Of a stretch of 64,000 nucleotides of DNA, positions 1-64,000 are shown piece by piece (positions within the stretch are counted from its first letter, which is position 1; the number at the start of each line of letters is the position of its first letter). Under the pieces are notes generated by a model. It was given only the letters and a program-made list of their open reading frames with translations. It searched no databases and was not told the DNA's origin. The DNA comes from an uncultured Opitutia bacterium (GTDB taxonomy: Bacteria > Verrucomicrobiota > Verrucomicrobiia > Opitutales > UBA953): NCBI GenBank assembly GCA_945957395.1, contig CAMFKE010000005.1, forward strand, positions 1 through 64,000, read 5' to 3'. Made by a program: the position numbers and the translations under genes.

Positions 1-519
1 CACCGCACTCATCGGGAGGAGGGCGCAAAGTGCATTTCCGCCCCCATCCGTCGAGAGGAATCGTAAAAAAATCCAAACTTTCCATCCAACCCCTGATGAA
101 CGCTAAGATTGGCGCGTATTCATTTTTCAAATTCTCTGGAACTGAAGGTCGTTTTTTCCCGAAATCGCATGCGGTGTGCGCGATTTCAGCCGGCGTGTGG
201 CGCCCGCAAATGGACGCGCAGAATGCCCCTCCCAAATTCCCCGCGAAGGATGCAAGCAGCCCATGCAGGGCGGCCCCCGAAGCGGGATTCCATTCGATGA
301 CAGTGGCCGAACCTAAGCAGCCCCCCAGCTAGTAATCAAACTACGGAGCCCTTCGACTCGTAACGAATGTGCGGCATTCGCTGCTGAACCCTCGAATGAG
401 CGGATACGGCGCCCCCCCCCCAATCGGCCCTGCCGGTTGCCGAACCACGAAGCCCGGCTAACCCTAGTCCTAGGAAAGCATGCGGCCGCAGACCTGATGC
501 GCGCCAAGCTGAGAACCCA

Positions 520-1098
520 ATGAAAAAGCACACTCTCATAGCAACCCTCTGGATCACACTCGCCGCCATGACGAACGCCGACACCCCCTTGCCGAAACCG
601 GCTGCCGCAGAGAAGCTGGTGACCGTAAAGCTGCTCGACGCCCATGGAAACCCAGGGGAAACCGTATCCGTCCGCAAAGTCGTGAAAAGCGATGACGAAT
701 GGAAAAAACAGCTCTCATCCAAGGCGTATGCCGTCACGCGCAGAAGCGGCACTGAGGCGCCGTTTTGCGGAGCCTTCTACGATCATAAGAAACCGGGACG
801 CTATGACTGCGTTTGCTGCGGACTCCCCTTGTTCCGCTCCGATGCCAAGTTTGACTCAGGGACCGGCTGGCCCAGCTTCTTCCGCCCCATCGCCGAGGAA
901 AATGTGACCTCGGTGACGGATCGTTCGCATGGCATGGTAAGAACGGAGATTCTGTGCACGCGGTGCGATGCTCACCTCGGCCATGTCTTCGAAGACGGTC
1001 CCAAACCCACGGGCCTTCGCTTCTGTCTTAACTCCGCCGCGCTTAATTTCGTCCCCGACGAAACCGTGCCCAAGCCTTCAGCCGCCAAGAAGCCCTGA
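520..1098 (+). CDS. msrB: Peptide-methionine (R)-S-oxide reductase MsrB, with N-terminal signal peptide
   Basis: SelR/MsrB motifs [24 protein letters not shown] and [22 protein letters not shown]-terminus [20 protein letters not shown] looks like a signal peptide. Confidence 0.9.
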
Positions 1099-1217
1099 CG
1101 GCAATCGGAGCTCAAGCGAAAGAGGCGAGGGGCGGCACACGGTTCAGCGGCTCCCGGCATCGACTCGGCAGCCATCGCGGACTGCGGTAAAGTGACACTC
1201 CCCGCCCCTTGCGAGCG

Positions 1218-2462
1218 TCACAGCCACTGCTTCTTGCGGAAATAGGCGAGCGTTGCGATGGCGAACACCAGCATAAAGAGGATGCAGGAGGCGTAGCCAT
1301 ACTCCCAGGTGAGTTCGGGCATGTTCAGTCGCCCCTTGGAGGTGTCGAAGTTCATACCGTATACCCCGGCGATGAAGGTTAGCGGGATGAAAATGGAAGA
1401 CACGACCGTGAGCACACGCATGATCTCGCTGGTTTTCCGCTCCTGGAGCGTGTGGTGATACTCCTGAAGATCCTGCAGAATCATGCGCGCGTGCTCAACG
1501 CGGTCACCCGCCCGCAGGCAGTGGTCCTGCAAATCGCGAAGGAACGGAGCCATGTGCTCCGGCAGCAGCGAATGCTCAAGCTGCTCTATGCGCCCCATCG
1601 TATCCCGCATGGGCAGTGCGATGCGCGAAAGACGGACCACGACGCGCTTGATGCGATAGACGTCGTGCAGATTGCACTCCCCGCCCTCGCAAAGAACACT
1701 GTCTTCCAGTTCGGTAATGGCGTCCTCGATTTCTTCCGAAAGGTAGAGCATGCGGTCGACCAGCGTATCGAGGAGCGCGTACAGCAGATAGCCGGCGCCG
1801 TTGCGACGCATGCGACCGTTGTTCTCGGCGATGCGCCGCTCCACCCCCTCGAACACCTGGTCCTGATTTTCGTGAAAGGAAATCACCACTCCGGGTGCCG
1901 CCACGATGGCGATCTGCTGCCCGCGAGGGCCTTCATCGTCAGGGGAGAGCCGCACGGCGCGGGTGATGGTCAACAACATGTCGCCATGCGCCTCCAGCTT
2001 GGGACGGGACCACACGGCAAGGACGTCCTCCTGGGCGAGCATGGGTACCTGGAAGATAGCGCCGACGATATGGACGATCTGAGGGTCGGTTATGCCCAGC
2101 ATCTGCACCCAAACGGTGCCCTTGCCATCCGCGTAGGACGGGAGCCGGTCGATGTCCGTGAACTCCTCCACCGTGTGCGCGTTCTCATCGTAACGATGAA
2201 CACGGAACTTCGTGGGCCCGGTGCTTTCGAAGGGCGAAGCGGAGGGGAGCTGGCCGGGCGCCGTACCGATTTCCACATGAGGCGCCTCGTCGGCCCCGTC
2301 CGTCGGCGCAGGGGCGTGAACCTCACTCGCCCGCGACTCCCCGGTCAATGGTGAGACATGGTCACCCAATCCGAACTTGTCGCGGGCGAGACGCACGCGC
2401 TCGTCCATGAATCGCTTGGCGTTTTGCACGGCGCGGCGTCGGCGTTCGGAACCTCGGGACAT
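1218..2462 (-). CDS. corA: Magnesium/cobalt transporter CorA
   Basis: C-terminal two TM helices with the GMN signature (AGVYGMNFD...ELTWEYGY). The 660-aa ORF is over-extended upstream; I place the start at the ATG at 2462 (MSRGSE...), with an alternative ATG at 2405. Divergent from the neighbouring hydrolase. Confidence 0.85.
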   Translation of the reverse strand: MSRGSERRRRAVQNAKRFMDERVRLARDKFGLGDHVSPLTGESRASEVHAPAPTDGADEAPHVEIGTAPGQLPSASPFESTGPTKFRVHRYDENAHTVEEFTDIDRLPSYADGKGTVWVQMLGITDPQIVHIVGAIFQVPMLAQEDVLAVWSRPKLEAHGDMLLTITRAVRLSPDDEGPRGQQIAIVAAPGVVISFHENQDQVFEGVERRIAENNGRMRRNGAGYLLYALLDTLVDRMLYLSEEIEDAITELEDSVLCEGGECNLHDVYRIKRVVVRLSRIALPMRDTMGRIEQLEHSLLPEHMAPFLRDLQDHCLRAGDRVEHARMILQDLQEYHHTLQERKTSEIMRVLTVVSSIFIPLTFIAGVYGMNFDTSKGRLNMPELTWEYGYASCILFMLVFAIATLAYFRKKQWL

Positions 2463-2594
2463 TCCCAAAGGAAAGGCGAAAAGCCGAATGGGAGGAAAGC
2501 TGAAACAACGGAGACACGCACATCGCCGCGGCGCGGTCGGCGCGAGCGGGAATTTCGACTTTCCAGGCCGGCGCGCATTCGGCTTTCTAGGCGC

Positions 2595-3143
2595 ATGCCA
2601 GTTCCTCACCTCGCACTCCTCATCGTCGACGCCCAGCCCGTCTTCCTCAAATCCATCCCCAACGGCGAGGCGCTCGGCGACGCCTGCCGTTTCGCCGCCT
2701 CCGTGGCGGCGGCGCTCGACATCCGTGTGGCCTTCTGCGAGCAGCGCCCCGAAAAGCTCGGAGCCACCCGCGAAGACATCCTGGCGGCCGCCCCCGGCGC
2801 GGCGGTGTTCCCCAAGAGCACCTTCTCCGCCTTCGGCGAATCCGGCTTCCCGGAATGGCTCAAGGAGAACGACATCTCGCACCTGCTCATCGCCGGACTG
2901 GAAACCCCGATTTGCGTTTACCAGACTGCCCTCGCCGCCCTCGCCGAGGGCGTGGAGGTCACCGTGCTCACCGACGCCGTGGGCGGGCGCCGCGCCGCCG
3001 ACCATGAGTCCGCGCTGCGGGCGCTGGAGCGCAAGAGCGAGTGCCACCTGCTGCCCACGGAGACCATCGCCTACGCGCTCATGGCCGACTCCACGCACAG
3101 CGCCTTCAAGGCCGTGTCGGCCCTGGTGAAGGCCCGCGCCTGA
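2595..3143 (+). CDS. Isochorismatase-family (cysteine hydrolase) protein
   Basis: MPVPHLALLIVDAQPVF...HLLIAGLETPICVYQTALAALAEGVEVTVLTDAVG matches the isochorismatase fold pattern. ATG at 2595 verified in sequence. Confidence 0.8.
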   Translation: MPVPHLALLIVDAQPVFLKSIPNGEALGDACRFAASVAAALDIRVAFCEQRPEKLGATREDILAAAPGAAVFPKSTFSAFGESGFPEWLKENDISHLLIAGLETPICVYQTALAALAEGVEVTVLTDAVGGRRAADHESALRALERKSECHLLPTETIAYALMADSTHSAFKAVSALVKARA

Positions 3144-3316
3144 TAGCCGCAAGTCCGGAACCCGGCGCCATCGGCGCCGGTTCTGCCGACGCCGGACCAT
3201 AAGGCGTCCCTGAAAACACCCCGGCGAGCTCGCTCAATGGGGTTGATTCATGCTTGGGTTTCCGCACCGTCGCCGCCTTTCACTCCGTCAGCACCCCACT
3301 TTCCCGGTCCCTTTCG

Positions 3317-6409
<3,093 letters not shown>

Positions 6410-6562
6410 GGCCCCGACGCGCACCCCGCCACGCCAAGGGCGGCCCGCGCACGCCGCGCGCGCCGCCCTTTCGCATGAACACACGGGCCATCCGGATCGC
6501 GCGAGCGATTAGCCGCGCGGCCCGAGCCCCGACAATCCCGGCCGAAAGGCCGCCACCCACGC

Positions 6563-7087
6563 ATGAACCTCCGCCGACACTTCGCCGCCCTCTCCGGATA
6601 CAAGCGATTCTGGACCGTCTACCTCTCGGTGCTGACGCTCGACCAGATCACGAAGCTCATCGTGCTCTTCGGGCTGCCGCAGACCGACCGGTCGCACCCG
6701 GGCATCGTCGTCATCCCCGACTTCTTCACCCTCGTGCATGTCTACAACAAGGGCGCGGCGTGGAGCATGATGTCCGGCCGGCAGGACCTGCTCGTGATCC
6801 TCGCGCTGGCCGCCATGGCGGCGATGTATCGCTGGCGCCTGGCGCTGGGCCTGGACAAGCCGTTCGTGCAGCTCGTGCTCGGCGCCTTCGCCGGCGGGGC
6901 CATGGGCAATGTCATCGACCGTCTGGCCTACGACCATGTCGTGGACTTCCTCAGTTTCCGCATCCCGCTCATCAACTACTATTGGCCGGCGTTCAATGTG
7001 GCCGACATGGGCATCACCTGCGGCGCGGCGCTCTTCTGCTGGCACGGGTTCAGGGAACCCGCCGGCAAGGCGCCCAAGCCCGAGTAG
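6563..7087 (+). CDS. lspA: Lipoprotein signal peptidase (signal peptidase II)
   Basis: Four TM segments and conserved motifs NKGAAWSMM, NVIDRL and FNVADMGIT. Confidence 0.9.
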   Translation: MNLRRHFAALSGYKRFWTVYLSVLTLDQITKLIVLFGLPQTDRSHPGIVVIPDFFTLVHVYNKGAAWSMMSGRQDLLVILALAAMAAMYRWRLALGLDKPFVQLVLGAFAGGAMGNVIDRLAYDHVVDFLSFRIPLINYYWPAFNVADMGITCGAALFCWHGFREPAGKAPKPE

Positions 7088-7155
7088 CCCCGGCGAGCGC
7101 GCGCCGCCGAAAACCGGCCCCTCCCCAAACCGCTCCGACATCTTGAACAAAAAAA

Positions 7156-7185
7156 CCGCCACCCGTTACGGGCGGCGGTTTTTCC
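7156..7185. terminator. Bidirectional rho-independent terminator between lspA(+) and rpsU(-)
   Basis: Hairpin ccgccaccc-gttac-gggcggcgg flanked by an A-run upstream and a T-run downstream. Confidence 0.5.
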
Positions 7186-7219
7186 GAATCCGGGGATTCG
7201 AGTCGGGCGGCGCGAACGC

Positions 7220-7420
7220 TTAGGCGTTCTCGTAGCGCTGACGGAGCATGTTGTTGAAGGCCTGGACCTTGTTCTTGCGGCGGCGGACTTCGGTGGGCTT
7301 CTCGAAGTAGCGCTTCGCACGGACATCCTTGATGATGTTCTCGCGCTCGAGCTTCTTCTTCAGGCGACGGATCGCCTTGTCCATGGTTTCGCCCTTACGG
7401 ATCTTGATTTCGACAGGCAT
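7220..7420 (-). CDS. rpsU: 30S ribosomal protein S21
   Basis: MPVEIKIRKGETMDKAIRRLKKKLERENIIKDVRAKRYFEKPTEVRRRK is the typical S21 sequence. Confidence 0.9.
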   Translation of the reverse strand: MPVEIKIRKGETMDKAIRRLKKKLERENIIKDVRAKRYFEKPTEVRRRKNKVQAFNNMLRQRYENA

Positions 7421-7571
7421 GTGTGGTGCGTGTGTGTGTTTTAAAGGGAAAGGTGTTTGAGGGGCGCGATGGAAGGCCCGGCGCCGGGAGCGTCAACGCC
7501 AATTTCATAAAAAACCTATGACGGCGGCTTGACTCGCCCGGACGCGGGGGAAATCTCCGCAGCTTCCCTTT

Positions 7572-8726
<1,155 letters not shown>

Positions 8727-8762
8727 CCGGATCACGCCGGCGCTTCGCCGGGTACCGATTAC

Positions 8763-8800
8763 GGCCACCGCGCACCCCTTGGGCGCCGGTGGCCGTTTTC
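8763..8800 (+). terminator. Rho-independent terminator after hpnH
   Basis: ggccaccgcgc...gcgccggtggcc hairpin followed by gtttt. Confidence 0.5.
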
Positions 8801-8889
8801 ATTGTTCCCAAGCCCTCCCTCGCCGCGCAAGATTCGCGCCCCCCCCCCCGACCCCGCAAGGAGCCGGAGGAAGCCATCCATCACATCCC

Positions 8890-10344
8890 ATGCCCACACG
8901 CGATTTCGCCCGCCGAGCCGGACACCTGCTGCGCGCCCTCTTCGGGGTCCCCTTTTTCGCCCTCGGACTGTTCTTTCTCTTCTCGATCATTCGTCATGCT
9001 CTGACCGGCGACGCGGCCGAAGGCGCCCCCAAGACCTGGCTGATCATCCCCGCGCTCTTCGCGCTCGTCTTCGCCGGCGTGGGCGCCGCCATCGTGGTAA
9101 GCAGCCTGCGCAAGGCGCTCGGAGCGCCGCCGCCGGCGCCTCCAGCCGAGACGCCCCGCGCGCTCGACGAGAAAACGCGCGAGGCCTTCCCCGAAGCGCT
9201 GCCCAAGCCGAAAGGTCCCGGCAAGGCCGCCGTCCTCCTCCCGCTCCTCCTCGGCGGCATCTTCGCGGCTGCCGGCATCGGCATGCTGGCCGTAGCCGGG
9301 TACAAAGTTAACCGGGTGCGCGAGGCCGCCGCTTGGGTCGAGACGCCCTGCACGGTGCTCAATTCCGATGTCACCTCGCACAGCGGCTCCAAGGGCGGCA
9401 CCACCTACTCGGTCGCCGTGCGCTTCACCTACCGGTACGCCGACCGCGACTACGACGCCGCCACCTACTCGTTCGACACCGGCTCCAGCTCCGGCTACGA
9501 GGACAAGGCCGACATCGTGCGCAAACTCCCCCCGGGCGCCCGCGCGATCTGCTTCGTGAATCCGGCCGACCCGACCGAGGCGGTCATGGATCGATCCATG
9601 CCGTCCATCGTCTGGATTCTAGGCGGCATGGGCCCGTTCTTCGCCTTCGCCGGATTCGCCGTCATGGGCGCGCCGCTTTACGCCCGGCGAAAAAAGGCCC
9701 GCGAGCTCGCCTCCGGCAAGGGCGTGGAACTCGCGCCGGAGACCACGCGCTGGGCCACCGCCGCCGGCACGCTGTTCGCCGCGCTCTTCTGGAACGGCAT
9801 CACCGCGGTGTTCGTCACCTTCGCGGTGAAGTCGGTGAACGCCGGCCGCCCCGAATGGTTCCTCATCGTGTTCATCACCCCGTTCGTGCTCATCGGCGCG
9901 TTCCTCCTGTACGCCGCCGTCGGCGCCCTGTTCGCGCCCTTCAAGCCCCGCGTCAAACTCGTGCCCCAAAACACGCCGCGCGCCGGCGAGACGCTCAGGC
10001 TGAAGTGGGACGCCAACGGCCGCGAACCCTCCCTGCGCCGGCTGCGCATCAGCCTCGAAGGCTTCGAATACGCCGTCACCGGCTCCGGCAAACAACGCAC
10101 CAACCGCGAAATCATTTTCCACAGATCCGACCTGCTCGACAGCGAAGGACGCCCGGCGCGCGCGGGCACGCTCGAGGCGCCCATCCCGCGCACCCTGCCC
10201 CACTCGCTCGAACTCACCGGCACCGCCGGCGTGCGCTGGCGCATACGCGTGCAAACCGAGTCGGGACTGCCGCCCAAGCTGAACGAAACCTACCGCCTGC
10301 ATGTCGCACCCGCGCGATCCGAGGCCAACCCCTTCGCCGAATAG
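8890..10344 (+). CDS. Multi-pass membrane protein with a DUF3592-like domain and a C-terminal arrestin-like beta domain
   Basis: Several hydrophobic helices. DUF3592-like segment GYKVNRVREAAAWVETPCTVLNS...TTYSVAVRFTYRYADRDYDAATYSF...ICFVNPADPTEA. C-terminal soluble domain RLRISLEGFEYAVTGSGKQ...WRIRVQTE. Start taken at the first ATG after the upstream terminator. Confidence 0.55.
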   Translation: MPTRDFARRAGHLLRALFGVPFFALGLFFLFSIIRHALTGDAAEGAPKTWLIIPALFALVFAGVGAAIVVSSLRKALGAPPPAPPAETPRALDEKTREAFPEALPKPKGPGKAAVLLPLLLGGIFAAAGIGMLAVAGYKVNRVREAAAWVETPCTVLNSDVTSHSGSKGGTTYSVAVRFTYRYADRDYDAATYSFDTGSSSGYEDKADIVRKLPPGARAICFVNPADPTEAVMDRSMPSIVWILGGMGPFFAFAGFAVMGAPLYARRKKARELASGKGVELAPETTRWATAAGTLFAALFWNGITAVFVTFAVKSVNAGRPEWFLIVFITPFVLIGAFLLYAAVGALFAPFKPRVKLVPQNTPRAGETLRLKWDANGREPSLRRLRISLEGFEYAVTGSGKQRTNREIIFHRSDLLDSEGRPARAGTLEAPIPRTLPHSLELTGTAGVRWRIRVQTESGLPPKLNETYRLHVAPARSEANPFAE

Positions 10345-10351
10345 ACCCGCC

Positions 10352-10792
10352 ATGAGCGAACGACTCATCTCCATCACCCTCGACGCCCCCGCCTGTTCCG
10401 CGGGCGACACGATCACCGGCACCGCGCACACCGCCGGCCTCCCCCCGGGCTCCCCCGCCGTCGTGCGACTCGGCTGGTGGGCCGACGGCCTCGACGACGA
10501 GCGCCCCGCCGGCGACCTGGCGCAAGCCCGTTTCGTCACCGACGCCTCCGGCGAAACACGCTTCAGCCTGAGCATCCCCGAAGATGCGCCGCCCACGATG
10601 GACGGCTCCCTCTTCAGCGTGCGCCACGCCGTGGAGTTGAGCGCCGCCGGCGCCACGAGCCTGCTGCCGGTCGTCGTCTCCCCCACCCGCGCCCCGCTCG
10701 ACCTCGTCTCCGCATCGGTCGCCATCGCCGGCCCGGCTCCCAAGCTAGTGCGATTCCTGTCGAAGTTCGCCCCGAAGACAAAGCTCGGGTAA
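10352..10792 (+). CDS. Hypothetical small beta-rich protein (arrestin-like/Spo0M-like?), paralogous in pattern to the C-terminus of the upstream gene
   Basis: MSERLISITLDAPACSAGDTITGTAH...SLFSVRHAVELSA. Starts 8 nt after the previous stop. High GC3 coding frame. Confidence 0.5.
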   Translation: MSERLISITLDAPACSAGDTITGTAHTAGLPPGSPAVVRLGWWADGLDDERPAGDLAQARFVTDASGETRFSLSIPEDAPPTMDGSLFSVRHAVELSAAGATSLLPVVVSPTRAPLDLVSASVAIAGPAPKLVRFLSKFAPKTKLG

Positions 10793-10845
10793 TGCCACTC
10801 CGACCGCAGCGAGTGCGGAGCCCGAGTTCGCGCCGCCACATCACC

Positions 10846-12345
10846 ATGAAGAATCGGACAGTCCTGCTCGGCACTATTGCCGCATTCGCCACTGCCTCCG
10901 CTCCTCTCGTTCACCTAGGCATGCGGGAGCACACGGGCGTCGAGTCGCGCTGGGACGCGAGGTTCATCGTAACCCCCGATAACTACGGCGTGCGCTTCCG
11001 CAACGAACCGGACGCAGCGCTTGAGGCGTTGCCGCCGGTGGAGTTGAGCAAGGTGCCTGGAAAAACACCGCACGGCGAACCGTCCGACCGGCCGGGAATC
11101 GGCATTCGGGGGCTGCGACGGGAACCGGCACCGCCCGACGTTTACGGGAAGCCCGAACCGGCCGTCGACGCGTCAACGCCAGTCACCTTTCCCGACGGCT
11201 CGAAGATCCGCCTCAAACTCATCGTCGGACTGAACGGGGAATGGCCATCCCTGCGTACGCCCGGTGAGGAATACGACTGGGCCATCACACCGGACGGCAA
11301 GCCCGCCCCGGCGGAGTTGGCCAAGGACAAACTCCATTGGGCGCGCAGCCCCGAAGACAACGACCGCTGCCCATTCGGCATCCGCTGCCTGTTTGAGCCG
11401 ACCGGCAATGTCACCATCCTGTCGGCCTCCGTCGCGGACGCCGAATCCGGCATGGCCGCGCCGCCCAACAGGGGCTTTGCGCGACTTGGGGACATGCAGT
11501 GGGTCACGGCAGGACTCACCCAATGGACGCCCGGACGGCGGGAACTCTTGCTCACGGTGGCGGGCGGGCCCATGCAGGACGCGGCCCTGCCGGCCAATGC
11601 CGGAGAGCAGATCACGCTCAACGGCACACCCATCCGGGTGCTCGGGCATTTCCCGGAGTTCAAAGGCTGGGATGCGTTCCCGCGGGAAGATTACGAACAG
11701 CCCGGAACACCTTGGGTCATCCATGACGACGGCAACAGTTGGGGCACAAGCCTGACGCTCCTGCTGCTGCCGCGCAACGCGTGCGCCAAAGCCTTCCGGG
11801 TCAAAGAGGAGTCGGGAGACGACCCGTTTCGCCCGCGTACACTGCTATTCGACCATTTCGGAGGACTCGTCTCGATCCGGCCCGACGAGGCCATGATCAA
11901 GAAGGGCCTGCGCCTCGAAGGTTTCTCGAACATCCGCAGAATCCGCCTGCGATTGCCGGACTTCCCCTCAACGCCCGCTCCGGCCGGCGTCGAGGACCCG
12001 TTGGACTGGGAAATCCCGAAGGACTGGAAACGAAAAGACATGAGCGTCCACCAAGCCCTGATTGCCATGGCGCGCATCCGGGAGGTCAAGTGCCTCGTGG
12101 GCGACGGAAACATGCTGCGAAACCAAATGCTCGGGCGGAAGCTATCGGACTTCCCCGGCAAAACCACGCTGCGCTTCATGCTCGCCGAATTGTACGCCGA
12201 AGAGCTGAAAAAAGGCATGATACTCGAGTTTGACCGGCGAGAGCGCTTCATGATTCTGAGAGCCCCCGAACCGACCCGGCTGCAAAGGGTCGCCGATTGG
12301 ACTCAACACCAACTACAGAGTGCGCTCGCCGTGCTCGACCGCTGA
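10846..12345 (+). CDS. Secreted hypothetical protein (499 aa) with signal peptide
   Basis: MKNRTVLLGTIAAFATASAPLVHLG signal-like N-terminus. Long open frame with high GC3 and no recognisable domain. Confidence 0.6.
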   Translation: MKNRTVLLGTIAAFATASAPLVHLGMREHTGVESRWDARFIVTPDNYGVRFRNEPDAALEALPPVELSKVPGKTPHGEPSDRPGIGIRGLRREPAPPDVYGKPEPAVDASTPVTFPDGSKIRLKLIVGLNGEWPSLRTPGEEYDWAITPDGKPAPAELAKDKLHWARSPEDNDRCPFGIRCLFEPTGNVTILSASVADAESGMAAPPNRGFARLGDMQWVTAGLTQWTPGRRELLLTVAGGPMQDAALPANAGEQITLNGTPIRVLGHFPEFKGWDAFPREDYEQPGTPWVIHDDGNSWGTSLTLLLLPRNACAKAFRVKEESGDDPFRPRTLLFDHFGGLVSIRPDEAMIKKGLRLEGFSNIRRIRLRLPDFPSTPAPAGVEDPLDWEIPKDWKRKDMSVHQALIAMARIREVKCLVGDGNMLRNQMLGRKLSDFPGKTTLRFMLAELYAEELKKGMILEFDRRERFMILRAPEPTRLQRVADWTQHQLQSALAVLDR

Positions 12346-12387
12346 AGGTCAAGACAGGGGAAATCAATCTCCTTGGACTGCCCCCGC

Positions 12388-13374
12388 TCAGGCGAAACAC
12401 TTCAATTTGAACGGGCGCGGCCGCGCCACCGGGTGCCGTTGCGCGAAGGAACGCATGTACTCGGCCAGCTTCTCGTTCGTCGGCCCGTAGCCGTCCTTGT
12501 ACAGGTAGTACTCCAGCGACTGCATCATCTCGTGCGCCGTCTGGTACCTCGCGTCGCGGTCGCGCTCCAGCGCCCGTCGAAGGATCGCCGCGAGGTCCCC
12601 GTCGATCTCCTCCCGCAGGGAGCAAAAGTCCGGAAGCGGCATGCCGAGGATGTTGGCGTGCGTGCCCTCGGCCGTCTCGGCGGAGAAGGGATTGCGCCCG
12701 AGCAGCATCTCGGCGAGCACGATGCCGCAGGCGAACAGGTCGGCGCGCCCGTCGGTCACCTCGCGCCTCGCCTGCTCCGGCGACAGGTAGTCGTCCTTGC
12801 CGGCGATCACCTCGCCCTCGGCATTGTACATCAGGTCTCGCGCCTTCGCTATGCCGAAGTCCGTCAGCTTCACATCGCCGGCCACCGCCAGCATGATGTT
12901 CTTCGGGCCCACATCGCGGTGCACGATGCCCAGCAGGCTGCCGTCGCGCCCGCGCTTGGCATGCGCGTAGGCCAGCCCGCGGCACACGCGCGACACGATG
13001 AACACCGCCAGCCGGGGAGGCAGCAACTCGCCCGCGCTGCGGTGCCGCCGCAGGAACTGGTCCAGGTTCACCCCGTCCACATACTCCATGACCATGTACA
13101 GCTCGCCGCCCATCTCGCCCAGGTGGTAGGTCTGCACGATGTTGGTGTGCACGAGGTCGGCCACCAGCCGCGCTTCGCCGATGAAGTTGCTGCGGAACTC
13201 CGGCACCGAGGCGTACTCGCCGCGGATGAACTTCATCGCCACCGTCTTCCCGAATTCGCCGACGCCATGCTGGACGGCTTCACACACCGTGCCCATGCCG
13301 CCTTCGGCGATGGTGCGGACAATCTCATAGCGGATCTCACCGAAAACATGGCGGAGCTCTTGCATGGCGCGCAT
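12388..13374 (-). CDS. Hanks-type serine/threonine protein kinase (standalone catalytic domain, 328 aa)
   Basis: Gly-rich loop [12 protein letters not shown] lysine, catalytic loop [14 protein letters not shown] and SPE motifs. Confidence 0.85.
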
Positions 13375-13488
13375 CTATCCCGACGCCCCGGGGTGGAGGC
13401 AAGGTGAAAGCCCCGGGCCGCAACATTCCGGACACCCCTCGCGCCCCGCTCTTGCCAAGCTCTCTTCGCCCGACCAAACCTGCGCGCC

Positions 13489-15192
13489 ATGTCCGAAGGC
13501 AACTATCAGGTCATCGCCCGCCGCTGGCGCCCTCAGCAGTTCGACGAAATCGTCGGACAGGAGCACATCGTGCGCACCCTGAAGAACGCCATCACCACCG
13601 GCCGCATCGGCCACGCCTACCTCTTCGTGGGCCCCCGCGGCACCGGCAAGACCACGACCGCGCGCATCTTCGCCAAGGCCCTCAACTGCACCGGCGGCCC
13701 CTCCGTCGACCCGTCGCCGGACGACCCCGTCTGCAAGGCCATCGTCTCCGGCTCCTGCATGGATGTCATCGAGATCGACGCCGCCTCCAACCGCGGCATC
13801 GACGACGCCAAGCAGATCCGCGAGGAGTGCCAGTACGCCCCGGCCGAGTGTAAGTTCAAAATCTACATCATCGACGAGGTGCACCAGCTCACCAAGGACG
13901 CGTTCAACACGCTCCTGAAGATCATCGAGGAGCCCCCGCCGCATGTGAAGTTCATCTTCGCCACCACGGAGTCGGACAAGGTGATGGCCACCATCACCTC
14001 GCGCTGCCAGCGCTTCGAGTTCCAGCCCATCCCCGAGGAGAAGATCGCCGACCGCCTCACGACCATCGTGAACACCGACGGCGTGAACGCCGACCGCCCC
14101 TCGCTGCTGGCCATCGCCCGCCTCGCCAACGGCGGTATGCGCGACTCGCAGTCCATCCTCGACCAGGTCATCTCCTTCTGCGGCAAAAACATCACCGAGA
14201 AGGATGTCCTCGACATCTACGGCCTGGCCTCCGTCGCCGACATCGAGGGCCTGTGCAAGGCGCTCGCCTGCGGCGACCACGCCGGAGTCATCGCCTACGC
14301 CGACAAATTCGTGACCGAGGGGCGCGACCTCGTGCGCGTGCTCCAGCACGCCCAGGTGCGCGTGCGCGAAGCCCTGCTGGACGCCATCCGCAGCGGCAAA
14401 GGCGAGACCGCCTGCCTGGGCGCGCCGCTCTCCACGGAGCAACTCCTGCGCATGCTGGAGACCCTCCAGGCCGGCGAACCCGGCGTGCGCGGGGGCATTT
14501 CCGAACGCGCCCACTTCGAGGTCACCCTGCTCAAGGCCGTCGAGCAAAGCCGCTCCCGCGCACTCGACACGCTCATCCGAGACCTCGCCCACCTGGCCGC
14601 CGACACCCCTCCGGGTGCCGGCTTAAAAAAAATAAGCCGCCCGCGCCTGGCGTCGGAACTGTATGTATCCGGATCGGTCACCGTCGCCGCCCCGGAGATA
14701 ACGCCGCTGCGCGTCCAAGTGCGCGCCGAGGCCGCCCCGGCGAAAAAAACGGCTCACGCCGCGGAAGGAAAAACCAAGAAGGCCACGACCCTTGGAACGA
14801 CGGGAACGGGCCCCCGCTCCGCCCAACCCGAAATCCGAAATCCGAAATCGGAAACCCCGGCCGACGCCTTCTCCGACGGACCTCCGCTGGAATCCCTGGA
14901 GGCGCCCGGCGACCTCACCGACGCCACGCCTCCGGAATTCCGCGACATCCCCTCGGAACCGCCGGTCGAGCTCATCCCCACCGCCGTCCCCGGAGACGAG
15001 GATTTCGAGGCCGCGCTCCACGCCCTTCCCGAAAACCTGCGCGTCTGCCTGGAACACAAGTTCCGCGCCAGGTTCACCGAGATGGGCCGCGTCGACGAGG
15101 CGCGCGTGATTGTCGCCGGAGGCAAGAGCGCCCGCGCCGCCAAGGTCGCCGTCGACGACGAGGTTTCCCCCGACGCCCCCGAGTCCGACTGA
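13489..15192 (+). CDS. dnaX: DNA polymerase III subunits gamma/tau
   Basis: [17 protein letters not shown], Walker [18 protein letters not shown], sensor motifs, and a Pro/Ala-rich tau linker with C-terminal domain. Confidence 0.95.
14625..14635 (+). other. A8 homopolymer followed by an out-of-frame TAA inside dnaX at the tau/gamma boundary; candidate slippage site
   Basis: Zero frame is TTA AAA AAA ATA AGC (GLKKIS). Loss of one A gives TTA AAA AAA TAA, an immediate stop. The position, codon ~380 of 567, is proportionally the same as the E. coli gamma frameshift site. Confidence 0.4.
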
Positions 15193-15213
15193 CGCCCCGC
15201 CTTCGCTGACCAC

Positions 15214-15687
15214 ATGGCCTCCGTACCTCTCCATATCGGCATCATCTCCGACACGCACGGACTCATCCGGCCCGCCGCCGTCGAGGCCCTGCGCGGCGTC
15301 GCGCTCATCCTGCACGCCGGCGATGTGGGCGGCGACCGCATCCTGGACCCGCTTCGCGCCATCGCCCCGGTGAAGGTCGTGCGAGGCAACACCGACACCG
15401 ACCCGTGGGGGCGCAGACTGCCGCTCTTTGAGACCGCCTCCATCGGCCCGGACACCATTTACATGCACCACGGCCACCTCGAACCCGGCATCGATTTCCA
15501 CGCCGCCGGATTCAAGGTCGTCGTCTCCGGCCACACCCACATCCCGCACATCGAGTGGCGCCGGAACATCCTGCACATCAACCCGGGCAGCGCGGGCCAT
15601 CGCCGAAGCGCCCTGCCCGCCACCGTGGCGCGCCTCACGCTCACCGGACACGCCCACGACGCCCACATCATCGAGCTAGACTGCTGA
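15214..15687 (+). CDS. Metallophosphoesterase, YfcE/MJ0936 family
   Basis: IGIISDTHG, HAGD, GNTD, GHTH motifs typical of MJ0936-type phosphodiesterases. Confidence 0.85.
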   Translation: MASVPLHIGIISDTHGLIRPAAVEALRGVALILHAGDVGGDRILDPLRAIAPVKVVRGNTDTDPWGRRLPLFETASIGPDTIYMHHGHLEPGIDFHAAGFKVVVSGHTHIPHIEWRRNILHINPGSAGHRRSALPATVARLTLTGHAHDAHIIELDC

Positions 15688-15787
15688 CCGGAGGACCTCC
15701 GGCGGAAACCGGCAACACCCGTTCGTCCTTCGGCACCGCCCGCACTTCGCTCTTCTCTCTTTCAACGCCCGCGCTTACCTCCATCGC

Positions 15788-17128
15788 ATGTCCCACGGCT
15801 CGACCCACGACAGCCCGATCAAGCCCGCCGATCTGCGCGGCATCCTCAAATATGTGCCCATGTTCCGCGATCACATCTTCGTGATCGCCCTCGACGGCTC
15901 CATCGTGGAACACGAGAACTTCGCCAACACGGTGACCGACATCGCCGTGCTGCGCAGCCTCAACATCAAGGTCGTGCTCGTCCACGGCATCGGCAAGCAG
16001 CTGCGCGACGGCGCCGAGCGCGCCGGCATCAGGCCCTCCGACATCTACGGCGAGGGCCCCACCGACGCGAAGACCATGGCGCTCGCCCGCGAAGCCTCCG
16101 CGCTCGTCTCGCAGGTCATGCAGGAGGCGCTCTCGCAGGCGGGCCTCAAGTGCGCCGTGACCAACGCCGTGCGCGCCACCGAATCCGGTGTCATCCGCGG
16201 CAAGGACATGATCTTCACCGGCAAGGTGGAGAAAGTGGATACGGCGTTGCTCAAGAACCTCATCGCGCTGGATGTCGTGCCGCTCGTCTCGCCCATCCTG
16301 TGCAGCCGCGAGGGCACCTCGCTGCGCGTGAACAGCGACCTGCTCGCCGCCGAGCTCGCCACCGCCCTGGGCGCCTCCAAGGTCATCTACCTGACGCCCT
16401 ACCCGGGCCTCACCGTGGACGGCGAGCCCGAGCTCAACCTCTCCCTCGACGCGCTGCGCGCCGTGCTGGCCGCCAGGAAATCCGGCAACATCGAGGAGCG
16501 CCTGCTGTCCAAGTCCCGCTGCGCCGTGCGCGCGCTGGAAAACGGCGTGGCGCGCGCCCACATCCTCGACGGTCGCATCCTGGGCGGCCTGCTCACCGAG
16601 ATTTTCGACAAGGTCGGTCTCGGCACCATGATTCACGCCAACGACTACGAGCAGATCCGTCAGGCGCGCAAAAAGGACGCCCGCGCCATCCACAACATCA
16701 CGAAGCAGGGCGTGAGAAACGAAATGCTCGTGCAGCGCACGCTCCAGTACATCGAGCAGCACATCGACAACTACTTCGTCTACGAGATCGACGACTCCAT
16801 CATCGGCTGCGCCTACCTGCGCGACTACCCGGGCGCCGGCGCCATGGAGATCGGCTCCGTCTATGTTCAGCCCTTCTATCAGGGCAAGGATGTCGGCCGC
16901 AAACTCGTCGAGTACGGCGAGCTCGCCGCCGCCAAACGCGGCGCCAAAAAGCTCTTCGCCCTCACCACACAGGCCTACGGCTTCTTCCACGGCGTCTGCG
17001 GCATGGAGGACGGCACCCCCGACGACCTGCCCCCCGGGCGCCGCGACGAGCTCAAGGCCGGCGGCCGCAACTCCAAGGTGCTCTTCAAGAAGCTCTCGCC
17101 CGAGAAGAAGAAGCCCGTGCGCGCCTGA
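15788..17128 (+). CDS. argA: Amino-acid N-acetyltransferase (N-acetylglutamate synthase), AAK domain plus GNAT domain
   Basis: N-terminal amino-acid-kinase-like domain (FVIALDGS...VLVHGIG) and C-terminal GNAT acetyltransferase region (YVQPFYQGKDVGRKLV). Confidence 0.85.
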   Translation: MSHGSTHDSPIKPADLRGILKYVPMFRDHIFVIALDGSIVEHENFANTVTDIAVLRSLNIKVVLVHGIGKQLRDGAERAGIRPSDIYGEGPTDAKTMALAREASALVSQVMQEALSQAGLKCAVTNAVRATESGVIRGKDMIFTGKVEKVDTALLKNLIALDVVPLVSPILCSREGTSLRVNSDLLAAELATALGASKVIYLTPYPGLTVDGEPELNLSLDALRAVLAARKSGNIEERLLSKSRCAVRALENGVARAHILDGRILGGLLTEIFDKVGLGTMIHANDYEQIRQARKKDARAIHNITKQGVRNEMLVQRTLQYIEQHIDNYFVYEIDDSIIGCAYLRDYPGAGAMEIGSVYVQPFYQGKDVGRKLVEYGELAAAKRGAKKLFALTTQAYGFFHGVCGMEDGTPDDLPPGRRDELKAGGRNSKVLFKKLSPEKKKPVRA

Positions 17129-17156
17129 GCCGCGGCGCTCACCGCGAACAGAGCCC

Positions 17157-17972
17157 ATGAGCGAGCCCGCTTTTGACGCCGCGCACCCGCTCGCGCGCCC
17201 CTACAAGGTGCGCGAGATTCCCGGCACGCACGAGGGATGGTTCGTCGCCGAGGGCCGCCACAATGTCGAGGCGCTCATCCGCCACGGCTTCGCCCTCGAC
17301 TCCGTGCTCCTCGTGGCCGGCGCCCACGACGACCTTCCGGAAAAAATACCCGCGGGCGTGCCCGTGCTGCGTCCCGACAAGGCGCAGGCGCGCGAAATCT
17401 TCGGCGTGGACTTCCATCTCGGCGTGGCCGCCGTGGCGCGCGCCCCGAAGAAACGCCGCCTTTTCGAAGCCCTGCCGGCGCTTGGCGAACCGGACGCGAT
17501 GCCGCACACGCTGGTCGTCTGCCCCTGCCTGGGCGACGCCTCCAACCTCGGCGCCATCATCCGCAACGCCGCCGCCTTCGGCGCCCACGCCGTGGTGTGC
17601 GGGGAGCGCGGCGTGTCGCCGTGGAGCCGCAAAGCCGTGCGCGCCTCGTCGGGCACGATGTTCAACCTGCCCGTGTTCGTGAGCCCCGACCTGCACGCCG
17701 ACCTCGCCGAGTTCGCCGCGCGCGCCGACTGCACGCTGGCCGCCACGCGGCTGGGCCCCGGCGCGGTGCCGCTGCCCGGATGGAAGCCCGGGGCGCGGCA
17801 TGTGGCGCTGCTCATGGGCGGCGAAGCCCACGGTCTCTCGCCCGAATGGCTGCGCCTTCCCCACGAGGCCGTCATCATACCGATGGCCCCCGGGGTGGAC
17901 TCGCTCAATGTCGCCGCCAGCTCAGCCGTGGCGCTGTACCACCTGGCGCACGGCGACGCCGCCCGCCGATAG
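17157..17972 (+). CDS. TrmH/SpoU-family RNA 2'-O-methyltransferase
   Basis: LVVCPCLGDASNLGAIIRNAAAFGAHAVV...LMGGEAHGLS...APGVDSLNVAASSAVALY SpoU methylase motifs. ATG at 17157, 29 nt after argA; probably co-transcribed. Confidence 0.8.
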   Translation: MSEPAFDAAHPLARPYKVREIPGTHEGWFVAEGRHNVEALIRHGFALDSVLLVAGAHDDLPEKIPAGVPVLRPDKAQAREIFGVDFHLGVAAVARAPKKRRLFEALPALGEPDAMPHTLVVCPCLGDASNLGAIIRNAAAFGAHAVVCGERGVSPWSRKAVRASSGTMFNLPVFVSPDLHADLAEFAARADCTLAATRLGPGAVPLPGWKPGARHVALLMGGEAHGLSPEWLRLPHEAVIIPMAPGVDSLNVAASSAVALYHLAHGDAARR

Positions 17973-18000
17973 CCGGCCGACGCGGCGAAGAATCGCCGCC

Positions 18001-19038
18001 TTAGCGAGGACGCTCCACGAAGCCGGTCTTGCGGTAGACCTTGGACATCGTGCGGTTGGCGTTGCGCTGCGCGCCCTCGGCGCCGGCCTTCATCACGGCC
18101 TCCAGCGCGGCCTTGTCGTTCACCAGCGACTCGTAGCGCAGGCGCACCGGGTCGAGCGTGGCGATCACCGCGTCGGCCACGGCGTCCTTGAACTTGCCGT
18201 AGTTGGCGCCGTCGAAATCGGCCTCGAGCGCGGCGACGGGGCGACCGGTCACGCCGGAGAGAATGCTGAGCAGATTGGTGATGCCGGGCTTGTCGTCACC
18301 CGCACGCACTTCGCTGCCCGAGTCGGTCACGGCGGAGCGGAACTTTTTGCGGATGATGTCCGGGGTGTCGGTGATGTAGACGACGCCGGCGGGGTTCGGG
18401 TCCGACTTCGACATCTTCGAGGTCGGGTCCTGCAGCGACATGATGCGCGCGCCGGATTTGCCGATGAAGGGCTGCGGCAGCACGAAGGTGTCGGAGTAGG
18501 TGCGGTTGAACTTCTCAGCGAGGTCGCGCGCGAGCTCGAGGTGCTGCTTCTGGTCCTCGCCCACGGGCACGACCGAGGCGTTGTAGAGCAGGATGTCGGC
18601 GGCCATGAGCACCGGGTAGGTGAAGAGGCCGGAGCCGACGGATTCGAGCTTCTTGGACTTGTCCTTGAACTGCGTCATGCGCTCCAGCCAGCCCATCGGG
18701 CAGATGCAGCCGAGAATCCAGGAAAGCTCGGTGTGGCCGATCACATGGCTCTGCACGAACAGGTGGCTCTTCGCCGGATCGAGGCCGCACGCCATATACT
18801 GGGCGAGACAGTTGTAGGTGTTCGCGCGCAGGTCGGCCGGCTTGTACGGCATCGTGATGGCGTGCCAGTCCACGATGCCGAAGTGGCACTCGTAGTCGTC
18901 CTGCATCCGTCCCCAGTTGATGACGGCGCCCAGATAGTTGCCCAGGTGGAGTTTTCCGGTGGGCTGGGCGCAGGTGAGCACCACCGGCTTGGCGGCGGGC
19001 TTGCCTGCGGCGGTCGAAGCGGGTTCGGGAGCGGTCAT
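18001..19038 (-). CDS. trpS: Tryptophan--tRNA ligase
   Basis: Class I aaRS: TGKLHLGNYLG (HIGH-like) and KMSKS motifs. ATG at 19038 verified. Confidence 0.95.
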   Translation of the reverse strand: MTAPEPASTAAGKPAAKPVVLTCAQPTGKLHLGNYLGAVINWGRMQDDYECHFGIVDWHAITMPYKPADLRANTYNCLAQYMACGLDPAKSHLFVQSHVIGHTELSWILGCICPMGWLERMTQFKDKSKKLESVGSGLFTYPVLMAADILLYNASVVPVGEDQKQHLELARDLAEKFNRTYSDTFVLPQPFIGKSGARIMSLQDPTSKMSKSDPNPAGVVYITDTPDIIRKKFRSAVTDSGSEVRAGDDKPGITNLLSILSGVTGRPVAALEADFDGANYGKFKDAVADAVIATLDPVRLRYESLVNDKAALEAVMKAGAEGAQRNANRTMSKVYRKTGFVERPR

Positions 19039-19199
19039 ACGGTTTCGCAGTGAGAACGATTTCCCGTCGGTGGAAAATGAAAAACAGGACAAGGCATCAG
19101 GCGGAACACAGGCGCGTCCGGGCACGAATAATCCTTGGCGATGGAAGGGAACAGGAGAGGCAAGTCGCCTGTAGTCCGAAGCGCCCCCCACCGCACCCG

Positions 19200-21455
19200 A
19201 TGAAGCCGCTCCTGCCACTCTCCCTCCTGGCCGCCTCCCGACTCCTCGCCGTCGGCACCGATGTGGTGACCGAGGCCGACCTCCTTTCCGGCGCACAGGA
19301 CTTCGGCGAGCTGCGCCGCGGCAAGAGCGTCGACGGCAATCCGCTGCGCCTCGGCGGCAGGACCTTCGAGTCCGGACTGGGCACCCACGCCGTTTCCGAA
19401 ATCCCCGTCACCGTGCCCGCCGGCGCCGCTCGCTTCACCGGAGCAGCGGGCGTGGACGACGAGGTTGGCGCGGGCAAGGGCTCCGTGAAGTTCCGCATCC
19501 TCTCCGGCGAAGCCGTGTTGTGGGAATCCCCCGACATGAAGGCCGGCGACGCCCCCGCGCGATTCGACATAGCCGTGCCGTCCACACGGCATCGCCGCAT
19601 TTACCTGCAAGCCGACAACCTGGGGGGCAAGGACTCAGACCACGCCGACTGGGTGGACCTGAAGTGGGTGCGGGGCGCCGCTCCCTCCGCCAACGCCCCG
19701 CGCGTGATGCAGGGCGCCGAGTTCGGCCTCAAGCCCGGCGCCGACGCCGACCAGTCACCAGCGTTGCGCAAGGCGCTCACCGCGCTGCGCGAGGCCCCCG
19801 GCTCCACGCTCAAGCTCGCACCAGGCACCTACCGATTCCTCAACGACGGTGCGCTCAGGAAACATTTCCACATCTCCAACCACGAGCAGCCCACCTGGCA
19901 TGCCGTCTCCTTGCCACTCGTCGACCTGCGCCATGTCACCATCGACGGGCAGGGCGCCCTCTTCCTCTTCGACGGCTCCATGCAGCCGGTGCTCATCCAG
20001 GACTCCGAGAAAGTCGTGATCAAGGGCGTCGCCTTCGATTACGCCACGCCGCACCACTCGCAGGGCATCGTCACCAAGGTGGACGCCTCCGCCTACGAGC
20101 TCGAAGTGGACCCGAAGAAGTACCCGCATGAGATCAAAAACGGCTGGTTCCATTTCAAGGGCCCCGGTTGGGAGACGCGCGACATCGGATGGGGCATCCT
20201 GTTCGACGGCAAGACCCGCGCCATTCTCGCCGGATCCGGCGACTGCAACTATCAGGGCAAGCTCACCACGCTGGCCGAGGGCCGTTACCGTATCGAAAAG
20301 AACCTTGCCGGCGCCGGGCTGAAGCCGGGCGACGCCATCACCTTCCGCCACGACTGCTGGACCGCCCGCCCGCACCCCGCGGTGATGATTTACCGCTCCA
20401 AGGATGTGGCGCTGCTCAACAGCCCCATCCACGCCGCGCACGGCATGGCGCTGCTCGCCCAGCGCTCCGAGAACATCCGCGTCTCCGGCGGCGGCGTGTA
20501 CCCGCGCAAGGAAACCGGCCGATTCTTCTCCTCCAACGCCGACGCCGACCACTTCTCCAACTGCCGCGGCGCGGTCATCGTGGAAAACGCGCTCTTCGAA
20601 GGCATGATGGACGACGCCATCAATGTGCACGCCACCTGCCTGCGCATCGAGGAGAAGGTCGATGCGCGCACCTTGCGCTGCAAGTATGTGCATGGTCAGG
20701 CCTGGGGTTTCGAAACCTTCCTCCCCGGCGAGACGCTGCGCTTCATCGAGGCCAGCCACCTTTCGCCCGGCGAGACGCGCCAGGTGATCGCCGTGCGCAA
20801 ACTCAACGGCAAGGAACTCCTCATCACCCTAGACGCCGACGCCCCCGAGTCTCTCGGCAAGGGCGACGCCGTGGAGAACGCCGACTGGTTCCCGTCCGTC
20901 GTCTTCCGCGGCAACACGGTGCGTAACAACCGCGCGCGCGGCTCGCTCTTCACAACGCCCAAGCCCGTGCTCGTGGAGAAGAACCGGTTCGAGGCCATCG
21001 CCGGTTCCGCCATCCTGCTCGCCGGCGACGCCAACGGTTGGTACGAGTCCGGCGGCTGTCACGACGTCGTCATTCGCGACAACTACTTCCGCGACAACCT
21101 CACCTCACGCTTCCAGTTCACCGAGGGCCTCATCGTAGCCTTCCCCGAAGTGCCCGACCTGAAGGGCCAAAAGGAGTACTACCACCGCAAGGTGCGCATC
21201 GAGCACAACACCTTCGAGACCTTCGATGTCCCACTGGTGTATGCGATTTCCACCGACGGCATCACCTTCACGAACAACAAGGTGAACTACAACGACCACT
21301 TCCCCGGCTGGAAAAAGCCGCCCTTCATCCTGCGCCGCTGCGCCAATGTGGTCGTCGAAAACAACGCCGTCACGCGCCGGGGCGCACCGGTGAAATGGTC
21401 CGCCGCCGACGCCAAGTCGGAGCTCACCGAGCCTTCCGCCATCAGCATCCGGTGA
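19200..21455 (+). CDS. Secreted NPCBM-domain / right-handed beta-helix glycoside-hydrolase-like protein
   Basis: Signal peptide MKPLLPLSLLAASRLLAVG. NPCBM-like module (GKSVDGNPLRLGGRTFESGLGTHAVSE...DHADWVDLKWV). Followed by repeated NN/GN-rich parallel beta-helix turns (VVIRDNYF..., VRIEHNTF..., ITFTNNKV..., VVVENNAV). Confidence 0.7.
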   Translation: MKPLLPLSLLAASRLLAVGTDVVTEADLLSGAQDFGELRRGKSVDGNPLRLGGRTFESGLGTHAVSEIPVTVPAGAARFTGAAGVDDEVGAGKGSVKFRILSGEAVLWESPDMKAGDAPARFDIAVPSTRHRRIYLQADNLGGKDSDHADWVDLKWVRGAAPSANAPRVMQGAEFGLKPGADADQSPALRKALTALREAPGSTLKLAPGTYRFLNDGALRKHFHISNHEQPTWHAVSLPLVDLRHVTIDGQGALFLFDGSMQPVLIQDSEKVVIKGVAFDYATPHHSQGIVTKVDASAYELEVDPKKYPHEIKNGWFHFKGPGWETRDIGWGILFDGKTRAILAGSGDCNYQGKLTTLAEGRYRIEKNLAGAGLKPGDAITFRHDCWTARPHPAVMIYRSKDVALLNSPIHAAHGMALLAQRSENIRVSGGGVYPRKETGRFFSSNADADHFSNCRGAVIVENALFEGMMDDAINVHATCLRIEEKVDARTLRCKYVHGQAWGFETFLPGETLRFIEASHLSPGETRQVIAVRKLNGKELLITLDADAPESLGKGDAVENADWFPSVVFRGNTVRNNRARGSLFTTPKPVLVEKNRFEAIAGSAILLAGDANGWYESGGCHDVVIRDNYFRDNLTSRFQFTEGLIVAFPEVPDLKGQKEYYHRKVRIEHNTFETFDVPLVYAISTDGITFTNNKVNYNDHFPGWKKPPFILRRCANVVVENNAVTRRGAPVKWSAADAKSELTEPSAISIR

Positions 21456-21515
21456 GGCCCGCGCCCGCCCCGCCTCGCCCCGGCATACCGCCAAGGGCCG
21501 CGGCGGGGCCGGTTT

Positions 21516-22118
21516 CTACCGCAGATTTATCCTGCGCCCCTTGGCGTAGAACTCGCGATCCGCATCGTTGATTTCGCGCAACACCCGGCACGGGTTCCCC
21601 ACCGCCACCACATTCGCCGGGATGTCCCTGGTCACGACACTGCCGGCGCCGACCACGGTGTTCTCGCCGATCGTCACGCCGGGCAGCAGGATGGCTCCGG
21701 CGCCGATCCAGACATTGGCGCCGATGCGCACCGGCAGATTGAACTGCGCCACCTTCCTTCGCAGCTCGGGCTCGATGGGGTGCGCCGCCGTGGCCACCAC
21801 GACATTCGGGGCGAACATCACATTGTCGCCGACATAAATGTCGGTGTCGTCCACGAGCGTGAGGTTGAAGTTCGCATACACGTTGTTTCCAAAATGCGTG
21901 TTGCGCCCCCAACTGGCTCGCAGCGGCGGTTCGACATAGCAGTTTTCGCCGACCTCGGCGAGCAGCTCGCCCAGCAAACGGCTTCGGCGCTCCGACTCAC
22001 CCGGCCGGGTATGGTTGAAGTCGTAGAGCTTTTCCAAACACATCGCCTGCTCCCGCATCAGCGCCTCGTCATTGCAGAAATACAGCTCTCCGTTCTTCAT
22101 GCGCTCTTGGTTGGTCAT
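21516..22118 (-). CDS. maa: Maltose/galactoside O-acetyltransferase (hexapeptide-repeat)
   Basis: MTNQERMKNGELYF N-terminus and left-handed beta-helix hexapeptide repeats (IGANVWIGAGAILLPGVTIGENTVVGAGSVV). Confidence 0.85.
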   Translation of the reverse strand: MTNQERMKNGELYFCNDEALMREQAMCLEKLYDFNHTRPGESERRSRLLGELLAEVGENCYVEPPLRASWGRNTHFGNNVYANFNLTLVDDTDIYVGDNVMFAPNVVVATAAHPIEPELRRKVAQFNLPVRIGANVWIGAGAILLPGVTIGENTVVGAGSVVTRDIPANVVAVGNPCRVLREINDADREFYAKGRRINLR

Positions 22119-22216
22119 GGCGCGGCTCACAATAGGACCACACGGCCCGCCAACGAAGTTAATTCCGCCCGACGGTCCGGAAACGGGAAAACCTGCCGGA
22201 TCCGCCGCGTTGAAAT

Positions 22217-24295
22217 TCAGTCTTCGCCCATGCCCGCGGCTCGGGCGGCGCGCCAGGAAACGACCGCGCTGGAGACGACCATGATGACCGCCGCCCACAC
22301 GGGCGTGAGTTTCCCGGCCGCGGCCAGCGCTATACCGGCGATGTTGTAGGCGGCGGCCCAGAGCAGATTGATGTGCAGCGCCCGGTCGATGCGACGGCAC
22401 AACGCCACGGCCTTCGGCAGCGTGGTGAGGCTGTCGCCCGTGAGCACGCCGTGCGCGGCGGAGCGCGCGAGGTCGGTGCCCGCCCCCATGGCGATGGCGG
22501 CATCAGCACCGGCAAGCGCGGCGGCGTCATTGAGCCCGTCGCCAACGAACACCACCGTCTCGCCCTCCGATTTCCAATCCGCGATGCGCCCGGCCTTCTC
22601 GGCGGGGGTCAGGCCCGCCTCGGTAGCCGCGCCCGCCACACTGCGCCCGCGCGCATTGGCGTCTCCGGTGAGCACGGCGGTCTTCAGCCCGAGCGCCTCG
22701 AGATCGCGCAACACGCGGTCGGCGTCATCGCGGAACGATTCCTTCAAAAGCGCCAGCGCGGCGGGGCGTCCGTCAATCGAGGCGTAGATTCTCTTTTTCG
22801 CATCCTGTGTTCCGCGCTCCGAGTTCCGACTTCCGCGTTCGACGGTGTCGAGCGCCCGGGCGCAGGCTTCGCCGACCAGGGAGGCTTCGCCGATGAGGAG
22901 GTTATGCGTGTCGCCACAGTCATCCGTCACCTTCGCCCGGATGCCGGCGCCGGGAACGACGGTGACCTCCACGCCCGTGAGCCGCTCAAGCTCGTACAGG
23001 GAGGCGCCGAGCGCGGCGAAGGCGCGCGCCACGGGATGATTCACCAGTGCCTGCACGGCGCGCAGCAGGGCGTACACGCGACCCGCCTTGTCCTCGAAGC
23101 CGGGCGCGACGAACACCGCCTCCAGCGCCAGGTCGGTGTGAGAGAGCGTGCCGGTCTTGTCGAACACCACGCGGTCGGCGGCGGCGAGCCGCCCGATGAG
23201 GTCGGCGTGCTTGGAGACGAGGCCCAGCCGGCTGAGCTTGTGCAGCCCGCTCCAAATGGCGATGGGCGTGGCCAGCCCCAGCGCGCACGGGCACGCCACC
23301 AACAACACCGCCATTGCGTGGTGGATGCCGGCTCCGGGGCTTCGCGCGAGCAGCGCCCACCCGGCGAAGGTCGCGACGGCCAGGATCATCACGAGCGGGA
23401 AGAACCACCGGATGACGGCGTCGGCCTTCTCCTGATACCTCGACGGCGTCGCCTTCGCCTGCTCCACCGCAGCCAGGATGGCGTCAAGCCGGCGCAGGCC
23501 GGCATTGGGCCGGATGAGCAGGGCGCCGTCGCGCGAATAGGTGCCGGCGCTCACGAGGTCGCCCGGCCCGCGCGGCACGGGAAGCGCCTCGCCGGTCATG
23601 GCGGACTCAAGAATGTACCCGCGCCCGTCGAGTATCACGCCGTCCACCGGAATCGCCCCGCCAGGCGCGACGACCACGGTGTCGTGTGATGTGACTTCGG
23701 ATACGGGCGTGGGCGTCTGCGTGCCGTCGGGTTTGAGCACGATGGCGAGATCGAACGCCCGGCGAAGGTCGGCGACGGCGGCGAGCGCCTTGTCGCGCGA
23801 ATAGGCGCCGATGCGCCTGCCCACGGCGTAAATGGCGATGACGAGCGGGACGGTGTCGTAGTAGACCGCGCCGCCGCGCCCGGAAAGCGAGGTGAGCACG
23901 GAGGTGACGAACGCGCCCACGGCGCTGGCCACGAACAGGCTCTCGACCGTGATATTCAACCTCAGCCACGCCTTCGCGGCCTCCTTGAAAAGCTCGACGC
24001 CAAGCAGCGCCACCGAAGCCAAGCCGGCGGCGATCATGCCGCCATGCAGCCACCAGTAGGCCGGGGACGCGTCCGTGAGCGGCGCGCCGTGTTCGCCGGA
24101 CTCGTTCACATGCATGGCCCCGGCCATGATGAGCCCCACGAGCGCCAGGCACACGAGGAGCCGCCAGCGAAACGCGTCCCCCGACGAGGAGTCGACCTCA
24201 TCCGCAACGCCGGATTTCCCGCCGCAGCACGCCGGCGCGACGGGTTTCTTTTCAGGAACGGAACAGCAGGAGCCCATGCGGAAACTCAAAGGCAA
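22217..24295 (-). CDS. Heavy-metal (probably Cu+) translocating P1B-type ATPase
   Basis: TGE actuator (AMTGEALPV), CPC transmembrane metal site (ACPCALGLATP), DKTGTLS phosphorylation site, GDGLNDAAAL, plus YN...MVVSS (MxxSS) in the last helices. Cys-rich N-terminus MGSCCSVPEKKPVAPACCGG. Confidence 0.9.
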   Translation of the reverse strand: MPLSFRMGSCCSVPEKKPVAPACCGGKSGVADEVDSSSGDAFRWRLLVCLALVGLIMAGAMHVNESGEHGAPLTDASPAYWWLHGGMIAAGLASVALLGVELFKEAAKAWLRLNITVESLFVASAVGAFVTSVLTSLSGRGGAVYYDTVPLVIAIYAVGRRIGAYSRDKALAAVADLRRAFDLAIVLKPDGTQTPTPVSEVTSHDTVVVAPGGAIPVDGVILDGRGYILESAMTGEALPVPRGPGDLVSAGTYSRDGALLIRPNAGLRRLDAILAAVEQAKATPSRYQEKADAVIRWFFPLVMILAVATFAGWALLARSPGAGIHHAMAVLLVACPCALGLATPIAIWSGLHKLSRLGLVSKHADLIGRLAAADRVVFDKTGTLSHTDLALEAVFVAPGFEDKAGRVYALLRAVQALVNHPVARAFAALGASLYELERLTGVEVTVVPGAGIRAKVTDDCGDTHNLLIGEASLVGEACARALDTVERGSRNSERGTQDAKKRIYASIDGRPAALALLKESFRDDADRVLRDLEALGLKTAVLTGDANARGRSVAGAATEAGLTPAEKAGRIADWKSEGETVVFVGDGLNDAAALAGADAAIAMGAGTDLARSAAHGVLTGDSLTTLPKAVALCRRIDRALHINLLWAAAYNIAGIALAAAGKLTPVWAAVIMVVSSAVVSWRAARAAGMGED

Positions 24296-24349
24296 AACAC
24301 GAAGTGCAAAATGCCAAAATGAGGCCCAAAGGCTGCGAAAGAACGGCTA

Positions 24350-24856
24350 TCAGTCAGCTCTCAGCCCGGTTTGTTCGAGTCGCTTCTTGTGAACCGATGT
24401 GAGTTCCTCCGTAAGGTAATCTTGGTACAGAGGGACGATTTTCTGAATCTCCTCAACGGTGATTGCAGAGCAAAGCCGGGACACCTCTCCCTCCTTTGCT
24501 GCAATTGATTTTCCCACAGGGGATTCATAAAAGTCAGCCAGCGCCTGCAGTTCGGTTTCGGTGAACCGCTCCCTGTAGATTTTAGCGCAACTGGGCTCCA
24601 GCGCCGACCACGAGAGCTTTTCACGATACAGCGAGTTCATCCGGCGTTTCGCTTTCTCATAAGCAATCTTCTCGTCTTCGGCTGCATTTTTTGGAACCAA
24701 AGCGGCCCTGCGGTAAATGGACTCCATCGACTGTTCATGGATGGCCTTGAAGTTCATCGCGGCGAACACTCGTTTCACCAAGTCGTCCTTGGAGTCGGCC
24801 ATCAGCGGGGAAGCCGCTGATACCAGAAGGAGCAGAATCGTGATGGCCGTTTTCAT
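24350..24856 (-). CDS. Secreted DUF2059-like protein (low-GC gene)
   Basis: Signal peptide MKTAITILLLLVSAASPLMA. Helical ~170-aa protein. Local GC ~52% versus ~70% in the flanks. Confidence 0.6.
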   Translation of the reverse strand: MKTAITILLLLVSAASPLMADSKDDLVKRVFAAMNFKAIHEQSMESIYRRAALVPKNAAEDEKIAYEKAKRRMNSLYREKLSWSALEPSCAKIYRERFTETELQALADFYESPVGKSIAAKEGEVSRLCSAITVEEIQKIVPLYQDYLTEELTSVHKKRLEQTGLRAD

Positions 24857-24886
24857 GACAGATGTAGGAGGTGCCGGGGAAATCTC

Positions 24887-26659
<1,773 letters not shown>

Positions 26660-26683
26660 GTTGGGCGGAAAAAGGAAACGCGA

Positions 26684-26711
26684 AGGTTTCAGGTTTCAGG
26701 ATTCAGGTTTC
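26684..26711. repeat. Four tandem heptamers (aggtttc aggtttc aggattc aggtttc) in the argS/SDR divergent intergenic region
   Basis: Read directly from sequence 26684-26711, immediately upstream of the argS start (minus strand) and ~90 nt upstream of the SDR start. Confidence 0.5.
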
Positions 26712-26802
26712 AAGCGTGAAGGCGGGCCGGCCGGATTGCCGGGAGCCCCGCCGAGGCGGAATACTTGCGTTTCCCCGGTTGGACGACACGCTCCCGAAGC
26801 CT

Positions 26803-27540
26803 ATGGCTACAACTACGAAAAAACCATTGATTGTCATTACAGGCGCCAGCTCGGGCATCGGTGAAGCGACGGCGAAGCTGCTCGCCGCCCACGGCCACCC
26901 CCTCCTGCTTCTGGCCAGAAGATTGCAGAGGCTCGAAGCGCTCAACCTGCCCGACGCGATGTGCCGCAGGGTCGATATCACCGACCGCGAGGCGGTGCTC
27001 AAGGCTGTGGCGGAGGCGGAGGCGGCCTACGGGCCCGCGGACTGCATGGTGAACAACGCGGGCGTGATGCTGCTGGGCAAAATGACGGAGCAGGACCCCG
27101 CGGAATGGGACCGCATGCTCGATGTGAATGTGCGCGGGCTGCTCAACGGCATGCACGCCGTGGTCAAGGGCATGGTGGAGCGCGGCCGCGGCACCATCAT
27201 CAATGTGAGCTCCATCGCCGGGCGAAAGACCTTCCCCAACCATGTCGCGTATGTGGGGACCAAGTTCGCCGTGCACGCGCTCTCGGAAAACCTTCGCGAG
27301 GAGGTGGCCCCTCACGGCGTGCGCGTGACCGTCATCGCGCCCGGCGCCGTCGAGACCGAACTGCTCAGCCACACCACCGACGCCTCGATCATCGAGGGCT
27401 ACCAGGCGTGGAAGGCCGGCATGGGCGGTCGAGTGCTGAGCTCCGACGATGTGGCGAAGGCCATCGAGTACGCCTACAATCAGCCGCAGGAGGTGTGCAT
27501 CCGGGAAATCGTGCTGGCGGCCACCCGTCAGCAGGCCTGA
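26803..27540 (+). CDS. Short-chain dehydrogenase/reductase (SDR)
   Basis: TGASSGIGEATA Rossmann motif, NNAG, catalytic Y..xK (AYVGTKFAV). Confidence 0.85.
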   Translation: MATTTKKPLIVITGASSGIGEATAKLLAAHGHPLLLLARRLQRLEALNLPDAMCRRVDITDREAVLKAVAEAEAAYGPADCMVNNAGVMLLGKMTEQDPAEWDRMLDVNVRGLLNGMHAVVKGMVERGRGTIINVSSIAGRKTFPNHVAYVGTKFAVHALSENLREEVAPHGVRVTVIAPGAVETELLSHTTDASIIEGYQAWKAGMGGRVLSSDDVAKAIEYAYNQPQEVCIREIVLAATRQQA

Positions 27541-27601
27541 CGCGACACGCCTCCCTCTCCGCGAGATGCGGTCATCCGACGCGGAAGGAAATCACCAACG
27601 T

Positions 27602-27636
27602 AAAAAGGGCCCCGGGAAGGGGCCCTTTTCATTTTC
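27602..27636. terminator. Bidirectional terminator between SDR(+) and flotillin(-)
   Basis: aaaaa-gggcccc-gggaa-ggggccc-tttt. Confidence 0.5.
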
Positions 27637-27656
27637 AAAGCGTATCCTCAGAGCGC

Positions 27657-29192
27657 TTACGCCTTGGGGGTCTCGTCCTTGGGCGAGCCGCCCTCGTAGG
27701 TGCCGAGAATCTTGGGGAGATCGAGGCCGACGGACTTGCCCATCTCGTGCAGAGGCAGGGTGTCCCTGACCAGGTTCTGCACGAACCCGCCCACGGAGCC
27801 GCCGTCCTTGCCGCCGCCCATGACGACGACCTTGTCGAACTTGAGGCCCTTGATGGCGCCGGTCTGGAACTCGACGATCTTGGTGAGCTGTTCGGTGATG
27901 AGCAGGCGGTTGGCGGCGTCGGGGGTGCCGGCGGCGCCGACAAGGCGCTCGAAGCCCTGGGCCTTCGATTCGAGGATGGCGCGCACGCCCTGAGCCTCGG
28001 CAAGCAGCTTGGCCTGCGTGCCGGCGGCCTCACCCTGGCCGATGAAGGCGATACCGTCACCCTCGGCCTTCTTCTTGACCATGATGGCGTCGGCCTCGCC
28101 CTTGGCGACGGCGGCGATACCTTCGGCCTCACCCTTCTTTTGAATGACGAACGAGTCGGCGGCGCCCTTCTGGTTGCGACGCTGCACCTCGGCGTTGGCC
28201 TCGGCCTCGATCTCGCGACGACGCTTGTCGATGTCGGCCTTCACAAGAATATCGGCCTCCTGCGAAGCCTTTTCGCGGTTGGCGCGGGTGAGCTCGGCTT
28301 CCTTTTCGGCCACATAGGCCTCCTGGAGCGCTTGGGCGGCCTGCACCTTGTCGGCGACTTCGGCGAGGCGGCGGGTCTCGGCCTTCTTCACCTCCAGGGC
28401 GGCGTTGGACTCGGCGATGCGCATCTTGGCCTCGTTCTCACCGGCGATGGCGGCAGCCTGGGCGCCGGCCACGCGGATGGCCTGCTCGCGCTGCGCCTCG
28501 GCCTTGCCGATTTCGCCGCGCTGGGTCTCGAGGGCCACCTTCACGAGCGCCTCGTTGATGGCGCGCGAAGCGGCCTCCTTACCGAGGGCCTCGATGTATC
28601 CGGAGGCGTCGCGGATGTCGGTGATGTTGGCGTTGATGAGCTTCAGGCCGACCTTGTGGAGTTCGACTTCGACGCCGTTGGAGATGCCCTGAATGAGCTT
28701 CTCGCGGTTGGCGTTGATTTCCTCGATGGTCATGCCGGCGATGACGACGCGCATCTGACCCATGATGATTTCGGTGGCCAGGGCGCGAACTTCGTCGGAA
28801 TCGCGGCCGAGCAGACGGGTGGCGGCGTTCTCCATGATGCCGGGCTCGGTGGACACGGCCACGATGAAGGCGGAGGGCACATCCACGCGGATGTTCTGCG
28901 AGGAAAGCGCGCCCTTGAGCGGCACATCGATGTTGATGGGCGTCAGGTCCAGGTAGGAATAGTTCTGGATGACGGGCAGAACGAAGGTGGAGCCGCCATG
29001 GTAGCACTTGGACGACTGGCCGTCGCCGACCTTGCCGTAGACCACGAGGATGCGATCGGGCGGGCACATGCGGTAGCGCGAAATGCACCAGGCAAGCACG
29101 CCGAGAATGAAGAAGATCACCACGGCGCCGGCGAACATGGTGGCGAGGCCCGAGTCATCGGACGCCGCAAGCAACAGGGAGGAGTAACTCAT
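27657..29192 (-). CDS. Flotillin-family SPFH-domain protein (YqiK/FloA-like)
   Basis: N-terminal TM, SPFH domain, then a long Ala/Glu-rich coiled coil (EAQREQAIRVAGAQAAAIAGENEAKMRIAE...). Confidence 0.9.
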   Translation of the reverse strand: MSYSSLLLAASDDSGLATMFAGAVVIFFILGVLAWCISRYRMCPPDRILVVYGKVGDGQSSKCYHGGSTFVLPVIQNYSYLDLTPINIDVPLKGALSSQNIRVDVPSAFIVAVSTEPGIMENAATRLLGRDSDEVRALATEIIMGQMRVVIAGMTIEEINANREKLIQGISNGVEVELHKVGLKLINANITDIRDASGYIEALGKEAASRAINEALVKVALETQRGEIGKAEAQREQAIRVAGAQAAAIAGENEAKMRIAESNAALEVKKAETRRLAEVADKVQAAQALQEAYVAEKEAELTRANREKASQEADILVKADIDKRRREIEAEANAEVQRRNQKGAADSFVIQKKGEAEGIAAVAKGEADAIMVKKKAEGDGIAFIGQGEAAGTQAKLLAEAQGVRAILESKAQGFERLVGAAGTPDAANRLLITEQLTKIVEFQTGAIKGLKFDKVVVMGGGKDGGSVGGFVQNLVRDTLPLHEMGKSVGLDLPKILGTYEGGSPKDETPKA

Positions 29193-29243
29193 TTATCTCA
29201 GTTATTATTGGTTGGTTTTAGGAAACACAGAGGGTCGCGGAGC

Positions 29244-29828
29244 TCAGGCTTTCTCGACCGTAAGCAGACGGCCGTCGCTGGCGGTCACCCGGATGCGGGT
29301 GCCCGCGGGCAGCGCCTCGGCGCCGTTTTGCACGGCGGGCAGCGTCTCGTTGCGGTTGTCAAAGGTGACGACCACCTGGCCGCCCGCGGCGCCGGAAGGG
29401 GGGATGCTCACATAAACGGAGCCGGTGGCGCCCACGGCCTTGTCGTAGCGCATGGTGCCGTCGGACTTCAGCTTGCGCATGGACCTCAGCGTGAAACGGA
29501 TGGCGTACATGACGATCACGCCGGCGACGAGTGCTGCGAGAGCGGCGAGAGGAAGCGAATGACCGGACTGCAGGCTGATGTAGCCGGCCCAGCCGAAACC
29601 GAGGAAAAACCCGGTGATGGCGCGAATCGAGAACGCCTCGGCGTCGCCGGTGCTGTCGCCATGCTCCAGGCCCAGGGCGGCTGCGTCGTGATCGAGCCCC
29701 AGAAGTCCGGCCAGCGAGAGGCCGATGGCGATCAGACTGGACATGAGGGCGATGAAGAAAAAGACGCGGTGGGCTGTGGCCAGTTCGGCCCACCATTGAT
29801 CCATCCCGGCGAGTAATAGCGTATGCAT
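29244..29828 (-). CDS. NfeD/YqiJ-like membrane protein (flotillin-associated)
   Basis: Multi-TM N-terminus plus C-terminal OB-like beta domain (GQVVVTFDNRNETLPAVQNG...RIRVTASDGRLLTVEKA). Immediately upstream of the flotillin gene on the same strand. Confidence 0.7.
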   Translation of the reverse strand: MHTLLLAGMDQWWAELATAHRVFFFIALMSSLIAIGLSLAGLLGLDHDAAALGLEHGDSTGDAEAFSIRAITGFFLGFGWAGYISLQSGHSLPLAALAALVAGVIVMYAIRFTLRSMRKLKSDGTMRYDKAVGATGSVYVSIPPSGAAGGQVVVTFDNRNETLPAVQNGAEALPAGTRIRVTASDGRLLTVEKA

Positions 29829-30031
29829 GAGGGTTTGGGGTTGCGCCGAAGCTGGGGAGTTACCGGGAGGCGGGCAAGCCGAAGCGGAACGATTCCAAAG
29901 CGAATGAGAGCCTGTAATGCCGATGCCATCGGGGCTCGAGGGCGGTTTGAAGGTTTTTTTCTTTTCGCCTTGCGCGACCCCGGGTCGGGCCTACCGTCCG
30001 CCCCCTTCAAACAACCCTTTAAGGAACAAAC

Positions 30032-30202
30032 ATGCCTCGCGAAACCATCATCCTCGAATGCTCCGAAGCCCGCAAGGAGGGCAAGTCTCCCTCGCGCTAC
30101 ATGACCACGCGCAACAAGAAGACCATGCAGGAGAAGATCGAGAAGCTTAAGTACAACCCGGCCCTCAAGCGCCGCTCCCTGCACAAGGAAGTCAAGGGCT
30201 AA
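30032..30202 (+). CDS. rpmG: 50S ribosomal protein L33 (56 aa; below the ORF-track size cutoff)
   Basis: ATG at 30032 preceded by aagga RBS. Translation MPRETIILECSEARKEGKSPSRYMTTRNKKTMQEKIEKLKYNPALKRRSLHKEVKG matches L33 consensus (..TT.NK.T...KLE..KY.P....H...KE.K). TAA at 30200-30202. Confidence 0.85.
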   Translation: MPRETIILECSEARKEGKSPSRYMTTRNKKTMQEKIEKLKYNPALKRRSLHKEVKG

Positions 30203-30247
30203 GCCCTCTTCGCCCGCGCCTGGCGCAGGCGAAACTTCTTGAAGACA

Positions 30248-30278
30248 AGGCCGCCCGGATTTCCGGGCGGCCTTGTTG
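30248..30278 (+). terminator. Rho-independent terminator after rpmG
   Basis: aaggccgcccgg-atttc-cgggcggcctt hairpin then ttg. Confidence 0.55.
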
Positions 30279-30383
30279 CATTCGCACACCGAATACGCCC
30301 CCACCCCGAAGAGGCCGCGCAAAAAAAAGGCCGCATCCGGAAAAATCGGAGGCGGCCCTGGCGGTATGTCTAATGCTGCGGAA

Positions 30384-30629
30384 TCAAACGGTCGGAAGCC
30401 GACGGGCCGCGCGCCATTTTTCACGGTGATTGCGAACCCAATCCACAAGGGCGCGCTCGAATCCGATGTCGCGCCCCTGCTTTTCCGATTCAATCCACTT
30501 GTGCCGCATGATTTCCTCCCGCTCGGCGAGGAACTCCCTGTAGAGGCTGGAGCGGCTGGCGAAGGGCGCCGAAAACTCCGTCTCTTGGGCGGTCTGACCG
30601 GTGGGGGATGGTTGTGTTGTGGCGTTCAC
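30384..30629 (-). CDS. Small conserved hypothetical protein (possibly DUF4032-like)
   Basis: C-terminal HKWIESEKQGRDIGFERALVDWVRNH pattern. Probable GTG start at 30629 with AAAGAGG RBS 8 nt upstream. A minus-strand terminator (gccgcc...ggcggc plus T8) lies just downstream at 30331-30368. Confidence 0.4.
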   Translation of the reverse strand: MNATTQPSPTGQTAQETEFSAPFASRSSLYREFLAEREEIMRHKWIESEKQGRDIGFERALVDWVRNHREKWRAARRLPTV

Positions 30630-30749
30630 AGGTGATGCCTCTTTGTTTAAAACTCGCCGGGAAACTGTCCAGTTTTGCGCGATAATCAAGCGGGGGCGGG
30701 AGAGGTTTTTACCCTGTTTTAAGCCCGGCTCCACCCGAAAGCCGCAGCC

Positions 30750-31808
30750 TCACAAGCCGAGCTTTTGAAGGAGGCGCAGGGCGATGCTGCGGAAGGCCCG
30801 AGCGGCATTGGAATCCGGGTGGGCGACGCACACCGGCACGCCGCGGTCGCCGCCTTCGCGCACGCGCGGGTCCAGCGGCACCTCGCCGAGGAATTCCGTG
30901 CCCAGGTCGCCGGCTGTGCGAAGGCCGCCGCCCTGACCGAAGAGGTACTGGCGCTGACCGGCGGAGTCCTCGAAATAGCTCATGTTCTCGGCGACCCCCA
31001 GCAGGGGCACCTCCATTTTGCCGAAAAGCATGGCGCCGCGCCGCGCCACGGAAACCGCGGCCTCCTGCGGGGTGGTCACGATGACGGCGCCGGAAAGCGG
31101 AATGGTCTGCACCAGCGAGAGCTGGGCGTCGCCGGTACCCGGAGGCAGGTCGACGAGCAACAGGTCGAGTTCTCCCCAGCGCACCTGCGTGGCGAACTGG
31201 CGGATGGTTTTCATGATCATCGGGCCGCGCCACAGCACGGGCTGATCCGGGTCGATGAGCAGACCCATGGACATGGCGCGCACGCCGAAATTCTCCACCG
31301 GCACGATGTTCTCGTCGGCGTCGATTTCTGGCCGGGCGCCAACGCCGAGCATGAGGGGCACGGAAGGCCCGTAGATATCGCAGTCCATCAGGCCGGCCCG
31401 ATGCGGGCGCCCGCGCGAGGCGAGTTCGCGCGCGACGGCCACGGCGAGGTTCACGGAGAAGGTGGACTTGCCCACGCCGCCCTTCCCGGAGGCGACGGCC
31501 ACGACATGGCGCACGGTCGGCATCGGCGCGGGGGGAGGAACGCCCCCCTGCTGAGGCGCGGCGGCCGGGCGGGTCACGCCGATGGTGACCTCGGGCGACT
31601 TGGCGCCGGCGGAACGCAGCGCGGACTCGGCGGCCTCACCAATCTGCTTCACCACCGCGTCGTCGTTCGTCGCGATCGACAGGTTCACGGAAACGCCCCC
31701 GTCCGGAGTGACCTCGACCCCGCGGACGAGCCCGAAGGAGACGATGTCCCGGGTGAAGCCCGGGTATTTCACGCCGCGGAGGGCGTTCAGTGCGATGTCT
31801 TTGTCCAT
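30750..31808 (-). CDS. apbC: Fe-S cluster carrier ATPase Mrp/ApbC/NBP35 with N-terminal MIP18/DUF59 domain
   Basis: N-terminal DUF59 (ALRGVKYPGFTRDIVSFGLV), deviant Walker A SGKGGVGKST, and CxxC-like CDIYGPS region. Confidence 0.9.
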   Translation of the reverse strand: MDKDIALNALRGVKYPGFTRDIVSFGLVRGVEVTPDGGVSVNLSIATNDDAVVKQIGEAAESALRSAGAKSPEVTIGVTRPAAAPQQGGVPPPAPMPTVRHVVAVASGKGGVGKSTFSVNLAVAVARELASRGRPHRAGLMDCDIYGPSVPLMLGVGARPEIDADENIVPVENFGVRAMSMGLLIDPDQPVLWRGPMIMKTIRQFATQVRWGELDLLLVDLPPGTGDAQLSLVQTIPLSGAVIVTTPQEAAVSVARRGAMLFGKMEVPLLGVAENMSYFEDSAGQRQYLFGQGGGLRTAGDLGTEFLGEVPLDPRVREGGDRGVPVCVAHPDSNAARAFRSIALRLLQKLGL

Positions 31809-31949
31809 GGGCGATTTTTTGCGAACAATCCCGGATTGCTTCATGCGGGAAAAGCGGCAGTCCAAAACGCCCGATTCGGACGCTCCGGCAAATCAAATCC
31901 CGACCTGGCCGGCGCGCGCGAAACAACCTCCTTTTCAAAAAAAATCCCC

Positions 31950-33164
31950 ATGCTTTCGCCTCGCTCAAAAACCACGTTCCTCGCGGCCCTCGCCGCTCTC
32001 GCCCTAGTCCCGGCCGCCTCGCAAGCGCAGGGCAAGGAGGTCAGGGCCGAAGGCGTCAGCGGAGTGACCGAGCGTAACAACGCGCGCGCCGTGGCCGTCG
32101 AGGGCGACGCCGACCTCGCGGGTTGGGCGACGAAGGCGATCAACGCGCACGGCGCATTCGATGTGAAGCCCGGCGCGTCGCTGAAAATTCGCTTCACCAA
32201 GGCCGGCGCGAACGCCGTGTCGGTCAGCTTCTCCGGCGCCGAGACCTGGTCGGCCACCGCCAACGGCGCGAGCTCGCTGGGCGCGCTTTGGGCGGCGGTG
32301 GACGCCGCCCTGGTGGAGGCCGGCAAGAAGTACGCGGTGAAGCCGCTCTTCTCCCGCACCAAGATCGCGTTCGTGCGCGACACGGGCGGCAGCCGCTCGG
32401 AAATCTACATGGGCGACCTCATGCTGCCCGCCGCCACCCCCCTGACGGCGCACGGCTCGAGCTCCTCGGCGCCGCACTGGGCGCCCGACGGCCGCTCCGT
32501 CTACTACACCTCCCACTTCCGAAGCGGCGCGGCCGATGTGTTCCGCGTGAGCGTCGGCGGCGGCTCCTCGCCCGTGGCGACCTTCAAGGGCACGAACACC
32601 GGCGGCGCCGTCAGCCCCGACGGCTCGCGCATCGCGCTGTCGCTCTCCCCCAAGGGCACCTGCGACATCTATGTCGCCTCGGCCTCCGGCGCCAACCCGC
32701 GCCCCATCGCGGCCACCGACGATGTGGAAATCTCGCCCTGCTGGTCGCCCGACGGCACGCGCATCGCCTACACCGGAGGCCCCTCGGGCAAGCCCGCCGT
32801 CCTCATCGTGTCCGCCTCGGGAGGCGCGCCGCGCAAGGTGTCCACCGGCGGCTACGCCACCGAGCCGTCGTGGAACCCCGTCTTCACGAACCAGATCGCC
32901 TACACGCAGGGCAACTGCGCCGGCATCGGCGTGGCCGACCTGGGCGGCGCCAGCTTCTCGGTGCCGTCGGACCCGAAGGGCAAGCGCATCAATCAGCCCG
33001 TCTCGCACCCGTCGTGGTGCGCGGACGGCCGCCATGTGGTGGTGACCATCGGCTCCGGCAAGTCGACCAAGGTCGGCCTTCTCGACACCCAGAGCGGCAA
33101 ACTCACGACGCTCTCCGGCTCCTTCGGCAACTGCTCGGAACCCTCGGCTCTCGTGACGCGCTGA
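31950..33164 (+). CDS. TolB-like periplasmic beta-propeller protein
   Basis: Signal peptide MLSPRSKTTFLAALAALALVPAASQA. Repeated xPxWSPDGxxIAY propeller blades (HWAPDGRSVYY, VSPDGSRIAL, CWSPDGTRIAY, PSWNPVFTNQIAY). Confidence 0.75.
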   Translation: MLSPRSKTTFLAALAALALVPAASQAQGKEVRAEGVSGVTERNNARAVAVEGDADLAGWATKAINAHGAFDVKPGASLKIRFTKAGANAVSVSFSGAETWSATANGASSLGALWAAVDAALVEAGKKYAVKPLFSRTKIAFVRDTGGSRSEIYMGDLMLPAATPLTAHGSSSSAPHWAPDGRSVYYTSHFRSGAADVFRVSVGGGSSPVATFKGTNTGGAVSPDGSRIALSLSPKGTCDIYVASASGANPRPIAATDDVEISPCWSPDGTRIAYTGGPSGKPAVLIVSASGGAPRKVSTGGYATEPSWNPVFTNQIAYTQGNCAGIGVADLGGASFSVPSDPKGKRINQPVSHPSWCADGRHVVVTIGSGKSTKVGLLDTQSGKLTTLSGSFGNCSEPSALVTR

Positions 33165-33187
33165 GCGCACGCCAAACCAAGGTCGGC

Positions 33188-33230
33188 GAAGGGCGAAAGG
33201 GGCGACCCCCTTTCGCCCTTCGTTTGTTTT
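33188..33230 (+). terminator. Strong rho-independent terminator after the tolB-like gene
   Basis: Perfect 15-bp stem gaagggcgaaagggg / cccctttcgcccttc, loop cgac, followed by gtttgtttt. Confidence 0.65.
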
Positions 33231-33368
33231 CGCACGCGGCCTGCGCGTGGAAAAACGCGCCGGATTTGGAACAAACCCGGGCTTGCGAAAATCGGGCGAG
33301 GCATAATATACGCGCGGCTCCAACGCCCCGTGCGCGTTGATACCACTCATCCGAATACACAACAGACC

Positions 33369-33968
33369 ATGCTCACGCTCCTGCTCGCCACCACCGAAGC
33401 CGCCGCCAACGAAGGCGGCAAGCTCTCCGCCATCTTCGGCGCCTCCATCGGCCTCGTCGCCTCCATCATCCAGCTGGTCATCGGCCTGACCATCGCCTCG
33501 TTCGCGATCAAGAAGGGACTGGACCTGCTCTCCAAGCTGCTCTCCGACGGCACCCCGCTCAACATCTGGGCTGAAATCAAGAACCGCAATGTCGCCGTGG
33601 CCCTGCTCGGCGCCTCCGTGGTGTTCTCCTACTGCAATGTCATCGGCTCCGGCCTCGAATCCATCTCCGCGGTGCTCTCCGGCCTGCGCGACCAGAGCCT
33701 GCTCGCCTCGCTCATGGGCTTCATCGGCGCGGCCGTGAACCTCGCGGTGGCCATCTCCGTGGCCTCGTTCGCCATCACCGTGGTGTTCCGCGTGATGGAC
33801 AAGTTCACCTCCGACATCGACGAGAAGGCCGAGTTCAAGAACGGCAACGTCGCCATCGGCGCCATCTACTGCGGCATCATCATCGGCGTCTCCTTCCTCG
33901 TCTCCTCCGGCGTGAGCTCCATCGGCATGGGCGTGAGCAACCTACTCGGCGCCATCGTCAGCAAGTAA
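33369..33968 (+). CDS. DUF350-like small multi-pass membrane protein
   Basis: Repeated amphipathic/hydrophobic segments (IGLVASIIQLVIGLTIASFAIKKGLDL...). Candidate sigma70-like promoter ttgcga...taatat at 33283-33309. Confidence 0.6.
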   Translation: MLTLLLATTEAAANEGGKLSAIFGASIGLVASIIQLVIGLTIASFAIKKGLDLLSKLLSDGTPLNIWAEIKNRNVAVALLGASVVFSYCNVIGSGLESISAVLSGLRDQSLLASLMGFIGAAVNLAVAISVASFAITVVFRVMDKFTSDIDEKAEFKNGNVAIGAIYCGIIIGVSFLVSSGVSSIGMGVSNLLGAIVSK

Positions 33969-34139
33969 AGACGGCCCGTTCGACCTCCGGTCGACGACGC
34001 CCCCCGGCCCGCAGCGGCTCGGGGGGCGTTTGCTTTATGAAAACCATGGCAGCCGGCCCATATCTCCTCCCTTTTACAGCAGTCGGCTTGCCCGCGCGGC
34101 GTTCCCGTGGTTAATCCCCGCACGAACCAAACTTTGACC

Positions 34140-35537
34140 ATGTCCGAAGACATCACCTACGACCTCATCGTCATCGGCGGCGGCCCCGCCGGTTACGCCG
34201 GCGCCATCCGCGCCGCCCAGCTCGGCAAGAAAGTCGCCTGCATCGAGATGGAGCGCCCGGGCGGCACCTGCCTCAACTGGGGCTGCATCCCCACCAAGGC
34301 CCTGCTGAAGGGCGCCGAGGTGTATCAGGAGATCAAGCACGCCGCCGACTACGGCATCAAGGTGGACTCCGTCTCCTTCGACTTCGCCGCCGTGATGGGG
34401 CGCTCGCGCAAGGTTTCGGACAACATGGCCGGCGGCATCGGCTTCCTGTTCAAGAAGAACAAGGTCGACCACATCGTGGGCAAGGGCCGCGTGATCGCCA
34501 CCGGCATGGTGGAGATCACCGAAGGCGCCCAGAAGGGTAAGTTCTACAAGGCCAAGAACATCCTGCTCGCCACCGGCTGCAAGCCGCGCCGCCTGCCCGA
34601 TGTCGACCACTCCAATCCCCGCGTGCTCACCTCCTTCGAGGCGCTCCAGCTCAAGGAGAAGCCCGAGTCCATCGTGGTGCTCGGCGCCGGCGCCATCGGC
34701 ATGGAGTTCGCCTACTTCCTCAACACCTTCGGCACCAAGGTGACCGTGGTGGAGATGAAGCCCAACCTGCTCCCCGTGGAGGACGAGGAAGTCTCGGCCG
34801 CCGTGGAGCGCGCCTTCAAGAAGCAGGGCATCGTCGCGCACACCGGCACCAAGTCCGAAAAGATCGAGACCTCCGCCACCGGCGTGAAGGTGCACCTCGA
34901 CAAGGACGGCGTGAAGTCGGTGGTCGAGGCCTCGCACCTGCTCGTCGCCATCGGCATCACCCCGTACCTCGACGGTCTGCTCGGCTCCGCCGTGAAGCTC
35001 GACCTCGAGAAGGGCTACATCAAGGTGAACGACTCCTACCAGACCAATGTCCCCGGCATCTACGCCGCCGGCGACATCATCGGACCGCCCTGGCTCGCCC
35101 ACGTGGCCACCTTCGAGGCCATCAACGCGGTGAACGGCATGTTCGGCGCGTCCAAGCCCAAGCGCGTGAAGAACTTCCCCGGCTGCACCTACTGCCAGCC
35201 CCAGGTGGCGTCCGTCGGTCTCACCGAGCGCGCCTGCAAGGAAAAGGGCCTCGAGTACAAGGTGGGCAAGTTCCCCTTCACCGCGTCCGGCAAGGCCGTG
35301 GCCATCAACCACGCCGAAGGTTTCGTGAAGGTGATCACCGGCAAGAAGTACGGCGAGATCCTCGGCGCGCACATCGTGGGCCCCGAGGCCACCGAACTCA
35401 TCGCCGAGTACGGCCTCGCCCTCGACGCCGAGCTCACCGTGGACGACATCCACGCCACCATCCACGCGCACCCCACGCTGTCCGAGGCCCTCGCCGAGGC
35501 CGCCGCCGCCGTGCACGGCGAGGCGATCCACATCTGA
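34140..35537 (+). CDS. lpdA: Dihydrolipoyl dehydrogenase (E3)
   Basis: FAD motif DLIVIGGGPAGY, redox-active disulfide GGTCLNWGCIPTK, NAD-binding GAGAIGME, and C-terminal HAHPTLSE dimerisation motif. Confidence 0.95.
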   Translation: MSEDITYDLIVIGGGPAGYAGAIRAAQLGKKVACIEMERPGGTCLNWGCIPTKALLKGAEVYQEIKHAADYGIKVDSVSFDFAAVMGRSRKVSDNMAGGIGFLFKKNKVDHIVGKGRVIATGMVEITEGAQKGKFYKAKNILLATGCKPRRLPDVDHSNPRVLTSFEALQLKEKPESIVVLGAGAIGMEFAYFLNTFGTKVTVVEMKPNLLPVEDEEVSAAVERAFKKQGIVAHTGTKSEKIETSATGVKVHLDKDGVKSVVEASHLLVAIGITPYLDGLLGSAVKLDLEKGYIKVNDSYQTNVPGIYAAGDIIGPPWLAHVATFEAINAVNGMFGASKPKRVKNFPGCTYCQPQVASVGLTERACKEKGLEYKVGKFPFTASGKAVAINHAEGFVKVITGKKYGEILGAHIVGPEATELIAEYGLALDAELTVDDIHATIHAHPTLSEALAEAAAAVHGEAIHI

Positions 35538-35588
35538 TCGCCGACTTCCCCGCCCGTCGCGACGACAACCGGGGAAATCGCAACCAGG

Positions 35589-35624
35589 CCGCAGGCGCCC
35601 CGCAAGGGGCCCTGCGGTTTTTTT
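35589..35624 (+). terminator. Rho-independent terminator after lpdA
   Basis: ccgcagg-cgccccgcaaggggc-cctgcgg followed by T7. Confidence 0.6.
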
Positions 35625-35699
35625 GCGCCACGGGGATTGTCACAATCTTCGCAGGACGGCCACGAAAGCGTCACACGCCGCGGCTACTTGTGTGGCACC

Positions 35700-36545
35700 A
35701 TGCCGGACTCCAAAGCACGCCTCCGATACCGCACCGTCATCATCTCCGACACGCACCTGGGCACGCGGGACGCCAAGGCGCGCGAACTGCTCCACTTCCT
35801 CAAGCACATCCGCTGCGACAAGCTGGTGCTCAACGGGGACATCATCGATTTCTGGAGCCTGCGCCGCCGCCCCTACTGGACGGCCGACCACACCGCGGTG
35901 GTCCGGCGCATCCTGAAAATGGCGGAGAAGCGCACCGAGGTCGTCTACCTGCGCGGCAACCACGACGACATGCCGGCCGACCTGATGCCCCTCGTGCTCG
36001 ACCGCCTCACGCTCGCGGACAGGCACGTGCACCAAACCGCCGCCGGCGTGAAGTTCCTTTGCGTCCACGGCGACGCCTTCGACACCGTCACCACGCACGC
36101 CAAGTGGCTGGCGATACTCGGCGACATCGGCTACCAGCAACTGCTGAGGCTCAACCGGCACTACAACCGCTGGCGAGCCTGGCGCGGCAAGGACTACTTC
36201 TCGCTGTCCCAAGCCGTGAAATCGAAGGTTAAGCGAGCGGTGAACTACATCTCGGACTTCGAGCGCCACCTGCGCCTTCTCGCCGTGCGCGAGGAGTGCA
36301 AGGGCGTCATCTGCGGACACATCCACAGGCCGGAGAACAAGTGGCTCAACGGCGTCCACTACATCAACTCCGGCGACTGGGTGGAGTCGCTCACCGCCAT
36401 CGTCGAACACGCCGACGGGCGCATGGAGGTCATCGACTACAACGCCTTCCTGCGCGAGCTCACCCTCGCCGAGGACGAGCTGGACGAACCGTCGCTGCGG
36501 CCGGAGTCGGATACGCTCGCCGAACCGGCCGCCATCCCGGCCTGA
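35700..36545 (+). CDS. LpxH-like metallophosphoesterase (UDP-2,3-diacylglucosamine diphosphatase family)
   Basis: IISDTHLG, GDIIDFW, LRGNHD, VHGD, CGHIHRP, SGDW align motif-by-motif with LpxH. Confidence 0.75.
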   Translation: MPDSKARLRYRTVIISDTHLGTRDAKARELLHFLKHIRCDKLVLNGDIIDFWSLRRRPYWTADHTAVVRRILKMAEKRTEVVYLRGNHDDMPADLMPLVLDRLTLADRHVHQTAAGVKFLCVHGDAFDTVTTHAKWLAILGDIGYQQLLRLNRHYNRWRAWRGKDYFSLSQAVKSKVKRAVNYISDFERHLRLLAVREECKGVICGHIHRPENKWLNGVHYINSGDWVESLTAIVEHADGRMEVIDYNAFLRELTLAEDELDEPSLRPESDTLAEPAAIPA

Positions 36546-36585
36546 GTCCCGCCGACCCGCATCACCAACGCCAACAAACGAGCCC

Positions 36586-37680
36586 ATGCGCCGAATCATC
36601 GTCCTCACAGCCGGATACGGAGAAGGTCACAACAGCGCGGCTCGCAACCTGTGCGCCGCGCTCAACCGCCGCTTCGGCGTGCACGCCACCGTGCATGACC
36701 CGCTCGAGGCTTACGGCGAGGCCTACGAACGCTCCAAGCGCCACTTCGTGAACGCGGTGACCGGCGCCCCGCTGGCCTGGCTGGCCACCTATCACGCGCT
36801 CGACAGGCTCCCTGTCGTACCCGCCCTGCTACCCTTCCTCGGCCGCGCACGCCGCCGACTCTCGGCGATTTTGAAGGAAACCGGGGCGGACATCGCGGTG
36901 TGCTCCCACCCGATATTCCCCGGACTTTTGCGCGACATCGCCCGCGCCGGAGGCCCGGCGGTGAAAGTCGTCACCGTGGTGACCGACTCGATCTCGATCA
37001 ACCGCGTCTGGGCCAAGACCCGCTCCGACCTCTGGCTTGCCGCCGATCGCTACAGCGCCGCACGCCTTCGCCGCCTCGGCGTCCCGTCCTCCGGCGTGCG
37101 CACCACCGGCTTCCCCACCCCGTCCGCCTTCGCCGCCAACCCCGAATGCGAGCGACTCGCCCCGTTCGCCGACGGCGGCAGGGCCCGCGTCCTGCTGATG
37201 GCCGGCAGCGCCTCGCGCGACACGGTGCGCACCGCGCGCGCCCTGGCGGCATTGCCCGACATCGAGCTGACCGTGAGCGTGGGCCGCCACGCCGAGCTGG
37301 TCGAACACCTGTACGCCGCGCTCGAAGACACGGGCCACTCCGCCAGGATCATCGGCTGGACGAGCGACCTTCCCGCGCTGCTGCGCTCCAGCCACATCGT
37401 GCTGGGCAAAGCCGGCGGCGCCACCACCCACGAGACGCTCGCGGCCCGCACGCCCTTTGTCATCACCCAGGTCCTCCCCGGGCAGGAGCAAGGCAATGCC
37501 GAACTGATTCGCCGCCTCGGGGTCGGCGATGTGGCCGGCGACCCCGCAGCCGCGGCGGAGGCGGTCACACGCATGCTCGCCGACGACGCCCGCCTGTGGC
37601 GCTCCCGCGTCGAACGGCTCGAGCGGTTCGCGCGCCCCGACTCGTCCTCTCGCGCGGCCGATGCGGTACTAAGCCTCTGA
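36586..37680 (+). CDS. Glycosyltransferase family 28-like (MGDG synthase/UgtP/MurG-like fold)
   Basis: N-terminal LTAGYGEGHNSAARNL (GGGH-like motif of MGD1/UgtP family) and C-terminal nucleotide-sugar-binding half (LGKAGGATTHETLAARTPFVI...EQGNAELI). Confidence 0.75.
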   Translation: MRRIIVLTAGYGEGHNSAARNLCAALNRRFGVHATVHDPLEAYGEAYERSKRHFVNAVTGAPLAWLATYHALDRLPVVPALLPFLGRARRRLSAILKETGADIAVCSHPIFPGLLRDIARAGGPAVKVVTVVTDSISINRVWAKTRSDLWLAADRYSAARLRRLGVPSSGVRTTGFPTPSAFAANPECERLAPFADGGRARVLLMAGSASRDTVRTARALAALPDIELTVSVGRHAELVEHLYAALEDTGHSARIIGWTSDLPALLRSSHIVLGKAGGATTHETLAARTPFVITQVLPGQEQGNAELIRRLGVGDVAGDPAAAAEAVTRMLADDARLWRSRVERLERFARPDSSSRAADAVLSL

Positions 37681-37709
37681 ACGCTCGCCAACCCGCCCCT
37701 GGCAGTCAC

Positions 37710-37736
37710 GCCGGCTCTCCCGAGCCGGCTTTTTTT
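37710..37736 (+). terminator. Rho-independent terminator after the GT28-like gene
   Basis: gccggctc-tccc-gagccggc followed by T7. Confidence 0.65.
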
Positions 37737-37907
37737 CGACCAAACATGCCGCATCAATTCTGGCCGGGACGACGCTTTTGTTAAAATCGCTTGCCAAGAA
37801 GCATACATTCAGCACTCAACTTATCAACAACAAGCGCAACCACTCACTCCAGACCGCCTAAAACCGCTTAAGCTCTAAAACAAGCAGGCCTGCGCAAAAA
37901 CACGCTC

Positions 37908-38912
37908 ATGAAATATTTTGTCATCAAAACCGTCCTCGCCCTTATCGCGGCGAGCCCGGCGGCAACCCTGGCCGCCGATATCGCGCTGCTCAATGTCTCC
38001 TACGACCCGACGCGCGAACTGTATGCGGATGTGAACAAGGCCTTCGCAGCACAATACAAGAAAAGCACCGGCGACACGGTGACCATCAGCCAATCCCACG
38101 GCGGGTCGGGCAAGCAGGCCCGCTCGGTGATCGACGGCCTTCGCGCCGACATCGTCACCCTGGCCCTGGCGCACGACATCGACGCCATCGCCGAAAAAGG
38201 CCGCCTGCTGCCGACCGACTGGCAAAAGCGACTGCCCAACAACAGCGCCCCCTACACCTCCACCATCGTGTTCCTCGTGCGCAAGGGGAACCCCAAGAAC
38301 ATCAAGGATTGGGACGACCTGGTGAAGCCCGGCGTGGGCGTCATCCCGGCCAACCCCAAGACCTCCGGCGCCGCCCGCTGGACCTACCTGGCCGCCTGGT
38401 CCTTCGCCAAAAGGAAGTTCAACGGCGACGAATCCAAGGTGCGCGAGTTCGTGAAGCAGTTCTACCTCAACGCTCCCGTGCTCGATTCCGGCGCCCGCGG
38501 GGCCACCACCACCTTCGCCCAGCGCGGCATCGGCGACGCCCTTGTGACCTGGGAAAACGAGGCGCTTCAGGCGCTCGACGAACTCGGCTCCGACAAGCTC
38601 GAAATCGTCGCCCCCTCCCTCTCCATCGTCGCCGAGCCGCCCGTCGCCCTGGTCGACAAAAACACCCGCCGCAAGGGCACCGCCAAGGTGGCCGAAGCCT
38701 ACCTGAAGTTCCTCTACACCGAGGAGGCCCAGGAGCTCATCGCCAAGCACCATTACCGCCCGTTCGACAAGGCCGTCGCCGAAAAGCACGCCTCCAAGTT
38801 CGCCAAAATCGAGCTCGTCACCGTCGACGCCGAGTTCGGCGGCTGGAAGAAGGCGACCGCCCGCCACTTCGGAGAAGACGGCGAATTCGACCGGTTCACC
38901 CTCGGCCGCTAA
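37908..38912 (+). CDS. sbp: Sulfate/thiosulfate ABC transporter substrate-binding protein
   Basis: Signal peptide; [13 protein letters not shown]..., [16 protein letters not shown]..., [10 protein letters not shown] motifs typical of Sbp/CysP. An AT-rich ~150-bp leader lies upstream. Confidence 0.9.
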
Positions 38913-38982
38913 GCCCCGAAATCGCGCGAAAATTTCCGGCATCAAAGCTGCTTAGGGGAAGACTTTCCAAAAAAACCACACC

Positions 38983-39204
38983 ATGATCCGCCTGCTCAAC
39001 CTCCTCAACCCCGTCCGGCCCAGCGCCCTGCACGGTCGCTCGGGAGCGCGCCACACGCCCTACCACGGACTGGCCCGTCGCCACACCCGTCGCTGGATAT
39101 CCGGGGGCGTGCGGCTGCTCGAGGGTCTCTCCGAAGCCTCGCCCTCGCTTCACCCGCACCTGCCCCAGCCCCGCGGCAGCGGCACGGAATCGGACCTTGC
39201 CTGA
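38983..39204 (+). CDS. Possible small Arg/His-rich protein (73 aa) in a 450-bp intergenic region
   Basis: ORF shows coding-like GC3 (~85%) but no RBS and no recognisable motif. Confidence 0.25.
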   Translation: MIRLLNLLNPVRPSALHGRSGARHTPYHGLARRHTRRWISGGVRLLEGLSEASPSLHPHLPQPRGSGTESDLA

Positions 39205-39365
39205 CACGGATCCGGCACCCCCTCGGCAGCCCGCACACCCGGCCTCCGGCGCATCGCCGGGGGCCGGTTTGCATATCGCCCTCGCTCCTCCCGCCCGCCG
39301 AACGGATTCCGACACGCCGCTTTTCCCTCTTTTCCTTTTCCCGTTTACACTTTCCCTCCCCGGGC

Positions 39366-40157
39366 ATGGCCAAAGCCAAGCATTCCCTTTCCGGACGCCG
39401 CATCGTCCTCACGCGCGCCGACGGCGCCAACGACACCTGGCGCGCCGAATTCGAGCAGCGCGGCGCCACCGTCCTGGAGCTCCCGCTCATCAGCGTCGAA
39501 CTCGGCGCCCATGCGGCCGCCTCCGAGGACATCCTGCAATCCCTCGGCACCTACGAGTGGATCGTCTTCACCAGCCCCAACGGCGTGCGCGGCTTCTTCA
39601 AGAGCTTCTTCGAAAAGTACCGCGACATCCGCTGCCTGGGCCCCTCCCGCATCGCCTGCGTCGGCAAAGCCACCGCCGCCGAACTCGACCGCGTGCACAT
39701 CCAGACCGACATCCTCCCGGACGAAGCCACCGGAGACGCCCTCGCCGACGCCCTCATCGCCGCCGACAACCTCGAGAACCTCAAGGTCCTCCTCATCACC
39801 GGCAACCGCAACCGCGACACGATCGAGCAGCGCCTCGCCAAGGACGCGCAGGCCATCGTCGACACCTTCACCGTCTACGAAACCAAGGACGCCGACGCCG
39901 AGGACGCCACCGACATCGAGAACTTCCGCGAGAAGGGCGCCGACGCCGTGGTGTTCGCCAGCCCCTCCGCCGTGCAGTCGTTCGTCTCGCAGCTCTCCCG
40001 CCTCAAGCCGCGCGAAGGCGCCACGCTGCCCAAGGTCGTCGCCATCGGCCCGGTGACCGCCGCCGCCGTGAAGCAGGCCGGCATCCCGCTCGCCGCCGAA
40101 TCCGCCTCCCCCGCCGCAGCCGACATCGCCGAGGCCGTGGAGAAACTTTTCCGCTGA
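39366..40157 (+). CDS. hemD: Uroporphyrinogen-III synthase
   Basis: HEM4 pattern: RIVLTRA...ELPLISV...YEWIVFTSPNGV...VFASPSAVQSF.... Confidence 0.85.
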   Translation: MAKAKHSLSGRRIVLTRADGANDTWRAEFEQRGATVLELPLISVELGAHAAASEDILQSLGTYEWIVFTSPNGVRGFFKSFFEKYRDIRCLGPSRIACVGKATAAELDRVHIQTDILPDEATGDALADALIAADNLENLKVLLITGNRNRDTIEQRLAKDAQAIVDTFTVYETKDADAEDATDIENFREKGADAVVFASPSAVQSFVSQLSRLKPREGATLPKVVAIGPVTAAAVKQAGIPLAAESASPAAADIAEAVEKLFR

Positions 40158-40238
40158 TTGACACGCGGGCGCCGCTCGCGGGCTTGCCCGCAGGTCGACG
40201 GCGCACCTAGCCTGTCAGCGCCCCACCCCGCGCCGACC

Positions 40239-41383
<1,145 letters not shown>

Positions 41384-41403
41384 CCTTCGCGGCGAAGCCG
41401 CGA

Positions 41404-41531
41404 GGAATGCAGAAGGCAAAATGCAGAAGTGAGGCCGCCCTCCGGGCGGCCTGCGTGAGCAACCTTTTCGAAAAAGGTCGCCAAGCGCCTCGCGCAGCGA
41501 GGCCACTTCCGCATTTTGCCTTCTGCCTTCT
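41404..41531. repeat. ~128-bp nested palindromic / multi-hairpin element between convergent glnB and menA
   Basis: Outer imperfect inverted repeat gcagaaggcaaaatgcagaagtgagg / cacttccgcattttgccttctgc(cttctgc) encloses three internal hairpins: ggccgccc-tcc-gggcggcc, ccttttcgaaaaagg, gcctcgc-gcag-cgaggc. Confidence 0.5.
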
Positions 41532-41545
41532 GCACTCGCCCGGCG

Positions 41546-42433
41546 CTACGCGCCGAGCGCGATGCCTGCGGCCAGAAGCGCGCCCCAAGCCAGCAGAATC
41601 GCGGCGGTCTTGCCCAGCAGCGGGTTGAAATCGCGAGGGTTGTCGACGGCGCAGAAGGCCCGCACCACGGGCCCGGCGAACGGGCACACGACCAGCGCCG
41701 CGAGCACGGGCCACCGGCAATTGAACGGCGGCAGCGACAGCACCAACGGCGTCGAAAGGCCGACCAGCACGGTGAGCGCGTACTGGATACGGGCGAAATT
41801 CAGTCCGAAAAGCACGGCCGTGGTGCGCTTGCCCGCCTTCGCGTCCGTCTCGCGGTCGCGAGCGTTGTTCACGATGAGAATCGCGTCGGCCAGCAGGCCG
41901 CACCCCAGGGCGACCGGCCACACCGACACGGGAAAGTATCCGCACTGCACATACGCCGTGAACGGCACGGCCACGAAGCCGAAGAAGGCCACCACGAACA
42001 CATCGCCAAGCCCGTTGTAGGCCAGGGGGAATGGTCCGGCGGTATAGGCGAGAGCGGCCGCGATGGAGGCGACGCCCACGATCAACAAGGGCCACCCGCC
42101 GAAGGGAAGAAGGCCGAGCCCCACGAGGAAGGCCGCCGCACACACGCCGACCACCGCGCGCCTCATGGCAGCCGGAGACACCCAGCCGGACGCCGTCGCG
42201 CGCGCCGGACCAAGGCGCTCGGCGGTGTCGGCGCCCTTTTTGAAATCGAAGTAGTCGTTGGCCAGATTGCAGGCCACCTGCACGAGCAGCGCGAACGCCA
42301 GCGCCAGCAACGCAGGCACCGCCCGAAACCCGCCGGCGGCGTATGCGCAAGCGGAGCCGAGCGCCACCGGCACGAGCGCGGCGGGCAGGGTGCGCGGACG
42401 CGCCGCGTGAATCCATTGGGAGAGTGTGGCCAT
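41546..42433 (-). CDS. menA: 1,4-dihydroxy-2-naphthoate octaprenyltransferase (UbiA superfamily)
   Basis: NDYFDFKKGADT signature of MenA; nine predicted TM helices. ATG at 42433 verified. Confidence 0.85.
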   Translation of the reverse strand: MATLSQWIHAARPRTLPAALVPVALGSACAYAAGGFRAVPALLALAFALLVQVACNLANDYFDFKKGADTAERLGPARATASGWVSPAAMRRAVVGVCAAAFLVGLGLLPFGGWPLLIVGVASIAAALAYTAGPFPLAYNGLGDVFVVAFFGFVAVPFTAYVQCGYFPVSVWPVALGCGLLADAILIVNNARDRETDAKAGKRTTAVLFGLNFARIQYALTVLVGLSTPLVLSLPPFNCRWPVLAALVVCPFAGPVVRAFCAVDNPRDFNPLLGKTAAILLAWGALLAAGIALGA

Positions 42434-42595
42434 GGGGTTGGGACGAAGAATGAAGGGAAAAGCCGCCGGGGCGGGTCGCACGCGACGGCGCGACTTCATC
42501 GTGAGCGACGCCGCGCCGGCCAACAAAAAACCCGCCTCTTTTCGAGGCGGGCTTTGGGCGAAACCTCCGGAAAAACCGGGTGCTTCGGGCTCGGC

Positions 42596-43306
42596 TTACT
42601 TGTCTTCCAGGATGATGGAGTCCTGGCCGACGGCTTCCTGAATGTTGCTGGTCTCAGCCTTCGTCTTGAAGTTGATGAAGACGCCCTTGCCGCTGGCTTC
42701 GTCCACGGTGGCGTCATACCACTCCATGTGACCGTCGAGGAAGGCGATATGGCCGCCCTCCTTGCCCCACGGGGCATCCTGCACCCAGGTCGTACCGGTC
42801 AGGCCGCGGGTCCACACGATCGGGTAGCGCGAGGCGTTCGAGTCGTTCTTGGTCGCGTTGGCGACGACAGCCCACGACTTCGGAGCGGCCTTCTGGAAAT
42901 CGGGGTCCACCTGGGGCTTGGTCGGGTCGGTGACATTGGCGACCTGCTTGGGGTAGGATTCGACAGCGGCGAGGCGCTCGTCGCCCTTGATGAACCAGGC
43001 GTTGGCGTCGTTCATGTCGGCCTTGGCGGCCAGATAGACGGCCCAGCCGGTCACGCCACCGCCGTTGTTACCAACCTGGGTCTGCGTGATGTTCTTGGGC
43101 GTCGAGCTGCCGAAGGCGAAGGCCTGGTAGGCCTTGGCGATACCCTGGCAGCTGGAGCCGGCGGCGAGCTTGTTGGCCTTGCGCTTAACCATCTGCACGC
43201 CGGGGATGACCATGGCGGCGAGAATGCCGATGATGGCGATAACGGTGAGCAGTTCGACGAGCGTGAAGCCCTTGCGGGGCAGGAAACGAAGCTTGGGGAG
43301 TTTCAT
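42596..43306 (-). CDS. Prepilin-type N-terminal cleavage/methylation domain protein (DUF1559-like pseudopilin)
   Basis: KGFTLVELLTVIAIIGILAAM class III signal; C-terminal GGHIAFLDGHMEWY (H-X-DG-like motif of DUF1559). Confidence 0.75.
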   Translation of the reverse strand: MKLPKLRFLPRKGFTLVELLTVIAIIGILAAMVIPGVQMVKRKANKLAAGSSCQGIAKAYQAFAFGSSTPKNITQTQVGNNGGGVTGWAVYLAAKADMNDANAWFIKGDERLAAVESYPKQVANVTDPTKPQVDPDFQKAAPKSWAVVANATKNDSNASRYPIVWTRGLTGTTWVQDAPWGKEGGHIAFLDGHMEWYDATVDEASGKGVFINFKTKAETSNIQEAVGQDSIILEDK

Positions 43307-43331
43307 GGTATTGGCGGGGTTGAAAATTGAA

Positions 43332-43360
43332 CGCCGCAAAGACTGATTGTCTTTGCGGCG
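43332..43360 (-). terminator. Hairpin downstream of glyA (minus strand)
   Basis: Perfect 12-bp stem cgccgcaaagac / gtctttgcggcg with 5-nt loop. Confidence 0.5.
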
Positions 43361-43394
43361 TCAGGCAAACGGAAAAACCTCTCCGTCGGCTTGT

Positions 43395-44648
43395 TCAGTA
43401 GGGCAGCGGGAACTTCGCGGAGAGCGCGACGGCGCCGGACCTGGCCTTTTCCAGCGTCTCAAGGTCGGTCGGATTGGAAAGCACGAGCGCGATGAGGCGC
43501 GCGATCTCCTTCATGTCCTCCTCCTTCATGCCGCGCGAGGTGACGGCGGGGGTGCCCAGACGCACGCCGGAAGCCTGGAAGGGCGAACGGGTCTCGTTGG
43601 GAACGGTGTTCTTGTTCGTCGTGATGTTGGCCAGGTCCAGGGCGAGCTGGGCGTCCTTGCCGGAGACGGCGGGGTGCGACTCGCGCAGGTCGCACAGCAC
43701 GAGGTGGTTGTCGGAGCCGCCGGAGACGAGCTTGAAGCCGTGACCGACGAGAGCCTCGGCGAGCGCCTTGGTGTTACGCACGATCTGCGCGGCGTACTCC
43801 TTGAACTCGGGCTTGAGAGCCTCGGCGAAGCACACGGCCTTGGCGGCGATGACATGCTCGAGGGGGCCGCCCTGCGTGCCGGGGAACACGGAGGAGTCGA
43901 TGGCCTTGGCGTGCTCGGCCTTGCACAGGATGAGGCCGCCGCGGGGACCGCGCAGGGTCTTGTGCGTGGTGGTGGTGACGAAGTCGGCGTGGGGCACGGG
44001 CGAGGGGTGCGCGCCGCCGGCCACGAGGCCCGCGATGTGGGCGATGTCGGCGAGCAGCAGCGCTCCGTTCTCGCGGGCGATGCGGCCGAAGCGCTCGAAG
44101 TCGATCTCGCGGGCGTAGGCGGAGGCGCCCACGGTGATCATCCTGGGCTTCTCGCGGCGGGCCATCTCGGCGACCTCGTCGTAGTTGATGCGGCCGTCCT
44201 TGCCCACGCCGTAATGGACAACCTTATACAGCTTGCCCGAGAAGTTGGCCGGGTTGCCGTGCGTGAGGTGACCGCCGTGCGAAAGGTCCATGGTCAGGAT
44301 CTTGTCGCCGGGCTGCAGCGTGGCGAAGTACACGGCGGCGTTGGCCTGCGAGCCGGAGTGCGGCTGCACATTCGCATGGTCGGCGCCGAAGAGTTTTTTG
44401 GCGCGGTCGATGGCGAGCTGCTCCACCTTGTCGACAAACTCGCAGCCCCCGTACCAGCGCTTGGCGGGGTAACCTTCGGCGTACTTGTTGGTGAGCACGG
44501 AACCCTGCGCTTCCATGACGGCGGGCAGGGTGAAGTTTTCCGAGGCGATGAGCTCGATGTGCGTCTGCTGGCGCTTCTTCTCCTGCTGGATGGCGGCGAA
44601 GATTTCGGGATCGAGCGTGGCGAGCGGGATGTTGGCGATGGCGGTCAT
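43395..44648 (-). CDS. glyA: Serine hydroxymethyltransferase
   Basis: [20 protein letters not shown]-lysine region [13 protein letters not shown]. Confidence 0.95.
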
Positions 44649-44785
44649 GGAAACGAGTGGTCGGTTTTCGGTGATTCAGTTTTAGGAAAGGGAGGCCCCG
44701 CGCCGGATTCGGTTCAGCGCTCGTTCCGGCGGGCGCGACGGACTGAACACCGAAAAGCGAAAACGGGAAACTCGCGGCGAACCGT

Positions 44786-45220
44786 TCAGCAAAGCTTACC
44801 GACGCGGCGGGCGTGGCGGCCGCCCTCGAAGGCGGTCGAGAGGAAGATGCCGAGGTACTTCTTCGCCATGTCCGGCGTGATGTACTTCTGGCCGAACGCG
44901 ATGACATTGGCGTCGTTGTGCCGGCGGGTGAACTCCGCCATGTCCTCGTTCATGACGAGGGCGCAACGCGCCCCGTCGACCTTGTTTGCGGCGATGGAAA
45001 TGCCGATGCCGGAGGAGCACACGAGCACGCCGAAGTCGGCGCTTCCGCCCACCACCGCCCCGGCCACGGCCTTGCCGAAGTCGGGATAATCCACCGAATC
45101 CTTGGTATGCGCTCCGAGGTCGGCGACCTCGTGGCCCTGCTCGCGCAGGTGCGCGGCGAGGATGTTCTTCAGTTCAAAACCGGCGTGGTCACTGGCGAGG
45201 GCGAGGCGCATGGTGCGCAC
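44786..45220 (-). CDS. rpiB: Ribose-5-phosphate isomerase B
   Basis: MRLALASDHAGFELK, VLVCSSGIGISIAANK, EGGRHARRV motifs. The true start may be the ATG at 45211. Confidence 0.9.
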   Translation of the reverse strand: MRTMRLALASDHAGFELKNILAAHLREQGHEVADLGAHTKDSVDYPDFGKAVAGAVVGGSADFGVLVCSSGIGISIAANKVDGARCALVMNEDMAEFTRRHNDANVIAFGQKYITPDMAKKYLGIFLSTAFEGGRHARRVGKLC

Positions 45221-45305
45221 GGTTCAACGGCCCGGAAAAGGGACCGCAACATGTAAAATCCGCCTTGCACCCGCGGCGCGCGAACGACGCGCGGGACGCC
45301 AGGCA

Positions 45306-45803
45306 TCACCCTTCCCTTGAATCAGGCTCCGGCGGAAGCTCGCGCAGAAAACGCAGGATGCCGGGAATGGCCTCGATCATGGCGTCGCGGCACTCCTCGT
45401 ACTCGGTGAGGCCGCAGCCATACGGGTCCGGGATGTCCCGCGAAACGGCTCCGGGAACGAATTCGCGCATCAGAAAGACATGGGGAGGCAACCGGTCGAA
45501 CCGCGAACGCAGCGCGCGCAGGTGAGCCGAGGTCATGGCGAACAGCACCAGCGTCTCATCGAGAAGCTCCTGAGTGAGCGGCCGGCTGCGGTGGTCGTCG
45601 AGCGAAAGCCCGACGGCGCGCAGGGCTCTCAGCGCGTTGGAGGAGGCGGGTTCGCCGGGGTATGCGGCGACGCCGCAGGAAATCGGCAGGAGCGCCCTGA
45701 GCCGGCCCTCCTCGGCGGCAAGAGCGTGACGCAGGAGGCGCTCCGCCATGGGGCTTCGGCAGATATTCCCCGTGCAGAGGAAGGTGATATGTCGGCGGGC
45801 CAT
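45306..45803 (-). CDS. Low-molecular-weight protein-tyrosine phosphatase
   Basis: P-loop CTGNICRSP near the N-terminus and DPY motif (DIPDPYG). ATG at 45803 verified. Confidence 0.85.
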   Translation of the reverse strand: MARRHITFLCTGNICRSPMAERLLRHALAAEEGRLRALLPISCGVAAYPGEPASSNALRALRAVGLSLDDHRSRPLTQELLDETLVLFAMTSAHLRALRSRFDRLPPHVFLMREFVPGAVSRDIPDPYGCGLTEYEECRDAMIEAIPGILRFLRELPPEPDSREG

Positions 45804-45829
45804 GGCTCGGATTTGCAGGTTTCGACGAC

Positions 45830-46786
45830 TCAGCGTTTCGAGGAAACTTGCACGCCGCCCAACACCTGTAAAGCGGCAAGGACATCCTGAGCCCGCTGCA
45901 GCGCGGGGTCGACGGGATCGACCGAACCGGACTTGCCGTTCGACTCGACAAAATCCTTGCCCGAAGCGGCCACCGACTCGGTCTTGCCCAAAGACTCGCG
46001 GCGCAAGACGCCGGCGAGCGGGGTGCCGCGCTCCACGAGTTGCCACGCCAGGAACTCGTCCTCGGGCGCCACTTTCACCGGGAACTTGGGGGCGACGCCC
46101 GCCCCCACCAGGGACTCGCCGCCGGAAGGAAACACTTCGCCGGAAATGGCCCACCAGCCCGGGCGGCCCTCAAGGGGTTTGTAAGCGCCTGTCTCGCCTG
46201 CGGTCGAGGCGCCCACGAGGTGCACCTTGCCTTCCGCCTGAAGCGCGGCGAGCACCGCCTCCAGCGGGCCGGCGGTGCGCCCGTTCACGACCACCAACAC
46301 GGGCGGCGCGGGCCGGGCCTCGGATCCGGCGAGCGTGGCGGAACCCGGCACCTTCTCATACTCGCCGCGCACGGCCAGCTTCGGGACGGAACCTCCGGAG
46401 AGCGCCGAGCCCAAAGCCAGGCAGGCGTCGAGCTCGCCCATTCCCGTAGCCAGGTAGCGGCAATCGACCACCAGCGGGGTCTTGAGCGCGCGCTCGCGCA
46501 CGGCCTCAACATCGAGGGAGTAAAGCCGCAGGTAGACGCCGCCGCGCGGCAGCTCGGCCACGCGGGTCTTGCGCAGCTCGGGCACGGACCGACGGGCCGG
46601 CTTGGGCTCGGAGGAGAGAAGGCGCCCGGGGCACAGGGCGGCCACGCCGGCGAGCCGGACGTCCTCGGGCGACTTGTCCTTCAACTGCGGATACAGCTCC
46701 AAGGGGAACGCCGGCTCCGCAGCCGAGACTGAAAGCGAAAAAAGAAAAGCGGGGAGAAGGACCGTGTGTCTCATTCTGAAAATCAC
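45830..46786 (-). CDS. Secreted S41 (C-terminal processing peptidase)-like protein, probably catalytically inactive, no PDZ domain
   Basis: Signal peptide. S41 core blocks recognisable (LVVDCRYLATGMGELDA ~ LDLRNNPGG; PVLVVVNGRTAGPLEAVLAALQAEGKVHLVGASTAG ~ VVLVNxGSASASE...LVGxxTFGKG). The Ser nucleophile and general-base Lys positions are occupied by R/T and E. Confidence 0.6.
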   Translation of the reverse strand: MIFRMRHTVLLPAFLFSLSVSAAEPAFPLELYPQLKDKSPEDVRLAGVAALCPGRLLSSEPKPARRSVPELRKTRVAELPRGGVYLRLYSLDVEAVRERALKTPLVVDCRYLATGMGELDACLALGSALSGGSVPKLAVRGEYEKVPGSATLAGSEARPAPPVLVVVNGRTAGPLEAVLAALQAEGKVHLVGASTAGETGAYKPLEGRPGWWAISGEVFPSGGESLVGAGVAPKFPVKVAPEDEFLAWQLVERGTPLAGVLRRESLGKTESVAASGKDFVESNGKSGSVDPVDPALQRAQDVLAALQVLGGVQVSSKR

Positions 46787-46808
46787 TCCTCTTTTTTCGC
46801 CCTGAGTC

Positions 46809-48119
46809 TCACTTCCGGGAGGCGGCGTCGCGCTTGAGCTGGCGCGCGCCGATGTCGCGGCGGAACTGCATGCCCTCGAACTTCACGGTGTCGACGACGC
46901 CGTAGGCGCGCCCGGCGGCCTCGGCGAGCGTGGAGCCGTGGGCGACCACGCCGAGCACGCGACCGCCGGAGGTGACGATGCGTCCGGCGGCGTCACGCCT
47001 GGTGCCGGCATGCACGATGGAGGTGTGCTCGGGCAGCGTGGCGGGCAGCGTGATGACATCGCCCTTGCGGATGTCGCCGGGGTAGCCGCCGGCGGCGAGC
47101 ACGACGATGATGGTGGCGCCGCCCTTCCACTCGACCAGCGAAGGCTCGAGCGTGCCGGTGGCGCAGGCGTGCATGAGCGCGAGCGGGTCGGTCTTCAGCA
47201 TGGGCAGGAGAATCTGGCACTCGGGATCGCCGAAGCGGACATTGAACTCCACCACGCGCGGCCCGGTCTTCGTCACCATGATGCCGACATAAAGGGTGCC
47301 GCGGTAGTCGATGCCCTCGGCCTTCAGCCCGCGCAGAGTGGGCTCGACGATCTCCTCGCGCACACGGCGGTCGACCTCGGCGGTCACGACGCCGGTGGGC
47401 GTATAGGCGCCCATGCCCCCGGTATTCGGACCAGTGTCGCCTTCGCCCACGCGCTTGTGGTCCTGACTGGGCGGCAGAATCACATATTTCTCGCCGCAGA
47501 CCATGACCATGATGGAGGCCTCCTCACCCTCCATGAACTCCTCCACAAGGACCTCGTCGCCGGAGGCGCCGAAAATCTTGTCGTCCATCATCTCGCGGAT
47601 GGCGCGAGCGGCCTCCTCATAATCCCGGGGGATGACCACACCCTTGCCCGCGGCCAGGCCGCTGGCCTTGATGACGGTCGGGTAGGTTTCGCCCCTGAGG
47701 TACGCAAGCGCATCGGCGGCCTTGGTGAACTTCGCGCCTCGGGCGGTGGGGATGTTGTGACGGACAAGGAAATCCTTCGTGAACACCTTGCTCGCTTCCA
47801 GCATCGCGCCGGCCTTGCGCGGACCGTACACGGCGAAGCCGGCGTCCTCCAGCGCGTCGGCGGCGCCAAGGGCCAGGGGAACCTCGGGGCCTACGATGAC
47901 GAAATTCACCGCGAGCTTCTTCGCGAGCGCCACAATGGCGGGCACATCCGTGACATCGAGCGGGTGGCAGGGGCAATCCATCTCCATGCCCACATTGCCG
48001 GGGGCGGCGACGACTCCCTCCACCAGCGCGCTGCGCTTGCAGGCCTGAACGAGCGCATGCTCGCGGCCGCCGGAGCCGATGACGAGGACATTGAGGGACT
48101 TGTTAGCGGGGGAAGCCAT
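46809..48119 (-). CDS. purD: Phosphoribosylamine--glycine ligase
   Basis: MASPANKSLNVLVIGSGGREHAL N-terminus, ATP-grasp domain, GGMGAY... motifs. Confidence 0.95.
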   Translation of the reverse strand: MASPANKSLNVLVIGSGGREHALVQACKRSALVEGVVAAPGNVGMEMDCPCHPLDVTDVPAIVALAKKLAVNFVIVGPEVPLALGAADALEDAGFAVYGPRKAGAMLEASKVFTKDFLVRHNIPTARGAKFTKAADALAYLRGETYPTVIKASGLAAGKGVVIPRDYEEAARAIREMMDDKIFGASGDEVLVEEFMEGEEASIMVMVCGEKYVILPPSQDHKRVGEGDTGPNTGGMGAYTPTGVVTAEVDRRVREEIVEPTLRGLKAEGIDYRGTLYVGIMVTKTGPRVVEFNVRFGDPECQILLPMLKTDPLALMHACATGTLEPSLVEWKGGATIIVVLAAGGYPGDIRKGDVITLPATLPEHTSIVHAGTRRDAAGRIVTSGGRVLGVVAHGSTLAEAAGRAYGVVDTVKFEGMQFRRDIGARQLKRDAASRK

Positions 48120-48360
48120 GGCTTTGAAAAGAAAGGAAGGAAAGAGCCGCGCCACGCCGAAGCGAAGGCGTGTGGTGCGCACGGTGTGGTGCGCGGGCCG
48201 CCCGCGGGCAAGCCCGTTCGCCGAGGCACCCTCGCCCCGCCCTCGCTCATGCCCGCGCGCCGGCCAGCCGAAGCGCCCGCCGGCCCGGGCCGGGTTTTAC
48301 AGGAATACGCATTTGCGGCTCACCATACGGGAAACTACGCTCCGGGGTGAACCATTCAAG

Positions 48361-49455
48361 ATGATGAACCACGCCTCCCCTGCCCGCCCCAGCCCGCACT
48401 CCCGCTTCCTCGGGGCATGGTATGGACTTTTTATCGGCGACGCCCTCGCGCTGCCCTCCGACGGCTATTACAATCTCAAGAAAATCACCGACGACTACGG
48501 GGATTTCTCCAACTACGAAGCTCCGCGCGAGCCGCACCCGCACAGCGACATGCGCCGTGTTCCCGCGGACGCCTTCGCCGGCCCGCTGGATTGCCTCATG
48601 CACCGGCGAGAACTCTGGGGAAGACCGGGCACACACTACCACCACGGCCTGAATGCGGGCGATAACTCGCTCTCCGCCACGCTGGCCCTGGAGCTGGCCG
48701 GCTCTCTGGTCGACAAGGGCAGATACGACCGTGACGACTGGGTGGAACGCTACCGCAAAGTCATGCTGACCCCGGACGGCCACCGCGATTTCTACATCCC
48801 TGCGGCGCATCGCACCTTCATCGGCAATCTCAGCAAGAATCTGCCCCCGGACAGATGCGGGGAGGACGACACGCACATCGCGGGGCTGGTGGAGGCGGCG
48901 CCCATCATGTTGCTGCGCGCCAACAACACGGACGCACTCTTCCGCGAGCTGGCTCCGCAGATAGCGCTGGTACGGCGCGGGTGCACACTCCGCAGGGCGG
49001 CCATGCTCATCGCCGACATCCTGCGACTGCTGCTTGCCGGTTACTCCCTCGACGACGCCTGTTTCAAGAAACTCGGGCACACGCACCACCCCTACCTGGC
49101 GTTCCCCTATCATCGCTGGATACAGCACCACACGATGGAGCATGTCGCCACGCATGAGCTCAGCCAGGGAGCCTCCGGCGACGACGCCGTGCCGCTGTCG
49201 CTGTTCATCGCGCTCAAGCATGCCGATGATTTCGGCGAGGCGGTGGTGACCAACGCCACCCTGGGAGGCGATTCGGCGCACCGAGGATCCCTGGTGGGCC
49301 TGCTGCTCGGCGCCTCCGTCGGCCTGGAGGCGATACCGAAACACCTGGTCAACGGCCTCGCCAACCGCAAGGAGATCGAAGCGTCGGGAGAGGCCCTTTG
49401 GAAAACGCTGATGGGCACCGTGCCGACCGCGCTAAAGCCCGGTTACGCCTGCTAA
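48361..49455 (+). CDS. ADP-ribosylglycohydrolase (ARH/DraG-like) family protein
   Basis: LGAWYGLFIGDALALP N-terminal metal-site motif and C-terminal ATLGGDSAHRGSLVGLLLGA motif typical of PF03747. Confidence 0.8.
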   Translation: MMNHASPARPSPHSRFLGAWYGLFIGDALALPSDGYYNLKKITDDYGDFSNYEAPREPHPHSDMRRVPADAFAGPLDCLMHRRELWGRPGTHYHHGLNAGDNSLSATLALELAGSLVDKGRYDRDDWVERYRKVMLTPDGHRDFYIPAAHRTFIGNLSKNLPPDRCGEDDTHIAGLVEAAPIMLLRANNTDALFRELAPQIALVRRGCTLRRAAMLIADILRLLLAGYSLDDACFKKLGHTHHPYLAFPYHRWIQHHTMEHVATHELSQGASGDDAVPLSLFIALKHADDFGEAVVTNATLGGDSAHRGSLVGLLLGASVGLEAIPKHLVNGLANRKEIEASGEALWKTLMGTVPTALKPGYAC

Positions 49456-49553
49456 GCCCCCCCGCTGATACGCGCCGGACTCGCCCCCCGGCGCGTTTCG
49501 TCGTTTACCCTTTGCCCGTTCGCATACGCCCGGCATCCTCTTGGAGAAACGAC

Positions 49554-50411
49554 ATGCTCCTACGCGTACACATTCTGGCGGCAGCCTGGCTGGCGCTTGC
49601 CTCATCAAGGCTGGTGGCGGACCCGGTCGAGGGTGATTCGCGGGCCGGGGTCGTCGACAAACTGGGGGCGCCGACCGGCCAATTGAGCATCGGAGACATG
49701 GAACGGCTGATCTACCCTCGCGGAGAAGTGACCCTCAGGGGCGGCCAGGTGACCTCGGTGAAGCTCATGAGCGTAAAGGAATGGGAAGCGAGCGAGCGCC
49801 GGCGCTCGGCCGAGCGGAAAGCACGAGCCGAGGCGACTGCCATGGAATCGCAGGCACGGGATGACGCCGCCCGAAAAGGCGCGGAGGCGCTGGGCCTGTT
49901 GCTCGATGATGCGCGATGGAAGGACGCCCCCCCGGAGGACCGCATGGAAATCTTGAACCGGTTCGCCAAAGCCTTTCCGGGCGCCGACATCAGCTTGGTT
50001 CGCGCGGAATGCGCGAAAAGACTGGAGGCCCGGCTCGCCGAAAAGCGCCGTCTGGCCGAACTGGAAGCCCGGGTGGCGCTGGCCGAGGCCAAGGCACGCG
50101 AAGCCGAAGCCCGCGCGCGCACGGCGGAGGCCGGCGCCGAATCGGCCATGGCCGCGGCCCGCCGGTCGGCGCAGGAGGCCCAAGCGGCGGCCCGAGCCCG
50201 GGACGAGGGCGGTTTGCGCGCCTACTCATTCACACGAGGAGGCCTCATCGACGGCCGCCCGGCTGACTGGTGCCCGCCCGCCCGACAGGGCGCCTCGGTG
50301 ACCATCGTCAACGGCAACACCATCATCCAAACGGGAACACCTCCGCAGGGGGCGACCCAGCGGCCGATCGTGGTCATACCGCCGCCCAAGCCTCGCCAAA
50401 ACACGCCCTGA
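49554..50411 (+). CDS. Secreted hypothetical protein with Ala/Arg/Glu-rich coiled-coil segment
   Basis: ggag RBS before ATG 49554. Signal peptide MLLRVHILAAAWLALASS, then EARLAEKRRLAELEARVALAEAKAREAEARARTAEAG coiled-coil-like region. Confidence 0.5.
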   Translation: MLLRVHILAAAWLALASSRLVADPVEGDSRAGVVDKLGAPTGQLSIGDMERLIYPRGEVTLRGGQVTSVKLMSVKEWEASERRRSAERKARAEATAMESQARDDAARKGAEALGLLLDDARWKDAPPEDRMEILNRFAKAFPGADISLVRAECAKRLEARLAEKRRLAELEARVALAEAKAREAEARARTAEAGAESAMAAARRSAQEAQAAARARDEGGLRAYSFTRGGLIDGRPADWCPPARQGASVTIVNGNTIIQTGTPPQGATQRPIVVIPPPKPRQNTP

Positions 50412-50492
50412 GTCGCGAAAAACAAAGCCGGCGGCCTCCCTCAGGAAAGCCGCCGGCAGCACTTTGAAATCCCCGGATTTCAGCGCGTAAGC

Positions 50493-50957
50493 TCAAAACA
50501 GCTCAGCCACGACCTGAACTTCAACGGAAGCGTTGAGCGGCAGGCCGTTCACCGAAACGGCGGCGCGCGCGTGCGGGCCCACGCTGGTGCCGAAAACCTG
50601 CACAAACAGGTCTGAGGCGCCGTTGATCACCTTCGGGCTGTCCGCAAAGCCGTCCACGCCGTTGACGAAGCCGGAGACGAACACGATGCGGGAGACACGA
50701 TCCAGGGAGCCTGCCGCCGCATGCAGATTCGCAAGCGTGTTGAGCGCGCACTGACGAGCGGCCGCGTAGCCATACTCGATGTCATTGGCACCGTCGCCGA
50801 TTTTACCCGTGTGGGTAAGCTGGCCGTCCTGCATCGGCAGCGTTCCGGCAAGGTAGATGAGTTTGCCCGTCTTCACGGCGGGCACATAGGAGCCGGCGGC
50901 GGCGGGGGGCTTGGGCAGAGTAAGGTGAAGTTCGAGAAGCTTCTTTTCAGCGGACAT
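50493..50957 (-). CDS. RidA/YjgF-family reactive-intermediate deaminase-like protein
   Basis: YjgF/chorismate-mutase-like fold pattern (GKLIYLAGTLP...RVSRIVFVSGF...ARAAVSVNGLP). Confidence 0.8.
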   Translation of the reverse strand: MSAEKKLLELHLTLPKPPAAAGSYVPAVKTGKLIYLAGTLPMQDGQLTHTGKIGDGANDIEYGYAAARQCALNTLANLHAAAGSLDRVSRIVFVSGFVNGVDGFADSPKVINGASDLFVQVFGTSVGPHARAAVSVNGLPLNASVEVQVVAELF

Positions 50958-51090
50958 GGGAGGAGAAGTGCGGGGTTGCTTTATTGGAATTGCGCCAGCA
51001 CGGATGCAGCACGGGCTTCGAATCCGCAAGGCGCTTGTCCGTCCCCCGGGGTAAAAATGCGCGCGCCGCCGCACCTGCGCGCCGGAGATT

Positions 51091-51942
51091 TTATTTGGCG
51101 TCCGCCCGGCGCTTCGCCTCGCGAAGAGGCTTGAGCCGCAACCTCGCCATGAGGCGCCATCCCATGCTCGCGGCGAACGCCTTGGGCATGCGCTGAGAGA
51201 AAAACGCCAACAGCTTGTTTGGGAATCCGTTCACCACCTGGGCCCGCCCCTTGGCCATGGCGCTGATGCTTTCGCGCACCACCTGCTCCGGCGTGAGCCC
51301 ATAGCCGGGCACCGGCGCCTCGCCGAATCCGGCACGCCGGAAAAAGTTTGTCGCCGTGGGGCCGGGACAAACCGCAAGAGACCTGACGCCATGACGCCGA
51401 CCTTCGCAGTCAAGCGCCAGGCTCCAATGAAGCAGGAACGCCTTGCTCGCCGCATAGGTGGCCAAAAACGGGGTGGGCTGATAGGCCGCAAGCGAGGCGA
51501 CATTCACAATCTGGCCGCCCCTGCGAAGAATCTCCGGCCACAGAAGTCCGGTCAAAAGCACCGGCGCTCGACAGTTCAAATCCACCATCGAGGCGTTGTG
51601 CCCGGGGTTCGGGTCGGGGAACTCCCCATAAGCGCCAAATCCGCTGTTATTGACGAGCAAAACGGGCCCCGAACAGCCCCGCCCCAACATCATCGCAAGA
51701 AGCTCGGCAGCAACAGCTTGCAACTCCTCAATGCGCTCCAAATCGCAGGTGAAATGCCGGCGGCGTTCGCAGTCTGTAAAAGCCTCCGGGCGGGTGCGGG
51801 ACAGATTGCACACGAACGCCCCCGGAGCTAGGCTGTCTATCGCCCTGAGAAACTCCGCTCCGATACCGGAAGAGCCTCCGGTCACAACGACCCAGGAAAA
51901 CCGACGCAGAAAGGAAACCTCCTTCGATTCTTCGGAAAACAT
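51091..51942 (-). CDS. Short-chain dehydrogenase/reductase (SDR)
   Basis: VVVTGGSSGIG, NNSG, catalytic YAASK. Confidence 0.8.
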   Translation of the reverse strand: MFSEESKEVSFLRRFSWVVVTGGSSGIGAEFLRAIDSLAPGAFVCNLSRTRPEAFTDCERRRHFTCDLERIEELQAVAAELLAMMLGRGCSGPVLLVNNSGFGAYGEFPDPNPGHNASMVDLNCRAPVLLTGLLWPEILRRGGQIVNVASLAAYQPTPFLATYAASKAFLLHWSLALDCEGRRHGVRSLAVCPGPTATNFFRRAGFGEAPVPGYGLTPEQVVRESISAMAKGRAQVVNGFPNKLLAFFSQRMPKAFAASMGWRLMARLRLKPLREAKRRADAK

Positions 51943-52000
51943 GGGACCGCATTGGTGCGGCGGCAGACCTCAAGGCAAACCACAAAGCTCAAGAACAGAC

Positions 52001-52366
52001 ATGAACAGCAACATCGTTATCTCGGGAAACCACATCGACCTCACCGACGGACTGAAGGCCCATGTCATCGACAAGATGGCTCGTCTCTTCAAGCACAACG
52101 AACGCATCATCCGTCTCAATGTGGAACTGTGCTACACGCACAACCGGGATAAACAGAACGAGTTCATCGCCAAGGGCCACATCGCGGTGAACGGGCCTGA
52201 CATCGAGGGATCCGTGGCATCCAACGACCTTTACGCCTCCATCGACATGCTCGTGGACAAATTGGACAGACAGATCGCGAAGCGGCATGAGAAACATAAG
52301 GACAAGCGCAACCACCCGCACGGGATTGAGTTTGATGTGGGCCTGCCGAAAGTCGGCGTAGCCTGA
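52001..52366 (+). CDS. hpf: Ribosome hibernation-promoting factor / RaiA (short form, 121 aa)
   Basis: MNSNIVISGNHIDLTDGLKAHVIDKMARL...YASIDMLVDKLDRQIAKRHEKHKD is classic HPF/YfiA. Gene GC ~52%. Confidence 0.9.
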   Translation: MNSNIVISGNHIDLTDGLKAHVIDKMARLFKHNERIIRLNVELCYTHNRDKQNEFIAKGHIAVNGPDIEGSVASNDLYASIDMLVDKLDRQIAKRHEKHKDKRNHPHGIEFDVGLPKVGVA

Positions 52367-52406
52367 CAACACAAGGATTCAACAGGGTGACACCTGCTGA
52401 ACACGA

Positions 52407-52439
52407 CGCCCCCCGCACTCAAGCGGGGGGCGTTTTTTT
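52407..52439 (+). terminator. Rho-independent terminator after hpf
   Basis: cgccccccgc-actcaa-gcggggggcg followed by T7. Confidence 0.65.
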
Positions 52440-52653
52440 GCGCCGGCGAATCGATTGCGCAAGCAGCGGTGAGCGCACGCCGCGCCCGGGGAGTTTGCCA
52501 AGCCGTCCGACCCGGACACGCCTCTGGCGCAAACCACGGGGAAAGGGGAGACGCGAGAAGACTCGAAGCCTGACGGAAACGAGCAGCCTTTCGCCTTGCC
52601 ACCCCCCCACCCCGACCTAGCAATCCGCCTCCAACACTTTTTCCGGCCAAACC

Positions 52654-54339
52654 ATGTCCCAAGCCGCGCAGCCCAATCTAGTCCCCGTTTTCGTCGACGG
52701 CGTGGAGCATCAGCTCCCCGAACGCATGAACCTTGTCGACGCCCTGAAGACCATCGGGAAGGAAGTGCCCCACTACTGCTACCACCCGAAGCTGCCCGTC
52801 TCTGGCAACTGCCGCATGTGCCTGGTCGAGCTTGGCTCGCCCATGATCGACCGCGCCACGAACCAGCCCGTGCTGGAGGCCGACGGCCGTGCGAAAATCG
52901 GCTGGCAGCCCAAGCCCGCCATCGCCTGCGCCTCGACGGTATCGCGCAACCTTCATGTGAAGCTTGAATCGAAGGCCGTGAAGGAGTGCCGCGAAGGCGT
53001 GACGGAAATGCTCCTGGTCAACCACCCGCTGGACTGCCCCGTTTGCGACCAGGCCGGCGAATGCAAGCTGCAGGAATACTCGGCCGACTACGGCAAGGGC
53101 TACTCGCGCTACATCGAGTCGAAGAACGTCAAGCCGAAGAAAACCAAGCTTGGTCCGCGTGTCACGCTCGACGACGAGCGCTGCATCCTCTGCTCACGCT
53201 GCATCCGCTTCCAGTCCGAGATCATGAAGGACCCCGTGCTGGGCTTCATCAACCGCGGCTCCTACAACACCCTCACCTGCTACCCGGGACGCGAGTTGGA
53301 CAACAACTACTCGCTCAACACCGTCGATCTTTGCCCGGTCGGCGCGCTTACGGACACCGATTTCCGCTTCAAGATGCGCGTTTGGTTCCTCAAGCAGACC
53401 AACTCCATCTGCACCGAGTCCAGCGCCGGCACCAACACCGTCGTGTGGAGCCGAGAAGGCGTGATTCATCGCATCACGCCGCGCCGAAACGACGCCGTGA
53501 ACGACACCTGGATGGCCGACTCCGGTCGCGCCCTGTACAAGCAGGTCGCCGCCGGCGACCGTATCCTTTCGGCCCGTAACGGCGGAAGCCCCGCCACGGT
53601 CGATGCGGCCACCGCCTCCGCCGCGGAGCTCATCCGAGCCGGCGCCGTCGCTTACGTCTCCTCCGGCCACCTGTCGGTCGAGGAGCAGCACCTGCTCGCC
53701 AAGCTCGTGTCCGCCGCGCCGGGCGTGGTACACCAGCCGGCGCGCCTCGGCAAGTCCGACGGCATGCTCATCTCCGAGGACCGCACGCCGAACACGCGCG
53801 GCGCCCTCGCCACCGGCCTGATTTGCGCGGCCCCGTCCGCCTCGCTTGACGCGCTCGCCGCCGACATCGAAGCGGGCAAGGTGCGCACGCTCGTCGTCGC
53901 GGGCGAGGACCTCACGACCGCCGGCCTCAGCGCCGCGCAGCTCGGCAAGGTCGCGATCATCTACATCGGAACGCACGAAAACGCCACCGCCGCCGCGGCG
54001 CGCATCGTCATCCCCGGACTCACCGTTTTCGAGAAATCCGGAAGCTTCATCAATGTGCAGTGGCGCCTGCAAAAGTTCGCCGCCGCCATCCCCGGCCCCG
54101 CCGGCATCCCGGCCCAGGCCGCCACCCTCGCCCGCCTGGCCGCCGAAGCGACCTCCGCCGCGCCGGCCGCAAACGACGCCGAGTCGGTCTGGAAGTCGCT
54201 CGCCGCCGAACGCCCGCTGTTCGCCGCCGTGACCGGCTTCGCCGCCATCCCCGACTCCGGCCTCGCGCTTGACGCGGGCGCCCTCGCCGGCGTGGCGCTG
54301 CCCGAAACCAAGCTGCTCAAGTTCGCTCCCGCCGCCTGA
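52654..54339 (+). CDS. nuoG: NADH-quinone oxidoreductase subunit G (75-kDa Fe-S subunit, short form)
   Basis: 2Fe-2S and 4Fe-4S Cys motifs (HYCYHPKLPVSGNCRMCLVEL; HPLDCPVCDQAGECKLQ; CILCSRCIRF; LCPVGALTDTDFRFKMRVWF), closely resembling Thermus Nqo3. Confidence 0.9.
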   Translation: MSQAAQPNLVPVFVDGVEHQLPERMNLVDALKTIGKEVPHYCYHPKLPVSGNCRMCLVELGSPMIDRATNQPVLEADGRAKIGWQPKPAIACASTVSRNLHVKLESKAVKECREGVTEMLLVNHPLDCPVCDQAGECKLQEYSADYGKGYSRYIESKNVKPKKTKLGPRVTLDDERCILCSRCIRFQSEIMKDPVLGFINRGSYNTLTCYPGRELDNNYSLNTVDLCPVGALTDTDFRFKMRVWFLKQTNSICTESSAGTNTVVWSREGVIHRITPRRNDAVNDTWMADSGRALYKQVAAGDRILSARNGGSPATVDAATASAAELIRAGAVAYVSSGHLSVEEQHLLAKLVSAAPGVVHQPARLGKSDGMLISEDRTPNTRGALATGLICAAPSASLDALAADIEAGKVRTLVVAGEDLTTAGLSAAQLGKVAIIYIGTHENATAAAARIVIPGLTVFEKSGSFINVQWRLQKFAAAIPGPAGIPAQAATLARLAAEATSAAPAANDAESVWKSLAAERPLFAAVTGFAAIPDSGLALDAGALAGVALPETKLLKFAPAA

Positions 54340-54392
54340 ATCGAAGGCCGCCGCGCCCTACGCAAGCCGAACCCCGCACCGACCTTTCCGCC

Positions 54393-54785
54393 ATGTTTCT
54401 AGCCGCAGAAAACCTTCAGGAAACCTACCTCCCGGTCCTCCTCCAGGTGATCATCGCCATCGCGCTGCCCATCACCATCCTCATCGCCTCCCAGGCCTTC
54501 GGACAGCGTGCCAAGCGCAACAAGATCAAGGACTCCGCATACGAGTGCGGCCTTCCCGCCGAGGACAAGCCGCACCCGCGCTTCGCGGTGAAGTTCTATG
54601 TCACCGCCATGCTTTTCATCCTCTTCGATATCGAAGTGGTGTTTCTCGTGCCGTGGGCGACCATCTACCGCGACTTCATTGCCGAAGGCATTTCCATCGT
54701 GGCCCCCATTCTCGTGTTCCTGGGCGTCATCATCCTGGGTCTTGCATACGAGATTCGTAACGGCGCCCTCGAGTGGGACAAGTGA
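54393..54785 (+). CDS. nuoA: NADH-quinone oxidoreductase subunit A
   Basis: Three TM helices and conserved YECG...FYVTAMLFILFDIEVVFLVPWA motif. Confidence 0.9.
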   Translation: MFLAAENLQETYLPVLLQVIIAIALPITILIASQAFGQRAKRNKIKDSAYECGLPAEDKPHPRFAVKFYVTAMLFILFDIEVVFLVPWATIYRDFIAEGISIVAPILVFLGVIILGLAYEIRNGALEWDK

Positions 54786-54817
54786 ACCGGCTGCCATAGC
54801 CGCAAACATCCGGAAAA

Positions 54818-54849
54818 AGGGGAACGACCGTTCAGGCCGCTCCCCTTTT
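54818..54849 (+). terminator. Hairpin plus T-run after nuoA
   Basis: ggggaacgaccgttcaggccgctcccc followed by ttttt. Confidence 0.5.
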
Positions 54850-54901
54850 TCGCAATGGAACAAAGCCGTCCTCTCCGCCATCCTCCCGCCTCTACCAGGT
54901 C

Positions 54902-56266
54902 ATGCGTCCCGACAAATTCATCAACCAATCCCGCGTCGTCGACCTGAAGAGTCGCGACTTCCGCTCCGCCCTGCTCGAACTGCTGGACGCCTGCCCGGCC
55001 GCCGCCCTTTCCGGCCAGGACCCCGCGCTGCTCGTCGAGACTATCCTGCGTCGCGAAGGCACCCTGCCGACCCACTTGGACAACTCGGTGGCGCTTCCTC
55101 ACCTGCGTCTGCCCCTCTCGCGCAAGTATGTCATCGCCGTGGGGCGCTGCCCCGCGGGGCTGACGGAATCGCCCGACCCCGAGGACAGGGCGGTGCGCAT
55201 CGTCTTCCTCGTCCTGGCATCGGACAAGGAGAAGAGCTACCACACCGTCCTCTCCGCCATAGCGGGCGCCCTCGAGGACAAGGATATCGTCGCCAGGCTC
55301 GAAAAGGCTCCGGACCTGAAGGCGTTCCGAGCCGAGATCGCCGCGCTCTTCAAAGGCGTCTCCGGCCTGACGGCATCGGCCAATGTTCGCTTCAACCGAC
55401 TCTTCATCCGGGAAGCCGAGAAGATCGCCGTGGGGGCCGACTGCTCCTCCATCATGCTCTTCATGGACGCCTTCAACACACCGGTGAAGGTGGGGAAGTT
55501 CGCGGCCAAATCGCTCAACACCATCATCGTCTCCCGCCGCGAATACCAGATTCCGGCCGATGCCGGCGACGAGCCCGACATGCTCGTCGTGCGCTCCTTC
55601 TCCAACCATCGCATGTCGCAGCTGCGCTCCGCGCTCCTCGTCGGCCTCATGCGCGGACTCGTCAGGCCCGACGAGCGCATCTGCTGCCTCGGCGGCCTTC
55701 CCGGTTCCGACAAACTCGACTCCATCCTGGTCGTCGACATCGCCAAGGAATTCCCGGCCGTGCTCGCCCGACAGAGCGAAAAGCTGCTGCCCGACGGCGT
55801 GAGCCCCGAAGTCCTCGAGCGCGCCCTGGGCATCGCCACCGAACTGGCCGTCGAAGGCCGCGAGGGCAAGCCGGTCGGCTGCATTCTGGTCGTGGGATGC
55901 CGCGACAAGCTCAAGCCGCACACCAAGCCCCTCATCCTCAACCCCTTCTTCGGCTACCCCGAGGAGGACCGCAACATCCTGTCGCCCTTCATGGACGAAA
56001 CCGTCAAGGAGTTGTCCGGAATCGACGGCGCCTTCGTCATCAACGGCGACGGCGTCATCGAGTCCGCGGGCACCCTGCTCACGGCGCCCAACCCACAGCG
56101 CGCCCTCCCGGGCGGCCTGGGCACGCGACACTCCGCGGCCTGCGCCATCTCCGTGGCCGCCGACTGCGCGGCGCTGGTAGTCTCCACTTCGACCGGACAA
56201 GTCACCCTCTTCCGCCACGGCGAACCCATCGTGCTCGTCGACCGTTCCGCCAACCGCCCCCTGTGA
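54902..56266 (+). CDS. PTS EIIA type-2 (PtsN/EIIA-Ntr-like) domain fused to a diadenylate cyclase (DAC/DisA_N) domain
   Basis: N-terminal 150 aa match PTS_EIIA_2 (LLELLD...ILRREGTLPTHLDNSVALPHLRLP... with His in the A[IL]PH phosphorylation motif; RIVFLVLASDK...HTVLSAIA). C-terminal region aligns motif-by-motif with CdaA DAC (DGAFVINGDGVIESAGTLL ~ DGAVIMKNNEIAAA; LGTRHSAACAISVAADCAALVVSTSTGQVTLFRHGE ~ [31 protein letters not shown]). DGA present; RHR replaced by RHS. Confidence 0.75.
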   Translation: MRPDKFINQSRVVDLKSRDFRSALLELLDACPAAALSGQDPALLVETILRREGTLPTHLDNSVALPHLRLPLSRKYVIAVGRCPAGLTESPDPEDRAVRIVFLVLASDKEKSYHTVLSAIAGALEDKDIVARLEKAPDLKAFRAEIAALFKGVSGLTASANVRFNRLFIREAEKIAVGADCSSIMLFMDAFNTPVKVGKFAAKSLNTIIVSRREYQIPADAGDEPDMLVVRSFSNHRMSQLRSALLVGLMRGLVRPDERICCLGGLPGSDKLDSILVVDIAKEFPAVLARQSEKLLPDGVSPEVLERALGIATELAVEGREGKPVGCILVVGCRDKLKPHTKPLILNPFFGYPEEDRNILSPFMDETVKELSGIDGAFVINGDGVIESAGTLLTAPNPQRALPGGLGTRHSAACAISVAADCAALVVSTSTGQVTLFRHGEPIVLVDRSANRPL

Positions 56267-56364
56267 TAAAAGCGGAATGAACGCGCCCTGCGGGCGGGGG
56301 CCTATCGGGCATAAACTCTTGCCTGAGGCTAGGTTTTGTGCATTCACGACGCAAAGCGCGCTCG

Positions 56365-57099
56365 ATGAAAACCATTACCCACCTCCTCGCGACCCTTGGT
56401 TTCGCGATGGCGGCCCATGCGGGCACGCCGGCCGAAAACATGGCCGCCAAGGTCCGCTCCGCCCTGGGAGGCGATGCGGCGCTGAATGCCGTAAAATCCG
56501 TTCGCTTTGAGATCACGGCGAAGGACGGTGACGACAAGCCCCTTGGCGTCCTCATCACCGAATACAAGGCGCCCATGAAGCTGCGCGAGATAGACTACAC
56601 GCGTCAGCCCCTTGAACTCGTCTACGCCATCGACGGACGCGAGGGCCACCGCGTCATCCGCCGCCTCGACAACGGAAATCGCCGCGTCGAAATCATGACC
56701 GCCGCCGAAGTGGACGCCCGACGGGACTTCGCCAACGCCAACCTGCACTTCATGGCGGCCCCTTCGCCCGAGCGCGGAAGCCTCTCTCTCGACACCAAAC
56801 CCGTCTCAATCGACGGCATCGAGTGCGCCGTCCTGGCCTTCCAATACAAATCCGGGTTCACGCTGCGCCGGTTCATCGACCCTGCAACAAGCCGCCTCGT
56901 AGCCTCGCGCATCGATTTCTCCGGCAAGCCCGGCGAACTCATGGTGAACCGCGGCGAACAGAAGGTTGCCGGCATCACCTACCCCAAGGAAATTGAAATC
57001 CGGGACGCCTCCGGAAAAACGCAGCGCAAGCTCAGCATCGCCAAAATCGAAGTGAACCCCGAGCTCGCCGACGCCGCCTTCACCACCCCGCTTTTCTGA
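56365..57099 (+). CDS. Secreted hypothetical protein (possibly LolA-like fold)
   Basis: Signal peptide MKTITHLLATLGFAMAAHA. ~245-aa beta-rich sequence with no recognised catalytic motif. Confidence 0.5.
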   Translation: MKTITHLLATLGFAMAAHAGTPAENMAAKVRSALGGDAALNAVKSVRFEITAKDGDDKPLGVLITEYKAPMKLREIDYTRQPLELVYAIDGREGHRVIRRLDNGNRRVEIMTAAEVDARRDFANANLHFMAAPSPERGSLSLDTKPVSIDGIECAVLAFQYKSGFTLRRFIDPATSRLVASRIDFSGKPGELMVNRGEQKVAGITYPKEIEIRDASGKTQRKLSIAKIEVNPELADAAFTTPLF

Positions 57100-57145
57100 G
57101 CCCAAGCCGCCGCACGGACGAACCCTTCAACGAAAACCACCCCCA

Positions 57146-58480
57146 ATGATTCGCCTCGATACCAAACAAAAGGATTTCAAACAGAAACTCGACGCATTCA
57201 CCGCCCAGGCCGCCCAGCAGCCCGAAGTCGTGAAGGCGGTCACCGAGATTCTCGCCGAGGTAAAGACGAAGGGCGACGCCGCCGTCCTCTACTTCACCGC
57301 CAAGTTCGACCACGCCAAACTGACCGCCAAGCAGATGCGCATCGGCCAGGACGCCCTCGACAAGGCGCTCAAGGCCCTGCCCGCCGACGCCAAGAAGGCC
57401 GTGGATGACGCCTCCAAGCTCATCCGCGACTTCCACAAGAAGACCGTCCCCAAGAGCTGGGAAGACAAGAACGCCCACGGCGCGCGCGTCGGCGAGAAGT
57501 TCTTCCCCATCCGTCGCTGCGGCCTGTACATCCCCGGCGGGCAGACCCCGCTGCTTTCCACCGTCCTCATGACGGTCATCCCCGCCCAGCTCGCAGGCGT
57601 CCCCGAAATCGTGGTGTGCACGCCCCCCGGACCCAACGGCCAGATCTCCCCGCTCATGCTGGGCACGCTCGCCCACCTCGGCGTGAAGGAAGTCTACGCC
57701 GTCGGCGGCGTCCAGGCCATCGCCTCCATGGGCTACGGCACGGAAACCATCCCTGCGGTCGACAAGCTTTTCGGCCCCGGCAACGCCTTCGTCATGGAAG
57801 CCAAGCGCCAGATGTACGGCACCGTGGGTGTCGACCTGCTGCCCGGCCCCAGCGAAGTGCTCGTCATCGCCGACGCCACCGCCAACCCGGACTTCGTCGC
57901 CATCGACCTGCTCGCGCAGGCCGAACACGGCACGGGCAAGGAAAAGGTCTACCTCGCCGCCATCGGCGACAAGGTGATCGACGCCGTGGAGCACGCCATC
58001 GAGATCCAGCTCACCTCGCTGCCCGCCGCAGGCAAGCTGCGTGAGACGCTCGCCAAGGGCTTCTGCGCCATCCAGGTGCCCGACTACGCCAAGGCCGCCG
58101 AAATCGCCAACTTTCTGGCCCCCGAGCACATGGAGCTCCAGGTTTCGGACAAGGAGATCAAGAAGCTCGCCGCTTCGATCACCACCGCCGGAGCCATGCT
58201 CATCGGCCACAACACGCCCACCGTGCTGGGCGACTTCACCGCGGGTCCCAGCCACACGCTGCCCACCGGCCGCACCGGCCGCTTCTTCAGCGGACTTCAG
58301 GTGACGGACTTCATGCGCCGCACCAGCATCGTCGAATACGACCTGGACTCGCTGCGCAAGGCGGCCCCCGTCGTCACGGCCTTCGCCGCCATGGAGAAGC
58401 TCGAAGCCCACGGCCGCTCCCTCACGCGCCGACTCGAAGCCGCCCCGGCCCCTGCGGCCAAGACAGCCAAAAAGAAGTAG
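57146..58480 (+). CDS. hisD: Histidinol dehydrogenase
   Basis: CGLYIPGGQTPLLSTVLM, AVGGVQAIASMGYGTE, GPGNAFV, AQAEHG, IGHNTP.VLGDFTAGPSHTLPT motifs. Confidence 0.95.
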   Translation: MIRLDTKQKDFKQKLDAFTAQAAQQPEVVKAVTEILAEVKTKGDAAVLYFTAKFDHAKLTAKQMRIGQDALDKALKALPADAKKAVDDASKLIRDFHKKTVPKSWEDKNAHGARVGEKFFPIRRCGLYIPGGQTPLLSTVLMTVIPAQLAGVPEIVVCTPPGPNGQISPLMLGTLAHLGVKEVYAVGGVQAIASMGYGTETIPAVDKLFGPGNAFVMEAKRQMYGTVGVDLLPGPSEVLVIADATANPDFVAIDLLAQAEHGTGKEKVYLAAIGDKVIDAVEHAIEIQLTSLPAAGKLRETLAKGFCAIQVPDYAKAAEIANFLAPEHMELQVSDKEIKKLAASITTAGAMLIGHNTPTVLGDFTAGPSHTLPTGRTGRFFSGLQVTDFMRRTSIVEYDLDSLRKAAPVVTAFAAMEKLEAHGRSLTRRLEAAPAPAAKTAKKK

Positions 58481-58507
58481 GTCGACGCCGCAAATCGGCA
58501 GACAAAA

Positions 58508-58536
58508 GGGCGCCCGGATTTCCGGGCGCCCTTTTT
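58508..58536. terminator. Bidirectional terminator after hisD
   Basis: aaaa-gggcgcccgg-attt-ccgggcgccc-ttttt. The same hairpin motif type as at 30248. Confidence 0.6.
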
Positions 58537-58558
58537 CATTCCCTAAGAACGACTCCGC

Positions 58559-59086
58559 TCAAGGAGCGCCATCAACCTCGGGCGGGGCCATCGAGGCCGC
58601 CTCAGGCTCGGAAGAAGGCTCAGCAGTTTCCTTGGCCGGAGAAGGGAACCCGTTTTCACGAGGCGGCGCAGGACGATTCAGCGGAGGCGGAGAGACAGGC
58701 TTTATGGAATGAGGATCAGCAGGCGCCACGACCTCGCCGGGCTCGGAGCTCGTATCGGGCCGCCCGCTCGATTTGTCGCCGTAGAGGAATTTCGGCAGGA
58801 CGAACAGCATGCCGATGAACAGCAAAACAAAGGCCACGGCCACGGCCACGCACCCCATCTTGGCGTTCGAGGAAAGCCCGGACTGCTCGGCATGGGCCTC
58901 CAGAAGCGCGTCGGCATGCGATTCACCGGCGGGGCCTGGCGCGGCGAGGTCAGCCCCTACGGCACGCCCCTGCGCCTCCGCCCCGGGCGGCTCGCCGGAC
59001 GACTCCGCGATACGGGCGTCAAGCCAGTCAAGATGTCGCTTCACCAGCTCCCGCTGGGCGCGGAGTTGATCTACGGAAATGGGCAT
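58559..59086 (-). CDS. Hypothetical single-pass membrane protein with Pro-rich C-terminus
   Basis: ATG at 59086 (MPISVDQLRAQRELVKRHLDWL...). One TM helix AVAVAFVLLFIGMLFVL, then Pro/Ser/Glu-rich tail. The ORF track over-extends upstream. Confidence 0.45.
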   Translation of the reverse strand: MPISVDQLRAQRELVKRHLDWLDARIAESSGEPPGAEAQGRAVGADLAAPGPAGESHADALLEAHAEQSGLSSNAKMGCVAVAVAFVLLFIGMLFVLPKFLYGDKSSGRPDTSSEPGEVVAPADPHSIKPVSPPPLNRPAPPRENGFPSPAKETAEPSSEPEAASMAPPEVDGAP

Positions 59087-59150
59087 GGATGGGAAATCTC
59101 GTTGTTGTGATATTCCGAATACAGCCGGCACCCTCCGGCGCAAAACGAAA

Positions 59151-59178
59151 AGACCGCCCGGGAAACCCCGGACGGTCT
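59151..59178. terminator. Hairpin between rpmA and the downstream membrane-protein gene
   Basis: agaccg-c-ccgg-gaaacc-ccgg-a-cggtct flanked by A-run/T-run. Confidence 0.45.
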
Positions 59179-59201
59179 TTTCACCTGTCGACTCAGGCGG
59201 C

Positions 59202-59477
59202 TTAGACGCCGCAGGAGCAGGAGCAGCCGCACGAAACGGCTTCGACGGACACCTTGCGGTGAGCGGCATCCCAACGGACGACGCCGTCCTTGAGAGCGAA
59301 CAGGGTCCAGTCGCGGCCGACGCCGACATTGACGCCGGGACGCATGCGCGAACCGCGCTGACGGATGAGGATGGAGCCCGCGGTGGCGAACTGGCCGCCG
59401 TAGACCTTCACGCCGAGGCGCTTGGCCTGCGAGTCGCGACCGTTGGAGGAAGTTCCCCCGCCCTTCTTAGTTGCCAT
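59202..59477 (-). CDS. rpmA: 50S ribosomal protein L27 with C-terminal Cys-rich extension
   Basis: [28 protein letters not shown]...[29 protein letters not shown] is canonical L27. Ends ...[12 protein letters not shown]. Confidence 0.9.
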
Positions 59478-59513
59478 GACTTATGAACGCTTGAAGCGAG
59501 TTGAGGTTAATTC

Positions 59514-59831
59514 TTAGGCGTTGATAGCTTCGATCTTGATGACCGAGAGCTCCTGACGGTGACCGCGGCTGCGGCGGTAACCCTTACGGCGGCGATGCTT
59601 GAAGATCTTGATCTTCTCGCCGCGCTTGTTTTCGAGAATCTTCGCGGTGACCTTGGCGCCGGCCACGGTGGGCGTGCCAATCTTGGCGGACGCACCTTCA
59701 CCGACGAGGAGAACCTGGTCGATGGTCACGGTGTCTCCGGCCTTGGTCTCGGGGTAGAGATTCACGGTGAGGATGTCGCCAGGCTTGACCGTGAACTGAC
59801 GGCCCTGGGTGATGATGGTGGCTTTGCTCAT
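59514..59831 (-). CDS. rplU: 50S ribosomal protein L21
   Basis: [18 protein letters not shown]...[30 protein letters not shown] matches L21. Confidence 0.9.
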
Positions 59832-59939
59832 GTCTGCTGCTGTCCTTAAAAGGGATTTGAAGAGGGCGGGAGAAAAGTCGGGGCATCCCCGGTGGCAAGC
59901 GGTTTTTTTGCCAATTTCCTCACACGCCGGGGAATGGGG

Positions 59940-60482
59940 TTAACGCAGGGTGGTTTTACCGGCCATGCGGCGATGCGCGGCCGAGGTTTCGACATACTTG
60001 CGCGCGTAGTGGCGAACACCGTCGCGCTCCGCCTCGGAAAGGGACCGGACGACCTTGGCGGGCGAGCCCACGACCATGGAACCGGGCGGAACGACCGTGC
60101 CCTTGGTGACAAGGGAGCCGGCGCCCACAATGCAGTTGTCGCCGATCACCGCGCCGTCGAGCACGGTCGCGCTCATGCCGATGAGGCACTCGTCGCCGAT
60201 GGAGCAACCGTGGAGCATCGCCAGATGCCCGACCACGCAGCGCTTGCCGATGCTCACGCCGTAGCTGTCCGACAGGTGCACGACGCAGTTGTCCTGGATA
60301 TTGGAGCCCTCGCCCACCGTGATGCTGTTTATGTCCCCGCGCAGCACGGCGCCCGGCCACACGCTCACGCCGGCCCCCAGGGTGACGGCGCCGATGACGG
60401 TCGCGCGTTCATGCACATAGGCGTCGGGGGCGACCACCGGAGTGGCGCCCAGATACTTGTCGAGTCGTTCGTCGAGAGTCAT
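59940..60482 (-). CDS. Gamma-class carbonic anhydrase family protein (hexapeptide repeat, YrdA/PaaY-like)
   Basis: Left-handed beta-helix hexapeptide repeats with metal-binding His (NIQDNCVVH...GHLAMLHGCSIGD). Confidence 0.85.
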   Translation of the reverse strand: MTLDERLDKYLGATPVVAPDAYVHERATVIGAVTLGAGVSVWPGAVLRGDINSITVGEGSNIQDNCVVHLSDSYGVSIGKRCVVGHLAMLHGCSIGDECLIGMSATVLDGAVIGDNCIVGAGSLVTKGTVVPPGSMVVGSPAKVVRSLSEAERDGVRHYARKYVETSAAHRRMAGKTTLR

Positions 60483-60536
60483 GCGAGGCGGAGTAAGAAC
60501 GAAGGGCCAAGTGCGAAGAACAATTTGCGCTCGGAG

Positions 60537-61562
60537 TCAGACCGCGGGCTTGGGACGGGGGCGAAACGCCTCGCGGGCGACGAGCGGAGCCATCGGACGC
60601 GACTCCAGAACCGTGCCCTGAGGAATCGCGCAACCGGCCAGGAACGCCGGCGCGGGCAGCATCTTCCCGCCCGGGCGCTGAAGCTCCGTGAGGCGCAGCA
60701 CGCCGTCGCCCACGGCCACAAGCAAACCGCGCTTATCCGCCCCCAGCACCGCCCCCGGCGCGGCCTGCGACGGCCGCTCCAACTCGAGCGCCACCTCGGC
60801 GCGCCCCACCTTCACGGCCTGTTCGCCCAACGGGAAAGTGACGCCCGGCCAGGGATTCAGCGCCCGCGTGCGCGCCGCCAGTTCCCGCGCCGGGGCCGCG
60901 AAATCCAGCGCCGCGTCGTCGCGGAAAATCTTCCGGGTATGCGAGACGAGCGCGTCGTCCTGCGGCGAGAAGGTAGCCGTGCCGTCCAGAATCGCCGGCA
61001 ACGCGCGCAGCACGAGAGGCACGCTCGCCTGCGCGAGGCGCTCGCGCACCGAGGTCGTCGTGTCGGCGTCCGAAAGTGAGAAGCACTCGGAGTCCACCAC
61101 ATCGCCGGCGTCCAGCTTGGCCACCACGCGCTGCATGGAGACGCCCGTGACGGCCTCTCCCGCCACGATCGAGCCCTCCACGGGCGTGGCGCCGCGGAAC
61201 TTCGGCAGCAGCGAGCCGTGCAGGTTGAAGAAACCCAAAGGCGGCGTATCCAGCAGCGCTCGCTTCAGGATGTGACCATACGCCATGACCAGCGCGACAT
61301 CGCAGCCGAAGCCGGACAGCAGCGCCGGCGTGTTCTCGTCGAGCTTCTCGGGCCGATACAGCGGAATGTCGCGATCCAGCGCCCACGCCGAAATGGCGTT
61401 GGGCTGCACCTTCTGCCCTCGCCCGGTCGGCCGGTCGGGCTGGCTGAACACCGCCACGATCTCGATGCGATCAGACAGCCCCGTGCGTATCGCCTCCAGC
61501 GCGGGCAGGGCGATTTCATCGGAGCCGAAGAACACAAGACGGGCCGGGCGGTGGAGCTTCAT
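60537..61562 (-). CDS. fmt: Methionyl-tRNA formyltransferase
   Basis: RLVFFGSDEIALPALEAI..., NLHGSLLPKFRGATPV (HxSLLPxxRG), C-terminal Fmt domain. ORF begins at an upstream TTG; ATG (MKLHRPARLVFFG) preferred. Confidence 0.9.
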   Translation of the reverse strand: MKLHRPARLVFFGSDEIALPALEAIRTGLSDRIEIVAVFSQPDRPTGRGQKVQPNAISAWALDRDIPLYRPEKLDENTPALLSGFGCDVALVMAYGHILKRALLDTPPLGFFNLHGSLLPKFRGATPVEGSIVAGEAVTGVSMQRVVAKLDAGDVVDSECFSLSDADTTTSVRERLAQASVPLVLRALPAILDGTATFSPQDDALVSHTRKIFRDDAALDFAAPARELAARTRALNPWPGVTFPLGEQAVKVGRAEVALELERPSQAAPGAVLGADKRGLLVAVGDGVLRLTELQRPGGKMLPAPAFLAGCAIPQGTVLESRPMAPLVAREAFRPRPKPAV

Positions 61563-61613
61563 GCCCGAATCAGGCAGGAAAACACCCGCGCGTGTCAACG
61601 CGCCGCAGGGGCG

Positions 61614-62264
61614 TCAGGCCGTAAGTTCGCGAATAAAGGAGGCCTTGTCGGCGGCCTTGAAGAAGGCGGAACCGGCGACAAGAGTATCCGTTCCGGCATT
61701 ACGGCAACGACGGCCGGTCTCAAGGTTCACGCCGCCGTCCACCTCGATGCGGTAGCTGAGGCCGCGCTTGTCGCGCCACGCCGCGAGCTTCTCGATTTTG
61801 GGAAGCACCTCGGGGATGAAGGACTGTCCGCCGAAACCGGGAAAGACCGTCATCGCGAGCACCAGATCCACCTCGTCAAGGAACGGCTCCACGCGCTCGG
61901 CGGGGATATCGGGATTGAAGGCGATGCCGGCCTGGCAGCCCAGTTCCCGGATGCGGCGCAGCGTGCCGCGCACATCGTAATCGGGCTCCACATGGATGGA
62001 GATGAGCTGGGCGCCGGCCTTCGCAAAGGCGTCGATATGCCGATGCGGATTCGAAAGCATCAGGTGCGTGTCGAAGAAGAGCTTCGAGCCCGGGCGCAGG
62101 TCGGCGAGCGTCTGCGGCCCCCAGGTCAGATTCGGCACGAAGTGCCCGTCCATGATGTCCAGGTGAACCCACTCCAAGCCGGCATTCTCGATGACGGCGA
62201 GCGACTCGGCGAGCCGGGCGTGATTGCCCGCGAGGAGCGAAGGGGCGAGGAGAGGTCGATGCAT
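61614..62264 (-). CDS. rpe: Ribulose-phosphate 3-epimerase
   Basis: APSLLAGNHARL, VHLDIMDGHFVPN, DTHLM, VDGGVN motifs. ATG at 62264 verified. Confidence 0.9.
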   Translation of the reverse strand: MHRPLLAPSLLAGNHARLAESLAVIENAGLEWVHLDIMDGHFVPNLTWGPQTLADLRPGSKLFFDTHLMLSNPHRHIDAFAKAGAQLISIHVEPDYDVRGTLRRIRELGCQAGIAFNPDIPAERVEPFLDEVDLVLAMTVFPGFGGQSFIPEVLPKIEKLAAWRDKRGLSYRIEVDGGVNLETGRRCRNAGTDTLVAGSAFFKAADKASFIRELTA

Positions 62265-62382
62265 GGCGGAACAGTTCGATAGGCGAACGCGTCCCGCCGG
62301 AAAACCGAAAACTGAATGCGGCGGGGCAAAAAAGCGCCCCCACCGCACCAAGCCTACCGGCCGCTCACCGCCGGCGCGCCCA

Positions 62383-63510
62383 TCACTCCGGCAAGCCTAC
62401 GGCCACAGCATCGGCGAGCAGCCGACCCTCGTCCGTCAACCGAATGACCGGTCCGTCGCGCACGAGCAGGCCCTCCTCGACCAGGTCGGACAGGTAGCGC
62501 TCCAGCCGGGCCGGGGGCTCGACACCAAAGCGCGCGGCGGCCTCCGCCACATCCACGCCGGAGTTCAGCCGCAAACCGAAGGTGAGCGCATCGTTGAACA
62601 GGACCGCCGGCGTGAGCTCCACCACCTGCTCGCGCGCCGGCTCGCCCGAGCCGAGGGCGTCGAGCCACCGCGCCAGGTCCGCGGGGTTCTGGAAACGACG
62701 CCCCGCGAACTGCGAGGCGGCGGCCGGCCCGTACCCAAGCCACTCGTGCATGCGCCAGGTGTTCAAATTATGGAGACACTCGTGCCCGGGCCGCGAAAAG
62801 TTCGAAACCTCGTATTGGGCGAATCCGGCGTCGGCCAGAAAAGCCCAGGTGCGCCGATACAGCGCCGCCTCGCGATCCGGATCGGGCTTCACCTTGCCCT
62901 TCGCCAGCTTCACGAACAGCGCGGCGTCCTCCTCGAAAGTCAGGCAGTAGGTGCTCAGGTGGTCCGGGGCGAGCCGCACGGCCTCCGCCAGATCCTTTGT
63001 CCAACGCTCCTCGTCCTGCCCGGGGATGGCGAAGATAAGGTCGAGATTGGCGCTCGCGAAGCCCGCCTCGCGCACCAGCTCCCAGGCCTGATAAATCTGC
63101 GTGGGCGAATGCTGCCGCCCCAGGGCGTCCAGCGTGGCGTCGTCGAAGCTCTGGATGCCCATGGACACGCGCGTCACGCCCATCTCGCGCAAGGCGACCA
63201 GCTTGTCGCGCTTCACCGACGAGGGCGCCAGTTCGATCGTCCACTCCGAGACCGGACCGCCCGCCGCCCGCAGGAAGTGTTCGCCGAGTTCGCGCAGGTC
63301 GTCCGCCGGCAGCAACCCGGGCGTGCCGCCGCCCCAGAAGATGGTGTCGGCGCGCCGCCCCGGCGGCACAAGATCCACCTCGCGCCGTATTCCGGCCAGG
63401 TAGTTTTTGATGTCACCGCGCTTGGGCGCGATCTGGTAGAACGCGCAAAAGTCGCAGGTGGTGGAGCAGAACGGGACATGCCCGTAGAGTCCGAGTGGCG
63501 TGTGCGACAT
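62383..63510 (-). CDS. hemW: Radical SAM heme chaperone HemW / oxygen-independent coproporphyrinogen-III oxidase-like protein
   Basis: YGHVPFCSTTCDFCAF (CxxxCxxC), GGGTPGLL, and HemN C-terminal domain. ATG at 63510 verified. Confidence 0.85.
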   Translation of the reverse strand: MSHTPLGLYGHVPFCSTTCDFCAFYQIAPKRGDIKNYLAGIRREVDLVPPGRRADTIFWGGGTPGLLPADDLRELGEHFLRAAGGPVSEWTIELAPSSVKRDKLVALREMGVTRVSMGIQSFDDATLDALGRQHSPTQIYQAWELVREAGFASANLDLIFAIPGQDEERWTKDLAEAVRLAPDHLSTYCLTFEEDAALFVKLAKGKVKPDPDREAALYRRTWAFLADAGFAQYEVSNFSRPGHECLHNLNTWRMHEWLGYGPAAASQFAGRRFQNPADLARWLDALGSGEPAREQVVELTPAVLFNDALTFGLRLNSGVDVAEAAARFGVEPPARLERYLSDLVEEGLLVRDGPVIRLTDEGRLLADAVAVGLPE

Positions 63511-63594
63511 GAACCGGTGATGAACGGCAAAAGGACCGATGCACAAGGCGCAATTGCCCGTCACGCGTTTCCGGCCCCCTCCGGCGCGGCGTCT

Positions 63595-64000
63595 CTATCG
63601 GCGCTTCGCCTTGCGCACCACATTGCCCGCCCGCGCGTCGGGCGACGGCGGCGCGACGGGCGCCCTGCGGGGCGCCTCCTCAACCGGTGCGGCGGGCTTG
63701 CCCTTGAACAGCCGCTTCACCAGTCGGTTGATGACCCCCGACTTCGCCGGCGCCTCCGGCTCGGCCGAAGGCTGCCTGACCGGCGCCGGCGCGGGTCGCG
63801 CCACGCGTCCCTCGGGCTGCTCCTGTCGCCCACCCTGTCGGCCATGGCGACCCGAAGTCTTCGCAGGCGGCTGAACCGAAAACACTTTGCCCCGCGGCTT
63901 CTCCTTGCGCTCGAGCTTTCCGGACTTCGGCGCTCGGGCCGAGGGTGCGGGCGGCGTCGCGCCCCGCTCATCACGCCGTTCCTGACGCGCCTGGCGCGCC
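63595..64000 (-). CDS. 3' end of a gene extending beyond the window (Arg/Pro/Ala-rich C-terminus ...NVVRKAKRR)
   Basis: Open minus-strand frame from the window edge to the stop at 63595. Only a low-complexity tail is visible; identity unknown. Confidence 0.3.
   Translation of the reverse strand, partial: ARQARQERRDERGATPPAPSARAPKSGKLERKEKPRGKVFSVQPPAKTSGRHGRQGGRQEQPEGRVARPAPAPVRQPSAEPEAPAKSGVINRLVKRLFKGKPAAPVEEAPRRAPVAPPSPDARAGNVVRKAKRR

What the first reader, a model, noticed from the sequence alone, without database searches (positions are those of the whole stretch)
54902..56266. PTS EIIA(Ntr)-like domain fused to a diadenylate cyclase (DAC) domain with RHS in place of RHR
Residues ~10-150 have the PTS EIIA type-2 / PtsN pattern (RSALLELLD..., ILRREGTLPTHLDNSVALPHLRLP with the phosphorylatable His, IVFLVLAS...HTVLSAIAGAL). 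Residues ~300-445 align block-for-block with the CdaA/DisA DAC domain (GCILVVG..., DGAFVINGDGVIESAGTLL, LGTRHSAACAISVAADCAALVVSTSTGQVTLFRHGE). A ~130-aa middle region of unknown function lies between them. Known DAC classes (CdaA, DisA, CdaS, CdaM, CdaZ) do not, to my knowledge, include an EIIA-Ntr fusion. The fusion suggests c-di-AMP synthesis gated by the nitrogen-PTS phosphorelay. The DGA motif is intact, but the second Arg of RHR is Ser, which could alter activity or make the domain a receptor. The gene has its own terminator-bounded unit and lies 2.5 kb downstream of hpf, echoing the proteobacterial rpoN-hpf-ptsN neighbourhood, as if a ptsN gene acquired a DAC domain.
Basis: partly seen in the sequence, partly recalled or inferred. 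Interest (0 to 1): 0.8.

Follow-up and report, generated by a model that had tools for sequence, protein, structure and literature searches.

The report
PTS EIIA-fused c-di-AMP synthase gene
This gene encodes a three-domain enzyme, standard in one class of Verrucomicrobia, in which a phosphate-relay (PTS EIIA) sensor domain and a pyruvate-kinase-like domain precede the domain that makes the bacterial signal c-di-AMP; the architecture is already catalogued (class 'DacD') and common, but I found no experimental study of it.

Summary

It is not rare. At least 568 species genomes encode relatives, and the best 80 are essentially all class Opitutia. The fusion also occurs in Planctomycetota. Braun et al. 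2019 list the Opitutae cyclases as class 'DacD' (Corrigan & Gründling 2013). No experimental study was found.

'RHS' is not a lesion. The third position is Ala/Ser across the family, and NCBI's haloarchaeal DacZ model shows no preference for Arg there. DGA, Arg-His and the EIIA phospho-acceptor His (about 92-95%) are conserved.

Best reading: an active cyclase tuned by HPr/NPr phosphorylation of His67. HprK lies on the same contig as the cyclase in a close relative. HPr and EI were not found.

The hpf proximity is coincidental (0/80 loci). The conserved neighbour is nuoA, directly upstream in 69/75 loci, and this is unexplained.

The parts
54902..56266 (+). Gene for the 454-aa EIIA - DacZ_P - DAC protein ('DacD'-class diadenylate cyclase)
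   Evidence: ORF. Three Pfam domains. An identical protein is on 23 public contigs. 2191 homologues.
54902..55351 (+). N-terminal PTS EIIA type-2 (PtsN-like) domain, residues ~1-150
55100..55102 (+). Codon of His67, the predicted phospho-acceptor
   Evidence: Aligns with His73 of E. coli IIA-Ntr and His65 of IIA-Mtl. Conserved in 114/120 and 83/90 homologues.
55316..55435 (+). Helical linker (residues ~139-178) between EIIA and DacZ_P, with a confidence dip at ~150-160
   Evidence: AlphaFold model: helices 139-155 and 157-178; block pLDDT 66 at residues 151-160.
55391..55747 (+). DacZ_P domain (pyruvate-kinase C-terminal-like putative sensor), residues 164-282
55847..56224 (+). DAC (diadenylate cyclase) catalytic domain, residues 316-441
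56024..56032 (+). DGA motif (D375-G376-A377)
   Evidence: D and G invariant, A in 116/120. DGA in 87/90 distant members.
56126..56134 (+). R409-H410-S411 ('RHR' position)
   Evidence: R and H invariant. Third position Ala 106 / Ser 9 of 120, never Arg. A class trait by the HMM variant probe.
54393..54785 (+). nuoA-like gene (NADH-quinone oxidoreductase subunit A/ND3 family), the only neighbour conserved across the class
   Evidence: PF00507, E 1.5e-29. Directly upstream on the same strand in 69 of the 75 loci with room for it; gap median 56 bp.
54813..54851 (.). Terminator-like hairpin (A-tract, GC stem, T-tract) in the 116-bp nuoA-cyclase spacer
   Evidence: Inverted repeat of 17 nt, 88% complementary, 5-nt loop, followed by TTTTT.

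Best explanation
The gene encodes the housekeeping c-di-AMP synthase of class Opitutia. It is a soluble DacZ/CdaZ-type diadenylate cyclase (a PK_C-like DacZ_P domain plus a DAC domain) that carries an extra N-terminal PtsN-like EIIA domain.

Proposed mechanism:
1. Two DAC domains must meet face to face to join two ATP into c-di-AMP. This is established for DisA and CdaA.
2. The EIIA domain is reversibly phosphorylated on His67 by HPr/NPr~P from an EI-HPr relay. That relay is modulated by HprK and reports the PEP/pyruvate and carbon/nitrogen state.
3. Through the helical linker and the DacZ_P domain, the phosphorylation state changes how readily productive DAC-DAC encounters form, and so sets the rate of c-di-AMP synthesis.
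4. DacZ_P may add a second input by binding a metabolite.

What is shown: domain identities and folds, conservation of catalytic and phospho-acceptor residues, phyletic spread, and HprK on the same contig as the cyclase in a close relative.

What is inferred: catalytic activity, phosphorylation of His67, the direction of the effect, and any ligand for DacZ_P.
For: Domains and folds:
-.

Catalytic core under strong constraint:
- D375, G376, R409, H410, S428 and S430 are invariant in 120 homologues and nearly so in 138 distant representatives.

The deviations from CdaA are DacZ-class traits:
- The haloarchaeal DacZ model scores S411 93.5, R411 93.3 and A411 93.4 bits.
- It prefers Ser over Glu at position 430 (S430E costs 2.7 bits).
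- H. volcanii DacZ is an active, Mn-dependent, essential cyclase (Braun 2019).
- The published RHR evidence is a triple RHR-to-AAA mutant only (PMC3328451).

EIIA domain:
- R51/E52 and P66/H67 have the same 16-residue spacing as the R57...H73 pair in E. coli PtsN.
- His is kept in 95% of close and 92% of distant members.

Phyletic spread:
- At least 568 species genomes encode a relative, and the best 80 are Opitutia.
- In a gut survey, the 19 Verrucomicrobiota species scored 'DacZ' fall in a DacZ-only column (PMC12901056). This is consistent with DacZ being the sole cyclase there.

Phosphorelay:
- HprK is widespread in Puniceicoccales and Opitutales.
- HprK lies on the same 64-kb contig as a 69%-identical cyclase homologue, and 1.7 kb downstream of the gene in L003.
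Against: - No HPr, NPr or EI gene was found in the 64-kb window or in 1.44 Mb of related loci. A His-phosphodonor in these genomes is therefore assumed, not shown.
- PTS genes are not genetically linked to the cyclase, apart from hprK nearby in 1 of 80 loci.
- 5-8% of family members have Asn, Gln or Ser in place of His67 yet keep DGA and RH. So phosphorylation is not obligatory for function.
- Opitutia members lack an acidic residue at both positions aligned with CdaA E223/E224. They have S-[AGST]-S there, whereas the wider clade and the DacZ model have S-E-S. Metal binding may therefore differ, and activity is unproven.
- No family member has been assayed.
Confidence: 0.55

Rival explanations
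1. The cyclase is active, but the EIIA-fold domain is not a phosphorelay receiver. It acts as a ligand-binding, protein-binding or dimerisation module, and the conserved His/Arg pocket binds a small molecule or a partner.
For: - No HPr or EI was found, and there is no PTS linkage.
- His67 is replaced by Asn, Gln or Ser in 5-8% of members that keep the catalytic motifs.
- The protein scores far below the PtsN equivalog cut-off (33 bits against 138.7).
Against: - The exact PtsN/EIIA-Mtl active-site signature (R-E-x13-P-H) is kept in more than 90% of members across sequences only ~28% identical.
- HprK, and by implication its substrate HPr, is present in the lineage.
Confidence: 0.22
2. The DAC domain is catalytically dead (RHS instead of RHR, and no Glu at the CdaA E224 position). 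On this view it serves as an ATP or c-di-AMP sensor, and the protein is a receptor rather than a synthase.
For: - S411 in place of Arg and S430 in place of Glu relative to CdaA.
- Opitutia members also lack Glu at position 429.
- The CdaA, CdaS, DisA and CdaM models all prefer Arg at 411 by about 4 bits.
Against: - These are traits of the whole DacZ-like clade and of the haloarchaeal DacZ model. That group includes the H. volcanii enzyme shown to be active.
- DGA, R409, H410 and S428 are invariant.
- The gut survey's phylum table has no column combining DacZ with another DAC class, consistent with no second cyclase in such Verrucomicrobiota.
- From my own knowledge, not checked here: DisA also lacks a Glu at this position.
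Confidence: 0.08
3. The main regulatory or physical partner is the co-located NuoA-like three-helix membrane protein rather than the PTS. On this view the cyclase is recruited to, or controlled with, respiratory complex I, and c-di-AMP synthesis tracks respiration or membrane state.
For: - nuoA is directly upstream on the same strand in 69 of the 75 Opitutia loci with room for it. The gap has a median of 56 bp and can be as small as 2 bp.
- No other neighbour is conserved.
- nuoB-N are not adjacent.
Against: - In this window a terminator-like hairpin separates the two genes.
- The pairing is absent outside Opitutia, although the fusion exists there.
- NuoA looks like an ordinary complex I subunit.
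- Adjacency alone does not show an interaction.
Confidence: 0.12
4. The fusion is an assembly or gene-calling artefact that joins two separate genes.
For: None found.
Against: - The reading frame is uninterrupted.
- An identical protein occurs on 23 independent contigs.
- Thousands of full-length homologues of 450-465 aa exist.
- A confident single-chain model was obtained, pTM 0.76.
Confidence: 0.01

Closest known systems
DacZ (Haloferax volcanii HVO_1660) / CdaZ (Methanocaldococcus jannaschii): archaeal diadenylate cyclases with a PK_C-like N-terminal domain
   Same: - The same two-domain core, DacZ_P followed by DAC. The NCBIfam DacZ model aligns over residues 179-447.
- The same active-site variant: DGA, RH-x, and Ser at the CdaA-E224 position.
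- The N-terminal domain has a pyruvate-kinase C-terminal-like fold (Braun 2019).
   Different: - An extra ~150-aa EIIA domain and a helical linker at the N-terminus.
- Scores 91.7 bits against the 430-bit equivalog cut-off, so it is not an ortholog of haloarchaeal DacZ.
- No mscS gene alongside; haloarchaeal dacZ sits in an operon with mscS2.
- Opitutia members have S-[AGST]-S rather than S-E-S.
'DacD' class of DAC-domain proteins (Corrigan & Gründling 2013, as used by Braun et al. 2019)
   Same: - The five DacD representatives listed by Braun et al. come from Lacunisphaera, Puniceicoccaceae, Coraliomargarita, 'Verrucomicrobia bacterium' and Opitutae.
- My scan shows that the DAC proteins of those taxa are this three-domain family (Lacunisphaera L029/L032, Coraliomargarita L006, Puniceicoccaceae L011/L017).
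   Different: - I could not read the original definition or Galperin's 2023 reclassification into 22 families. That DacD is defined by the EIIA domain rests on my recollection plus the taxon match.
- No biochemical or genetic study of the class was found.
PtsN / EIIA-Ntr, the terminal protein of the regulatory nitrogen PTS of proteobacteria
   Same: - The same Arg...His active-site spacing.
- A regulatory EIIA with no EIIB/C partner.
- PtsN controls K+ uptake systems. For Kdp, see the title and abstract of PMC9239096. For TrkA, this is from my own knowledge (Lee et al. 2007). c-di-AMP governs the same physiology in other bacteria.
   Different: - Fused to an enzyme rather than free-standing.
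- 33 bits against a 138.7-bit equivalog cut-off.
- Not next to rpoN or ptsO.
- PtsN acts by binding separate target proteins, whereas here the target is in the same chain.
CdaA (DacA), the membrane-anchored main cyclase of Firmicutes and others
   Same: - The DAC fold (Foldseek E ~3e-8, TM 0.6-0.69).
- DGA and Arg-His.
- Probable role as the organism's main c-di-AMP source.
   Different: - CdaA has three N-terminal transmembrane helices and is controlled by CdaR and GlmM.
- CdaA has RHR and S-E-E where this protein has RHS and S-T-S.
- This protein is soluble, with EIIA and PK_C-like sensor domains.

Membership tests
DAC domain proteins (PF02457, diadenylate cyclases) | Significant match to the DAC profile above the curated threshold | tested here: met
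   67.7 bits against cut-off 27, E 8.5e-19, residues 316-441.
DAC domain proteins (PF02457, diadenylate cyclases) | DAC fold | tested here: met
   [not shown]
DAC domain proteins (PF02457, diadenylate cyclases) | DGA motif | tested here: met
   D375-G376-A377. D and G invariant in 120 homologues.
DAC domain proteins (PF02457, diadenylate cyclases) | Canonical RHR motif (all three residues) | tested here: not met
   The protein has R409-H410-S411. The third Arg is absent in all 120 close homologues. The haloarchaeal DacZ model does not require it, unlike the CdaA, CdaS, DisA and CdaM models. So this motif defines the classical classes, not the DacZ branch.
DAC domain proteins (PF02457, diadenylate cyclases) | Synthesis of c-di-AMP from ATP | not testable with these tools
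   Needs an enzyme assay.
DacZ/CdaZ class | PK_C-like domain (DacZ_P) immediately N-terminal to DAC | tested here: met
   [not shown]
DacZ/CdaZ class | Reaches the NCBIfam DacZ equivalog cut-off (orthology with haloarchaeal DacZ) | tested here: not met
   91.7 bits against cut-off 430. It is a distant bacterial relative, not an ortholog.
DacZ/CdaZ class | Two-domain architecture without further sensor domains | tested here: not met
   An additional EIIA domain occupies residues ~1-150.
PTS EIIA type 2 domain (PF00359) | Profile match above the curated threshold, and EIIA fold | tested here: met
   [not shown]
PTS EIIA type 2 domain (PF00359) | Phospho-acceptor His and partner Arg in register | tested here: met
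   H67 aligns with H73 (IIA-Ntr) and H65 (IIA-Mtl); R51 aligns with R57 and R49. His is conserved in 92-95% of members.
PTS EIIA type 2 domain (PF00359) | Phosphorylation by HPr/NPr~P | not testable with these tools
   HprK is present in the lineage. HPr and EI were not located in the sequence held.
PtsN (EIIA-Ntr) proper | Reaches the PtsN equivalog score | tested here: not met
   TIGR01419: 33.3 bits against 138.7. NF008145: 21.2 bits against 221.
PtsN (EIIA-Ntr) proper | rpoN-hpf-ptsN-(rapZ/hprK)-ptsO gene neighbourhood | tested here: not met
   hpf lies 2.5 kb upstream in this window only, in 0 of 80 related loci. No rpoN or ptsO was found.
'DacD' class (Corrigan & Gründling 2013) | DAC protein of Opitutae-type Verrucomicrobia, as listed by Braun et al. 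2019 | tested here: met
   The listed taxa match the taxa whose DAC homologues are this three-domain family.
'DacD' class (Corrigan & Gründling 2013) | The original domain-based definition of the class | not testable with these tools
   The source paper and Galperin 2023 are not held.

The most novel reading that the evidence does not exclude
In Opitutia, c-di-AMP synthesis is a three-input node. PTS phosphorylation of His67 reports the PEP/pyruvate or carbon/nitrogen state. A metabolite bound by the PK_C-like DacZ_P domain is a second input. The third is a functional coupling to respiratory complex I through the invariably adjacent NuoA subunit gene, either by co-expression or by docking of the cyclase on NuoA. 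This would merge, in one protein, the two systems that separately govern K+ and osmotic homeostasis elsewhere: PtsN in proteobacteria and c-di-AMP in Firmicutes.
Probability: 0.12. Interest if true: 0.7.

Novelty: new member of a known kind. Interest (0 to 1): 0.35.

Why it matters
If the mechanism holds, this would be the first case in which the PTS phosphorelay directly sets the level of c-di-AMP, an essential and toxic second messenger. It would tie the cell's carbon and nitrogen energy status to potassium and osmolyte control in Verrucomicrobia, which are abundant polysaccharide degraders in soil, water and gut.

It would also make the unknown regulatory logic of the whole DacZ/CdaZ branch testable in a bacterial system. 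The function of the PK_C-like domain is stated to be unknown (PMC10249747).

For the scan itself, the main result is a correction. The architecture is common and already catalogued, and the 'RHS' deviation is a class trait rather than a sign of lost activity.

Tried and rejected
1. PTS partners. Looked for HPr, NPr, EI and HprK in the window by tblastn and across 1.44 Mb of related loci by tblastn, hmmsearch and phmmer. Only HprK was found, in L003. The weak HprK hit in the window lies inside argS, so it is chance.

2. Archaeal DacZ/CdaZ sequences for a direct motif comparison. The representative search listed only bacterial-type relatives. A second homology search seeded with the most DacZ-like protein, P0235, returned Nitrospinota, Tectomicrobia and Syntrophaceae proteins. 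I replaced the direct comparison with a point-variant probe of NCBI's DacZ model.

3. Rfam scan for a ydaO-type c-di-AMP riboswitch or any other RNA in the window: nothing found.

4. Literature. Corrigan & Gründling 2013, Galperin 2023, Yin 2020, He 2020 and Commichau 2018 are not held. No held paper describes an EIIA-DAC protein experimentally. The supplement of the gut DAC survey is not held.

5. AlphaFold-database fold search: the library was unavailable.

6. NJ tree on the shared DacZ_P + DAC region, to ask whether EIIA was gained once. It needs at least 10 gains or losses, and it is confounded by truncated gene models and by a sample biased towards the query. Inconclusive.

7. The hpf 'echo' of rpoN-hpf-ptsN: rejected, since hpf is near the gene in 0 of 80 loci.

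8. An exact-sequence look-up of argS, to annotate the middle of the window, failed. I used GC3-guided ORF selection plus Pfam instead.
Full report
**What is there**

The window holds an uninterrupted ORF at 54902..56266 on the + strand, 454 aa. Its codon-position GC pattern matches the other genes of this 65% GC window.

Pfam finds three domains above their curated thresholds:

| Domain | Residues | E-value |
|---|---|---|
| PTS_EIIA_2 | 41-146 | 1.4e-15 |
| DacZ_P | 164-282 | 8.1e-10 |
| DAC | 316-441 | 8.5e-19 |

The best NCBIfam match is the haloarchaeal DacZ model over residues 179-447 (91.7 bits, far below its 430-bit ortholog cut-off). Weak matches to PtsN and to the fructose EIIA cover the N-terminus. 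The 'unknown' middle region is the sensor domain typical of the DacZ/CdaZ class.

**Structure**

An AlphaFold2 model built on 64 diverse homologues is confident: mean pLDDT 91.3, pTM 0.76. The only internal dip is in the helical linker around residues 150-160.

- Foldseek agrees, and no solved structure spans more than one of the three domains.

**Key residues**

His67 aligns with the phospho-acceptor His73 of E. coli IIA-Ntr and His65 of IIA-Mtl. Arg51 aligns with their conserved Arg.

Among 120 homologues of 48-100% identity:
- His67 is kept in 114.
- D375, G376, R409, H410, S428 and S430 are invariant.
- Position 411, the third residue of 'RHR', is Ala in 106, Ser in 9, and never Arg.

Among the 150 best cluster representatives from an exhaustive search, 90 have all three domains and reach down to about 28% identity. 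Of these, 83 keep the His and 87 keep DGA. Position 411 varies (A, T, Q, R and others), and position 430 is almost always Ser. The 48 relatives with only DacZ_P + DAC show the same pattern.

**Is 'RHS' a defect?**

I could not retrieve an archaeal DacZ sequence, so I scored point variants of this protein against curated models.

| Variant | Haloarchaeal DacZ model | CdaA / CdaS / DisA / CdaM models |
|---|---|---|
| wild type (S411) | 93.5 bits | baseline |
| S411R | 93.3 | gain about 4 bits each |
| S411A | 93.4 | unchanged |
| S411H | 94.2 | gain 0.6-0.8 bits |
| S430E | 90.8 (prefers Ser) | CdaA and CdaS gain 2-3 bits; DisA and CdaM lose 1-2 |
| T429E | 96.6 (prefers Glu) | gain 0.9-3.9 bits |

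'RH-x' and Ser430 are therefore features of the DacZ branch. Its H. volcanii member is an active, Mn-dependent, essential cyclase (Braun et al. 2019). The published evidence for RHR is a triple RHR-to-AAA mutant, which says nothing about the third Arg alone.

One caveat remains. Opitutia members have no acidic residue at either position aligned with CdaA E223/E224, so the metal-binding chemistry may differ.

**How common, and is it known?**

- The first homology search gave 2191 hits. The top 120 are nearly all 450-465-aa three-domain proteins from Puniceicoccales, Opitutales, Coraliomargarita and Lentimonas. Automated annotation already names them 'diadenylate cyclase', 'PTS sugar transporter subunit IIA', or 'DisA.../mannitol/fructose-specific phosphotransferase system IIA domain'.
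The best 80 are essentially all class Opitutia.
- The closest named relatives point to a Puniceicoccales origin for this window.
- The fusion also occurs in Planctomycetota (P0285, 537 aa).
- Braun et al. 2019 list a bacterial class 'DacD', taken from Corrigan & Gründling 2013, with members from Lacunisphaera, Puniceicoccaceae, Coraliomargarita and Opitutae. Those are the same taxa.
- A 2026 gut survey finds Verrucomicrobiota to be the main phylum carrying 'DacZ'-type cyclases, in a DacZ-only category.
- I could not read the 2013 review or Galperin's 2023 catalogue of 22 DAC families. That those papers define the class by its EIIA domain is my recollection.
- No held paper reports an experiment on such a protein.

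The claim that known classes include no such fusion is therefore wrong. The class is catalogued but uncharacterised.

**Surroundings**

Within ±10 kb the genes are housekeeping: rpiB, purD, an SDR, hpf, a NuoG-like gene, nuoA, the cyclase, a secreted hypothetical, hisD, rpmA/rplU, fmt and rpe. The rest of the window is likewise ordinary. It holds no PTS protein, no c-di-AMP phosphodiesterase and no K+ transporter, and no Rfam RNA.

hpf is near the cyclase in none of 80 related loci, so the rpoN-hpf-ptsN 'echo' is a coincidence.

An unbiased clustering of flanking ORFs shows one conserved neighbour, a NuoA/ND3-family gene directly upstream on the same strand. It is present in 69 of the 75 loci with enough upstream sequence. 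The intergenic gap has a median of 56 bp and a range of 2-175 bp. The other nuo genes are not adjacent.

In this window the 116-bp gap contains a terminator-like hairpin at 54813-54851. No terminator follows the cyclase gene. The pairing is absent from non-Opitutia members. I have no explanation for it.

**Is there a phosphorelay to feed the EIIA domain?**

- HPr, NPr and EI were not found in the window or in 1.44 Mb of related loci.
- HprK is a bona fide gene 1.7 kb downstream of the cyclase in the closest genome relative, L003.
- HprK is widespread in Puniceicoccales, Opitutales and Verrucomicrobiota.
- HprK lies on the same 64-kb contig as a 69%-identical cyclase homologue.
- HprK follows lptB, the place where proteobacteria carry rpoN-hpf-ptsN.

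An HPr-type carrier is therefore very likely present in the lineage. EI is unproven.

**Mechanism**

I take the protein to be the main c-di-AMP synthase of Opitutia. Its output would be tuned by the phosphorylation state of His67, acting through the helical linker and the PK_C-like domain on the formation of catalytic DAC-DAC pairs. DacZ_P may contribute a metabolite input.

- Shown: domains, folds, residue conservation, phyletic distribution and the presence of HprK.
- Inferred: catalytic activity, phosphotransfer, and the sign of the effect.

Rivals:
- A non-phosphorylated EIIA-fold sensor. This is supported by the 5-8% of members that lack the His.
- An inactive receptor domain. This is disfavoured by the class-trait result.
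- NuoA-linked control. This is suggested only by synteny.
- An artefact. This is excluded.

**Verdict**

The finding is an ordinary member of a large, already catalogued, experimentally untouched class. The biological idea of PTS-gated c-di-AMP synthesis is attractive and testable, but it is not new as an architecture. The nuoA pairing is the one feature I have not seen described.

Noticed in passing
window 54393-54785 (nuoA) with 54902-56266; loci L003-L082: A NuoA/ND3-family gene sits directly upstream of the cyclase gene, on the same strand, in 69 of the 75 Opitutia loci with room for it. The gap has a median of 56 bp and a minimum of 2 bp. No other neighbour is conserved, nuoB-N are not adjacent, and the pairing is absent in Planctomycetota members.
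   Followed up: partly
window 52654-54785: A NuoG/Nqo3-like gene (561 aa, Fe-S domains, only a weak molybdopterin-domain match) is followed by nuoA, with no nuoB-F or nuoH-N nearby. Complex I genes therefore appear scattered in this genome. The nuoG-nuoA adjacency is not seen in the 80 related loci.
   Followed up: partly
window 54813-54851 and 52405-52434: An A-tract/GC-stem/T-tract hairpin that could terminate transcription in both directions lies between nuoA and the cyclase. The consensus scan missed it. A strong canonical terminator (12-bp stem, 10 GC pairs, T-run) follows hpf.
   Followed up: partly
L003 9583-10722; L088 7563-8606; L090 10001-10975: HprK (HPr kinase/phosphorylase) is widespread in Opitutia. 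In L088 and L090 it directly follows an LptD_N-like gene and lptB, the position where proteobacteria have rpoN-hpf-ptsN-rapZ-ptsO. No HPr gene is called within 10 kb.
   Followed up: partly
L091 12436-19822 (= L092 4866-12252): About 1 kb downstream of the 69%-identical cyclase homologue lies a block of integrase, secretin, Zot-like ATPase, small ORFs and a REP_ORF2-G2P replication protein. This looks like an integrated filamentous (inovirus-like) prophage in a Verrucomicrobiota genome.
   Followed up: no
L013, L045, L058 (genome contigs records): Contigs carrying a typical Opitutia-type cyclase (46-49% identity over the full length) are deposited in MAGs labelled Polaribacter sp. and 'uncultured Enterobacteriaceae'. 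These are probably binning or labelling errors.
   Followed up: no
Homologues P0121, P0128, P0138, P0146, P0178, P0187, P0202 (and 5 of 120 close homologues): A minority of three-domain members have Asn, Gln, Ser or Arg in place of the EIIA phospho-acceptor His while keeping DGA and Arg-His. Some carry long extra N-terminal regions (P0138 714 aa, P0202 680 aa from Oligoflexus tunisiensis, P0285 537 aa from Planctomycetaceae).
   Followed up: partly
window 41045-41383: A GlnB/GlnK-type P-II gene (PF00543, E 1.7e-34) follows trpF. It is the nitrogen P-II type, not the PstA/DarA c-di-AMP receptor type, and no glnA or amtB was identified among the annotated neighbours.
   Followed up: no
window 56338-57099: The gene just downstream of the cyclase encodes a ~244-253-aa protein with a signal-peptide-like N-terminus and no Pfam match. 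It is not conserved next to the cyclase in other genomes, and no terminator separates it from the cyclase gene.
   Followed up: no
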